From Hyaloraphidium curvatum SAG 235-1 (Eukaryota > Fungi > Monoblepharomycota), in contig JAIVFI010000002.1 of assembly GCA_025558095.1 (NCBI GenBank), positions 744,001 through 808,000 on the forward strand: a stretch of 64,000 bases of DNA. Reading direction: 5' to 3'. The notes beneath the pieces are model-generated. The model worked only from the letters and a program-made list of their open reading frames with translations. It was not told the origin of the DNA and ran no database searches. Numbering within the stretch: the first letter of the stretch is position 1; each line of letters starts with the position of its first letter. The position numbers and the translations under genes were made by a program. Positions 1-64,000 of this stretch are shown piece after piece.

Positions 1-208
1 GATACATGCTCGACGAGCCTGGATCGAAATGTCAGGGCGTTCCTTCACGAAACATCGAGTTCGCCCACCCAAAAGAAGACAATTGGGAGACAAACTGCTT
101 CAGCATGGCAATGTTGCCGGCGTACAGTTCCTCGACCTCCCAAAGCTTCTCCCGCGTCACCGTGCTGAACCCAAACTCGGCCTCGTCCACGACGAACGGC
201 CGCTCCAT
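1..208 (-). CDS. Possible 5' end of an unidentified gene running off the window (MERPFVVDEAEFGFSTVTREKLWEVEELYAGN...)
   Basis: ATG at 208, open coding-like frame followed by a plausible GTGGGC...CAG intron; no recognisable motif. Confidence 0.3.
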
Positions 209-671
209 GGCTCCAAAATGTTCAACGAAAAGCCAAAACTCGCTTCCGAACTGCGCTCAACGGGCCCCGGGGCGCCAGGAGTCGCAAGTGGCCGCGAAAC
301 CGGTCGACGCGTCCGTTCGCCCCGTTGTCCGCGCTCTCCCCAGTGTCCGCCTCCTACAGAAGGGGTCTCTCGAGACTTCGCTGCAACGCAAAGACGTCTC
401 CCGGAACCGCACAGCTCCCGCCGCAGGTCTCGAATTCGTGAAGAGGTCCTCGGCCCCCAAACACTTCCATCAACCATGAGAGACTTCAGTCACACCTTTC
501 ACGCCTCACAGATTCGTTGCACGGCTACGAACTTCAATATCAAAAATCATGAATATAGCAGCTACATCCAATTGTTCCGCGGCCCCGCAGCTCACTTCAG
601 CGACTTCAACTTGTCCATGTTGAAGCTAGAAAAACCGTCAGCTTGAACCACGGATAAGCGGACGCATGACA

Positions 672-3600
672 TTACCCGGCCAGTATTGCCTGAAGCTTTC
701 GCGGATCAACCATGCCAGCGCCTAAGCGAGGCCCGCCCCCGGGAAGCACGGATTTAGGCGGCACCGGGAGCGTTGCAACGGCGGGAGTTGGGCCCCCGGG
801 AGCCGGCGGGGGCCCCGTATTCGACGGGGCCGTGACAGGAGTTATCTGCGCCTCTGGGTTCACCTCCAGGCTTTGCGCTTTGTCGGGTTGGGTGTCCGCG
901 GGAAGTTCCTTTGCAACAAATGCACCACGTTCCGCCTGCGGGTTGGCGCTCAAGTTCTGTCGGTGGCAATCGATGTAAGCTTCCGGTTCGGCGCATGGGA
1001 TTGCATGGCTTCCTGACCTCCTGACTGTCGGGTCCGGGAACCTTTTTGGTGCCGTTTGAATCTTTCCGTGTCAGGGTCACCTTCGTCTTCTTGCTCTGCG
1101 AATTCGAAACGACGTCGCTGTCGTTGACGGAGTCCACGGGATCCAAAGCTTTCCGTTTTCCGGCCTGCGGAGCACCTTTGTCCTTCGCCGGTCCCCTCTT
1201 GCGCCCTTCCTGCCCAGGTTTGCTTACGGGGACCTTCTTGAAAGAAATGATGCCGCCAACTGGGCTGGGGTCCAGCTCCATCTCCTCGTCCGCAGCAGGC
1301 GACTCCGCAGTATCGTTTGGTTTGGGCAGTGCAGGTCGAGCTCTTGGTTTTGCTGGGGGCTAGAAGGAAAGTGAGCCACGGACTCACTTCGTTGCAGCCG
1401 AGACGGACCTTTCGACGGACTGGCTCCTTGTCGGACGCGGCCCCGTCCGAGTTGGAACTGCTGCTCTCCGAAAGCTTGCGAGCCTTATCAGCCTTCCTCT
1501 TCCGCGGAGGCACAGGCTGCGAAGATCCGCCGTTTAGCACGCCAGCAAAGGGGTGCACCAAGCAGCTGCATTACCTTGGCGACAGCCGATGCCTGCTGCT
1601 TCAAATCCGATTCGAGGCTCTCCAAACGTTTCATGAGGTCCTCCTTCTCGGATTTCCAGCGCTCCTTGTCCGCCTTGCGTGCAGCTTTGATCTTGTCGAA
1701 CTCCTCCAACGCAGCTCGCGCCACGGCATCAACTTTGCCGTCCTCTTTGGATCCCTGCAACGCAATCGCACGCAGCTGCGACAGCTCGAGCGCCAGGCGG
1801 TCGCGCTCGGCGATCGCGGCCGAGAGGTCCGAACCGGCCTTCTTCTCCGAGGTGGAACGCTTCTCCAGCAGAGCTTCCCGCAGCTGCTTGATCTCGGCAT
1901 CGCGGTCTCCTTTCTGGTTTCGGAGCGATTCCAATTCCTTCTCCAGAGTCTGGTTATGCCGCTCGAGCGCTTTGACCTCGGCCTCGCGCTCGCGAAGAGC
2001 CACCTGGTTCTCCCTCTTGCCCATCTCCACATCCTTCTGAGCCGCCTTCCGGTCCAGCTCGAGCAGCTGAATCTGATGGCGCAGCTGCGCCGACGTGTCG
2101 GCGAGCTCCTTGTTAGCTGCACGCAGCTCCTCTTCCTTCTCAGCTGCCACGCGCAAGTTTTCGCTCCCGGTGGCCAGTTTTTGCTCCAAAAGCGCAATCT
2201 GTTGTTGGCTGCTTGCGGAAGCGTCGGCGAGGTCGGATGCACGTGCCTGACCGAAGCGGTGAGGCTGCTGCGGCAATGATAGCAGGCTCGATACGTACCT
2301 TCGCATCCTCGATCTGAGCTTTGAGCTGCACGATCTCGAGCTCCAACATTTCGGACCGATTGCGGGCAGCAACTGCCGAACAGTTTGTCAGCGACCTCCA
2401 ATGTCCATCGCGGTCGTCGGGATCAAACTCCACCTTCGCTGGTTTGCCAACGTCGCACCTCTTCGCCAAGATTTGCCACCTGCTCTCGCAGTCCATGAAT
2501 CTCCTGCTCCAGTTCGGACTCTTTCAGGGCCGATGTTCGCTGGAGCTGCCGGTAGGTTCAGCGATGTCGTCGAACCGGACGCTTGCCGTAGGTGAGCTAC
2601 CTGTTTCGTTGTCTCCAACAGTTGGTCCCGCTCGGCAGAGATATCCCCCAACTTCTTTGCGCTCGCCCGCGATTCCACGCCGAACGCTTTCTCTTTCTCG
2701 GCCAGATCTTGCGTCAAAGTCTCCTTCTCCGCGCTGAGCTTCTCCAACCGGGAACGAAGATCTTCCTCCGTTGCCGAGGCGGCAGCCCGAGCCTTGGCGA
2801 GCTCGTCTTCGATTCCGGCCGCTTTTACTTGAGCCTCCGAAAGGTCCACGCGCAGCTTCGACAAGCTCTGGATCACCTGTGGCAGGCGAGGATCCACCCC
2901 GTTTAAAGTCTATGCAAGCGGTGTTAGGGCGTGGATATCGATCCTGGAGACGACTTCTGACCTGGGGCAGCCGAATCTTCCGAAGACCCTCCGAAAAGAC
3001 GAGGCCATCCAAAAGGTCCAACTCGGGACCAGTGTGCACGGTCTGCACGTCCACGACGTACGTTGCCAGTGTGTTTCCAAAGAGGAACCGTCCGAAAAGC
3101 GATGCCAGAGCGTTCTCCGTGGGATATAGCGACCCTGAATACTTCGTCTGCGTGAAATGTCCGGCAGCAGTCCCTGAGGAGAATCGTCAGCCGGGCCAAC
3201 TGCTTGTGGTCCGAGAAACACTCACGGAACGCATGAACAAACTGGGAAATGTCTGCGGCAGTCGAATTGCTGGCACCACGGACGGCAGGATTGCCCCAAT
3301 CCGCCTGCAACTGCGTTAGCATGAACGCAAAGCAACCATTGTCCGTACCCACCAGAAGCAAGTAGCCGGTAGGGATAGCGGCGCTGGAGTGCTCGAAGGC
3401 GACGATGATCACGTATGGAAGCGACGAACCTGGAAGAGAAATGAGGGAACGCAAGCACTTGGGCGTTCGAATGCCGACCCTCCGAAACCTTGGCATCAAG
3501 CACCTCCAAACTCATCGGCTTCAACAAGGTGTTCAAGTCAATGTCTTGCTTGCCGTTCAGAGGGCGGTCGTTCATCAGGTTGATGAGCTTCGAATCCGTG

Positions 3601-4249
3601 CAGGCGACGTAGCTTCATGGGCGGTTAGGAAGTTCCAGTTGAAATCCGACATCATGGGCGTTTACCAGCAGGAGACGGAGATATCGCCGTTGTCCGCGGT
3701 GCTCTCCAGAGAGCGGGACACCGATCGGAGGATCGCAGAGAACAGGCCCTGCCTGGGAACGACGTCAGCTCCCAGCCATCTGAATCGGCAGCATGCGCTT
3801 GTACCTGTTGTACATAGAAGCTCTGTCGAGGCCGAAAGCGGTGACTGCGGCGTTGCCCCCTGTGGAACAGCCGGGCGTTGTGGCAACAGGACGCTTCCCC
3901 GAGCGCAAAGAAACCACCTTCGAGGACCCGCTTCCCGATTCCACCAATGGAAGAAAACTGGCAGACATCCTCGACCGCAACGGAGGTATCGTAAACGGCA
4001 TCAAAGTCCAGCTTCCTCCGACTGCGAATGACAGCTCAGATCCCGCTTCACGCTCTCTTCGCCCGTCCGGGCTGTCATGCCGGCAACGAACCTTGCCGAC
4101 TGATCCGCGTCGTCCCAGAGAGCAACGCTGTGGTCTCCCTCCTTCCGCAAAGAGAACCGGCCGCCGAGGCCTGAAGACGCCGGCTGTTGCCACGGCTTCT
4201 GCAGGTGCAGAAGCACCTTGGCATTCGCAATTGCAAGAGGAACCGCCAT
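672..4249 (-). CDS. Kinesin motor-homology domain protein (catalytic motifs degenerate) with long coiled coil and low-complexity tail; multi-exon
   Basis: Spliced model gives NAKVLLHLQKP, RKLDFDAVYD, VLEGGNAAVTAFG, GLFSAIL, ISVSCCYV, KLINLM, GYLLLADWG, YPTENALASLFGRFLFGNTLATYVV, LDGLVFSEGLRKI in kinesin order; E/K/L/A-rich heptad exons at 1488-2897. Confidence 0.6.
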
Positions 4250-4772
4250 TCCGGCAGCTGAGGCGCTCCTTCGAGCCGAGGCAGGGCGCGTCCGGCGCGG
4301 GTTCGGCGCCGCGTGACGCGGTTGTTGGCACCCGACCGCGCGACAGGTCCTTCTCGTGGGTGCCGGGAAAGCAAAGGAGCCCCGGCCGCAGAAACTGCCG
4401 GCGGTCCAAGCGCCGAGCTCCGAGTTTTCGAAGCCTAGCGACCCCGAGCGCCGTTCGGGTTGAGGCCTAATTCGAGTTTCGTGTTGGACTTCTCCAGCGG
4501 CGCCGCGAATCCCGCCCACCGTCACCGGCCCCCCATCGCGGACGGTGCGTCCTCACCGGCTGCCCGCATTTGCGGCAGCAAAAGGAAGAAGACATTTGGT
4601 TCTCCGTCGCCGCCTCGCGTGCATGCCGAATCCGGTGACCCGAGGGCGAATCGCGTGACCGCCGACCCACCGGAGCCGGGCCTGTGGACGCGCCCCCGTG
4701 GACCAGAGAGCCCTGTCCTGGCCGCTGCGATTGGAGTGACCGAATTCTGGACTTTCGCGGACCTTTGCGGGA

Positions 4773-7100
4773 ATGGTGCGCTGCAAAGTGCTCCAGTTCC
4801 TTTGGCACGAGAAGGAGCAGATCCTCTCGTGCGACTTTGAACCGGTCGGGAAGGGGCGCTTGGCCACGTCTGGAGGCGATAGCAACGTCAGGGTCCGTGG
4901 TGCCCGCCGCTGTTCACCGGACCGTCGTTACAAATCGCCGTGGCCGCAGATTTGGCACCTTTCGGCGGGCGGTGACGACCAGGGGCCGCGGTTGGAGTAC
5001 CTGGCGACTTTGTCGCGGCATGAAAAGGCCGTCAACGTCGTGAGATGGGCTCCCGGAGGTGAGACACCACTGCAGGACGCCGGAGCGACGGACGCTGACT
5101 TTCGCACCTTGAGGATCAATCTTGGCGTCCGCAGGAGATGGTCCGTGCAAGCTCTGCCGCTGTGCGAAGCCATGAATGACCTTAATCCGACCTTCGCACC
5201 TAGATGCCACGATCCTGCTTTGGAGGGAGGCTACGGACGGGGAGGAGGTGCGGACGGGTTTCGGAGAGGACGATGAGGGCTTCGACAAGGAGGTGTGGCG
5301 CATGCAAACGATTCTGAGGTAATGATTGTCGATGTTCGACCTCGTTTAGTCGATGCGAACGCGCCATCCGCTGCAGAGGCACTTTGGAGGACCCGTGCTC
5401 GGACATCTACGACATCGCGTGGTCTCCCGACGGACGCCACATAGTTTCCGGCTCGATCGATTACAAGACGAGGATTTGGGATGTTTCCGAAGGTTAGCTC
5501 GCTGCGAGTGATCTATGTCCGAAGCTGAAGCATTGCTTTGGCGTTTGCTCGCTCGCAGGGAAGTGCATACAGGTGGTGAAGGATCACAGTCATTTCGTGC
5601 AAGGAGTGGCCTGGGATCCGTTGGGAGAGTACATTGCAACGCAGAGCAGCGACAGGTTCTTGGCGTTGTTGCCTTCTCTTGGCATCTGCTCAGTCATTTT
5701 CGTAGGTCGATGACAGTTTACCGGTGCGAAACTCCGGCGCCGAAGAAACTGGTGTTCAAGCTGTTCGGAAAGCTGTCGAAAATGGCGCTGCCGAAGCAAG
5801 GAGCGGACGCCGATGCTGTTGTGGACGTCGTATCGACTGCGGATGTTGACGTTGTGCAGGAGGTCGGGGAGCGGCCGTCGTCGCCAACCCCAATGCTGGC
5901 CGCTTCCGCGAAGGGCAAGGAGGTCATCAGGAACGGCGTGGTCCCGATGGAGATCGTGGAGCCTGTGGCGGCGTCCGAATCTGGAGACGACCGATCACCT
6001 TCGGAGCTCCAGGAACCCGGTGACGCCGCGTCCGCGACGGCTGCGCCGTCAGCCCAACCTGCTTCTCGGGCGCCTCGCTTGGCTTTGGCGTACAAGATGT
6101 TTCACGACGACACCCTCAAATCCTTCTTTCGTCGCCTATCGTTCTCCCCTGACGGTGCCCTTCTGATTGCTCCCGCTGGCCTGCACAAGTCGGTGCGTGG
6201 AAAAGGGCATCCCTCTGACAGCGGGACCAGGGAGGACGTGGGCAAACCGGAAGCTACACGAAACACGGTCTACCTTTTTGCCCGCAGCGGCCTCAACAAG
6301 TGAGCATTGCCTTCCACTTGCAGCATTCAAACTCAATTTGTTGCAGAGGCCCCATAGCGCATTTGCCTGGCCACAAGAAACCTCCCGTCGCCGTCCGCTT
6401 CAATCCCGTTCCCTTTGCGCTCCGGGAAGCGCTGCCACAGACACCGGAGGAACCCAGCCACGATTTTCCGGCAAAGCACGACGATATCGTCGGCGCTACC
6501 CGGGCGTTGTTCCAGCTCAAGCACCGCTTCGTCTTCGCCGTTGCTACCACGGACACGGTCATGGTCTACGATACCCAACAGCAGCACCCGATCTGGTCGG
6601 CAGCGGATTTGCATTACGCGGCGATCACAGACGTTTGCTGGTTGGTACCGATCACGGTAGAAACTTGCGGAAGTCCGTAACCGTCTCGCACAGGTCGGGC
6701 GATGGCAGCAGCCTTCTTGTCTCGTCCGCCGACGGCTACTGCTCTGTAATGCATTTTGGAGACCAGGAACTTGGTCCACGCCTTGCTCCCCAGGACATCG
6801 AGAGCGCTGCGGCTGATGTGGTGAGAGCGGCGTCCACTTCTTCCTCGCGTTGCTGACTTCTTCGTCAAGCGGCAGACGGTGACACCTCCGGAATCCCCCA
6901 ACCTCGAAGCGATCGTTGTTGAAGATGACGCAGCGCAGAGCATTGCATTCGGTCAGAAGCGTCCGTCGGGGTCGGCCATGGAGGTGGATGAAGGCATGGG
7001 ACCGCCTCGAGGACCGCAAGCCGTCGATGTGGCACCCAGCGACGAGATACCCAGGGCGGAGAAGAAAAGGCGGATCGCGCCTACGTTGATATCATCCTGA
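4773..7100 (+). CDS. CAC2: Chromatin assembly factor 1 subunit B (WD40, CAF-1 p60)
   Basis: LQFLWHE..ILSCDF, RLATSGGDSNVR, EYLATLSRHEKAVNVVRWAP, DIYDIAWSPD, HSHFVQGVAWDPLGEYIATQSSDR, FFRRLSFSPDG, LHYAAITD, C-terminal KKRRIAPTLI. Confidence 0.93.
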
Positions 7101-7291
7101 TACTGTGAATAGGCTATGAGTGATGCAGTTCCAAGAACTTTCCGCCGGGGCGTTCAAAGGAAGTCTGTTGGGGGGCCCGCAACAAGAGCCACTGTGCATC
7201 CCACACGATGGCCCCACCGCCGAAAGCACGGGCGTCGGGTAAATTCGGCACTTCCAGTGGCGCCGGAAGATCCGATTCCGGAGGCGGCGGC

Positions 7292-9355
7292 ATGGATACG
7301 AAGCTTCTAGACTTCGAAGCGAACAAGTTGGCCCGGCTGTAACGGAGTTCCGCGTCCCTTTCCTGCTCACCGGAGGCTCCAATCTCGGATTTCGTAGGCT
7401 CATTAATTGCTATCTCGACTCCGACAATGCGCAGAACGCCGGCAATTGTTACGCCGAGCTCCGAGGTGCGTCGCCTTGACAGTTGCACGGCTGCCCTCTG
7501 GACCGCCCTTGCGCCGACAGGCCTTCCCCTCTTCGAGCAAGCTGTGTCTTCTTCTCCTGGAATCCCACTGTCGGTGCAGAAACGCGTGCAGCTGGCACTT
7601 TTCTGCCACGACGTCCTCGGGAAACACGAAGAGAGCAACCTGGCAGCCGCATGTCGCGCCTTTGAGGGCGACGATTTCCTCCCGGAGGGCGTTGAACGCC
7701 ACGATGGGACCTGGAGTTTGGCCTTGGATTTGCGCACCCAGGTCAGGAGTCTTCAAGCTCTGTTGCTGCCTGCGTCGCTGACGTTTTCGGAAAGGCCATG
7801 CTGCAGGCGATGAAGAGTGCCGAAGGGGGCCGCAATGGGGCAGCTAGCTTGGATGAAGTATGCCCGACGGATCTCGAGGACGTTTTGGAGCCCCAGAGCC
7901 CGGTCTCGACGCGGAGACGATTCGACTTCCTGCAAAAGGCGAAGGAGAGGAAGGACGAGGTGCGCCTTGCATTGACTAGCGGACCTATTGCAACCAACCT
8001 TTTATACCCGTGCAGTTTCAGGAGAATTCCGACTGGATCGCGCTGTCCCGCAAGTATGACTGGCTCACTTTCTCGAGAAGCATGCGAAACTATCTCAAGC
8101 AGTTGGCGCAGCAGTTCTCCACTCCGGATCTTCTTCCGGTGAACGCCGCACACGGAGACCACCCCAGACGCACGCTTATGCCCTTCTTTTGCAGGCGTCG
8201 CAGGCGTTTGTGGATTCTCTAGCCGTCGGAGCATGGTCGCCGGACACTCTCTCGAAAGCGCCGTCAACAGCGACGGAACGGCGCGACAATAGTGCAAAGT
8301 CTTCCTCTGCGGTGGCTCCGACGCTGGGTGCCCTGGCACCGAAACCCCCTTCACGCTCAAAGAGTCCGCTGCTGGAGAGAAAGGCGCCCTTTCAGCAGCA
8401 GACGCGAAGAGCCCCAGCAGGCGCCAAGAAGAAGGCGCGCGCACCATTCTCGGAGCTCCCGGACGAGGATCTCTTCCGACAACAAGAGGACGATTTCCTA
8501 CAGCTGTTGGCCGAGCTGAAGGATGAGGACTTTGGCGCAGCGAAGAAACCGGCTGTCGATCGCCCTGGGGGAGCCCGCAAACCTCTTGCATCTTCCAATG
8601 GTCCTGCAGCCCACCATCCGGCGGGCCCCGCAGGTGATCTTGGGACGACCAAGAGCCGCTTGGATCAGGGAATGTCGAACAAGCGACGTCGGCTTTCCTT
8701 CGAAGGCGATCTCGCCGACAAAGTCGCATGGGACAGCGACTCTGACGAGGAGACGAGCAGCAAGCGGCCGCGATTCGATGCAGGTGCCGGGATGCGAGGA
8801 CGAGCGCGCACTCCAGAGCACCAAGATACGGGGGCGGACGATGCCGCGGAGAGGCGTTCGCACAGGTCGAATTCGGTGTTTCAGATGAGTCCCATAAGGA
8901 TGCAACCCATATCGCCGCTCCGGGCGAAACGCGAAGAACCCAAGGGTTCAAAGGGCTCGAGGGCCGCAGCGGATTCGGTTGAGGGTGATGTGAAGGTTGT
9001 CAAGACCGCGAAGCGGCAGCGGAAGCCTTGGACGACCCAGGAACTTCAGGCTCTCGAGGAAGGGCTCGAAAAGTGCGGTTGGCGGCGTCGGCACATTTGC
9101 CCCATCTCATTCGGACCATTCGAACAGGTTCGGCACTTCGTGGGCGAAGATCGTCGACTTGTACGGGGCGGAGGGGACGATCAGCACCATCCTTCAGAAT
9201 CGCACGCAGGTAGTTGACACCCAGCCCTCTCTTTGTGCGCTCGCAAATCGCTTCTTCAGGTCGATCTGAAGGACAAGGCTAGGAACGAGAGGCACCGCCG
9301 CGAAAAGGCCAAGCTGCCCCTTGGGATTTTTGAGCTGGTTAAGGGGTACAACTGA
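7292..9355 (+). CDS. TBF1: Telomere-repeat-binding factor, Tbf1/TRF-like (TRFH-like domain plus telobox Myb)
   Basis: Myb RKPWTTQELQALEEGLEK..SWAKIV..NRTQVDLKDKARN (telobox); N-terminal LDLRTQA and YDWLTFSRSMRNYL resemble the fungal TRF dimerisation domain. Confidence 0.8.
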
Positions 9356-9402
9356 AATCCAGCATTCGTGTGGTATTGATGAGATACACAATTGCACTGG
9401 AA

Positions 9403-10630
9403 CTAGCCCGCTGTTTGGGAGCGGGGCGAATGTCAGAATGGTTCGGACCGCGCGTCATACCCCTTGCCGCCATCACCCACATCCATAGCCCTTCACCATG
9501 GCCCCGACCGTCCAGTCTGTTTGCAGCGAGTACGGTTCGCTGATGGTGACCCCGCCCTCGGTTATCTTGGCCAGCGTAATCTAGAGGCGGCTCAGACTCG
9601 CCACGGGTGGCCAACTTGGCGACCACCCACCTTGTTCAAACTCCGCGCATCGCGGTAGAACAGTACCCGCATGACCTTCTCGACCAGCTCCTTCGCCTCC
9701 TCCTCGGTCATGGTATCCTCCCGGCCCTCCACGGCTTTCCTAAGCAGCGGCTGCCCGATCATCGACCCGTACCCCGTCGCAATGGTCGATGATTGGAAGG
9801 TCGTGCCCCGGAGATCAACGTAGCCCAAGAATCTGGGAAGAGGCGGAGATGAGCGGCGTCCCGGAAGAGCACTGGAAACCCACTTCCTGCCGTCCTTCAC
9901 CCCGCCCACAACAAAGTAGTTCCACAGCGGGTCCACCTTGCTCCGCCGGGCGTACATGACCCTGCTCAGGTACTCGTAGATGTTCTCCGGGGCCAGCTTC
10001 GACCCGTCGTTCATGTAGAACTCCTCAGTCCTGCCCAAAGGCGCGTTCAAGCGGCGGGACGGCCCAAAAGACCGCTGTGCGCTCACATGAGCTCGCCAAA
10101 CAGGTGCTGCACGTATTGGAAATCCGAGATCTCCCCCGACGCCCCGATGACCGTGTTCTCTCCAACTTTCAGCAGCCTATTCGTATCCCTGAACCGTGCC
10201 ATGGAGCCGTAGGAAGCTGTGGGGGAGGGCGGGCGCTCTAGCTTTTGCAGATCCCGTCCCCGGGGGTTTCCTCACAAAGGGTGTCCGCTGCGATCATGAT
10301 CCCGTCCTTGTACTTGATCCCGACGACGGAGGTCCCCGTCATGATCGGAGATCTGCGTTGTAGAATACGGCAGACGCGTCGACAGGCATGCGACGAGATC
10401 GTGGCAGCCCCAGTCACTCCATGTCTCCAAGACCGCTCCAAAAGCACCACCCACGTCGTGTGCGTCTGCGGCATGGCGGACGCGTGTGCTTTGACGTGCG
10501 CACTCCCCAGCGCGTCCTATGACGCGCGTTCTCCGTCACGGAGTTCACGCGGCGGTGGGGACGCGCAACGCACCAGCGGATCCGGACCGGCGCCACGAGG
10601 CTCGCCCCATCTCGAAGGAAAGAAATCCAT
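9403..10630 (-). CDS. PRE4: 20S proteasome subunit beta-7
   Basis: MDFFPSRWGEPR, PIMTGTSVVGIKYKDGIMIAADTL, SYGSMARF, YARRSKVDPLWN, ATGYG, VLFYRDARSLNK; last exon uncertain (stop at 9473 or 9403). Confidence 0.95.
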
Positions 10631-10912
10631 GCTTCCCGAAGCAGCGCCGACGGGGCCACGGGTCGTGTGTGGATGAGGACGCGCTACTCTTTGTCTCAAC
10701 TCGCTGTCATCCAAGGGGTCGGCACTCCGCTGGCGCACAAACCCGTTCCCCGGCCCCTCACGCACAAACTAATCGGCATCAGCTGCTCCGCATCTATATT
10801 TAAGCTCAAGATATGCCTAGAATTAGGCCGTGAGGGGTGGGACCGGCGTTCCTGTGACTGCGGCGGCGCAGGGGGCCTAAATCCCCGCGTGCCCGTGTCC
10901 GTCCGGATGGAT

Positions 10913-10970
10913 GCCAAGTTCGCCAAAATCTGCGCCAAGTTCGCCAAAATCAGGGCCAAGTTCGCCAAAA
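10913..10970 (+). repeat. Three copies of GCCAAGTTCGCCAAAA(T), 21-bp period (left internal array of the transposon)
   Basis: Copies start at 10913, 10934, 10955. Confidence 0.95.
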
Positions 10971-11272
10971 AAAGGGCACAGAAACTAGGGATTCCGTACA
11001 AAGAGGTCCGCTGCGCGGCGCCGTCACTCAATTGTCTCAACTTATCAACGTACCTTGCAGCTTTTCAAGCTCGTGCTCGCTTTTCCTACGCCTTTTCTGC
11101 GACGATCAGCTTGCTCATATAGTCGGAAGTACGAGAAAGGTTCATCTTGAAGATCCCGAGCCTCTCTCGGTCAAAACACTCGTTGTCTAAGCGGAATGCG
11201 AGTGGAGGAACTACCTTCCGCTTTCCCTGGCCCCACCGATCCACTTGAGCCAGCGTCGTCGACCTCCCAGAC

Positions 11273-11328
11273 GCCAAGTTCGCCAAAATTTGAGCCAAGT
11301 TCGCCAAAATTGAGGCCAAGTTCGCCAA
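11273..11328 (+). repeat. Three copies of GCCAAGTTCGCCAA(AAT), 21-bp period (right internal array, same orientation)
   Basis: Copies start at 11273, 11294, 11315. Confidence 0.95.
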
Positions 11329-11562
11329 CTTTCCGGGCACGCACGGTTTTGGCTCCGCTGCGCGGCGCCAACTAATTTTTTTCTAATCCCACCCCCCGCA
11401 GCCTAATTCTAGGTATATCTCGAGCTTGAATATAGATGCGGAGCAGCTGATGCCGATTAGTTTGTGCGTGAGGGGCCGGGGAACGGGTTTGTGCGCCAGG
11501 GGAGTGCCGACCCCTTGCTGTCATCGCAGTGTGCACCCGCGAAAAGTTCCAACTCGCTACTC

Positions 11563-12888
11563 ATGAGCGCCGCCGTCCCTGGGCTCCCGGCGGCGACGCC
11601 TTCCGCGCCGCGGCTACCTGACTTGAGGTCGGCAGCCCTGGCAGAGACCCCGCGGAGCAGCTCTGATAACCTTGTTGATCTCATCTCTGGGTCCTGGTTG
11701 CCGCATTCAATAGTGTCCGGTACTTCTGCAAGGACTGCCGGGACCCTGTGCCGAACATCATCGAGGACTTTTCCTCGGGGGACGTCGTCTGCGGGACCTG
11801 CGGCCTGGTTCTCGGTCCCCGCATCATCGACACCCGCTCGGAATGGCGAACGTTTGCCAACGACGATGGCGGCGGCGATGACCCTTCCCGCGTCGGTTGG
11901 TATCGTATCTCGAGCTCCAGGAAGATCCCTGGGTTGACTGTTCCCGGCAAGGCGGTCCGAGCGACCCTCTGCTCGGCATGAACCGCCTCGAGTCCACCTA
12001 CATAAGCGCGCGAGACTCTGGCACCGGCCGGGCCTCCCAGCTGAACCGCGCCCAGTACAAGGTCAAGGAGATCAAGGAAGAAAAGGCGCTCCTCGACGCC
12101 TTCAAGCAGATCTCGGTCATGGGGGAGCGCATCGGCTTGACCAAGGTCGTCATCGATGCGGCCAAGCAGTTTTACAAGAAGGTCGAGGATGAGAAGCTGC
12201 TCAAGGCCAAGCTCAAGTCGCAGGAGCCCGTCATGGCTGCTTGCATCTACATTGCCTGCCGCCAAAAGCATGTCACCCGGACCTTCAAGGAGATCTGCGC
12301 CTTGACAAAGTGCGTCGCATCTGAAGTACATGTGTGTTCCTTACGCTGATGTTTGCTTTCCTCAGAGTGCCGAAGAAAGAGATCGGACGGGTGTACAAGG
12401 CTTTGAAACCCCTTCTGGAGAACCAGACCGCCGAGATCATCAACATCGAAGGCTACGCCGCCCGCTTCGGCGCGCAGCTGAACATGAGCTTGGCGGAGAT
12501 CAGGCAAACCCAGGAGTTGGTGTCGGCGGAGAAGGAGCTGCTCTTGCTCGAAGGGAAATCGCCGACCAGCATCGTTGCCGCCTGCCTTTACGCCATCTCG
12601 TGGCTCAAGAAGGCGCAGGAAGAGGAGAAACTAAATGCGCAGGCCCGTGCGGACGGTGCCAAGTACGGCTACATAACTGTCCCGCCCACTGCGACCGCCG
12701 CGCAAATCTCCAAGGTTCGTTCGTCTGGACATGCGTTCAGCTTGCGGCTGACGGCCTCGCAGGTGTGCGGCTGCACGGAGGGCACCTTGAAGAACGCGTA
12801 CAAAACTATCTGGGAGCATCGAAAGGAGCTGATGGCGAGGACGAAATCGATGAAGGATCTCAATCCCGATCTGCTTCCCACGCCCTGA
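11563..12888 (+). CDS. SUA7: Transcription initiation factor IIB
   Basis: Zn ribbon [23 protein letters not shown]-reader [19 protein letters not shown], cyclin folds [16 protein letters not shown] and [13 protein letters not shown]. Confidence 0.96.
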
Positions 12889-13022
12889 TGCGGGACGGAA
12901 AAGAGGCTTCCTGTGACGATACCCATCTGTATTTCTCTTCTGTGGTCGTTTGCAATCTCAATCGTCGTAGCCATTCATGACAAAGCAGCAAATGGGGTCC
13001 CGTGCCCCCAGAATCATAGTGC

Positions 13023-15233
13023 CTAAGCGTTCTTCCGCACGTACGCCGTCCAAAGCTCCTCCGCCCTCTTGCCCATGTCGTCAGCCTCGCTACCGCAACC
13101 TTTTTTCCGAAGAAGGAGATCTCGCACACCAGCGGCGCAAGTAGCTGCCAAGATGTCCGATCCCGTCCTCTCCGCCAGCTTCAGCGCCATCTGAAGCAAC
13201 TGCTCCGCTTTGCTCGAGTCGCGGTCCGAGCTGAAGAACGCGCCCGACAGGCTGAGGATCATTGCCTGCAGCTGAACAGACTCGAGCACGTCGCAGTCCC
13301 GCAGTCCGTCCGACCACAGCGCCTTTGCCTTTTGGAACTCGCCCCGCTGCAAGAAACCAGCAGACTGGGCAACGCTGCAGCTCGTGACGGTGGCCCGCAG
13401 ATTGGCGTCTTCCATCTTCCTGAGATCGTCTTCCAAGTACCGCCAGATTGCATTCATCTTCGTCACGTCCTCGCATTCGGGACCGGTGTATATCAGGCCC
13501 ATGTTGAGGAGCGCGACGTGCCGAATGTCGCGGTCGGGCATCGCTGGCTGCCGGGGCGTAAGCCTGGAAGCAAGGCAGAGAAAGGCTGACGCACCTCCGC
13601 CGCCGCCTCAAGCCACTTGATCGCGTCCTCGAATTCCCCGGTCGAACGACGAAGCAGGCCCCATGCCAGAAAGAGCGCCTGTCTCCAACGATCCATGAGC
13701 GCAGCGTTCCTCGCCATAATGTGAGTTGCCATGGACAAGTACTGTAACGCCGTCCGTCAACGAGCTTCAGCGTATCGTGCGAATCGGCGCACCTTTTCCG
13801 CGTCCGCCGGGCGCGAGCCAACGAGTAGAACGTCGCTCAAGTTCAGCAAGGATTGCACCTTGCAGTTCATGAGCCAAGTCCACGAGGATCGAACCTGCAT
13901 CGGGGAAGCGGGCCGCGGTTCCGCGAGATTGCGCAACGCACGATCGATCAGCTTCAGTCCCTCGGTCAAGTAGTTCCTCGAGGCAATGGGATCGTCCGCC
14001 TTCCGTACGATTCCAAGGAGCAGCCAGGTCATGCAGTGCAGGTGAGTCCTGGGTAGCGCAGGAACAGGCACGTGGCGGTGTGCATCCCCATCGGAGCCCT
14101 TCACAGGGATCTGCATTGACGGATAAGGTGACCACACCGACATCGTTCTGTGCAGGTGAAATTTTACCTCAATGAAGCTGCGCTGCTCCGCTGGACGCGA
14201 CGATTCCATCTCGAGCATCTTCTCCATGCCGTGCGGACCGCAAAGCCATTCCCGTGCCGAGCTCGTCTCTCCCATGCGCATCAGCATCACCGAAGCCGAC
14301 ATAGCAAGGGACAAACGCAGTTCTCTGGTCGCCGCGGGCTCATCCTCGGACACGGCGCCAGGAGCCGGAAACGAGCCGGGGGCCCCAAGTGCTTCGTCCT
14401 CTGTGCCGTGCCCGAATGCAAGCAAAGTCGCGCATTGCTCCAAAGCCGACTTGGCCACCGCAGCTCCGCCCGTCCTTAGCGCAACGCCGGCTTTGGAAAG
14501 AAGCAGCACCGCACGCATCGCTGTGTCGCCCCTCCTCTCCGCGTCGCCAATCACACCATCCAGAAACAACAGACACTTCTTCGCCTCCGTGGAACGCGCA
14601 AAGATGTCCGTCGCAGTGAGTGCGAACCGGTAGTAGAGATCGTAGCGTTCGAGCCTGGGCTGCTCCATCAGTATCGATTCGGGACGTCTCACGACGGCCT
14701 TACTTGACAAGGTCGGCGATCGTCGACCGCACGAGCTTCTCTGCTGCGCCAACACCCTGGACCTGTGCCAGGAGGTGGCATTGAAGGAGGATGACCTCGT
14801 AGTAGTTCTCGAGGTCGTTTAGCGAATTGCACACTTGAGCCTGCGGGCGAAGGAGCGGGCGAAGGAGCAGGCAATGAGCACGAAGCTTCGCGACCATGGT
14901 ACGATGATGCGAAGTTTACCGCTCGTGCCAGGTGCGCCTCTGCCTCCGTGTCGTTGTGCGTGTAGTCCATGAGCAGGGTCGCCAGCTTCGTCCGCGCGAC
15001 CACGTCCTTCGGATCCTCCGCGAGGCACGCCTCAAAGCACCGGGCTGCAGCAGCTAAGTCGGCCTCGTTGGAGCCCTGCGGATCCTCGCCCGACAGTTGC
15101 CGCGCGACGACCAGCGCTGCCCGTGCAATATGCTCGTCGGCCTGCGCGAACGGCGGCGTCGGAACGAACGACCTCCGCGACGGACGCCCGTGCCCACCAG
15201 CTGCAAGAGCATCGAGCCCGTCGACGCTTCCAT
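13023..15233 (-). CDS. MAU2: Cohesin loader subunit Scc4/MAU2-like TPR protein
   Basis: AARCFEACL..ARTKLATLLMDYTHNDTEAEAHLARA resembles the Cohesin_load N-terminus; helical TPR-like repeats throughout. Confidence 0.7.
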
Positions 15234-15448
15234 GGCTCCATCTACCCCGAGCATTCAGTTCGGTACAGTATTCGATGTTTCTCAGAGGGATCGCAGTCCC
15301 TGTCCCTGTCCCACCTTGCCGTCCTACGACCTGCGGCAATGGTCGATCAGACTACACCCAGCCTCCCATGAACACAGCATCTACATTTCAGCACCTAGAT
15401 CGCCACCAGAAGCGTGCCTGGCGTCGCCGGGGGGGCACCGGCTTGTGC

Positions 15449-17667
15449 CTAGGCGGCCTCCTGCTCTAAGAAATAGTACTGACCGGCCAATTTCTGCTCC
15501 CGATCCTTAATGGAGTCCAGCTTGTTGATGCGCGGCCGGTAGTTCTGCGGATCCCGGCGGAAAGTGATCTGCAGCAGCTCCAGGAAGCGGTTGATGCCCG
15601 TCAGCAGCGATTGGGGTCTGCGGACGAGAGTCAGCCTGGTACGCAACCCGACGCGGTCAACAAACGACGTACGTGTTGGCGGTCGCCTTCTTGGCCGGAA
15701 CACCGTCAAAGACGATCACGCGGTCGGCCAGGTACGTTGCCATGATAAAGTCGTGCTCGACGACAAAGGCGGTCTTTTTCGAGTGGAGGATGAAGCGCTT
15801 GATGACCTTGCCGGCGATGATGCGCTGCTCCGAATCCAGGTAGGCCGACGGTTCGTCGATGAGATAAATGTCGGCGGGCTGCCCGAGGCACAGCACGATG
15901 GCGACGCGCTGCAGTTCTCCTCCGGAGAGGTTCATGACCTGGGAGCACGACATTCAGCATGCGGGCGCCTCGGCCGCGCGCGGCATGACGCACCTGCTGG
16001 TCGATGATGTTCTCGATCTGGAGCGGCTTCACCACGTCGGTGTTGAACTGCGGGTGCATGAACATTGACTTGATCTTCTTGAGGAACAGCATCCGCACGG
16101 TGCCATCGAACTTGGGCGAGATCTTTTGCGGCTTGTACGAAACGTGCATCTCCGGGATCTGCTCCTCGTTGTCCGGCTTCAAGAGACCAGCAAGCATCCG
16201 GATGAAGGTCGTCTTCCCCGTTCCGTTTTCGCCGAGCATGACGATGATTTCCGAGTCCGTGAACTCGCCGGCCTCGACAGTCAGATGGAACGCGCCTACG
16301 CGTGGCGTCCGGTCAGCGCTTTGCGGATAATCGCTAGTCGAGAAACATACCGAGATCCTTGACCATGTCGGGGTATTGATAACGCCGCATCTTGTCAGTC
16401 ACGACGTCGTCCGCGGTCTCGACGAGCCTGAACGTCAGGCTCTCGTCACGGAACCGCAGGTTCTCGGTCGGGATCATCCCGTCCAGGAAATGGTTGATTC
16501 CTTCGCGGACGGAGAACGGCATGGTCACGACGCCGTAGGCGGCGGGCATCCCGTAAAGCACGCAGATAAAGTCAGAGAGGTAGTCCAGGACGGAGAGGTC
16601 GTGCTCGACAGCAATGACGTAGCTAGAAGGAAACGACTTCAACGGGCAATCGCCGCACGTTGCGCAGGACCCACTTTGTCGGCTGCAGCAGGGACCGAAT
16701 CACACGGGCGGCGGCCAGCCTCTGCTTCACATCCAGGTACGACGAAGGCTCGTCGAACATGTAGATGTCCGCGTGCTGTACGCAAACGATGCCGATGGCG
16801 AAACGTTGGAGCTCGCCGCCAGAGAGCGCACCGACGTCGCGGTCGAGGCACTGCCGCAAGTCTGGAGGCCTCGGTCAGAGCTTTCAGCGAGTTTCGCCGA
16901 CAGACGGTCACCAACCCATGAGATCAATCATCTCCTCGGCATTATCGCGCTCCGTTTTGGCGTTCATGACGGCCTGGACCCGGCCGTTCACGGCCTTGGG
17001 AATGTGGTCCACATACTGAGGCTTGATGATGGCCTTCAGGTTGTCCTCCAGGATCTTGGTGAAGAAGTTCTGCAGCTCGCTCCCCCTGAAGTACTTCAAG
17101 ATGACCTCCCACTCGGGCGGGGACTGGACAGGCGGTCAGGCCAAGACGCCTCGATGCCGGCTGGTCCGACCCACGGAAAACTTTCCCAGATTTGGCTTTA
17201 GCTTCCCGCTCAGAATCTTCAACGCGGTCGATTTGCCGATGCCGTTGGTCCCGACGAGCCCAAGGACCTGTCCCGGCCTCGGGACGGGCAGCCGATGGAG
17301 CTTGAACGAGTTGGCCGAGTAGCGGTGCGTGGTCTGAGCCTCCAGGTTGGTCGGCAGGTTGATAATGTGGATAGCCTCGAACGGGCATTTCTTGACGCAA
17401 ATGCCGCAGCCGATGCAGAGATCCTCGGAGATGAAGGCTATCTTGTCTTCTGACGTGACCTCGATGCAAAGCTTGCCTGGAACCCGACCCGGGAACGTCC
17501 CGGTCCGTCAGCCGTGCTCAGGCGCCATGAAACGTCCGGATCCCACCCATGCGGACCACAGGGCACGACTTTTTGCACTCCTGCCGGCATTTCTTGGGCT
17601 TGCACTTGTCCGCCGACACAATGGCGATACGCGTCAGGCGCTCGTTCTCCTCGTCCTTTTTGCCCAT
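15449..17667 (-). CDS. RLI1: ABCE1 ribosome recycling ATPase with two Fe-S clusters
   Basis: [40 protein letters not shown], two LSGGELQR motifs, [27 protein letters not shown]. Confidence 0.98.
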
Positions 17668-17909
17668 CGCTGCTCCGCCCCGCTAAGATAGAACCCCACG
17701 CGGCAAGAACGGAGGACGGAGAGGCGGGGAGGACACCGCCGGAGGGGAGAAAAGGGAGGACGAGTTGAAGTGGCAAGAGCCGTGCAGAAAAAGCGCTCCG
17801 ACATCAAACCTCGCTACATCTTCCAATCCGACGACAAAATCGCAATTACATCATTCCATTTACACGTAGCGGGGAAGTAGGGGGGTATAGGTGGAGTCGG
17901 AAGCGCGAT

Positions 17910-18591
<682 letters not shown>

Positions 18592-19339
18592 TTCGGCGGC
18601 GATTTATACCGCTGGGGTCGCCTGCGAGCGCGCGGGGAGGAGTTTGGATGCGGGGAGGGGGCGGCCGCTGCACGCTCGCCGGCGCTTCAATCCCGCGATG
18701 TCCCGGCAAGAAGCGAGAGAAATCAACGGGCGTTGAATTCGGCGCGGTACGAGGGGGAACTATGGGGGATTCGGCAGTCTGAATTCAATCCAAATGACCC
18801 CGGGAGCGCCGAGGAGGTTGGTCAAACACAACTCCGCGCGGACCAGGGGCGACCCACGATTGCAAACCAGACAGAACGGAAGTAGTGGCTATCGACTTAG
18901 ATTCTGAAATGTCTACCAAATGCCAGGAGATGTCCTAGGAGGCGTAGATCGCATTGTTTGAAAGTGGTTGGACTTGTCAAGCGATCGAGGCACCGCGGGA
19001 ACTCAAAAGAAGCCAAAATCGGGGTGCTCCGACCTAAACGGAGCTTTAGCTGCTCTCGCGTATGTTCTTTTCGGACTTCTTGGGTGTACTCAGCTCGGGG
19101 GTTGCTTCGCCGGCTGTGCTCCGCGGGTGATGGATGCGCATCCCGCCCCTCTCCAAAGCAGATCCGGTCCCCGCGCAATCGCGAGCCTTCCGCGAGCCGC
19201 CGGTGCACCTGCTGCATTCGGTGCAGCACGGCGCGTCCGGCAGCGGTGGACGGAGGCTGCGCGGCGGGTCGCCCGTCTGACCGCTGTTGAAGTTCGCACG
19301 GGCGGGCACAACCCTCCGGCACGGCAGCGCGGAGCAGCG

Positions 19340-22300
19340 ATGAAACGCCCCGCGGCAGCGTGCGCCGTGGAGGGCACCAGCGACGCCGAGAACGAGTGGG
19401 GTTCGGACGGAGATTACGATGCGGAGGACTCGTACCCCACGCCGAAGAAGTCGCGCGGCGGCAGCCCCGGCGGCGACGACTCGGCCGGCTCGGACGCCGA
19501 AGCCAAGGGGCAGCCAAAGAAAAAGAGCAAGATGAAGCTGAAGAAGGCCAACACCGTCGTCACGAGGATGCCGCTGGCCCAGCTGAAGATCCGCGACCCG
19601 AACTACAAACCCGTGGCCCAGACCCTCGCGTACAGGAAGTTCGATCCCAACGGCTCCCTGAAGAAGCAGTTCAAGGTGCCGACGTTCACAAACGGCGAGA
19701 AACCGGACTCGTACGGCAGCGGCGGACCGCCCGTGCTGGGCATGCTGCGCCGGATCAACGTCCTCAGCAGAGGCCTGCACGACCCCGAGGAAGACGGCGC
19801 CATCGTCCTCTACGGTGAGTGGTGCAAACACGAACCGACTCGCCGGGATCTAAAGCCCTGCGATAGAACCGAAGCAGCTGAGCGCGCAAGAGCAGCTCGA
19901 GGCCCTCAAGTCTTCGAACCTCAAGAACGGAGTCAGCGTTGCAGAAGTACACGTGGTGGTGGATCCGATGCTCTGCAAAGTCCTGCGACCGCATCAGGTA
20001 ATCGGTGGCCGTTCTCGGGGACTGGCACCGTTCCTGACTGGGCGTCAAACAGATCGAGGGTGTCCGATTCTTGTGGGACTGCGTCACGGGCAGGAAGGTG
20101 GAGAACTACTACGGGTGCATTATGGCGGATGAAATGGTCTGTTTTCGCTGTTGCTTAGCCCGTGACGGTGCTCACACTCGGATGCAGGGCCTGGGCAAAA
20201 CGCTGCAATGCATCACCCTGCTCTGGACGCTGCTTCGCCAGTCGCCAACGCCAGGGAAGCCGACCATCGAAAAGGCGGTCGTCGTCTGCCCATCTTCCCT
20301 CGTGCGCAACTGGGCGAAGGAGCTGGACAAGTGGCTGAAGGGACGGGTCCGCTGCCTGGTTCGTTATTTCGCATCCTGTTCAACCGAGGCTTATATGATG
20401 CCATTGATGCAGCCCTGCGACGGCAAAGAGTCCAAAGCCGAGCTGACAAAATCGCTGGAGCAATGGATCCATTCCAAAGGCCGTTCCGTGGTCAACCAAG
20501 GTGAGGCTTGCCGGACTTTGATTGCCAGGCAGCAGTTTATGACGTCCTACAGTTCTTATCATCTCCTACGAGTCGTTGCGGATCTACTCACCGCTGATCA
20601 GCAAGGCAGAAATCGGGCTGATGCTCTGCGACGAGGGTCACCGCCTCAAGAACCAGGACAACCAAACGTACCAGGCCCTGAATGGTCTCAACGCCAAACG
20701 CCGCGTCATCCTGTCGGGGACTCCGATCCAAAACGATCTGACGGGTGGGTTTGAGCTGACGGTCGATACCGGTTTCGGCCAACACTGGTGGTCGCAGAAT
20801 ACTTCAGCTTGCTCAACTTCACGTGCCCGGGCTCGCTCGGCACTACTTCCGAGTTCCGCAAGAACTTTGAGAGGCCCATCCTCAGGGGCAGGGACGTCGA
20901 CGCCACGGACAAGGACAAGCAGACATCCGAGGAGAAGCTCAAGGAGCTTCTGGAGATTGCAAACAAGTTCATCATCCGCCGCACGGCGGAACTCCTCACC
21001 AAGTACCGTGGGTAACGGCTGCAACACCATTTGCTTTGCGTGCGTAACGCTCCGACCGCCCGACAGTCCCCGTCAAGTACGAGCACGTCGTCTTCGTCAA
21101 GCTCATGCCGGCGCAGATCGAGATGTACAAGAACTTCATGCAGAGCAAGGCCGTCAAGCAGCTCCTCAACGGCACGAGCTCGTCCCAGCCCCTGCGCATG
21201 GTCACTTTGCTCAAGAAGCTTTGCAACCACCCCGCGCTTCTGGACGAAAAGGACTTGAACGAGGTCCGGAACATCTTCCCGGCAAACTTCAATCCCAAAG
21301 CCGTACAGACCGAGTTCTCGAGCAAATTCGTGGGTAGCTCGGCGTCTTCTCCTTACATAGCTGAACAAACACGGTCCCAGCTGCTGATGGACCGGATGAT
21401 CAGCATGATGCGCAAGATGTCCGACGACAAGATCGTCCTCATCAGCAACTACACGCAGACCTTGGACCTCATCGAGGTGCTGTGCCGTGAACGGCGTTGG
21501 GGTTGCGTCCGGTTGGACGGGTCGATGCCGCCGACGAAGCGGCAGAAACTGGTGGACAAGTTCAACGACCTCGAGAACAAGGCCGAGTTCATCTTCCTGC
21601 TCAGCAGCAAAGCAGGCGGCTGCGGTATCAACCTGATCGGTGCAAACCGCCTCATCCTGCTCGATCCTGGTGCGGATGAGTGATGGCCCGAAGCTGCTCG
21701 TAGCTAAGAATCGTCCACCAGACTGGAACCCGGCGAACGATGCCCAGGCGCTCGCCCGCGTGTGGCGCGAAGGCCAGAAGAAGACCTGCTACATCTACCG
21801 CTTCATCGCCACCGGGACTCTGGAGGAGAAGATCTTCCAAAGGTTCTTACCTCCTCGTTCTTCCATGCGACATCTGACTCGTTCTGCAGGCAAGCGCACA
21901 AGCAGTCGCTGTCGTCGTGCGTCGTCGACGAGGAGCAGGATGTCGAGCGGCACTTTTCCCTGGAGAACCTGCGAGAGCTCTTCCAGCTCAAGGAGGACAC
22001 GCTTTGCGACACCCACGATCAGTTCAAATGCAAGCGGTGCTTCAAGGGACACCAGGTGCAGAGGCCGCCGGAGAAGGAGATCAATGCCGGGGCGGGCGCC
22101 GTCGACACGAGCCAGTGGAATCACTACAGCGAGCACGAGCTGCACAGGGTGAGCTGATCGGATCGCTCCGGACGAACGACCGCCAACGGCCCATGACAGG
22201 TGCCCGACATGATCGTGAAGGAGAACGGCAAAGGCTTGGTGTCGTACGTGTTCCAGATCCAGAGCCACGCGGGTTGGTATTGGTGTTGTCGGCTGCAGAT

Positions 22301-22352
22301 CTTCGATGCTAATGACCTCGAATCAGGGATGGTGGCCAAGGAGACGGACTGA
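19340..22352 (+). CDS. RAD54: SNF2-family recombination ATPase Rad54
   Basis: [96 protein letters not shown]. Confidence 0.96.
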
Positions 22353-22469
22353 GCTGCAGAGATCGCGATTCGCTTTGTCACGCTTTTTCGGACATAGATC
22401 TGGTTCATTGTCGTTTGTCAAATGTAGACAGAGTTACTGGCGAGGGTAATCGAATCTCCTGGGCGATGT

Positions 22470-24090
22470 TTAGATTAGCTTTCCTGCAAGCGCCCGGTCC
22501 TCCCACCAAATGAAGGCATTCTCGCCGGCGAAGAGCACATTCCTGGCATCGAGCGAAAACGCGCAGCATCGGATCGGCTTCGTGCTCCGTTTGTGCGTGA
22601 GATCGGTGACCAGCGAGTGCGTGCGAATGTTGAAGACGGAGACTTCTCCTTTCGCGCTGCCGACGCACATGTATCGACCATCGTTGCTGACGTCTAAGCG
22701 GCACCTGTTGCTCGTTCCGTTTCGCAGCTGATAGGTGTGCTCGATCTGCAGACTTCGCGTGAGCCGACGGAACATCCTCTTTGGGGCTCTAATCCTTACG
22801 CTCTTGCCATCCCATTTGACCTGAACGATCTTGCCATTTGTGGACTTGCACAGGAAGCAATCATCGGTAGCCACGATGGAATCTGCGAAGACACGGTTGT
22901 TAGCGAGGTCCAACGCACAAGTGCCGCATCGTTACCAATTTCCCCCGGGTGAAGCTTCATCTTCGATCCACACGCATCCACCGCCAGCCGCAATGCTTCA
23001 ATGCTCGCCCACTCGCCATCGGCTTGGACCGAGGCCAGTTGCTTCCGGAGCAAACCGATCTCGTTTGGAACGCTGCAGTTCCAGACGTCACCCCTTGAAG
23101 TTGCGACCAAAAAGCCTTCGCCCGACGGCTGAAAGCACTGCGCGCGGCGTCATGTGGACCGATGTCCGGCCCAACAATCTATGCAAGCTTACTATTGCAG
23201 ATGGGCGATCGATAAGCAAGGACGCCAGGCACTGGCCCGAAGGCACGTGCCACAAGCGAGCGGTGCCATCGCTCGCGACTGAAAGGAGGATGTCATCGTC
23301 CATCGGATGGGCTTGCAGATCGTGCACGGTGCCTAATGGTGCAAAGTGAGGACCAATCCATCTTCCGTACGAAGTTCTCGGCACCTGAATGTCCTTGCAG
23401 CTGACGCAACTCGGCCGAGAAAGCGAGACTCAATATGTGGATTACACCAGACGTGCCAGCAACGGCGAGAATGGCATCGTGTGGAGAGCGGAGCCAGCAG
23501 CAGGTGCGCAGCTCCTGGAGGGAACGTGATGAGCGCCGAGGGCTTCGAATGCGAGCAATGACGCACCCCAGCAGACGACGTTCCGCCAGTCGCTCCCGCC
23601 TCTCCAGCGAGCACAAAGTGCGACATTATGTCGAGATGGTCAACGTCGTGCTCATTGTCGTAAATGTTGGCCTTGACAGGGGAGTTTAGAATCCCGAAGG
23701 GGACGGACCAAGTCTTGATACCTGAGGTCCACCCACGGTGGCGACGATGTTCGGAGAGTCTCCCACTAACATCTCCGCTGAGATCTGCGCGGAATCCCCG
23801 AGCATGCTCCTCCGCCGGAAGTTGAATGCAATCTGGTTGATGTCGGCTCCGTGGTTCTCCTTCAGGATCCTCTTGAGCATGAGCTTTCGAAGCTGCCCCT
23901 CCGACGCCGTCCACGGTTCCATCTTGCTTGCAATGCTCTCGTCCTTCTTAGACTCCTCCGCTTGAGGGGGCTCATTGCCCGCGTCGCTTCCTTCCGCGTG
24001 AGGTGCGGGGTCCTCGGCTCCCCCGGGGGAGTCCCGTTTCCGCTTTCCCAGTCGTGCAGAATAGTTTTGCTGTCCACTTTGTCCCATCAT
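22470..24090 (-). CDS. EED/ESC-like WD40 protein (Polycomb EED or LRWD1-related)
   Basis: LKENHG..QIAFN, IVATVGG, ILAVAGTSGVIHIL..LQGHS..VHDLQAHP..ILLSVASDGTARLW, LTHKRSTKPIRCCAFS parallel the EED blades. Confidence 0.7.
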
Positions 24091-24171
24091 CGCGGTGCTT
24101 TTCACCTGCGACCGCAAAGTCCGTGCACGGTGTGGGGACCAGCGACCCAGAAACATTCGCGTTCCAGAGCA

Positions 24172-25153
24172 ATGTCCGAGTGGCACGATGCGCGCGTCTA
24201 CACGCGAGAGCAGCTCATTCCCGGCATGGCGGGCCTCTCGGCACACTCCTTTGCGCTCGATGAGGGCCCGCCGGTCGAAGTGTTCTGGTTGAATCCCGGC
24301 GGACACGCGGCGTCGGACCGCCCGCAGCAGACCCCCGTTGCCACCCCCTTGAAACTTCACGTGGGTCGCCAAAGTTTCGACTCTGCTTTGTATTGGCTTA
24401 TAGGAGCTCGCAGACGCCTCGGTCGACGATGTCAAGGTTCATCAACACACCGTTCAAGTCTCCCCTGGCGAGCGCCGCAGAGCACACCCCGTCTAGGACG
24501 GTTCCAGCGAAGCGCTCAGCAGCGACATCGGAGCGCCGCATGAGCCTTGGGCTGGCTCCGAAAAAGGCCAAGGGGACTGAGCATGCCGATGACGCGCTCC
24601 TGGAGTTGGAACGGCGAAAGCAGGCACTCAACGAGGAGCTGAAACAAGCTAAAGATCGGCTGCGTCAGCTTCAGCTTTTGTCAAAGCCCAGCGTGGGTAA
24701 GCTCCGAGACCGCGGCAGCCTCCTGTCTGACGCCTTTTGGCGCAGAACTCGCCAGCGGTCCTCGATGCTTTGACTGCCAAATGGAAAAAGGCAACGCAGG
24801 AAGCAGCTCTCGCGTATCAAGCCAAATGCATCGAGTCCGGCACTTTCTCGTCCGGGAAGCCCGAGGCCAAATCCTCGTTCTTCGACGAACCCGATCGAAA
24901 AACGAAAGCCGCGCAGAAGCCCGGATTCATGGGATGGCCCGGTTGGACTGGTTACGGATGGGCAGCAGACGACGATACGGACGAAAGCGAACGAGCGAGC
25001 GGGGAACCGGAGGTGAAGGCGGAAGAGGCAAGCAGCCAGAATGTGGAAAACCCGACGAGCCTGAAGGCGTTGCTCGCCCGTCTCGGCTGCAACGCAGAAC
25101 AGCTTAGGCAGCTCCTGGATTATGTCGAGGAAGAGGACTCGTTCAAACCGTGA
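24172..25153 (+). CDS. SFR1: Sfr1/Mei5-like recombination mediator
   Basis: TPFKSP, coiled coil, LDALTAKWKKATQEAA, C-terminal LLARLG..LLDYVEEEDSF; alternative start at 24429. Confidence 0.6.
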
Positions 25154-25221
25154 ATCAATACCATGTGGAGTGGGTCTATTTGGCCACGCCAGGCAGCAGT
25201 CCGTGCCCGTCGGGGCAACGA

Positions 25222-26172
<951 letters not shown>

Positions 26173-26284
26173 CGCGAGGGGTGCGCCAGGAGAGTTTGAC
26201 GGGCCCCGTTTCGCGTCGCGTCTCAAAAGCGCCGGCCAGAGCCTGGGCCAGAGCGCCGGCTCGCGTCGGCAGCAAATCGTCGGG

Positions 26285-27430
26285 ATGCCCACTTCCTACG
26301 ACCCGGCGCCGTTTCCGTACCCTCTTCCTGGACCCAAGCCTCCTCTGCCCGCTCCGGGTTCATTCCTTTCCGCAGTCCGGGAGTCGTGTCGCGCCGTTCT
26401 CGAGATCTCTGCTCCGGACATTTCTATTTCGGACGATGCGGCCATCGACAACTTGATTCGCGGGGTCGATCGGGGAGCATGGAAGTCCTTCACAGACGTG
26501 GACCCTCTCCGCGTCCCTCTCAAGTTTGGGTCTCTAAAGGAGGAGCTCGGGTTCGTTGCCCTCCTGGCTAGCCTTCAGATTGGCTCGGGGTACCGCAAGG
26601 AGCTCAAACGACACACGGGACGGGGGGCCGCGGAGACGATTACTTTTGGGTGCTTCGCTTTATTTTTGTCGGGGCAACAGCCGACGTCCAAATGGATGTC
26701 TTCGGTTTCCAAGAGGGAAGTTGCGGACATCTGGAGCCTGCCGTACGATGTGGAGGTTCCGCACGAATCTCTCGCCGGAGTTTACGTTTCTCAGCGCTCC
26801 GATGTGGCCGGACTTGTGGATCTCTTGCACTTCCTCATCCACGACCTTGGCTCGGGCCTTGCCGCCTCGGGGTTTCCGGACCTCGCGAGCTTTGTTCTGG
26901 ACGCTGTGAAGCCCTCCCCGGGGGCGCGACCGAAAGCTGCGCGGCTCGTCGAGGCCCTCGTGACCGCCTTCCCCGGCTTTCAGGACATGGCCAGCTGGAA
27001 GGGACAGCCCGTGTACCTGTTCAAGCGGGCCCAGCTGCTCGCGGCAGAGTGCTTCAAGGCGTTCCGCAAGAAGGCACCCGAATCCTTCGATTTCGACGAC
27101 ATCGCCGAGCTGACGATCTTTGCCGACAATGTCGTGCCGACGGTGCTGATCGCCGAGGACCTCATCAAAATCTCGCAGCGCGTAGCTGAAATGATCGAAC
27201 GCGGCGCGGACATGGGGCTGCCCCCCGAGGTCCTCGACCAGATCGATACCCGCCTGCGTGCGGCTGCTGTGACGGTTTGCGAGCGCATCGTCGAGCGAGC
27301 GGGAGAGCTGGGCTTTGACTCGACGGAGGCGGTGCCGATGCAGGTCGATTACTACCTTTGGAAGCTGGGAAAGGAGGCGAAGTACAGGCCCCTGAACCGC
27401 CCGGTCAACAAGCAGACTTGTATGTACTGA
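26285..27430 (+). CDS. Queuosine salvage family (DUF2419/QNG1-like) protein, single exon
   Basis: FPGFQD, YLFKRAQL, FDDIAELTIFADNVVP, LRAAAV, VDYYLWKLGK, terminal ..MY. Confidence 0.8.
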   Translation: MPTSYDPAPFPYPLPGPKPPLPAPGSFLSAVRESCRAVLEISAPDISISDDAAIDNLIRGVDRGAWKSFTDVDPLRVPLKFGSLKEELGFVALLASLQIGSGYRKELKRHTGRGAAETITFGCFALFLSGQQPTSKWMSSVSKREVADIWSLPYDVEVPHESLAGVYVSQRSDVAGLVDLLHFLIHDLGSGLAASGFPDLASFVLDAVKPSPGARPKAARLVEALVTAFPGFQDMASWKGQPVYLFKRAQLLAAECFKAFRKKAPESFDFDDIAELTIFADNVVPTVLIAEDLIKISQRVAEMIERGADMGLPPEVLDQIDTRLRAAAVTVCERIVERAGELGFDSTEAVPMQVDYYLWKLGKEAKYRPLNRPVNKQTCMY

Positions 27431-27523
27431 CGGCGATCGACCGATTTAAAGAGGCAGAACGGACCCGGTGGTTGACGCCTCGTACTCTTCGGTGATGCGA
27501 CCGCGCCGACGCGATCATCAACA

Positions 27524-29995
27524 ATGTCTGGCCGCCGCCTCACGGTTGCGGTCCTTACTGTCAGCGACCGAGCTGCCTCCGGGTCCATCAAGGACGAAGG
27601 CGGCCCCGCCGTCCTGGACGAGCTGAAGACGCAGCCGGGGTGGGAGGTGGTCCAGACAAAGATCGTGTCGGACAGCGTCTCGGAGATCCAGGCCGCGATA
27701 AGGGCGTGGACCGACGATTCTTCCACCTGCGTTGGGCTCGTCATCACTACTGGAGGCACCGGATTTGGCGTCCGCGATGTTACGCCCGAGGTGTGTGTAA
27801 GCGGACTACTGGGCTGCACCACATGATATGTCTCCCAGGCGGTCTTGCCGCTGCTGGACAAGCTCGCTCCGGGCTTGCCGATGGCCATGATGAACGAGTC
27901 GCTCAAAAAGACGCCTTTCGCGGTGCTGGCGCGTCCGGTGGCGGGCGTGCGCCGGGGAACGCTGGTCATCACCCTCCCCGGGAGCCCCAAGGGCGCGAGG
28001 GAGAACCTGCGGGCGGTCCTCGCGGTACTGCCGCATGCAATCGAGCTGGCACAGGGCGATTCGGGGCAGGCGGTGCACACGAAGATGGCCTCGAGGGCTG
28101 AGGCATCGGACGAACACGACTGTTCCGCTGCCGACAGCTACGTGCCTCCCGGAGGGCATACCCGGCCCCAGGAACGCTCGGATCACTCTCACGATCACTC
28201 TCACGATCATGGTCACGATCATGGCCACGACCATTCGCACCGTTCGGGCCACGCGCGTCGCAAGGAAGCCAACGGCCTGCACGTCCCCGTTGCGCGGCGC
28301 CCCCGGACGTCGCCGTACAAGCTCTTTACGGTGGACGAAGCTCACGCCACGATTGCCAAGTTCTCGCACCAGCTGCCTGTGATTCGGCGCAAGGTCGACG
28401 AGAACCTCCTGGGGCACGTTGTGGCGGAGGATGCCGTGGCGACCGAAGACGTGCCGGGCTACCGGGCCAGCATCGTCGACGGGTACGCCGTGATAGGTAG
28501 CTGGAGTCTGTCCGCAAAGGTTGCCTTTGCTTACTACGGAGCCGACTGCAGCCTCGGACGGCCCAGGCGAATATCCGGTGCTGGCACCGAGCACCGCCGG
28601 CGGCCCTCCGGTCGACTCCTACACCCTCCAACCGGGCCAGATTGCTCGGGTTACGACCGGCGCTCCGGTTCCGCCCGGCACGACGGGAGTGGTGATGGTG
28701 GAGTACACGACGGTGGAAAAGGCCTCGAGCGACGGACAGGTCGAGGAGCGCGTGCGCATCCACGAGCCCGTGGAAGAGGGCGAGAACATCCGCGAGGTCG
28801 GGGTGGACTGCAAAGCTGGAACGCTGGTCATGCGCAAGGGGGAAGAGATCACCCTCGTAGGAGGCGAGATCGGGATCCTCGCGAGCGTTGGGCTGGCAGA
28901 GGTTTCGGTGTACCGGCGGCCACGGGTCGGCGTGCTTTCGAGTGGGAACGAGGTCGTGGACATTGCCCAGCAGGAGGGACTGCGATACGGGCAGGTGCGG
29001 GACACCAACCGGCCGTCGCTGATCGCCGCACTACGGGCCTGCGGTTTCGAGGCGGTCGACCTCGGTATCGCATCGGACGAGTGGGTGCACCTGCCGTGTC
29101 TCGCAGGCTGCTGTTCACCGCCCCCTGCAGTGCGGACTCTCTCGCAGCGTCGATCTCGGCCGCGATCGGACCCGATGCCGCGGCCGATCGGGCCTGTGAC
29201 GTGCTCATAACGACAGGGGGCGTTTCGGTGAGCTCGATAACTGTGCTCTAGGTTTCCTCTGTTGACTTGCTCCCCAATCTCGCAGATGGGAGAGCTCGAT
29301 CTCCTCAAGCCAGTCTTGGAACAGCGGCTTTCCGGCACCATCCAGTTCGGTCGCGTTCAGATGAAGCCAGGGTGCGTTCACCCCGTTCGGTGCCATGCCC
29401 CGGTCCTGACACTGCCCCAGCAAACCAACGACTTTTGTGACCGTGCCGGGCAAGTCGCCTGCGGATCCGCCGAAGCTGGTCTTTGCGTTGCCCGGGAACC
29501 CGGTGTCGGCCCTTGGTGCGCATGCCGAGCCGTTTTTGTCGTCGGCACCGTAACCGACCGCTCTTTCCAGTTACCTTCTACGTCTTTGTCCTCCCTGGGC
29601 TCCGCAAAATGGCCGGCCACGCCCGCCACCACCTTCCGACGATCAAGTGCCAGGTGGGTCAGATTAGCCCATCAGCCCCGGCATCATTTAACTTGTCCTG
29701 ACAGCTTGCGCACGACGTGAGGTTGGACCCGCGACCAGAGTACCAGCGGGCCTTTGTGGGCTTCGAAGGCGGGAGCCTTGTTTCATCCACGACCGGGGTG
29801 CAGAGGAGCAGCCGCATGGTCGGTCCAGCAAACTCGCCTGCCTTGATCGATAACGCTGACGCTGACGGCGACCCGCAGCTGAGCATGAAAGGAGCCAACG
29901 CGCTGCTGGTTCTCCCGGCGATCGAAGGGGACAAGAAGAGCCTGGCCAAGGGGTCCACGGTGGACGCGATGCTGATCTCGGCGCTCGGGACCTAG
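27524..29995 (+). CDS. Gephyrin/CnxE-type molybdenum insertase (MogA G domain + MoeA E domain)
   Basis: VAVLTVSDR, VITTGGTGFGVRDVTPE, TLPGSPKGAREN, ASIVDGYA, VTTGAPVP, VLSSGNE, ITTGGVSMGELD, MKPGKP, FALPGNPVS, LDPRPEY. Confidence 0.95.
28181..28240 (+). repeat. 12-bp coding tandem repeat encoding His-rich linker DHSHDHSHDHGHDHGHDHSH
   Basis: GATCACTCTCAC twice, followed by degenerate copies. Confidence 0.9.
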
Positions 29996-30060
29996 GCGGT
30001 GTAATCTGCGCGCGCGCTGCGACACATGGAACCGCCTGGCCGCAACTGCGACGGCCGCAT

Positions 30061-31397
30061 CTACGATCTCAAGCCGCCGTGACCATTGGACTGGGCCTTC
30101 GCACCTCCAGCCCGTTTCCGCTCCTGGTGCTCCTTGTACGTCAGGAACATGACGACCGCAAAGAACGCCAGCACAAGCGCGAGGGTGGTGAACTCTGGTG
30201 GCCGCGGCTCGAGGAGCGGCAGCGTGGCGACCTCCTCGACGGCGCCACCCCGCGGCAGGTCCGCCGGCAGGTCTTTCAAGACGTCGGCCAGGTCCGCTTC
30301 CAGCTCCGCCGGGTCCGGGTCGCTCAGCGGGTACCCCGCGTGCGTGAGCTCGACGTTGGTCACGCCGCCGAAAAAGTCCGTGATGAGCACGCGGTCCAGC
30401 GCGCGCGAGAGGTTGTTGCGAAAGCCGGGGTCCGAGTGGATGAGGGCGGGGTCGTACGTTGCAAACTGCACGGTGGACAGGGTGAGCCAACGGCGGTTGT
30501 GCTGCGAGGAGAGGTCAACCCACGAGCTGCTGCAGCGTGTCGTGGCTGTCGAGGTCCAGGCGCTCCAGCGTCTCCAGGTTGTAGTATGTAAAGCGGTCGA
30601 TGACGGCGACGCCAATATCCAGGTCCGTGTGGTGCGAGTACGAGTTCTGGCCGACCCTGCTGCTCCCCGTGGCCACGATGTTGGGCGTGTATATCCGCGA
30701 GAAGAGCGAGCTGGCCTGGCACGTGTCTGCCATGAACATGATCTCGTTGTACCTCCGCTTCTCCCACATCTGCTCGAACGCGTCGGCGATGTCATAGCTG
30801 CTGATCTCCTCGTTGTCCTGGAACTTGAGGAACTCCTCGCCGCCGTGGCCGGTCATATACACGAGGATGTTGCTGCGTTCGTCCGTCAGGAGGCGCTTGG
30901 AGCGCGGCACGTGCTCCTCGTGCCGGCCTGCTCGACACCCCCGTTACTGGCCGGACCGGCGAGGGAGGCAACGCGGCAGGCAACCCACCGGTGAGCAGGC
31001 GGATAAAGTTCTCCACGGTGACCTCGTAGCCGCGGTAGTCGACCTCGACGTTGTCCCCGTACAGGTCGACGCGGCGCAGCGCGTCCGCGCTGTTGAAGAC
31101 GGTGGCGGGGAACTTGTTTCGCGGGTTGCAGGCGACGTCGTCCGCCAGCATGAGCAGGATGCGCTCGTCGGGGATGCCGAGCCGCTTGACGGTGCGGTAC
31201 ACCGACAGCGTGTTTGCAATGTGCCTGTAGTTGAACCAGAAGCGCGACGTGTCGACCAAGACCGCCCAGTTACTCGTATGGCTCGAACCCTGGGATCCGA
31301 AGAATCCGCCGATCGCCTGCAGGTTCGCGGCGTGCGAGCGCGGCGGCGCGTAGTCCGGGTGCCTACAGGCCGCGGCAGAGGGCGCCGGGGCGTCCAT
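30061..31397 (-). CDS. GPI8: GPI-anchor transamidase catalytic subunit (peptidase C13)
   Basis: [53 protein letters not shown]-terminal TM helix. Confidence 0.96.
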
Positions 31398-31530
31398 TGC
31401 CCCGTCGCGCGGTGTGTTTTTTGCGCGGTGTGTTTGGTGGGTCGGAGGTCCGCGGAAGGGGCAGCCAGGTGCGGTGCAGCGCGTTCCGGAGGGACACGAA
31501 CGCGTCTGGGAGGCATCCCACCGCGCGATC

Positions 31531-33107
31531 ATGTCGGCTGCGAGTTCGGTCCTCGAGGCCACCCGTGCACGGATGCAGAGGATGAACGACCATCCGCGGC
31601 CGCCCGACGCGGCCCCGCCGGCGCCCGAGCCCCCGCCGGCCCCCGAGCCCGCGCCGCCCGCGCCGCCCGCGCCGCCCGCGCCGCCTTCCGCACCCGCGCG
31701 GTGGGGCCTCACGTCGATGCTGTGGGACTTCTTCGCGGGGCCGCCGGCGCCGCTGGGCGGCATGCCGGACGCGCCGCTCGACGCCGCCGCGCCGCAGCTC
31801 TCCGTGTCGCCCGCCGTGCCGCCCGCCGCGCCCGACGCCGGCCTCGAGCCCGTGGCACGCCGCGCATCGCTCCTCGACGTGGCGCTGGACTTCCTCGGCT
31901 CCTTCGTCGACCCGTCGCACGGCGACGCCGGCGAGGACGTCGACGGCGCAGGCGACGCCGTCGTCTCGGACCTGGACCCCAACGGCTGGCCGACTTCGTT
32001 CGCGTCGCTGTCCGACGCAGAGCCCGAGTCGCCCGCATCGCCCGCGTCGCCGCCGTCCGCATCGCCGCCGACGGCCCCGCCGGCCTCGCCGCCAAAGGAG
32101 CCGGCGCGCGCCCTGACGCGCGAGGAGGAGGAGGCGCTCAAGCTCGAGGAGGAGATGAACGCCGTCGTGGAGCACATGGCCGAGGAGGACCAGGCCGCGT
32201 GGGAGCTGATCGAGAAGGAGGACCTGAAGCGCAAGGCGCGCGAGGGCTCCGACTACTACAAGCAAAAGTTCCGCGAGCACGCGGCCCCGAAAAGGATCGG
32301 GGCCCCGGCACAGGAGCTCTCGCAGGAGGACGCCGAGGCCGACGCGCGCTCGAAAAAGGAGCTCATGCAGATCCTGCTGAACACTCTGCCGCCGCTGCAG
32401 CTCGTCGGCCGGCGGCCCGACGTCGAGGCCGTCATCCAGGTGTCCCTCGCCGAGGAGCTGCGCAAGCACCTCCCGCTCATCCACAGGGAGGCCCGGAAGT
32501 GGACGCTGATCTACAGCCTGGAGCAGCACGGCATCTCGCTCTCGACGCTCTACCGGCTCTCGGCCGACTACGAGGGGCCCATCGTGCTCGGCATTCGAAA
32601 TACGATGGGAGAGGTGGGCAAGCGCGCGGCGTTAGCCGCGTTGATCCCTCATGGCGTACCGTTGTACCGCAGACGTTTGGTGCCTTTCTCACCGAGACGC
32701 TGATCCCGCGCGAGCGGTACTACGGCACTGGCGAATGGTAGCTTTCCCAGTCAGATGCCCGTTTGCCGGCGCTCATTGCTTGTTGCCAGCTTCCTTTGGA
32801 AGGCGCAGCAGAAGCAGGCGCCGTGGGACCTCAAGATCTTCCGGGCTACGGGCAAGAACGAGTTCATGATCCACACGGAGGCGTCGTTCCTGTCATTTGG
32901 CGGCGGGTGGGCCGTTCCGCGCACGCGGCCGACCCCGTCCGATCCTGACGGCTGCCCGCTTCCAGCGACGGAGTTTTCGGCCTCTGGCTCGACAACCAGC
33001 TCTACCACGGGCACAGCGAGCCCTCGAGGTCGTTCGAGAACGAGACGCTCTGCTCCAAACGGGACTTTCTCATCGTCGGCGTCGAGCTCTGGGGCTTTGG
33101 ACTCTAG
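31531..33107 (+). CDS. OXR1: TLDc-domain oxidation resistance protein with Pro-rich N-terminus
   Basis: [61 protein letters not shown]. Confidence 0.9.
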
Positions 33108-33246
33108 CTGCGCGGTCCCTCTCGGGTCTGCTATTGCTCATTCACTTCTGTACAGCACAAATCTTGAACATGAAGAGGTTGATCTGGATCACGTGCTCCC
33201 GTACGAGGCTCCGCGCCCTTCCCCGACGAGCCCTGCGAACCATCGA

Positions 33247-34047
33247 TCAGCGCTTTGGTAACAAGGACCCTCCGTCCAACCAACTTTCGTGCTCCGCCAG
33301 TAGCCCCTGCTCTCGGTGCTCGGCAGTCGGCATGTTGGAGTACAGTATGGCGGCCAGGATGAAGGTGAGACCCTGCAGCACGGCGACGGAGACCGCGGCA
33401 GCGATGATCCCGCCCTGGTACTTTTCGACGGCATGCAGCACCGAGTCGTAGCACGAGTCCTTGTAACCGAAATCGGGGCTGCGGACGCAGGCGTCCGGGG
33501 CCGACTTGGGGTAGGCGCGGTCGGTCGTGTCCTTGAGTCCGCAACACTGGAAGGTCTCCTGGATATCGCGGATGACGCGTGGAGATTGCTTCCACGCCTT
33601 TGTCCAGGACCGATCGACCAGGTCTGCGACGGAGCGCCTCGCGGAAAAGGCCGTGACCGTGAGCACCACCTGTCGCGCTGGTCAGTCAAGGCCCCCCGCT
33701 CACGACGACGAGGTATCCCACCTGGGCGAGAATGAGGATGCCGAACAGCACGACGAAAGAGAGTAGAACGGGCCGGTTGGACGCTGACACGGCCAGCAGC
33801 CCCAACCCTGTGACGACGGCGATGATGGCCCCGAGGACGATGAAGGCTGTGGCACCGGGTCAGGAAGGTGTCGCACACGGTTTTGGGTCCGCCCACCGGC
33901 AGGAATGTGGTTCTCCGTGATGAGGCCGCGAATGCTGTCGAATAGCGCTACCACCCCGAACCCGAGCAAGGCGAGGCCGCTCAGAAAGGCGAGAGTGAGC
34001 AGCGTGGCCGTCGCAATTCGAAGTCCGCGGTAAACAGAACTGTCCAT
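33247..34047 (-). CDS. Tetraspanin-like membrane protein
   Basis: Four hydrophobic segments; large loop with IQETFQCCG and further cysteines. Confidence 0.8.
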
Positions 34048-34407
34048 CTTTTCTGCGAGCGCGAGGGTTGTTGCGTCAGCGTTCGCGTCCCGGGCTTCTA
34101 CACAACTTGTGTCCGAAGCCTTTAGCGATCCGGTGCCCAAGCCCTTTAGCGATTACCACAGTTGTTCATCTTTCGACATAATGCGAGCTTCTTGTGCAGC
34201 TCCGCGCTTTCGTGGAGATCCTGCCGAACCATCGCTCGACGCGGTGACCGGGTCTTTTCCAAATCACAAATCGATTCGTTCGACGATACATGCGGATAAT
34301 GCGATAAGAAAGCAGCAAATGGCAGTGTCTTGGCCAGAAAGTCTGTTTTGGGAAGTCCGCCGGGCTCGAAAGTTGGCTCGAAAGCTTCCCGCGCAGAAGG
34401 AACCAGC

Positions 34408-35757
34408 ATGCTCCGACGGTTCGACCGCCTGCTCGGGGTGCCGTGGAGATCCTTGCCGCCTCAAGGCGATTACGACGGCGCCTTTTTCGTCAAGAGCTAC
34501 TTTGATGACGCGCCCTCGTACACGGTGTTGGTGACGGACCTGCGGACCCTGTGGGCAGAGGATGTGGACGCCGACGCGCTGGGCCTCAAGTTCGACAGTG
34601 CGCTCGTCTTCTCCGCATCACGGGTGTGAAGGAGGTCTGACGCACTGGCCCCCGCGGCCCACGTATTTGCCCTCGCTGAACGTCAGGCGGCGACCTCCGG
34701 GCCCTGGGAGACTCGGCCCGCAGAAAGACCTGCAAGGAGCTCGGCGAAACGCTTAAGATGCAAAAGCACGGAGCGCGATACCGTCTCTCGGAGCCTGAAT
34801 CGCAGGTATGTCTTTTCCCAGAATGAGCAGTGGTTGCGCGTTGATTCCGGCGCTCCGAAGGAGATGACCCTCCGGGTCGAGGTCCCACTGCAGGTGGCCA
34901 CGGCAGAATGGGAGTTTCGTCTGCGGCCGATTGGGGAGGCTCTCGGCACCGGCGCAGGGGTGGACTTGGGAGCAACTGTTCCGCGACTGTTCCACGCACA
35001 CGTTGTGGTCCCGCTGGCCGTGTTGGGCGAGGAGTACAAGAGGCGACTGCTGCGACTCGAGGAACTCTTGCGGCAAAAGGACAAAGAGCTAGAAGCCTTG
35101 CGGGAATCGGCGCTGGACCGTGACGGACCTGGGAAAGGTCTGCGTCATGGCGTGCCTCTGGTGACCTTCTGACAGTGGGCCAGCGCGAACGCAACCATTC
35201 GACAAGGAGGCCTTCCATCAGAAGATGCAGGAGGTGATCCGGGACTATGGAGGCAAAAGACGGCGTGTTAACAACTCGGCCTCAGGACTTGATGATGCCG
35301 GGCTACACTGTCCAAAAGCTGGGCAAAGCTCTGCTGGAGGGCCCCGATGCCAGGGTCAGATACGAGGAAAAGGTGCTTGACATCCAAGGTACAGAAGATT
35401 ACTCAGCTGGGCATGGGACATCGGAGCCTGAACGCTGCCTGCGTAGACCTCCATTTGGACCCCGATCCCGAGTCAAGCAGCGCGCGAGAGGCAGCAGACG
35501 GGGCAGAGCGGGCGTCAGCACGCCATGCGCGTGCCGACCGCGAAGCAACACCGGTCAGCAAAAAGAAGAGAAAGGTATGCAGGCCAAAAACCATTGGCCG
35601 AAGCAGCGACTCATTCGCGTCGCAGGACTTGTCGACCGAGGAGGAGGTCAAGGAGTCGGAGGTGAAGAAAAAGGAGCGCGAGACGATGCGGCTACAGAAG
35701 GAGCCGAATCGCGAGGCCAAGCGTAGAGAGCAGGAGCGCGCCAAGAAGTTTCGGTAG
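34408..35757 (+). CDS. XLF/Cernunnos (Nej1)-like NHEJ factor
   Basis: VPWRSL..FFVKSYF..YTVLVTDLRTLWAE head motif, WEFRL, coiled coil LEELLRQKDKEL, basic C-terminus. Confidence 0.65.
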
Positions 35758-35881
35758 CAGATGGAGGATGGCTTGTACACGGTTGAAGCCGCCCTTAACA
35801 CGGCAGTAAGGGTACGTCTGCAACGCATACTGCCATCTCTTTCCGTCGTCGCACCCTCGCGGCCGCATCCACCGGTGTTTC

Positions 35882-36293
35882 TTAGCCCCTTCGGGGGCCT
35901 CGGCCTCTACCCCGGCCTCTGCCGCCCCTGCCGCGGCCACGCCCGCGACCGGGCTTGTCCTCCTTCTTCTTCCCCTTTGGCTTCGGGGAGTCGTCGATCA
36001 AGAGAGTGTCCAGGGGCAGACTGTCCGGCAGGATGAAGTAGCGGATATTGCTCCCGCGAATAGACAGAGTGTCGAGCGTCACGGCATCGCGATTCCGCAC
36101 TGTCATTTTGACGGTCTTCAGGTGCGTGTTCATCCGCATATCCACGCCTGGAGCGGCGCGATGCGGGTCAGGACGCGAAGTGCGCAGCGGCGGCCAACCC
36201 ACTGGTCACCGTGCCGTGGACGACCGTGCCGTTCTTGAGCTCAATCGTAACCGTCTCGTTTCCGAGCTTCATCAAGAAGCGCGTGAGCCGCAT
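35882..36293 (-). CDS. SMD1: Sm protein D1
   Basis: [53 protein letters not shown] tail. Confidence 0.97.
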
Positions 36294-36406
36294 GTTTCGG
36301 CCCTATGCGTGCCGAAGCACTTTTCTGACGTTGTTCCTGCTGGCGAGTGAAAGCACGCGGCGTGGTCGACGAAATCAACACATTCGCGCCCCGTGCGAAA
36401 GACACG

Positions 36407-36925
36407 ATGTTCCAGGAGAGCAACGACCTTTTTCTCAATTCCCTTTCGACGATGTATCAAAACTCACGCGAGAAGGGGACCGTCTGGGTCACCATGAAGC
36501 GATGTGGGCATCCCGCCTTCTTCCGCGTCCTGAGCTGGTGATGAACCGGACTCTTCCTCATCAGATAGCTACATCAAGAAGTCGGAGAGGAGAAAGGAGG
36601 AGTCTGCGGCAAAAGGGCGCGATTCGGACGAGGACATGGAGGACGCGGAGGGTTCTTTGGCGACGGACGAAGGGAAGGAGTACCCCTGCATCGTGAGGGC
36701 TGTTTCTGGAAAGCGGAAGCTCAGTACGCTGGTGCGTTGGCCCTGGGATGATCCATGGGCCGTAGCTCACTGACCGCCGCTCGCTAGGTCCATCCGCCGG
36801 ACATGGACCGATTCCTGACAGCGCTTTCGAACCTGTCTCGGGTACACATGGACGCTTTGAAGAAGAAGGAGAGGGTCCGAGGAGCAAAACGGACAAAAGC
36901 GGTGAAGGCGCCAAAGTCGAGTTGA
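36407..36925 (+). CDS. SRP14: Signal recognition particle 14-kDa subunit
   Basis: NDLFLNSL..KGTVWVTMKR, CIVRA..KRKLST, HMDALKKKE. Confidence 0.88.
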
Positions 36926-36958
36926 CCTAAGTGGCGAGATCATGGTACAGTCTCTCGT

Positions 36959-39136
36959 TCACTCTCTGCAACACCTGGAGGTCGGGCTGGGCTCCCGAAG
37001 AACGTCAGTGAGACGTTGCAATGTGCTCCGAATCGGACATACGTCAATGGATTGCCCGCAAGTTCCCTTGAGATCGACTACCACCTGTCTGAGCTCGTCC
37101 ACAAGGGTTGACACCTCGCCATTGACCTGCATGGATTCGCCTCCGGCCCTGTGTGACTCCATCCATGCTTCCGCGACGGCGCTCAAAATCGCCCCTCGGT
37201 GGCGCGTGACACTTGCGAGATGAAGGATAGATCGTCGGCTTCTGTGAGAGCAGAGCAACCAGCACCTACGCGGGATGGCATGCCTCCATTGCGCTCCGCA
37301 AGGCCTTGCACGCCGAAATCCGCAGTTCCAGTGCCACGTACGGTTTGCGAATAACTTCGCAGTAGATATCCAAGAGAGACTGGGTGATTTGGAGGCACAG
37401 TGATTGAGTCCGTCAACAGCTATCTAGCCATTGCTCAACAACGCGCACCTTGAAGTATCTGACCGTCAAGACCCCATGCATTTCGCACAACGCTCCGGAT
37501 GCTTCGAGCAGACACTGTGCCCGAGGTGAGCACCGGCTAGTTGTGTGCTCGACAGGCACCGCACCTTCACAGTCTCCCTGCTGTCTGACTTGGCGTATGT
37601 CAAGCCGCTGATTAGCCCGTCGGCAAGAACCCTTTCCAGCCTTTCATGGTACTCTTTGGTGGCCGTTGTCTCCAACCTGGGTACCAGCCTGAGAATCGTT
37701 TCCACGGCGCTTTGAACAAGCGCTGCCTGATCTTGGAACGTCAGTGCTGTCATCAGAGCCTGGCGAAGCAAATCAGCAGTCGTTCGAATACGGCGCCACA
37801 AAAGCCCACGTCGAGCATGACATCACCAAGACCTGTGCGCTTCAGCAACCCATCGGAGAGGTGCTGGAGAACATGGCTGAGCAACCGCACACCTTCGAGC
37901 TTATTGGAAGGCTCGAAATCATCCAGTACGACGAGGAGCGGGGGCAAAACGTGCGTAAGAATAGAGTCGAAGGCACCCTGACCCTGGAGCAGAGGCGGCG
38001 TTGGAATAGATCGCCTAGCACTCAGGTTCTCCTACCTCGACTCGAAAGAGACACCACTTGAGGACAGCCAAGGCGTCACATCGCTCGGTTTTCCAAGGTT
38101 GCTGGTCCAAGTCTTCCGGGCCCGGCAATGCTGTCGCCCTCTTGTCCACCGCAAAAGAATGTCTGAAGAAGGGCCTCATCTTGGAGCCAAACAGCGCGGA
38201 CGCCAGTGTTTTGACGAGCTCGGAAAGGGACGGGCATTTGCTGACATGCAGCAGCTTCCCGACGATAGCTGGAACATAGTGAGTTGAAGTGTCGCCAATT
38301 ATTGCATTGTGACAAAGCGTACCCTGGGCAGTCGCTCGAGACGCAGTGGTCGCCCATACAGACTCGCCCAACTGACTGGCGGCCGCCCAAAGGAAGAGGT
38401 CGGCGTGCGCGGGGTGTGGGGCCGCCGAATCGGGAGCGATACCGATGTTGGTTCGGATCAGCAAAGGCAAGAGCTTTTCGAGCATCCCCAGGACGCGGGC
38501 AGCCTTCTCCTTGTACGCCCCCAGTGTCCCAACTACGAGCACCCTCCGTGAGATCCAGCAACGTGGACCAAGCACGCAACGCACCATCCGAAAGCACGTC
38601 TTCCGAGACGCGAAGCCCGTTCCAAGCCCATCGAAGGAGGCGTTCCGACCCGGATCCAAATTCGGCAGACACACCAACGACAACCGCGTCCGAATCTGCC
38701 ACGAAAGCACAGTGGCTTGCCAGAATCGCGCAAGCACCGTCGAGCCACTCCAGTTCCGCCTTTGCAGAGAGATCCTTCCGTTCGGAAAGCATGGCCAGAG
38801 TCTCCAAAAGGGAGTGCGCATCGCGGTCTCCTAAACTGCCAGGGCTGCTCGGGCGGGTGATTAGGTGGGTTTGCACGCCGGCTGGACCGCCAGCGCTTGC
38901 CTCTCCCCGGCGATCTGTTGCCACATCACCACTGCGATCCTCACAAGCTGCCGTTCCGGAAGAGCTTGAGGCCGTGTCAAGAAGCTCTGAATCTCAACCT
39001 GGTGCGAATGCATCTCCGGTGAGCTTTAGCCCGCACTGGAATCCAGCAAGCAACACGCCTCCAACTCGATCGGGAGAGACGAGGCAAAGTCCGACGGCCC
39101 GACCCCAACGCGCGCATCCAGCAGATCATCTTCCAT
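36959..39136 (-). CDS. TTI2: TTT complex subunit Tti2-like HEAT protein
   Basis: PLLVVLDDFEPSNKLEGVRLL..LLKRTGLGDV; termini uncertain. Confidence 0.6.
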
Positions 39137-39221
39137 TATGCTGCTGGCTCGGTGTCCGTTTGAAACCTCTCAGTCTCCAGACGACAGACTCGTCCCGCGG
39201 CGTGGACTCCGCGGTGTCAGG

Positions 39222-40112
39222 ATGTCGCTTTTGCCTCTTGCAGACTACGGAGACGACGAGGAGGACGAGGAAGTTCCGCAGCCGAGCTCGCACGCGGTGC
39301 TGGAGCGTGTGCTGCAAGAAACGCGCCCCCCCGGGTTCTCCCCATCGACCCCGTCCCGCGATTCGAAACCCGCCCGTCCCGCCACGAACCTCGTCAAGCT
39401 CCGTAGCAACGGCGGCAGCCGTGCCGGCACACCGAGTTTTGAAAACGCCCACACACCTTCGGCGCCCTCGGAACCCTCGCCGCGCCGCGATGCCGACGAA
39501 GACGCGGATGAATCACGGATCGCTCCCGCGGACGGAACGGGACCGCCAAATCCCGTGACGAGGAGGAATGAGATCTTGGCGCCGAAGAACAAGGACCGCC
39601 TCGTGTTGCCGCCCGAACCGGAAGGCGCGGTGGACCCCCAGTTGCAGGCGAGCGGCGCGCGGGCATTCTGCGCTCGCCGGGTCACTGAAGCTCGACCATC
39701 GAATGCAGGCCAAAATGGAGAAGTGGACGCAGCTGAAGCGGGAAGGAACGTCCTTCAACAAGGCTCTGATGAACAACAAGGCCTTCCGGAATCCGTCCAT
39801 CATGAACAAGCTCATCGAGTTCTTGGACCTCGACCAGTTCGGGTCCAACTTCCCTCCAGATTCCTTTGATCCCCGTGGGTTTGGCCCTGAATCCTTCCTG
39901 GAGGAGCTTAGTGGGTGTGCTCCGCTTGCCAGCGCCGGAACGGTCGTTGATCCGAAGCAGCAAAAGCACAGAACCAGCGATCCGAGCAGCGGACACTTCC
40001 GGGAGGGGCGCCATCTGGACCATCTGGGCCTTTGTCGCGGCAAATTGCCTTCCAATCCAACGGGGAGCAGAGCACGGTCGGAAGGCAAAGCAAGTGGGAC
40101 AAGCAGGGGTGA
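39222..40112 (+). CDS. SAP30BP: HCNGP/SAP30-binding protein
   Basis: LADYG, LPPEPEG..LQAK, FRNPSIMNKLIEFLDLDQFGSNFP..FDP, SKWD. Confidence 0.88.
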
Positions 40113-40194
40113 AAAGAACCTCTTCTAGCTGGCATCGCTGTGACTCTACATTGGTGCGCGAACGGACACTCTACCGCGCGGTGGAGTTAAGGTC

Positions 40195-43100
40195 TCACTT
40201 CACCACGGCGCTGCGGAGGCTCGCCGCCTTCACGGGCCCCTTGCTTCCGACCGTCAAGGGGAGACCGCGCCACACGACCGTCAGGTCATCGGTCGTAGTA
40301 ATGTCGGGCTGAATCGTCTCGAAGACCTTCTTCTTCGGATTCAGCTGCTCCTCGGGTTCGCCTGTTTGAGTTTCGTCAACGCGGACCTTTCAAGAGCCTC
40401 GAAATCGCCTACCTTGCTGTCCGGCAACGGATACACGGTCGCCCGGTTGGCTGCCCTCGGGCGGAATGAGAAGCTCCACCTTCGTGTGATCCGCGTCGGA
40501 GGCTGCCAGCACCATCGCGGCACTCTTGATCCCCCGCATTGATGCCGGCTTCAAATTCGTCAGCAGGACGCACAGCTTGCCCTCCAGATCACTCGGTTGA
40601 AGGTACTTGACCAGGCCCGAAACCACTGTTCGCGGACCCGAACTCTCGTTCAAGTCAACGGTTTCCACGTAGAGCGTATCCGCATCCGGGTGTCGCTTTA
40701 CGTCCAGGATACGCCCGACTCTGATGTCGAGCTTCGAGAAGAGCGACACGTCTGTGGGATACGTCAGCGAATCTTTCTTGGCGTTGCGATCGAGGAACTC
40801 GCCTGGCGCGTCCGACGATACGGCGGTTGCCGGCACTTCTTGAACGGATGGCGTACCGTTCGCCGGCTTGGATGTAGGCGAGGGAGTCGGAAGGGTCTCG
40901 CTGCCGGCGCCGGCGCCGAGATCAGATCCGTAGACGGAGTCCATCTTGTACATCCGGCTCTGGCTCGGAGGCAATGGTATCTCGGTCATGACGGGTTCGA
41001 GCCGGTACATGGACCCGTGTGGCGGAAAGGGTTCCTGGTGCGGCGACGGAGTCTGCTGAGCGGGTTTCGGAGCCGGCGCAGGAGAACCAGCTGCTCCATG
41101 GGCTTTGGGCGCGACGGGTTTCGATTCGGCCCTGCTAGAGTCGGCTGCGCTCTTGCTCGCCACCGTCTTGCTGCTGCCATCCGGGATCAAGATCATGCGG
41201 ATGGGGGAACTGGGAGACGACGGATCGTGCGGTCGGTCGCAAATGTAGTAGCCCTTGCGTTCGAACTGAATGATGTCTCCATGTCGCAGTTGCGTGACGT
41301 TCCTGTCTCCGACAGCGTCGATCTCCAGACGCGGACCGTTGAGTTTGCTGGAGCATGCAGGCGCGGCATGGGCGAGTATTCACCTTGAATTCGGTCACAG
41401 GGGTGAGGAAGTTCTGGACTTCTTCGTCTTCTTCCAGCTTCTTCTTCGTGATCAAGTAGTCGTAGTCCAGCAGCTCCAAAGCGGGCAGGTCGGCCTGCAA
41501 CCCTGCAGCCGGCACGCGCGAGATCCAGGTCAGCTTCCGCTTGGTCTTTTTGAAGTCGCCCTCGAGGTTCAGCTTGACCGTTATGCACTGCACGGTCCCT
41601 TCGGGCGCGCGGATCACGTCCTGAATGATGACGTTTCCCCAGTCCATCAGGGTAACCTCTTCGCCAGGTACGCTGTCCTTGGCATCGGCCTGCTCGAGCC
41701 ACAGCTGATTTGAGCACACGGTAGTCTTGACGCCGACGTCCGGGTTCTTCTTATGCTTGGGGATTTCCTTCGTGTAGGGCTCAAGTGCCTCGCCCACGAC
41801 ATCCACGGGAACCCTGGTTACGGGCCTGTCAGTCAAGGAACCCCGGAAGGCCAGACCGGGTCCCACAAATCCTTCGACTCCAGAGCGGTGAAACGTGGAG
41901 CGACCGGATCGATGACCTTCTTGTTGGTCGCCCAGATCTTGTCCCATTCGAGATCAAGGACCTTTTGCGACGCCCCTTGCGACAGGATGTAGCTCCGAAG
42001 GGCCTCGATGGTCATGCCGCGACGGCGGATGCCCCGGATGGTCGGGAAGCGGGGGTCGTCCCAACCGCTCACGTGGCCCTCCTCGACGAACCACTTGAGC
42101 TTCCTCTTGGACAGCAACGTGTAGATGAAGTTGACTCGCGAGTAGTCGAAGATGAAGACCTTGCGAATCTTGAGGGCATCGAAGAACCAGTTGTACTGCG
42201 GGTTGCGATCCCTGTACTCGTTGGCACGCAGCGCGTGCGTGATGCCCTCCAAGGAGTCCACGACTGGTGCGGCAAAGTCGTAGGTAGGGTAGATCTTCCA
42301 CTTCGTCCCGGTAATGTGGTGCGGGACCTCCACGTTGCACCGATAGATGACCGGATCGCGCATCGCCTTGTTCGGATTGTCGACCGAGATCTTGGCCCGC
42401 AGGGCGCACGTCAGGCCCTAAGAGGGACGGTGAGTTGGCGAGCAAAGCCCCGGAACACGACCTCACAAACTCCGTTCCCTGCCGCATTTCCTCGAATCTG
42501 CTCCTGTTCTCCTCCACAGAGAGATCCCGGCACTTGCTCTTGATGCCCTCTCCGCGCTCGTACCGCATGGTCTCCATGTCAGTGTTGTCGACATACGCCA
42601 GGCCGAGGTCAATCAGCTCGATGGCCTTTTCGTAGAGGGCGTCGAAATAATCGGACGTGTGTGTCGTCTTGTCGGCAACGATGCCCATGAGCTCAAGGTC
42701 CTCCTTGATGGACTGCTCAAACTCCATCTACGTGGCGGTACCTAATGTCGGCCTGTGGGCGGGGAGCACCCAAGAAAGCCTACCTTCTCCTTGCTCGGGT
42801 TGGTATCATCGAAGCGCACGTAAAACTTCCCCTTGTAGCGCTTCGCAATGTAATCGCTGACGAGAACGGCCTTGGCATGGCCGATGTGGAGGTATCCCGA
42901 GGGCTCCGGGGCAAAGCGCGTCACCACCTTGCCCTCCTCCGCAAAGGGCACATCGATGGAATACTCCTGGGCCTCCGCCGTAGAAGGTGCCTCTTTGCTG
43001 TCCTTTTTTCCATCCTTCGCCGCGGGGGCCTCCTTTGCTTTGGCGGTCTCCGGCAGCGCCGCGGCTTGAGTGGCCGGCAGCGAGGCCACTTGCTGGTACC

Positions 43101-43533
43101 AACGCACGAGCTCTTCCAGACCACCCTTGTTGACCTTCAAGTTCTTCTGAAACACGGGACTTCCTGGCGACGCCAAAGATAGTCAGGACCAGGGGTAGCA
43201 GACACTGCGCAGGGCCCCGTCACCTCGCAGGGCAGCCCATACTGCGAAATCCGCTGCGCTGGGGCCGTATCCAACGAGATACGACCGCATTGCAAGATGC
43301 AATTCCAGCTCCGCAAATCCAGAGGCCACCTTTCGGCCGTCATCGCTGGCCAGGACGTCTTTCGCGAAAGCGATCCAGCGGTCCAAATTTGCGCCCTCCC
43401 CGGCAGGGAACACGTCCGGATGTCCCCGGAAGGCAGCGAGGTCCGTAGAAGCATCCTTTACGCCCGCATTCGGACCGTCAGCTCCCGGCGATGCCCGCAC
43501 GTGGTGGTACGCGATGCGAGCGGCGAGCTCCAT
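40195..43533 (-). CDS. GUS1: Cytosolic glutamyl-tRNA synthetase with N-terminal GST-like domain and C-terminal Arc1p/EMAP-II-like tRNA-binding domain
   Basis: [66 protein letters not shown], then in-frame [35 protein letters not shown]. Confidence 0.95.
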
Positions 43534-43638
43534 TTTGTTTGTTCTCCCCACCCTCCCGGTGGCGATCGTCCAGTCAGTCAGAAGCAGCCTGTTTTCGTCA
43601 CGGAGCGTACAATCACATTCGAAGCCGGTATAACTACA

Positions 43639-44848
43639 TCATTCGTTCGCCTTACGGCCTCGGCCCGATCCGCTGGCCGCCTCCTTCCTTCCAGGCGGCC
43701 GGGGAGGCTTCGATGCCTTCGCAGGCCCTTTCGTGCCCGGCTTGCCCTTGCCTTCCTTTCGCTTTTCGATGTTCTCGGCCTTGGTTTTGGCCGCTTGCTT
43801 AGCCAGCTTCTTTTGGCCGTCCAAACGTTCCGCCCACGCCTTTGCCGATCGCTTCTTCTCCGCAGATGCCCGCTTGAGGCTCTTTTTCAAGAGCTGGACA
43901 TCGTCCGTTAACTTCGCACCCAGGGCCTTCTTTTCCGCCCTCGCCCAAGAGAGCTTCTCGGCTGCGGCCCGGGCTTCCTCCGGATCCGATTTGGAGATCT
44001 CGGCCAGATGCTGCTTCCGTTTCTGGGCTTTGGCCAGGAGAACCTTCGCGTCCTTCTTCTTCTTCTTCGGCTGGTCGGCCATGTGCTGAGCGCCCTCGAT
44101 CTTCCCGAAACTGAAGTCGTCGACGGAACCGCCGGGCCGCGGCTTCGCGGCCTCTCTAGGTCTGTCCCGCTGGGCCAAAGATCCCGATGCGACCTTTGAG
44201 GCGCCGCTCGATTGTACCGCAGAGCCCGCGGAGCGGCTCCCGCCGGATTTCCCCTTGTCCTTCTTGCCCCGCGCCTTTTCCTTGGCGCGGCGCTCCAAAA
44301 TCTCCTCTTTGGACCTGACGAGCCCCGCAGGGGACTCTTCTCGCGCGCCTCGCTTGCTCCGCAGCTCGCTGATCTTTTGCTGAAGCCGAGCGTGGAGCTC
44401 TGATGCCGTCGCCGGCCGGGCACCATTCAGCGGGACAACAGACGAGCTCAGCCCCGGTACTGCGGAGGCAGCATCGTGAGCTACGTCCGCACCGGCGGGC
44501 TTGGCAAGTCCGTTATTGAGCGCTGGAGGCGGGGCATCGGGATCCAGCTGAACCTGGCGGTGAGAAACCACGTCGCCACTGGTGGCATTCCGAGTCCCAC
44601 CTTGGCTCTCTTGGCTAATTTTGCCAAATCTTTCTTGCTCTGTGCGCGCTTGCGCTTGTTCTTGCCGTACTTTCCTCCCCCGGCGTCCCCATCGCCGTCG
44701 ACGCTGAGGTAGTGCTTCGAGGGGATCATCTCCACGAGCGCGGAGAACGCCGCTTCGTGGGCGAGCAGCCGAGACTGTCAACATCACTGTAGTGAGAACA
44801 GGCCACCGGAGCCTTGTCCCGGCCGCCGCAGACCTTGAGTTCCGCCAT
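43639..44848 (-). CDS. RRP14: Ribosome biogenesis protein Rrp14/SURF6
   Basis: LKSRLLAHEAAFSALVEMIPSKHY, LHARLQQKISELR, FSFGK, W..A..GAKLTDDVQLLKKSLKR..KKRS..W.ER. Confidence 0.9.
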
Positions 44849-44887
44849 GTTTTCAGTTGTTTGCGATGCGGCCGATCATTCATCGCC

Positions 44888-45757
44888 ATGGAATCCCCAA
44901 CGCCCGAGAGCCGGAAGCGGCGTCAGAGCACGCCGCCGGACTCCGAAAGCGACGATGACGGCAAGAAGCGTCGCGGTCACGTCGCGGACCCGATCGGAGC
45001 CCAGAAGCGGCAGTTGGAGAAGCTCGTGGGTCCCGCGTCTCTTTGGCGTCCTCCAAAGCTCATGGAACCCAGTTCGAGCGGATAGACAAACCGATACAGC
45101 TGCCCGAGTCCAGCAAGCAATCGGGACTGATGCTGAAGCCGCCGCCGGACTTTGTGCGCAATGTCTCGGGTTCCAGCGCGGGGGCGGGCAGCGGCGAGTT
45201 CCACGTGTACCGAGCGCTCCGGCGGAAGGAACAGACGCGGGTCAAGATGATGGAGGAGGAATCTAGCAAGGTCAGACAGTGCTGCTTCGGCAAGGTTGGC
45301 AGCGGCTCATGAGCAACTCTAGGAAATCGCGCAGCAGGAGTTTGACCTCAAGATGGCGAAGCTGAGGGAGGAACAGGAGGCACGAACAGCGAAGAAGAGA
45401 GCGAAGCGGCAAAAGAAGAAGGGAAAGACGGGGAAGAAGGCCGGCGCCGCCGGGGATTCTGCTCGAGAGGAGGCTGGGGCAGAGGCGTCGGCCTCGGAGG
45501 GCGAGTCGGAGCGATCGGCACCATTCGCGCCCCCTGAAGGCGAAGAGGAGGGACTTGTGAGCGCCGATGAAGCCCCGGGAAGCGCCGAGCACGTTGTTGG
45601 ACGGGATGATGACGATCGGGACGAAGTGCGACACGGGCCAACGGCTGCCGTTGGTGCTGGGGGGGATGAACCGGTACCGAGTACCGTGGCGACAGATGGG
45701 TCGTCCGTGAAGAAACGGTTGCCGAATGTAACGATCGTAGAGGACTTCGATTTCTGA
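44888..45757 (+). CDS. PRKRIP1: PRKRIP1/DUF1168 splicing factor
   Basis: PPPDFVRNVSGSSAGAGSGEFHVYRALRRKE, RTAKKRAKRQKKK. Confidence 0.93.
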
Positions 45758-45891
45758 TGCAGTGTTCGCCACCTGGATCGACCAGAGCGACGCGTGCATG
45801 ATCGACCTGGAAAGAACTCCGTTCCCACCGCACACCTGCTAGGCCGCGCATCGTGCCCTCGCATAACTCCAGACGCGCACTTTCGGACAAC

Positions 45892-47466
45892 ATGTCCCAT
45901 GGTGTGGCAGCAAACGGGGCGGCGCAAGCCTCTTCGGCCGCCAACGGCTCCCACGGAGCCTTTCGATTCGGGACACTGGCCGTCCATGCCGGTCAAGAGC
46001 CGGACGAGGTGACGGGGGCGGTAATCCCGTCCATAAGCTTGTCGACTACATTCAAGCAGGAAGCTCCGGGCGTCCACAAGGTGATGTGAGATGTGCGTGC
46101 TTCCTGCTCGTGTTGAGGCTGAACGGGGGCGCGGACGGCCGGTCTACCCAGGGGTATGAGTACTCTCGCTCGGGAAATCCGACTCGGGAACGTTTCGAGC
46201 AGGCGGTCGCTGCACTGGAGGGCGGAAAGCACGGTTCGCGGGCGGCTCGAGCGCACCTCGAGCGCTTCTGAAACTGCGTTGCACCAGCATTGGCGTTCGC
46301 CTCCGGATCCGTTACCACTGCGACCCTCGTCAACCTGATCAGCGCGGGAGGACACGTGTGCGTCGTCAACGACGTGTATGGGGGCACTTTCCGCTACTTC
46401 ACAAAGGTCGCGGTCAACAACGGCGTCGAGAACACCTTTGTCGACCTCAGCAATCCCGAGAACTTGCGAGCGGCCATGAAGCCCAACACCAAGATGGTGT
46501 GGATCGAAACTCCGAGTGCGTCTTGCTGTGCCGCGGCCTCCGAGAGCGGGCTGACGTCACCCCGGGCAGCCAACCCCACCCTCCGGCTCGTAGACATCCG
46601 CGCCACGGTCGCCGTGGCAAAGTCCGTCAACCCGGACGTGATCTTCGTCGTGGACAACACGTTCATGAGTCCCTACAACCAGCAGCCCCTCAAGCTCGGC
46701 GCGGACATCGTGGTCCATTCGGTGACCAAGTACCTCGGCGGACACTCTGATGTGGTCATGGGCGTTGCTGTCACGAACGAGGACGCATTGTGCGAGCGAC
46801 TCAAGTTCCTTCAGGTGCGCATTCGGGGACCGCGACCGCCAATCACGTCGTCTGAAGCATGTTGCTAGAACGCCATCGGCGGAATCCCGAGCCCGTTCGA
46901 CTGCTGGCTGGCCAACAGGGGACTCAAGACCCTGCATCTGCGCATGAAGGTCGGTCCGATCTCTAGTCATCCTCGAAGGCAATGCCGATGCCTCCGCAAC
47001 CAGGCGCACGAAGCGAACGCCGCGGCCATTGCTTCCTTCCTCAGCCAACACGCCAAGGTCACCGAGGTGCTGTGGCCCGGCCTCAAGAGCCACCCGCAGC
47101 ACGAGCTCGCGAAAGCTCAACAACGAGGCTTCGGCGGGATGCTGAGCTTCCGCATCAAGGGAGGCGCGGAGGAGGCGCGCACGTTCCTGAGCAGCCTGTC
47201 CATTTTCGCCCTGGCGGAAAGCCTGGGAGGTGTCGAGGTTGGGCGGGCCGCCGAGCCGGACGATCCTCAGCTGACAAAACTGGCCATTCCGATCCCAGTC
47301 GCTTGCCGAGCTGCCATCGGTTATGACCCATGCTTCCGTCTCCCCCGAGGCACGAGCCGCCTTGGGGATCACCGATTCCCTGATCCGTCTGTCCATCGGC
47401 GTGGAAGACGCGGAGGATCTCATCGCCGATCTCGCCCAGGCTATCGACGAGGCCGTGAAGGCATGA
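45892..47466 (+). CDS. CYS3: Cystathionine gamma-lyase (PLP-dependent)
   Basis: FGTLAVHAGQ, ISLSTTF, YEYSRSGNPTR, DVYGGT, VDNTF, HSVTKYLGGHSD, LAESLGG, IRLSIGVED. Confidence 0.93.
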
Positions 47467-47505
47467 GCGGGGCAGATGAGAAGGCATGAAAATAGAAGCT
47501 CGACG

Positions 47506-48610
47506 TCAGAGGATGATCGCGACCACGATTATCGCGATGATGGCCAGGACGAGGAGCAAACAGCACATCTGAAGTAGGCCGATCGGTCACCGGTGCGGCA
47601 GTTCCCACCGGCAGACCACCTACCCGGTTGCGTGACATTTTCTGATACTTGCTCGCCGTGCGAAGCTCGTCCGTCGCATTCTCCATGTTCACCGCAACGC
47701 TGCTCACGTTGGCCTCGATGTTGTCCAGCATGTACTGCTGCTCGTTGACCATTGTCCCCAGGTCGCGGAAGATCTCGTTGACCTCCACGATCGACTTTTC
47801 AATCTCCTTGATGTCGCGCTCCCGCTCGGCAATCAGCGACTCGTTGTACTCTATCTCGTAATCTAGACCCTGAATCTGCAGCACACTGCCGACTCCAGGG
47901 TCAGGTCGGCAGGGCCCCGAGGACCGGGGGACCCACCGCTGCGTGTTTGAAATAAGGGGTTCGTCCTCGCCGCCGTGATCCTCGACCCTGCCATCCGGGA
48001 GTAAGCGAGGTCGATTGCGGGAACTGGGGTTCTCCCACGTGGAGCCACGCTGGCTCGCCCGGGCCTTCTCGACGTATGTTCGTGACTTGTCCGCCACCGA
48101 CTTCGACACGCTTTGATACCGCTTGAGCACATCTTCAAAATCCTTTTGGAGCTTCTGGTGGGTGATCTTCCTCTGCCGCTGGAGCTGCGTGTCACGCCGG
48201 CCGTGGCGTACAGCAACGGGCCGACGCCTACGGAATCGGTGCCCGAGGACGCCGCAACAGTCCCCAGATCCTTTAAATCGCCGCTCGTGGCCTTCACGAG
48301 ATCCCGCGTCTGCTCGGTGAGGTTGTGCCTGGGTGCGAGAGCATGATGGTCCACGAACGCTGCCGCGACGGGAGCACCCACAGCTTCTGCCGGACGTCGT
48401 CGGTCTCTCTCGGAGTCCCAACAAGACTGAGAAGCTTCTGAATGGACGCGACGTTGCTGCTGATTTGAAGGAGGGAGCGCGAGGCGCGTTCTGTGCTCGC
48501 GCGGAAGTCGGGCTCGGCACCCTCTGTGCGGCGAACGACACGGTTCAAGATTCTGCAGAAGACACAAGGACGGGCCAAATGATTCCACCTTGCGCCGTGG
48601 AAGAGGCCAT
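47506..48610 (-). CDS. PEP12: Endosomal/vacuolar Qa-SNARE (Pep12/syntaxin-7/12)
   Basis: VGTPRET, KLQKDF, LIAERERDIKEIEKSIVEVNEIFRDLGTMVNEQQ..DNIEAN, C-terminal TM. Confidence 0.85.
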
Positions 48611-48714
48611 GGCGGGGAGAAGGAAGATGGGAATGTCCGCGTGGCCACGCAATATCGGTAGTCACGCCTGGGCCGCCCCTTCATCCCCCCGCGGGCGTCT
48701 CCTTCGGAAGCCAA

Positions 48715-49849
48715 TCAAGTGATTCTTATAAACGTATAAGTCCCTGCAAAAACTATCGAGACAAAGATGATCACAAGCCACGAGTACAGCGTGGTCCAGC
48801 GTGTCGAAGAGTTGAGCGCCTTCAGCCTCGATCCCTCTTGCTGCGTCTTGCTCAGGTTTGCCGTCAGCAGCGTGTCGGCCTCCTCGATGACCTTGCAGCA
48901 CGCGTTCGTTACCGGGTCTGGTACAGTCCGCCCGGACATCCCACCTTCCGATCTCGCTCCATAAGCTGGCCAAAGTTGAGGGCATTCGTCTTCAGCGCTT
49001 GCGCCATGCTGACGAGATCGTTGGCGAGCGCATCTTGCGTTTGGCGGTGATGTGCAAGGATGGCTTCTCGGCTGGCTTCGGTGCCCGTCACCGATTGCCT
49101 GCAGCCCTAGTCAGCAAGCGTGCCGGCTGGACTGCGAACCTACCGACCGTTGGTCCCCCGAGGATTCGCCAAGCAACTCTAAGGCATGTCACTGGCATGG
49201 AGATGCGCTAAAGTCCTTCGCGACCAACCTCGCCTTGCCTCGGCGGCAGACAATCGCACGTTGCGAAGCGCAGGTTTCGGCTGGTCCCGGCGCTCTTTCC
49301 CGCCGTCCGCCGATGCAAGAGACTGTGCAGGATGCCCCAGACTCGCTAGCTTCCTCTTCCTATCAACGTCGTGGCGGCGCCGGACTTCAGGCGTTTCCGG
49401 GACCCAGATCTTGTCCGGCGAGTTCAGCGCGGGCCGCCGTAGCAAACGAGTCTCGGCGTACCGCTTTCCTCGATTCCAACACACTCTCGACTCTGCTCAT
49501 CTTCCACGGTGGTTAAGGAGGGAAGGGACCCAGCTGGCAGCGAAACCAACTTCCTCGACGTAGGTCTGAAGTAGAGGCGGTCTCGGTTCTCTGCACCGGC
49601 GGCAAATGAGGGGACACCCAGACGACCCAAGATTAGCCATACGTGTTCTCTAGCTCCTTTATGAGCTTTCGCACGTGGTCGAGAAACTGACGACGGTCCC
49701 CGTTGGCCAGCAATCGGGGGGAGACGAAGCCGCAGACAGACCGCCTGGTACTTTGCCAGCTCGAAACCATCAAGTGGAGTACGTTCCGAAGCTTCCAATG
49801 TCTCAAACCGGGAAAGGAGCCGCCTCAGGTCCACCTCTTCGGCGCGCAT
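48715..49849 (-). CDS. USE1: ER SNARE Use1
   Basis: EVDLRRLLSRFE, HHRQTQDALANDLVSMAQALKTN, C-terminal TM ending FIRIT. Confidence 0.85.
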
Positions 49850-49914
49850 GGCTCCGTGCAGTTTGCGTGTCAGCGTGATCGCGATGCCACGCGCGCCGGC
49901 CCGATCGTGTCCGC

Positions 49915-50348
49915 ATGGACGAGTATAGAGAGTCGCGCAATGCCAGCCTGGACTCGATCCTGACGGAGCTGAGCGAAGGGCTCGCTCTCATCGTGCGGTC
50001 CGCGTCGGTCGAGTCGAAGGACCGGTACCGGCTGGCCTACGAGAAATACCAGGTGGACGCATGGAGCGCGACCATGGTAGGCCGTCTTTCGCGACCGGGA
50101 TGGTGCTCTGTTGCCGACCGCTAATCAAAGGCACCTTTCCCCAGGTCCGAAGCGTCCAGCAGATGCTGAGCATTGTCGCGGAGCTGAAGAGAGCCCTCCT
50201 TCTCAACGACTTTCCCTCCATGATCGAAAACACGCGGGACAGGCTCCGGACTCTGGAAGAGGTGAAGCGCAGCTTCAATCTACGCCGACTGCAGGAAGAG
50301 CTGGAGGAGGCAGTGTCGGAGATTGCTCTGGAGCTGAACCGGGCATGA
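49915..50348 (+). CDS. MED22: Mediator subunit 22
   Basis: ATMVRSVQQMLSIVAELKRALLLNDF. Confidence 0.8.
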
Positions 50349-50441
50349 CGACGAGACTGTTGTTTGAACGCATGGGTTCACAGAGGCACATGGAATGCCT
50401 CTATTGATTTTGGCGGTGACTGCCCTTGCCTTCCTGCGGCA

Positions 50442-51351
50442 CTATGCGCGAGTGAGCGCCATTTGCAACGTCCGCTGCAGGGCAGCGACCAGGGCGAGGA
50501 CGACCCTCCAGATCTGTTTCCGCAGCAGGATGGATAGAAGGGCAACGGTCCCGGCGGAAGCCATCACGGCCACGCTAACAGGCGGGCCCTCCGATCGGCC
50601 AGTGTCCGGATCCTGTCCTCTCCGACTCGTTGCCGGCATCGGCACTTTCGCGGGCCGTGCGATCGCCCGCGTCCCCGACGCTGCAATGCCGGTGCTTCGA
50701 CCGCTCCGCTCATTTGCTGGTTGCTCCTGCGCCGCCTTGGCAGTGGCGGTAAGTTCCCGGCTCGGACTTGGGTCGGCGACGGGCTGATCTCCCTTCCCAG
50801 TGAGCTTCCGCAGCAGCTGGAAGGCAATGGGCATTAAATGCTCGTCCCAAGCGTTTCAATGGCTTCCACCATACCCGCTTCTTGTCCTGATCCACCAAGG
50901 CGACTTCGAGGAACCCGTCGACGTCCTGTCCCCGTTCCCCGGGAGCGAGGACGTACGCCTCGACAAGACACTCGTAGAGCCTGCTCTCTGGTTCGGCACG
51001 ATCGGCCACCCGGTCGAAAAAGGCGGGCGACTGCGCGGCCAGGTAGTTCTTGATGAGCCGCCGCCGGGTCGCGGGGGACAGTGCCGGCAGGAGAAACTGG
51101 ATTTCGTCGAATGCCAGCCCTTTCGGCTGCTGCACGACGCCGGAAAGCAGCTTGTCGACTTCCTCATGGTCCAGATTCGCCCGCGCCAGGGCTTGCCAGC
51201 GGAGCTTCCGCAGTTTCGACGCGAGCCGTTGGTCGACGGCGAGTTGCCCTCCCCGCTCCAGCTCCGCCGGCGATGTCAAATCAACAAGGTCCCTGAATCG
51301 TCCCATTACATACAGCCGTCGGGCCTTCGTAAACACGTTTCGGAGGTCCAT
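50442..51351 (-). CDS. Tail-anchored protein, possibly Pex26-like
   Basis: ARRLYVMGRF, LYECLVEAYVL, C-terminal TM followed by basic residues and LQRTLQMAL. Confidence 0.4.
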
Positions 51352-51593
51352 CGTGTTGTCAACGAGTTTTGAAGGCAATCAACGCTCGTACGCGGCTGCG
51401 CTCGTCGGCTCTGTCATGCACCGATCAGCACACCCCAGAGCACGCAACTGAACAGTTACCCGTGCACCAGGCGCAAACAGGGGTGGAGCACCCGTGCGTT
51501 AGCAGTTGCGACGCTCGCAGCGCGTGCACGCGGCGGGAGGCGGCCAAACAACGGGATTTGTGACTTCCGGCTGTCTCTGGGAGCCCTGCCACG

Positions 51594-54500
51594 ATGCAGA
51601 CGGCAATCCAAAGGCTGGCTGCCCAGATGCAGCGGTCGAAAATTTTCGTATCGAGTGTCCCTCGGAAGGGCGAGAACTTCGAGTTAAAGTCGGAGCTGAA
51701 CAGCGAGTACAGAGACCGGCGGAAGGACGCTGTGAAGCGGGTCATTGCCAACATGACCGTTGGGAAGGACGTTTCGAGCCTGTTCGCGGACGTGGTCAAG
51801 AACATGCAGACGGACGACATCGAGCTGAAGAAGCTGGTCTATCTGTACCTGATCAACTACGCCAAGAGCCAGCCCGAGCTCGTCATCCTCGCAGTCAATA
51901 CGTTCGTCAAGGTCGGACGTTGCGGCACAGGGGCCTGCAACCTTCATTTGACATGACTTCAAACAGGACACGGACGATAACAACCCGCTGATACGGGCTC
52001 TGGCGATTCGGACCATGGGCTGCCTCCGGGTCGAAAAGATAATCGACTACCTCTGCGAACCGCTCCGGAAGGGCTTACGGGTCGGTCTGCTTTTCGCAAT
52101 GTGGTCTGGTTTCGCTCACAAGCGGCACCCATCGGTCAGGATGAGAACCCCTACGTCCGAAAGACCGCCGCCCTGTGCGTTGCCAAGTTGTATGATCTGA
52201 CGCCTCAGCTGGCCATCGACAATGGCTTTGTTGCCACGTTGCAGGACCTCCTCTCGGATCCGAACCCCATGGTGCGCTGATGCAGGCGGCCTTAACTTCA
52301 ACGCTGGGCTCACCCCTCACCAGGTCATCGCGAACGCTGTTGCGGCCCTCACCGAGATCAACGAGCTGACGCCAGACGCGGACGTGTTCATCGTGAACAC
52401 CGTTGTTCTCACAAAACTGCTGACGGCGCTCAACGACTGCACGGAGTATGTCGCGCCGCGTGATCGCCGTGCGCTGTCGCTGACTGCCCTCCAGATGGGG
52501 TCAGATCTGCATCCTCAACACCCTGGCCGAGTACGTCCCCGTGGACTCGAAGGAAGCCGAGAACGTCGTGGAAAAGGTCATGCCGCGCCTGCAGCATGCC
52601 AATGCCAGCGTTGTCCTGTCTGCCGTGCGGGTAAGTCGACTTGGCTGGTCCTCGGCCGCGATCTTGGCTAAGCTCCGGCGTAACAGGTCTTGATGGTCTA
52701 TTTCAAATACGTTCATTCCGACGAGGTCGTCAAGCAGATGTCGCGCAAGCTGACCCCGCCTCTCGGTGAGCAAGCATCTCCCGGTCTCCTTTATCGTCCC
52801 TAACTGCCTGGCAGTCACCCTCCTGTCGTCTGAGCCCGAAATGCAATACGTTGCCCTGCGCAACATTAACCTCATCCTCCAGCGGCGACCGGAGGTTCTG
52901 ACACAGGACATGCGGGTGTTCTTTTGCAAGTACAACGACCCGCAGTACGTCAAGCTCGAAAAGCTGGACATCATGGTCAAGCTCACGTCGGAGAAGAACG
53001 TGGAGCAGGTGCTCTCCGAGCTCAAGGAGTGGGTGCGGCGGCTGCTTAGCGTTTTCGCATGCTGAGCCTGGTCGCCTAGGTACGCCAACGAGGTTGACGT
53101 GGACTTTGTGCGGCGGTCGATCGCCGCCATCGGCCGGTGTGCCATCAAGATTCCGAGCGCGGCAGAGAGGGCCGTCGAGGTGCTCTTGGAGCTGATTCGC
53201 ACCAAAGTGAACTACGTGGTTCAGGAGTCGGTGGTCGCCCTCAAGGTTCTGCGGCCAACGTCGCGGGGTCGATTCGTCCTAAGTCATCTTTCGCAGGACA
53301 TCTTCCGAAAGTACCCTCACTCCTACGAGACCGTCATACCGGCGCTGTGCGAGAACATGGACGCGCTTGACGAGCCGCAGTCCAAGGCGGCAATGATCTG
53401 GATGATTGGGGAATACGCCGAGCTGGTCGAAAACGCGCAGGGCCTTCTCAACGGTTTCCTACACAATTTTAGGGAGGAGAGTCCCCAGGTAGATGGCTGC
53501 CGGGGATGACGCAGACATTCGCTGACTTGTCTTGCACCACAGGTTCAGCTTCAGCTTCTGACGGCGGTTGTGAAGCTCTTCCTCAAGAAACCCTCACAAA
53601 CCCAGGACACTGTGCAGTCCGTACTCCAGACTGCGTCGCAGGTCCTGGAGAACCCCGACCTGCGCGATCGGTCGTACATCTACTGGAGACTGCTGTCAAC
53701 GAACCCCCAGGCCGCCAAGGTGAGGACAGGTGCCCTCATCCCATTGTCTGCCTAAACAGCTGCCCTGCGGAAGGCGGTCGTCCTGTCGGAGAAACCGCCG
53801 ATTGAGAGCGAGTCGGCGCCGCTCGGTGACGGTCTCCTGGGCGACCTCATCGCCAGCATAGGCTCGGTGGCGTCGGTTTACCACAAGCCGCCGGCACTGA
53901 TGGGCGGTGGGACTGGCGGGTCGATCCGTGGTGTCGCAGGGTGCGTTTCTATTACCGCAGATTGGAGGCTTTCTCACCTTTGTGCTTTTCCTCACAGAGG
54001 GATGAGCCACGGTGGGGACGACCTGATGGGTTCCGCGTCGAAGGACGAGAATCTTTTGGACCTGGACGGGGACGAGCCGCTATCGTCAATGTCCCAGGGC
54101 CCGGCACCACCGAGCCCAGGTAAACCGCAGAAGGCGGGCATCGACGATCTTCTCGACATTCTTGGCGATGGAGGCAGCAGCGCGTACGGCAGCAGCTCAG
54201 GGCCTGCAGCCTTTGCAGCCTCGCCTCCTCAGCCATCCCGAGCGTTGCTACTGGCGGCGGGTAGGTTTTGCGCGACTGGCGACTGCTTGCGGGTCTGAAG
54301 CCCGTCGACCCAGCAATTGGGAAGGGGCTCGAGATTTCCGGCCTTTTGCGACCCAGCCCCCTTGCCTTCGAGTTGACTTTCTCGAACCGCGGGCCTGTTC
54401 CGTTGTCTGATTTTGCCATCCAGTTCAACAAGAACACGTGGGTCTCTGGCGACTGCTCATTTTAGCTCTCGCCGACGTCGCTGTTTTGCAGATACGGACT

Positions 54501-54678
54501 GACGCCCGCGGCGCCGCTGCGGGTTGCGTCCCCACTTGCCCCGGGTCAATCCTACACGGCGACCCTGCCCATGGCCCGGACAGGGCCGGTGCAGCAGATG
54601 AATCCCCCGAACTTGCTGCAGATCGCGGTGAAGGACAATGCTGGCGTGTTTTATTTCGATTATCAGGTGCCGTTCTAG
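51594..54678 (+). CDS. APL2: AP complex beta-adaptin (AP-1/2 beta; most like AP-1 beta)
   Basis: [72 protein letters not shown], clathrin box LLDLD, ear FAIQFNKN. Confidence 0.92.
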
Positions 54679-54771
54679 CTGTAGAGCGTGATCTGGTGAT
54701 AAGGGAACGGGCGGGGTGAGGACACGGGCACCTCCCCTTTCATCCTCGAATTTCCACCGCGCGCCGCAGCC

Positions 54772-57329
54772 ATGCTGACTGCGCAGCCGGCCGCACGGCG
54801 ACCGGAGCAAAATGCGGGCTCGTCCGTGGAGGAGGACAAGATCCGGCGGAGGAGGTCCATGGCCGACGAGCGGAAACGCCGGAGGTGGCTGCCGCGGGCG
54901 TTCGCCGACCCCCCACCCTAACCGACGGCCGCGGACCCGGCCGCAAATGAAGGTCGACACTACCTGGACGCCTGCCAATGGACGAGGACGGCGAGGGTGG
55001 CGGCGCAAGCGGCCAGCCGAAGACTCCGGGCTCCATCTCAAAGCTCCTGTCCCCCGAGGTGACCACGACGCGGACGAGTCGCACGCTGCAGCTGAGCTGG
55101 CAAACCCCAGGAAATGGGCCGGAAGTTCGAAGAGTGGATGAAGATTGCCGCGGACAACGTATGTCGCCGGAGCTTCGCCGGCCGGCGCATTCTCAAGTGC
55201 CCCGCTGCCCAGAAAATCAACGCGGCCAACAGCTGGAACCTCGCCCTGATCGACTACTTTTACGACATGAACATTTTGCGGGAGGGCGATTCAATCAACT
55301 TCCAGAAGGCGTCGTGCACGCTGGACGGTTGCGTCAAGATCTACACCTCGCGCGTTGACTCGGTCGCCACGGAAACCGGCAAGCTCCTCAGCGGGCTCGC
55401 GGACAGCGCAGCCGACGACGGCAACCGGGACGGGGACGGGGAGGGGGACGGCGAGGAGGCGGCCGCGCCAAAGAAGAAGGTTCGGCATGTTTGCGCACCG
55501 TGGGAATGCTCGAGCTGAAGTCCATCTCGCAGATATCTCGCACGGTCAAGACTCTGCTGGAAGATTTCACGTCCCTCAACACCAAAAAGTTCGACCTTGA
55601 CTTCACAGTGGATCCGCTCTTCAAGAAGACGTGCGCCGACTTTGACGAAGGGGGTGCCCGCGGCCTCTTGCTCAACCACTTGTCGATATCCAACCACGGG
55701 ATGATCATTTTTGATGCCGGTGACGCCGTGGCGAACCACGAAGATGACGACGAGGAGTTGGAGGCCGCCGACGAAGAGAATATCGATCTCGGGAAGCTGC
55801 TCGGTAATTGCGCCTTTGCAAATATTACCGCCTGCCTAATTACGATTACTGTGTTGCGTAGACAAGTTTCCGATGGGAGGGCGTGACCTTGTCTCCCGCC
55901 GCATTTGCCCTTCCCTGGAATCCTTCAGCTTCGAGAGCGGGACATACGACCCCATCTTCCAAGCCGCTTCCAACGCCTTCGACCCCGCAGCGGACCATGC
56001 CCTCGACGACGTGATGGATCTTGATCCGGGGTTGTTGGAGGACGACATGGACATGGTGTCGGACGGCCCCGAAGACTATGACGGCGGCGCACCCGATGAT
56101 TACGGGCACCGTGAAGAAGCGCTTCTTCCCGTTGGAGGCGCGGAAGCTGCATGGACCGACGCTCTGGAAGCCCCCTTTTTCGACGAAAAAGCACTCCGAA
56201 ATTGGGCCGGACCGGAGCACTGGAGGCTGCGCCCGCTGAAAGGCACGTTCAGATCTCATGGATCCTTTGCGACTGTTGACGCAGCACCGTGACCAGCACC
56301 CCCACGGCCCGCGGACCACGAGTCGAAGAGACGAGAGAAGAAGGAATTCCTGATCAACTTTCTGGAAGATGCACCCGCGGACGTCGCGGTGCTCTTTGCC
56401 CCGGCGTCGTCCATTCCCACACTTCCGCGAGAAGCAGGGAAGAAGCCACAGGACCGGCATTTGCTACCCGAAGATCTGCACTTTTCGGCTTCGGACTTGT
56501 TCACCCTTTTCGTGAGACCACACGTCAAGGTGATGGAGCATGAGAGTTCCCGTGTGCGCTGCTCATGCCGTCCGGGGCTTTCTGAAGGTCAACGTCTCTG
56601 GAAGGGCGCAGCCGGGCAACGCAGGCCGCAGGCTAGGTAAGGCTTCCCGGGAGCATCCTTTCTCGAAGGCTAACATACTGCAGCCGTATTCGCCGGGGGC
56701 ACACCAGCCGGTGAGCAAGGCTCGGTTGAGGATACCAGTGAGATCACTGCTCCGTCCTGTGGTCCCTGGCTGTTGGATAACTTTCCTTGGCCAACCAGCT
56801 TTCGTCGGTGCAGCGGACTCGTCCTCGTATTTCTACAACGATGCGGACGACGAGGAGTTTGGTTTGGACGGCGACGACGGGGATGCACCTGACCAGGGGA
56901 TGCCGTTCGACGTCGGCGGTGGCGAGGGTCAGGGCGAACAGGGAGAAGCCGGAGACAACTACGGAGACGACCTGGTTGCAAAGCCAAAGCTGACCAGCCG
57001 GATACAAATCAGCTACGCCAAGACGGCCAAACGCGTGGACGTCAAGAAGCTGAAAGACAACATATGGGCATCGTTGGCGCAGCAGCCTGAGGAGCAAAAT
57101 GTGCGAGGGATGCGGCTGCTCGCGGCGCTCGCCACTAACAGAATCGCTTCCTCAGCACGAGCTCACGCTTTCTTCCACGATGGAGGCCCTCCGTCCGATG
57201 TACCCGGATCGGAAGCTCAAGGACATTTCGGTGGCATTCTGCTTCATATGCATCCTGCACTTGGCAAACGAAAAGGACTTGCGCATCTCCGACGATGGAA
57301 CTCTATCAGATCTAAGAATCGCCATGTGA
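54772..57329 (+). CDS. BRN1: Condensin kleisin subunit Brn1/CAP-H
   Basis: FEEWMKIAADNKINAANSWNLALIDYF..NFQKASCTLDGCVKIYTSRVD, VDPLFKKT.ADFDEGGA, WAGPEHW, YAKTAKRVDVKKLK, FICILHLANE. Confidence 0.96.
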
Positions 57330-57340
57330 CCGCTTTCCTG

Positions 57341-58820
57341 CTAGTTTGCGTCCGCGTTTTGGGCGGCCGACCATTTGGGCTTTGCATTGCCGGGTCGCCG
57401 ACTGATCTTGCGCGCGCGCAAGTCGAGGTGCCTCTCGATGTCTGTAAGGCCGACGCCGGCCTTGACGCACTTGGTCAAAGCGAAGTAGATGAGATCGGCC
57501 GCCTCCCATGCGACCTCGTCCTGGTCCTTTGCTTCGCAGAGCTCCTCGGCTTCCTCCATAATTTTGGAGTTGAGCAACGCATCGTCCTCAAAGAGTCGGC
57601 GGGTGTACGATCCGGATGGGGCAGACGCTTTGCGCGACTGAAGAACGGCCGCGAGGGCGGTCAGACCCTTGTCCGGCCCGAAGCAAGTCCGGGTGTTCAG
57701 GTGGCAGTACCCTACGCGAGAATGGCGTCAACTAGTGCCGGTAGGAGGCGCCGATCCGCCTACCAGGATCGTTCTGATGAACGGTGAATCGCAGCGCGTC
57801 CTTGTCACAATCCACCTCCACACGCAAAAGAACTTGGGTCGCGCCCGAAGTGAGTCCTTTGTACCAAAGGCCGCGTGAACGAGAGTGATAGACCCCCTGC
57901 CGGGTTCTGATTGCCTCACGAATGCTCTCATGCGATGAATAAGCCAATCCGAGGGCCACACCCTGTTCATCCACGACGACCGTGGCAAAGAGGCCGTCGG
58001 AACGGTCCGTAACGAGGCAAGCGACGAACGCGTCGGTGAGGTTCACCGCCTTGGCTCCGCCCGCAGCGCCCGCGTCGGCGACACCGCCCTTCACGTTCCT
58101 AAACTCTATACCAGTGCTCTCTGCGATCAGAGCGACGTCCATTTTCTCCAGCTTGACGACGACCGAGGTGGAAATCCTCGTCTTGGGCAAACTCATGGCG
58201 AGGCGGCGGGGGCGCCCAGATTGGGCCAAGACGCCGAGCTGGCGTATCGCCGACGTCGCCAGGTCCCGCACAAAAGACGCCTTCGGAGACGGCTCATCAA
58301 GCCCGCTGTCCACGACCGACACCTCTCCGAGGACAGTGACGATGTACCAACCAACCGCGGAGTTGAGTCCTTTCATCGTTTCGACCGTGTCGTTGCTGTT
58401 CAGATCAGGCACCGTCAACGCGGCCCCAACGCGATCTGCCGGTATTCCGGACACAATGGCCTTGAAATCGGCCGTTCCAGTGCCATCGAGGGCCAAGACG
58501 ACCGCCAAAGCGCCCCTGTCGAGGATTGACGTGACCGAGCCCCGGATGCGCTCGACGGAGCCCTCCGCCCGCACGTCATCCGTCAGCTGAAAGACAACGT
58601 TCTGGATCCCGTCCCTCGGTATAATCTCAAAGACATTCATGGCATCGTCTGCAGCCGCAGACACGATGATGGGCCCGAGGATGAGTGCGGTCTGGATGTC
58701 CTGCTGAAGAGACACCAGGCCCGCTTTCGACCCGGGCCCCGACGTGGGAGGATCATCGCCTTCCACCGACGCGAACGTCTCGAGCGCGAGGCCCTGAAAG
58801 TCAAAGCGCGGGAGGAGCAT
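57341..58820 (-). CDS. Bifunctional PR-AMP cyclohydrolase / PR-ATP pyrophosphatase (HisI-HisE) with His4-type N-extension; no HisD domain
   Basis: TDRSDGLFATVV, LGLAYSS, YHSRSRGLWYKG.TSG, DCDKDAL, CHLNTRTC, GSYTRRL, KIMEEAEEL, EAADL.YF, RRPGNAKP, then stop. Confidence 0.9.
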
Positions 58821-58927
58821 GGCGAGAAAGCGTTTCTGTTCGACGACCCGATCGTTATTCACTGTGGCAGCCGCGATCGACGCCGCCGCGCCCAAATCCG
58901 CGACTCGGGCTTGCTGCTCGCGCCCGG

Positions 58928-61900
58928 ATGTCGCTGAAGACGCTCGAGGTCGATCTTCTCGCGTCTCTTGCGTGGTGCTACCTCGATGCGGGAGATTCGG
59001 AGGCCGAAGAGCGCGTCGCGCCTCCATTAGCCCCGGACACGGATCGGTCATCTTCGAGCGCGGTTAGATCTCTGCTAAGAGACGATTTCCCTCTGCTCGG
59101 CTTACTTCTTGCTGCTTTTGCGTCTAGACGCAACGGGAACTGGCTCGCCTCGTTTCGCAGGCTGCTGGAGGGACTGCTGCTGTCCCCCCACAGGACCTGG
59201 TCACCTTCCTCCGGCACTTGCAGCGGACAGACGTGTGGCAAGGTTGGAGGGACAACATTGCGATGGATAATACTTCCCTAAACATTTCTTCGCAGAGTCG
59301 ATTGACTCTCGGGACTGTGCTTTCACCGCCACCGCAGCCGTGTTGTCCTCCAGTGGGAGCGACGGAAGGCGGGGCGAACACGGAAGAGTGCTCCTGACCC
59401 TGTTGACGGAAATTCTCGGCGATCTTCGAACGTCTCCCGGTAATTGCATGCCTGACTGGCTCTCGCTATGGGTCTCTTGACTCTGTTCCAGCGCAACGAC
59501 GTCGCGCCGTCCTTTTGCCAGTTTGGTTCGGGATTTGCAAAGCCGGCACAATCGCGACCACGATATGGACCGCGGACGCTGTTGCTGATGTGGCTGCCCT
59601 CCTGGCTGGCGCCCTGAACGAGGACACGGTGCGCACGATTGATGAATCGGAAGGGATCGATTCCGAGACGGAGCGGTCTCGATCGCTTCTGCTGTCATCT
59701 CCCGTTTTCGGACGCGAGCTTCTTGGACGTTTTCTTGAGAGCCTGTTTGCGTTAGCGCGCCGAGTGCTGCTTTCGATCTGTGCGGCCGGCAAAAGCCCTG
59801 CCACCGAGGCTTCAGACGACTTCGATCTTTGGGGAGCTCTCCCACGTCGCGCTGTTACGCCGGAAAGGAAGCTGGACGTCCAGATCAAGTTTCAAGAACC
59901 TGTTCTGGGCGCGACCCTGCGACTCTGTCAGGAATGGGTTCTACCGCTCAAGAACGAGCTGCGCGCTCGGTGTAGTCAGCAGCTGTCCGGTCATTCGAGC
60001 TTCCTCGAGTACGATGGAGCGCTGGCCGCGCTACTAGTACGGCCCTTCGTCGCGCACCCCTCACGATCTTTCTCATTCGCACGTGCGCAGCATACCGCGA
60101 CTCTGGCCGCTCAGATGTCTGGAGCGCCCGTCGAGGGACTAATGTCTGCCGTGGTCGAGACGTTGAATGACCAAGCCTTGGTTTCGCCAACCATGGTTGC
60201 AATCAAGACGTTCCATGCAGCGTTCGAAAGTGCAGGCATGCTTTCCTTGCTCTATCCGCAAGTGACGAAGCGCATGATGGACGCCATGCGAGAGTTTGCG
60301 GTCACGCCGTCGCCAGTCTTCGCCAGGACGGTGGATCGGACCATCATCGGGCTCTTGCGCCAGGGTTGCGCACGAAATACCTCCCTGGTTTTGAAGGTTG
60401 GCCAGAGTGATCACACGTTCGGCCGTTCTAACCGATTTGGCAACAGAACAAAGGTGATGCCAACTTCACCAAAGCGTTGGTGTATTCCCTCGTGCATATC
60501 CTTTACTCCAAGGAGGTGGAAGTCGGCATGACTGCCGATGCGGCGGATCCCAGGCGGATATCCTACGAGAACATCCTTGCAGTATTGACAGATGTGGCCT
60601 GCCGCACGCAGTCGAAGGAGGTCGGGCCATTGATGCCACGTCTGCTTCTTTGCTCGTACTGAGTGTGCCTTCCGCCCTAGACCATTGAGCTCGTCATATC
60701 GTCTATCTGCCGGAGATTGGATGCGTCCAGCGGGCCTCCCGATACCTTCGCTTTGTCCAAGCTCGCAGATGTAGCAGCGGCGACCAACTCTGTCGCAGCC
60801 GCAAAGAACATCGCCCTTCTCTTCACCTCGGTGCGGAAACGACACGACAGCGCCGACTTTCGCATTGACTTAGTGGTTTGTTTGAACCCCGCCATCAACT
60901 GGGAACCGTAGTCTAAAAGACGGCTTATCGCACAGATGTGCCGCTGCATGCTGACCATCGCTCGGCGTTGCAGTAGTCAGCACGAGATTGTCAGGACCAT
61001 GGTCGAGAAGGCTCTTGCTTTCTGTGTTGACCGCATTATGTCCCACACGAACCAGGACCGCAGGGCTACGCCAGTAAGGCCCTTTGCATGGCCAGTGCGA
61101 GGCTCGCCTGATTTGCATGCACAGGAGTTTGCTCGCGACTCGGATTTCGCTGCTCTTATTCGCCTCCTCGGCGATGTGTGCTCAGTTGCTCCGTTGAACC
61201 CGCTCCTTTGGCCCGCCGATCAAGTTTTGCTGTTTCGAGATTTTTGGCTCGCCATGGTGACGATAGGGCTCGGGCCACAGGGATCGTGGCCGCATGATTG
61301 GACGGAATCGCTTTTGTGCGTGGCCCGCGCCTCCCCTCCTCTGGTCGTGCAGGAAACCCTGACGAATTTGGAGACGGATTTGAGCTCCAATTCGGTTCTT
61401 CGGCGGAAGTTTTCGGAAAACGTGAGATTGGTGTGCTTACGTTCGGATCCACTGGCTGACACCACTCTGAAGGCAACATCTCGCCTTCGCTCTGCCCTGT
61501 CGACATCACTTCCATCGTGTGCGGCGCTCATCAAGCCCTTGGACGACCAGTTGATTGCTTTTGTGGCCGCTGCTGTGCAAGTGGAGTCCATGCGCATGCG
61601 CTATCCTGGATCTATCGAGCCACTTCTGAGATATGTGTCGAGTGTGGGAACGTTTGCACCCGCCACGGAGCCATTGGTGGAAACCGTGACACAACAGGTA
61701 GGGTAAATGATTGTTAACGCCGTAGCAATGTGAAACTGATTTTGGTGAGAAGATCCTCGCACTGTACGTAAAGCACAGATCGCAACCAGGAGCCGACTTG
61801 GACAGTGTGGAGCTGGAAAACGATGTGGAATGCTTGATTGTGGCATCCGCAAGCCGCTTGGGAAGAGTTCGCGACTGGGCTGGCAAAGCATTGGGCACGA

Positions 61901-64000
61901 TCGGAGCGTCCTTCCCCTTCATCTTTTTCAGCCGGCGTCTTCTGCACACCATTCTCGAGATCCTGCTGTCGCTCTCTTCTGGGGCACCGCCATCTTTCGA
62001 AACCAGACAGGTGCGACGTATTGCAGCCCCGTGTCGCAGCTGTTGTTTAGTGGTGCACCGCCCACACAGGTCCTGAAGGAACTGACCTTGTACTTGGATA
62101 CCCCCGACCGAAGGAGTCATAGGGATGAGATCCGAAACGCGTATCGGCTGTTTACTCAGCAGTGGCTCGTCGAATCGTACAAGTTCGCACCCGAGCTGAC
62201 GGCCGGTGCGGTGCAGGTGGGCTCTTTCTGTCGCCTGAAACTTCCGTCCACTAACAGCCGTTCCTGCACGAAGAACTTCGCCATGGGGGTCGCTTTAGCG
62301 TCGGACGAAAAGGGTGGCACCGGCCCTGGTTCGGTGTCAGCGTTAATGACCGGACTTGGCCTAAACGGTACGTTTCTTTCGAGCATTCGTGTTGCGTCGT
62401 AGCCGACGCCCGGAACAGAACCTGCTGCAATGCGGAACGAGACCCTCGCGAAAGTAACCTACCGTTTGGGAGAAGTTTTGTCCGATCGAAAGAGGGCTCG
62501 GGAACAAGGTATTCATCCTCTCCCGCCCTCATTATGCTGCTCATCATCGGGACCCTGCTGAAGATTGGCGCGATGTGTCCCGAGACTTGGATGGCTCTTA
62601 CACGGCCAACGGGACTTTCCTTTCCTCAGCTGATGCGGCACCTTGGGTCATGGAACGAGCAGCCTGCCTGCTTATTGCGTCTCGAAAGGTGGGTGCTGTG
62701 CCTGTCCCGTGCAAGCAGTGCCTCAACGGTGCTGCCCAGCACGATTTGCATCTTCTGCGCGCCGTGGCTTGGATCCCTCTTCGAACCTTTAGCGCTTCGA
62801 GCTTGTCGTCGGCCTCCCTTTTCTGGAATAGCCTGATTGCTGCGCGTCCAGAGCTGGAGTCGGCGCTTCTTGCGGAGTTCGCCAAAGCTTGGGAGGCTCT
62901 GCGTCGGAATAAGGCGGGGCCTTTCGGCTCCGCTTGGAGGTGTGTTCGCATCATGCGTGGGGAAAGCTGGACTGACGGCTTGGGAGCAGCGCGAGCAAGC
63001 CTACCATGTCGCCGATGATGTTCACCCCCTCAAGGAGCACTCCGAGGCGGTCGACGAGCGGCGACTCGCCCGGCGTCATATGGTTGCGTTTTCTTTCCAG
63101 CAGATTGCATGCCTCTATATGGGAGAACTCGTCCTTGCAAGGGTGGTATCAGAAGCTCATCCAAATGGGACTCGAGAGCTTTGCGGAAGAAAGGTGGGGC
63201 TTTGACGTTTGTGGAGGCGTTGGGGGATGCACGGAGTCATCACCATCGGGACTCGTGCAGGATCCACCACATTGACAAAAGGGCTCTTTCGTTGGTGCTT
63301 CAGTCGGCCACACTTCTGTTGGAGGCGCACGCGCGCTCTCAACGGCGCTGGAGCGTTTCTGCTACAGCGTTGGAACAGTACCTGTGGGAGGGAGTTTTGG
63401 CCTGGTTGTGTCGAATGTCGGGGTTCGTACACGGCCCGTTCTCTCCCCGGCATTCGCTGAACTAGTTTGCAGGGGAATCGATTACTTCCAGCCGGACCTG
63501 GAAATCGAGGCTGCAGATTTCGTGGCCTTGATGCAACCTTTCATCAATTTCCAATCTTCGGACGCCATTAAGCAGCCACTGGAGGTGCGGCCATTGAGGC
63601 CCATGGCACAGAAGCAAAGCAGGTTGATGAACCTGGTCTTTGACCCGATAGGTGTGGTTGTTCGTGACGGCCGCGCTCGGCAGGTGGTGACTCTCGGTGC
63701 AGGGTCCTCCAAGCGGAGCGATCTCTTGACTCTTGTTTCCCAACTTGCCTTGGACGAAGTGGAACGGTTGGGAGCGTGGATCGACCCCCTTAGGCAGCGC
63801 AAAGCCCCAACGATTGCAGGGTTGCAGGCAAGTCGTCCACTTCACGGCGTACCGGGAGGTCGAGCTTAGCATTCTTTCAAGGTCTCGGAAGCTTCTCCCG
63901 ACTTGCTCGATGTGTGCTGGACGGTCGGACCGCAAGCTGTCTTGGAAGTGCTTTCACGCTTTCGCACCACAGCTGGCCAGTTTGCGGGCGCGATCCTGGG
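58928..64000 (+). CDS. STT4: Phosphatidylinositol 4-kinase Stt4/PI4KA, N-terminal solenoid (runs off the window)
   Basis: LFRDFWL, SPPLV..LETDL..NSVLR, VESMR, HDLHLLRAVAWIP..F..WNSLI.ARPELE; kinase domain not in the window. Confidence 0.8.

Follow-up and report, generated by a model that had tools for sequence, protein, structure and literature searches.

A glutamyl-tRNA synthetase with a C-terminal EMAPII-like domain, encoded beside an Arc1p-like protein in the chytrid Hyaloraphidium curvatum

Background

EMAPII-like domains are a textbook example of domain accretion on aminoacyl-tRNA synthetases, and their C-terminal extension of about 60 amino acids mimics the dimer interface of Trbp111. 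Yeast Arc1p serves two enzymes in trans, one of them being glutamyl-tRNA synthetase (GluRS). According to PMC11286949, Arc1p lowers in trans the Km of yeast GluRS and MetRS, and the Km is lowered in cis in plant MetRS and in engineered MetRS-Arc1p fusions; in the MetRS of plants and nematodes, the EMAPII-like domain is a cis cofactor that reduces the Km for tRNA (Kaminska et al. 2000, as cited in PMC11286949). The enzymes listed there as EMAPII-bearing are MetRS, PheRS, TyrRS and Entamoeba enzymes, GluRS being absent from the list (PMC11286949).

The GluRS of Hyaloraphidium curvatum is of the same enzyme type as that of the yeast Arc1p-GluRS-MetRS complex (a putatively GST-like N-domain followed by a class Ic GluRS), and it bears the same kind of module as Arc1p, namely an EMAPII-like domain made of an OB fold and a pseudo-dimer extension, in which most residues of the predicted 3'-CA pocket are conserved. 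However, the module supplied in trans by Arc1p in yeast is covalently attached to GluRS in H. curvatum, which has an Arc1p-like protein besides, and where Arc1p has a basic middle domain the GluRS of H. curvatum has a P/S/A-rich linker with MY motifs. Plant and nematode MetRS likewise carry a C-terminal EMAPII-like domain in cis on a class I synthetase, but the host is MetRS and not GluRS. The same type of C-terminal domain occurs in human and metazoan TyrRS (PDB 1NTG, E=2e-40), on another host enzyme and without an MY linker. The best structural-sequence match, over the whole EMAP II domain including the extension, is human AIMP1/p43 (pro-EMAP II; 4R3Z, 1EUJ, 1E7Z, 1FL0); AIMP1 is, however, a scaffold without enzymatic activity whose N-terminus is helical, and a cytokine role is not expected for the GluRS of H. 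curvatum. In metazoan EPRS (GluRS-WHEP-ProRS), too, a flexible linker joins the usual GluRS C-terminus to appended modules, RNA-binding ones among them; these, however, comprise WHEP repeats and ProRS instead of EMAPII, and in H. curvatum a WHEP domain sits on MetRS.

Gene structure and transcript support

Frame translation and an RNA contig delimit one minus-strand gene of 985 codons (43533..40195 of the window, i.e. of the whole stretch of 64,000 nucleotides analysed), with its stop codon at 40197-40195 (-). Its features are the following:

43224..43533 (-), exon 1: begins with the start codon (43533); first part of the N-terminal helical GST-C-like domain; identical to P0191 residues 1-104
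43164..43223 (-), intron 1: 60 nt, GT-AG; RNA joint 43162/43223
42784..43163 (-), exon 2: last part of the N-domain, then an acidic/lysine spacer and the first, HIGH-containing part of the catalytic domain; Pfam tRNA-synt_1c positions 1-49, E=9.6e-22
42728..42783 (-), intron 2: 56 nt, GT-AG; RNA joint 42727/42784
42467..42727 (-), exon 3: catalytic domain; tRNA-synt_1c positions 51-138, E=1.5e-17
42418..42466 (-), intron 3: 49 nt, GT-AG; RNA joint 42416/42466
41867..42417 (-), exon 4: remainder of the catalytic domain and LSKRK (KMSKS-position) loop; tRNA-synt_1c positions 143-313, E=2.4e-54
41814..41866 (-), intron 4: 53 nt, GT-AG; RNA joint 41812/41866
41384..41813 (-), exon 5: anticodon-binding domain 1; tRNA-synt_1c_C (PF03950), E=2.7e-17
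41323..41383 (-), intron 5: 61 nt, GT-AG; RNA joint 41322/41384
40803..41322 (-), exon 6a: last stretch of anticodon-binding domain 2, where a GluRS normally ends, followed by the disordered linker rich in P/S/A; Pfam tRNA-synt_1c_C2 (PF20974) positions 42-69, E=3.5e-06
40984..41010 (-), linker motif 1, SMYRLEPVM: M749-Y750 invariant in 39 fusion proteins
40927..40953 (-), linker motif 2, MYKMDSVYG: M768-Y769 invariant, Y775 near-invariant
40752..40802 (-), intron 6: 51 nt, GC-AG; in frame and stop-free; RNA joint 40751/40803
40413..40751 (-), exon 6b: EMAPII-like OB fold; PF01588 (tRNA_bind) positions 1-96 of 96, E=4.5e-28
40362..40412 (-), intron 7: 51 nt, GT-AG; in-frame stop if kept; RNA joint 40360/40412
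40195..40361 (-), exon 7: C-terminal 'pseudo-dimer' extension and stop; matches residues 108-163 of human EMAP II 1EUJ

The contig (run X1, record 2, 2979 nt) extends from about 43527 to 40181 and covers GluRS, linker and OB fold, that is, nearly the entire CDS; all predicted introns are spliced out of it, and so is intron 6, which an earlier note on this DNA had missed, making seven in total. The RNA nature of run X1 is presumed, and an assembled contig of this kind is compatible with several molecules or with an internal start site; run X1 is perhaps also the source of the public gene model, so that the two are possibly not independent. The spliced product of 985 residues is identical to the database protein P0191 (Hyaloraphidium curvatum, NCBI). 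Exons were searched singly against Pfam profiles, and full-length analyses were carried out on P0191, which equals the exon translations.

Beyond the GluRS tail (MILIPDG), no stop interrupts the frame between 41322 and 40414 (-), over 303 codons, as the earlier note had proposed, although the exon starts at 41322 and not at 41330 as given there. The claim that no intron is needed on the way to the OB fold holds for the reading frame but not for the mRNA, from which the 51-nt GC-AG intron 6 (40802..40752) is removed within the linker, immediately ahead of the OB fold. Indeed, this intron ends in CT..GC on the plus strand, its 3-nt ambiguity gives four registers of which GC..AG alone is canonical, and its 17 codons are absent from the NCBI model P0191. 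The complete OB fold expected after the linker and the single GT-AG intron leading from it to the stop at 40195 were both recovered, the latter as a joint in the RNA contig, and the cis fusion of putatively GST-like, GluRS and EMAPII-like parts is borne out, the frame being open throughout and a spliced transcript contig covering it.

Synthetase body and N-terminal domain

The gene is predicted to encode a class Ic, eukaryote-type GluRS and not a paralogous GlnRS. Indeed, exons 2-4 span positions 1-313 of the catalytic domain PF00749 (tRNA-synt_1c) with the HIGH motif present, the LSKRK loop (L419-L424) varies hardly at all among 39 orthologues, both beta-barrel anticodon-binding domains (tRNA-synt_1c_C and _C2) are also precomputed on P0191, and the nearest named relatives are annotated as glutamate--tRNA ligase. 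Three tRNA-synt_1c loci are present in the genome, among which this gene is the sole cytosolic-type GluRS; the other two are a GlnRS with the GlnRS-specific R2 region (C3) and a bacterial-type GluRS with an Anticodon_2 domain (C21).

The N-domain gives a sub-threshold match to GST_C_2 (E=0.002, 18.6 bits vs a cut-off of 24.9), and its orthologues weakly match GST_C and Arc1p_N_like. In the AF2 model it comprises six helices at residues 47-148, residues 1-45 being strand-free and of low confidence. A predicted complex between residues 1-178 of P0191 and residues 1-178 of P0375, the Arc1p-like protein described below, scored 0.81, against 0.71 for one unrelated control, and is given no weight here for or against an interaction.

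EMAPII-like tail

The terminal 160 residues match the human EMAP II structures 1EUJ, 1E7Z and 1FL0 end to end (E ~1e-46), with E-values from 1e-46 to 1e-36 across the structures of EMAP II/AIMP1, the human TyrRS C-domain and yeast Arc1p; this likeness at the sequence level lies far above chance. The 1EUJ alignment covers residues 7 to 163 of 166 and continues past LNPKKK up to the end. AF2 models the core and residues 820-985 with confidence; the OB fold has a pLDDT of about 93 and the C-terminal extension (about 60 aa) is confidently folded. The tail is best described as a predicted complete monomeric EMAPII-like domain, composed of an OB fold and a pseudo-dimer extension. Within the genome, the OB fold of GluRS shares 58% identity with that of TyrRS and 56% with that of the Arc1p-like protein in pairwise comparisons.

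The pocket of Arc1p for the tRNA 3'-CA end consists of D226, S227, K269, V271, M273, R274, S278 and M281 (PMC11286949). With a constant offset of 616, these residues correspond to D842, T843, K885, A887, M889, R890, S894 and M897, a mapping based on residue spacing and not on structural superposition. Among 39 orthologues, D842 and K885 are invariant and M889, R890, S894 and M897 are conserved in at least 90%.

Linker and MY motifs

The linker, of about 125 aa, is disordered (pLDDT ~30 over residues 705-818 in AF2) and consists of P, S, A and T for 54%. It contains two tandem motifs with the consensus M-Y-x-[V/S/L]-[K/E/D]-[P/S]-[V/I]-Y, in which M749, Y750, M768 and Y769 are invariant and Y756 and Y775 near-invariant across 39 fusion proteins whose linkers are otherwise variable. 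The motif was found in 44 of 48 GluRS fusions, as against none of the EMAPII proteins of other kinds (129 stand-alone, 82 on MetRS and 10 on TyrRS). The tandem MY motifs are a new observation of this work and appear to be specific to GluRS fusions. No intramolecular docking of the motifs was seen in the full-length AF2 model, where the linker is merely disordered.

Robust tRNA binding by Arc1p and AIMP1 requires a basic region adjoining the OB fold (PMC11286949). No such region was found in the H. curvatum linker, whose net charge is -1 (for the majority of chytrid orthologues it lies between +2 and +18). Since the linker is not basic, the OB fold alone may bind tRNA weakly in H. curvatum, and the synthetase body may stand in for the basic accessory region.

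Distribution and phylogeny

The fusion is conserved across Chytridiomycota: databases list the same Pfam architecture for at least 30 named chytrid species, and it recurs in protist transcriptomes. The fused chytrid GluRS cores group in a single clade (SH-aLRT 99) next to the clade of plain Dikarya enzymes, and fused forms occur in separate protist groups. On the GluRS-core tree the fusion needs three changes, of which well-supported branches force just one. In the OB-domain tree, 13 of 101 branches are well supported, and derivation of the tail from TyrRS is not separated from derivation from an Arc1p-like protein; plant MetRS OB domains group by themselves in this poorly supported tree, apart from the chytrid GluRS domains.

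In the literature searched, outside which most subscription journals lie, a description of the GluRS-EMAPII fusion was not found, nor was one of a GluRS-MetRS fusion. The novelty suggested in the earlier note is nevertheless weakened, the architecture itself being already in databases (P0191, at least 30 chytrid orthologues and protists). The chytrid GluRS-EMAPII protein is catalogued but little studied, and only modestly new.

Other EMAPII-type and synthetase genes

The genome also encodes an intact stand-alone Arc1p-like protein of 425 aa (P0375), with an Arc1p_N_like GST-like domain, a K/A/E-rich middle and an EMAPII-like domain, as well as a TyrRS-EMAPII fusion. The MetRS of the same genome ends in a WHEP domain and has no tRNA_bind domain, and the cytosolic MetRS keeps a GST-like N-extension. 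A fused GluRS occurs alongside an Arc1p-like gene in Gorgonomyces (P0185 and P0066), and Arc1p-like partial entries are found beside fused GluRS in Rhizoclosmatium hyalinum and Irineochytrium. Unlike Arc1p and AIMP1, non-catalytic scaffolds whose N-domain recruits synthetases, the GluRS-EMAPII chain is the synthetase itself, the Arc1p-like scaffold gene being P0375.

Proposed function and alternative explanations

We consider it probable (roughly 0.8) that the gene provides the single cytosolic GluRS with a cis EMAPII tail serving as a tRNA-capturing cofactor, in addition to the Arc1p-like scaffold. By analogy with its relatives, the tail would act as a general cis cofactor of GluRS: the OB fold would hold tRNA, with modest affinity, by its single-stranded 3'-CA end, the local tRNA concentration would be raised and tRNA-Glu would be passed to the synthetase body. 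The most likely outcome, judging from Arc1p, plant MetRS and Trbp111, would be a lower Km for tRNA-Glu. The fusion would thereby supplement the Arc1p-like scaffold instead of replacing it.

Assembled RNA contigs can bridge overlapping transcripts, and a model in which a GluRS gene and a small neighbouring EMAPII gene had been merged artificially might have arisen in this way; yet neither a stop codon nor an intergenic gap separates the two parts, intron 6 is spliced in frame within the linker, conserved motifs lie across the GluRS/EMAPII junction, and the architecture is continuous both in the 30 or more species and in 'type:complete' transcriptome ORFs, so that such an artefact can be given almost no weight. 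The proposal of the earlier note that the fused chain could act as enzyme and scaffold at once and make a separate Arc1p superfluous would agree with its putative GST-like N-domain and its Arc1p-C-like domain and with a MetRS devoid of a tRNA_bind domain of its own, but it is largely refuted by the intact Arc1p-like P0375 retained in the genome. As other chytrids with a fused GluRS also retain an Arc1p-like gene, and as the GST-like N-extension of cytosolic MetRS would still need a partner, we regard it as very unlikely.

The conserved residues of the 3'-CA pocket, which fit a direct role in tRNA binding, bear on two further explanations. The module could be chiefly docking or regulatory, the MY motifs binding a partner (candidates being a GST-like domain, either of MetRS or of the Arc1p-like protein, EF-1, or the synthetase body) while the EMAPII-like domain retains or routes tRNA, for example by confining it to the cytoplasm, as has been suggested for Arc1p, whose localisation roles have been reviewed (PMC11286949). 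The invariance of the MY residues in a variable, disordered linker and their restriction to GluRS fusions among the EMAPII proteins checked speak for such docking; AF2, however, docks no MY motif on the same chain, and with the pocket residues conserved we hold this explanation to be unlikely, though deserving some weight. Human AIMP1 is cleaved by caspase-7, which releases EMAP II, and the long, exposed, disordered linker and the strong resemblance of the tail to human EMAP II would be compatible with the release of a similar signalling fragment here. The host is nevertheless a unicellular or filamentous chytrid that is not known to have any cytokine biology; no evidence of a cleavage site was found in GluRS-EMAPII, and the pocket residues favour tRNA binding, which makes cleavage highly improbable.

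Returning to the tRNA-capturing cofactor, a broader joint reading may tentatively be sketched, although we think it rather doubtful as a whole: built-in tRNA capture would be an early fungal state, Dikarya would have lost the module and turned to Arc1p in trans, and the MY elements would be hitherto unrecognised docking motifs tying the tail to a partner in the multi-synthetase complex or to tRNA. Such an early fungal state is compatible with the single fused chytrid clade next to Dikarya, with the separate fused protists and with the single origin that the GluRS-core tree allows.

The practical weight of the finding is limited, the gene being annotated already and its likely function following that of known relatives. 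The MY motifs, for their part, constitute a small, concrete and testable puzzle. Furthermore, because GluRS is served in trans by Arc1p in yeast, a phylum-wide cis version existing beside an Arc1p-like protein offers a natural comparison, through which the respective contributions of a cis and a trans OB fold can be examined, as can the rewiring of multi-synthetase complexes that separates early-diverging fungi from Dikarya.

Gene structure, splicing and public entries

The cytosolic glutamyl-tRNA synthetase (GluRS) with a C-terminal EMAPII-like domain is a single gene on the minus strand (window 43533..40195), whose exon borders were taken from the frame translation. Pfam domains were looked up exon by exon, each exon separately, with the following result:

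exon 1: weak GST_C_2 match (E = 0.002, under the Pfam cut-off)
exons 2-4: class I E/Q catalytic domain tRNA-synt_1c, positions 1 to 313, E down to 2.4e-54
exon 5: tRNA-synt_1c_C (2.7e-17)
long exon, 41322..40414, minus strand: last part of tRNA-synt_1c_C2 and tRNA_bind, in the same frame
additional intron, 40802..40752, minus strand: 51 nt, GC..AG on the coding strand
GT-AG intron, 40412..40362, minus strand: 51 nt, followed by the last exon
last exon, minus strand: stop codon at 40197-40195

The end of tRNA-synt_1c_C2 is the usual terminus of a GluRS. The tRNA_bind match in the long exon is full-length (1-96 of 96, E = 4.5e-28), and frame translation and Pfam agree with the in-frame fusion described in the earlier note, whose coordinates were right or off by a few bases.

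Transcript data come from the only public run covering the region, as assembled contigs whose RNA status was guessed. A 2979-nt contig (record 2), aligned to 39800-43800, spans 40181 to past 43223 and, judged from its length, extends to within six bases of the start codon (about 43527). Six predicted GT-AG introns are exactly missing from it, including the one read earlier ahead of the stop at 40195; it represents spliced RNA, since a genomic DNA contig would not omit introns. It continues through the linker into the OB-fold part with introns removed, although an assembled contig cannot prove one continuous molecule, nor fix the level of expression or the ends of the transcript, and the run may be the same data as behind the public gene model. 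The seventh gap in this contig is the 40802..40752 intron, for which GC..AG is the sole canonical register among those within the 3-nt ambiguity. This intron sits in the linker, and its 17 codons keep the frame and contain no stop, so that the earlier note read straight through it: its statement that no intron was needed between the GluRS end and the OB fold is right in that the frame stays open, but the intron is spliced out. The CDS has 985 codons when spliced and 1002 if the GC-AG intron is left in.

The GluRS mRNA contig stops at 40181, only 14 nt past the stop codon, and the contig of the convergent plus-strand neighbour ends at about 40164-40170; several contigs have unlike sequence at 40125-40170, and the 3' ends of the two genes nearly touch or overlap (window 40125-40181).

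With the long exon as query, HMMER retrieved from 1.84 billion representatives both full-length and fragmentary proteins that combine GluRS anticodon domains with tRNA_bind; the top match was a hypothetical protein of Chytridiales sp. JEL 0842. A word search with the tail of that protein found P0191 (985 aa, 'tRNA synthetases class I, catalytic domain-containing protein [Hyaloraphidium curvatum]'), whose sequence equals the exon translations, GC-AG splice included, so that the window derives from this monoblepharid chytrid or a strain nearly identical to it. The fused gene model is already public, and P0191 was used as the reference for whole-protein analyses and residue numbering.

The appended domain and its linker

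Residues 823-982 of P0191 match human EMAP II/AIMP1 end to end (1EUJ residues 7-163 of 166, E about 1e-46), as well as the human TyrRS C-domain (1NTG, 2e-40) and yeast Arc1p (4R1J, 1.5e-36). The alignment takes in the C-terminal extension of EMAPII-like proteins, and the GluRS tail is a complete EMAPII-like domain rather than a bare OB fold. In monomeric EMAPII-like proteins this extension mimics the Trbp111 dimer interface. AlphaFold2, run on an alignment of 39 fusion proteins, models the synthetase core and residues 820-985 with confidence; in the stretch 705-818 the pLDDT is about 30, and this part is left undocked.

The OB class of EMAPII-like proteins is reported to hold tRNA by its single-stranded 3'-CA end, in Arc1p through a pocket of D226, S227, K269, V271, M273, R274, S278 and M281 (PMC11286949). 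With a constant offset of 616, these residues correspond to D842, T843, K885, A887, M889, R890, S894 and M897 of P0191, and most of these predicted pocket residues reach at least 90% conservation, or do not vary at all, among the 39 aligned fusion proteins.

Most chytrid orthologues have a linker rich in lysine (net charge +2 to +18), reminiscent of the basic middle domain of Arc1p; the Hyaloraphidium linker is P/S/A/T-rich (54%) with a net charge of -1. Within this variable linker lie two tandem motifs ('MY motifs') spaced 19 residues apart, with the consensus M-Y-x-[V/S/L]-[K/E/D]-[P/S]-[V/I]-Y, of which M749, Y750, M768 and Y769 are invariant in 39/39 fusion sequences. By a pattern scan of the proteins retrieved, 44 of 48 GluRS fusions carry the motif ahead of the OB fold, against none of 129 stand-alone, 82 MetRS-linked and 10 TyrRS-linked EMAPII proteins; the MY motifs resemble a short linear motif specific to the fusions.

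Distribution of the architecture

According to precomputed Pfam, PF00749, PF03950, PF20974 and PF01588 occur together on GluRS entries of at least 30 named chytrid species of many genera, including Batrachochytrium dendrobatidis, B. salamandrivorans, Spizellomyces, Powellomyces, Rhizophlyctis, Rhizoclosmatium, Chytriomyces, Nowakowskiella, Polychytrium and Gorgonomyces. The novelty put forward in the earlier note is thereby reduced, the fusion being already in databases, but a full-text search, with most subscription journals outside its coverage, found no paper describing a GluRS-EMAPII fusion. In the GluRS-core tree, the 33 chytrid-type fusions group in a single clade (SH-aLRT 99), which adjoins a plain-GluRS clade including Wickerhamomyces, the one named yeast entry. 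The same architecture without MY motifs occurs in EukProt and MMETSP protist transcriptomes and in metagenomes, and in an ESM Atlas cluster of 224 members, a lead only, whose commonest known phylum is diatoms.

Several related architectures were also observed. In the OB-domain tree, EMAPII-like domains of Chytridiales TyrRS (P0189, P0190, P0192-P0195) nest, with weak support, within those of chytrid GluRS (P0160-P0171); their identity to a GluRS tail is up to 78%, and the Hyaloraphidium TyrRS domain is placed elsewhere. Domain replacement or gene conversion involving the TyrRS and GluRS genes may account for this nesting. Single ORFs of 1155-1263 aa (L019:977-5243, a Tara Oceans metagenome scaffold; P0011, P0151-P0156) encode a complete GluRS followed by a complete MetRS, with tRNA_bind either in that ORF or in the one called next. 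This cluster has seven members from ENA, JGI and Logan assemblies and combines in one chain the functions of all three members of the yeast Arc1p-GluRS-MetRS complex; the full-text literature search found no paper on a GluRS-MetRS fusion. A marine protist GluRS (P0285, MMETSP/JGI, 860 aa) carries WHEP-TRS and a C-terminal tRNA_bind in precomputed Pfam. P0159 (Phlyctochytrium bullatum, 1234 aa), with a tetraspanin domain ahead of the GluRS fusion, and P0064 (391 aa), with Ribosomal_L17 ahead of a GST_C and tRNA_bind protein, are public gene models that probably arose by merging.

Synthetase-complex genes elsewhere in the genome

The 31.9-Mb assembly has four tRNA_bind loci:

window 43533..40195, minus strand: the GluRS fusion gene
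L001: TyrRS with a C-terminal EMAPII-like domain
L003: stand-alone gene for P0375 (425 aa), whose N-domain is GST-like (Arc1p_N_like), whose middle is rich in K, A and E, and whose EMAPII-like domain is spread over two exons
L004:1486-1866, minus strand, genome contig 5: small CsaA/Trbp111-like ORF

The L004 ORF (126 aa) is similar to bacterial stand-alone tRNA-binding proteins of the CsaA/Trbp111 type (tRNA_bind 3.3e-12). The cytosolic MetRS (contig 26; L015, L016:1402-2487, plus strand) carries a GST-like extension at its N-terminus and ends in WHEP-TRS (E=9.8e-12), and the domain search found no tRNA_bind in it; this chytrid MetRS layout matches metazoan rather than yeast MetRS. Since the remaining two tRNA-synt_1c loci are GlnRS and a bacterial-type GluRS, presumably mitochondrial, the fused gene is the genome's only cytosolic GluRS. 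As to the genome checks proposed in the earlier note, a stand-alone ARC1-like gene is present, contrary to the suggestion that a separate Arc1p would be unnecessary, and the MetRS architecture is the one just described. The Arc1p-like protein is also retained in other chytrids with fused GluRS. A complex prediction pairing the N-domains of GluRS and the Arc1p-like protein scored 0.81, against 0.71 for one unrelated control, and carries no weight here for or against an interaction.

Possible function of the fused tail

The best-supported reading is that the GluRS tail would serve as a cis-acting general tRNA-binding cofactor, given the conserved pocket residues and the precedents of Arc1p acting in trans on yeast GluRS and MetRS, of plant MetRS in cis and of engineered MetRS-Arc1p fusions (PMC11286949). 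By catching the tRNA 3' end, raising the local tRNA concentration and passing the tRNA on to the domains for anticodon binding and catalysis, the flexible tail would lower Km. The non-basic linker of Hyaloraphidium is a point against strong tRNA binding by the tail alone.

Other readings would make the MY motifs, invariant among the aligned fusions, central to a docking or routing role, or would have an EMAP II-like fragment freed by proteolysis. Replacement of Arc1p by the fused GluRS is contradicted by P0375: with this gene in the same genome, the Arc1p-like scaffold has not been displaced. A gene-model artefact is a further, very unlikely reading. The fusion is confirmed as real, with one GC-AG intron that the earlier note had missed.

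Direct OB fusions are given for MetRS, PheRS, TyrRS and Entamoeba enzymes only (PMC11286949), and GluRS is treated solely as a partner of p43/Arc1p-type proteins (PMC4394549, PMC10813123). The novelty is modest, the fusion being present in databases, conserved across a fungal phylum and apparently undescribed in the literature; what is new is GluRS as a host within the well-known class of synthetases with cis-appended EMAPII-like domains.
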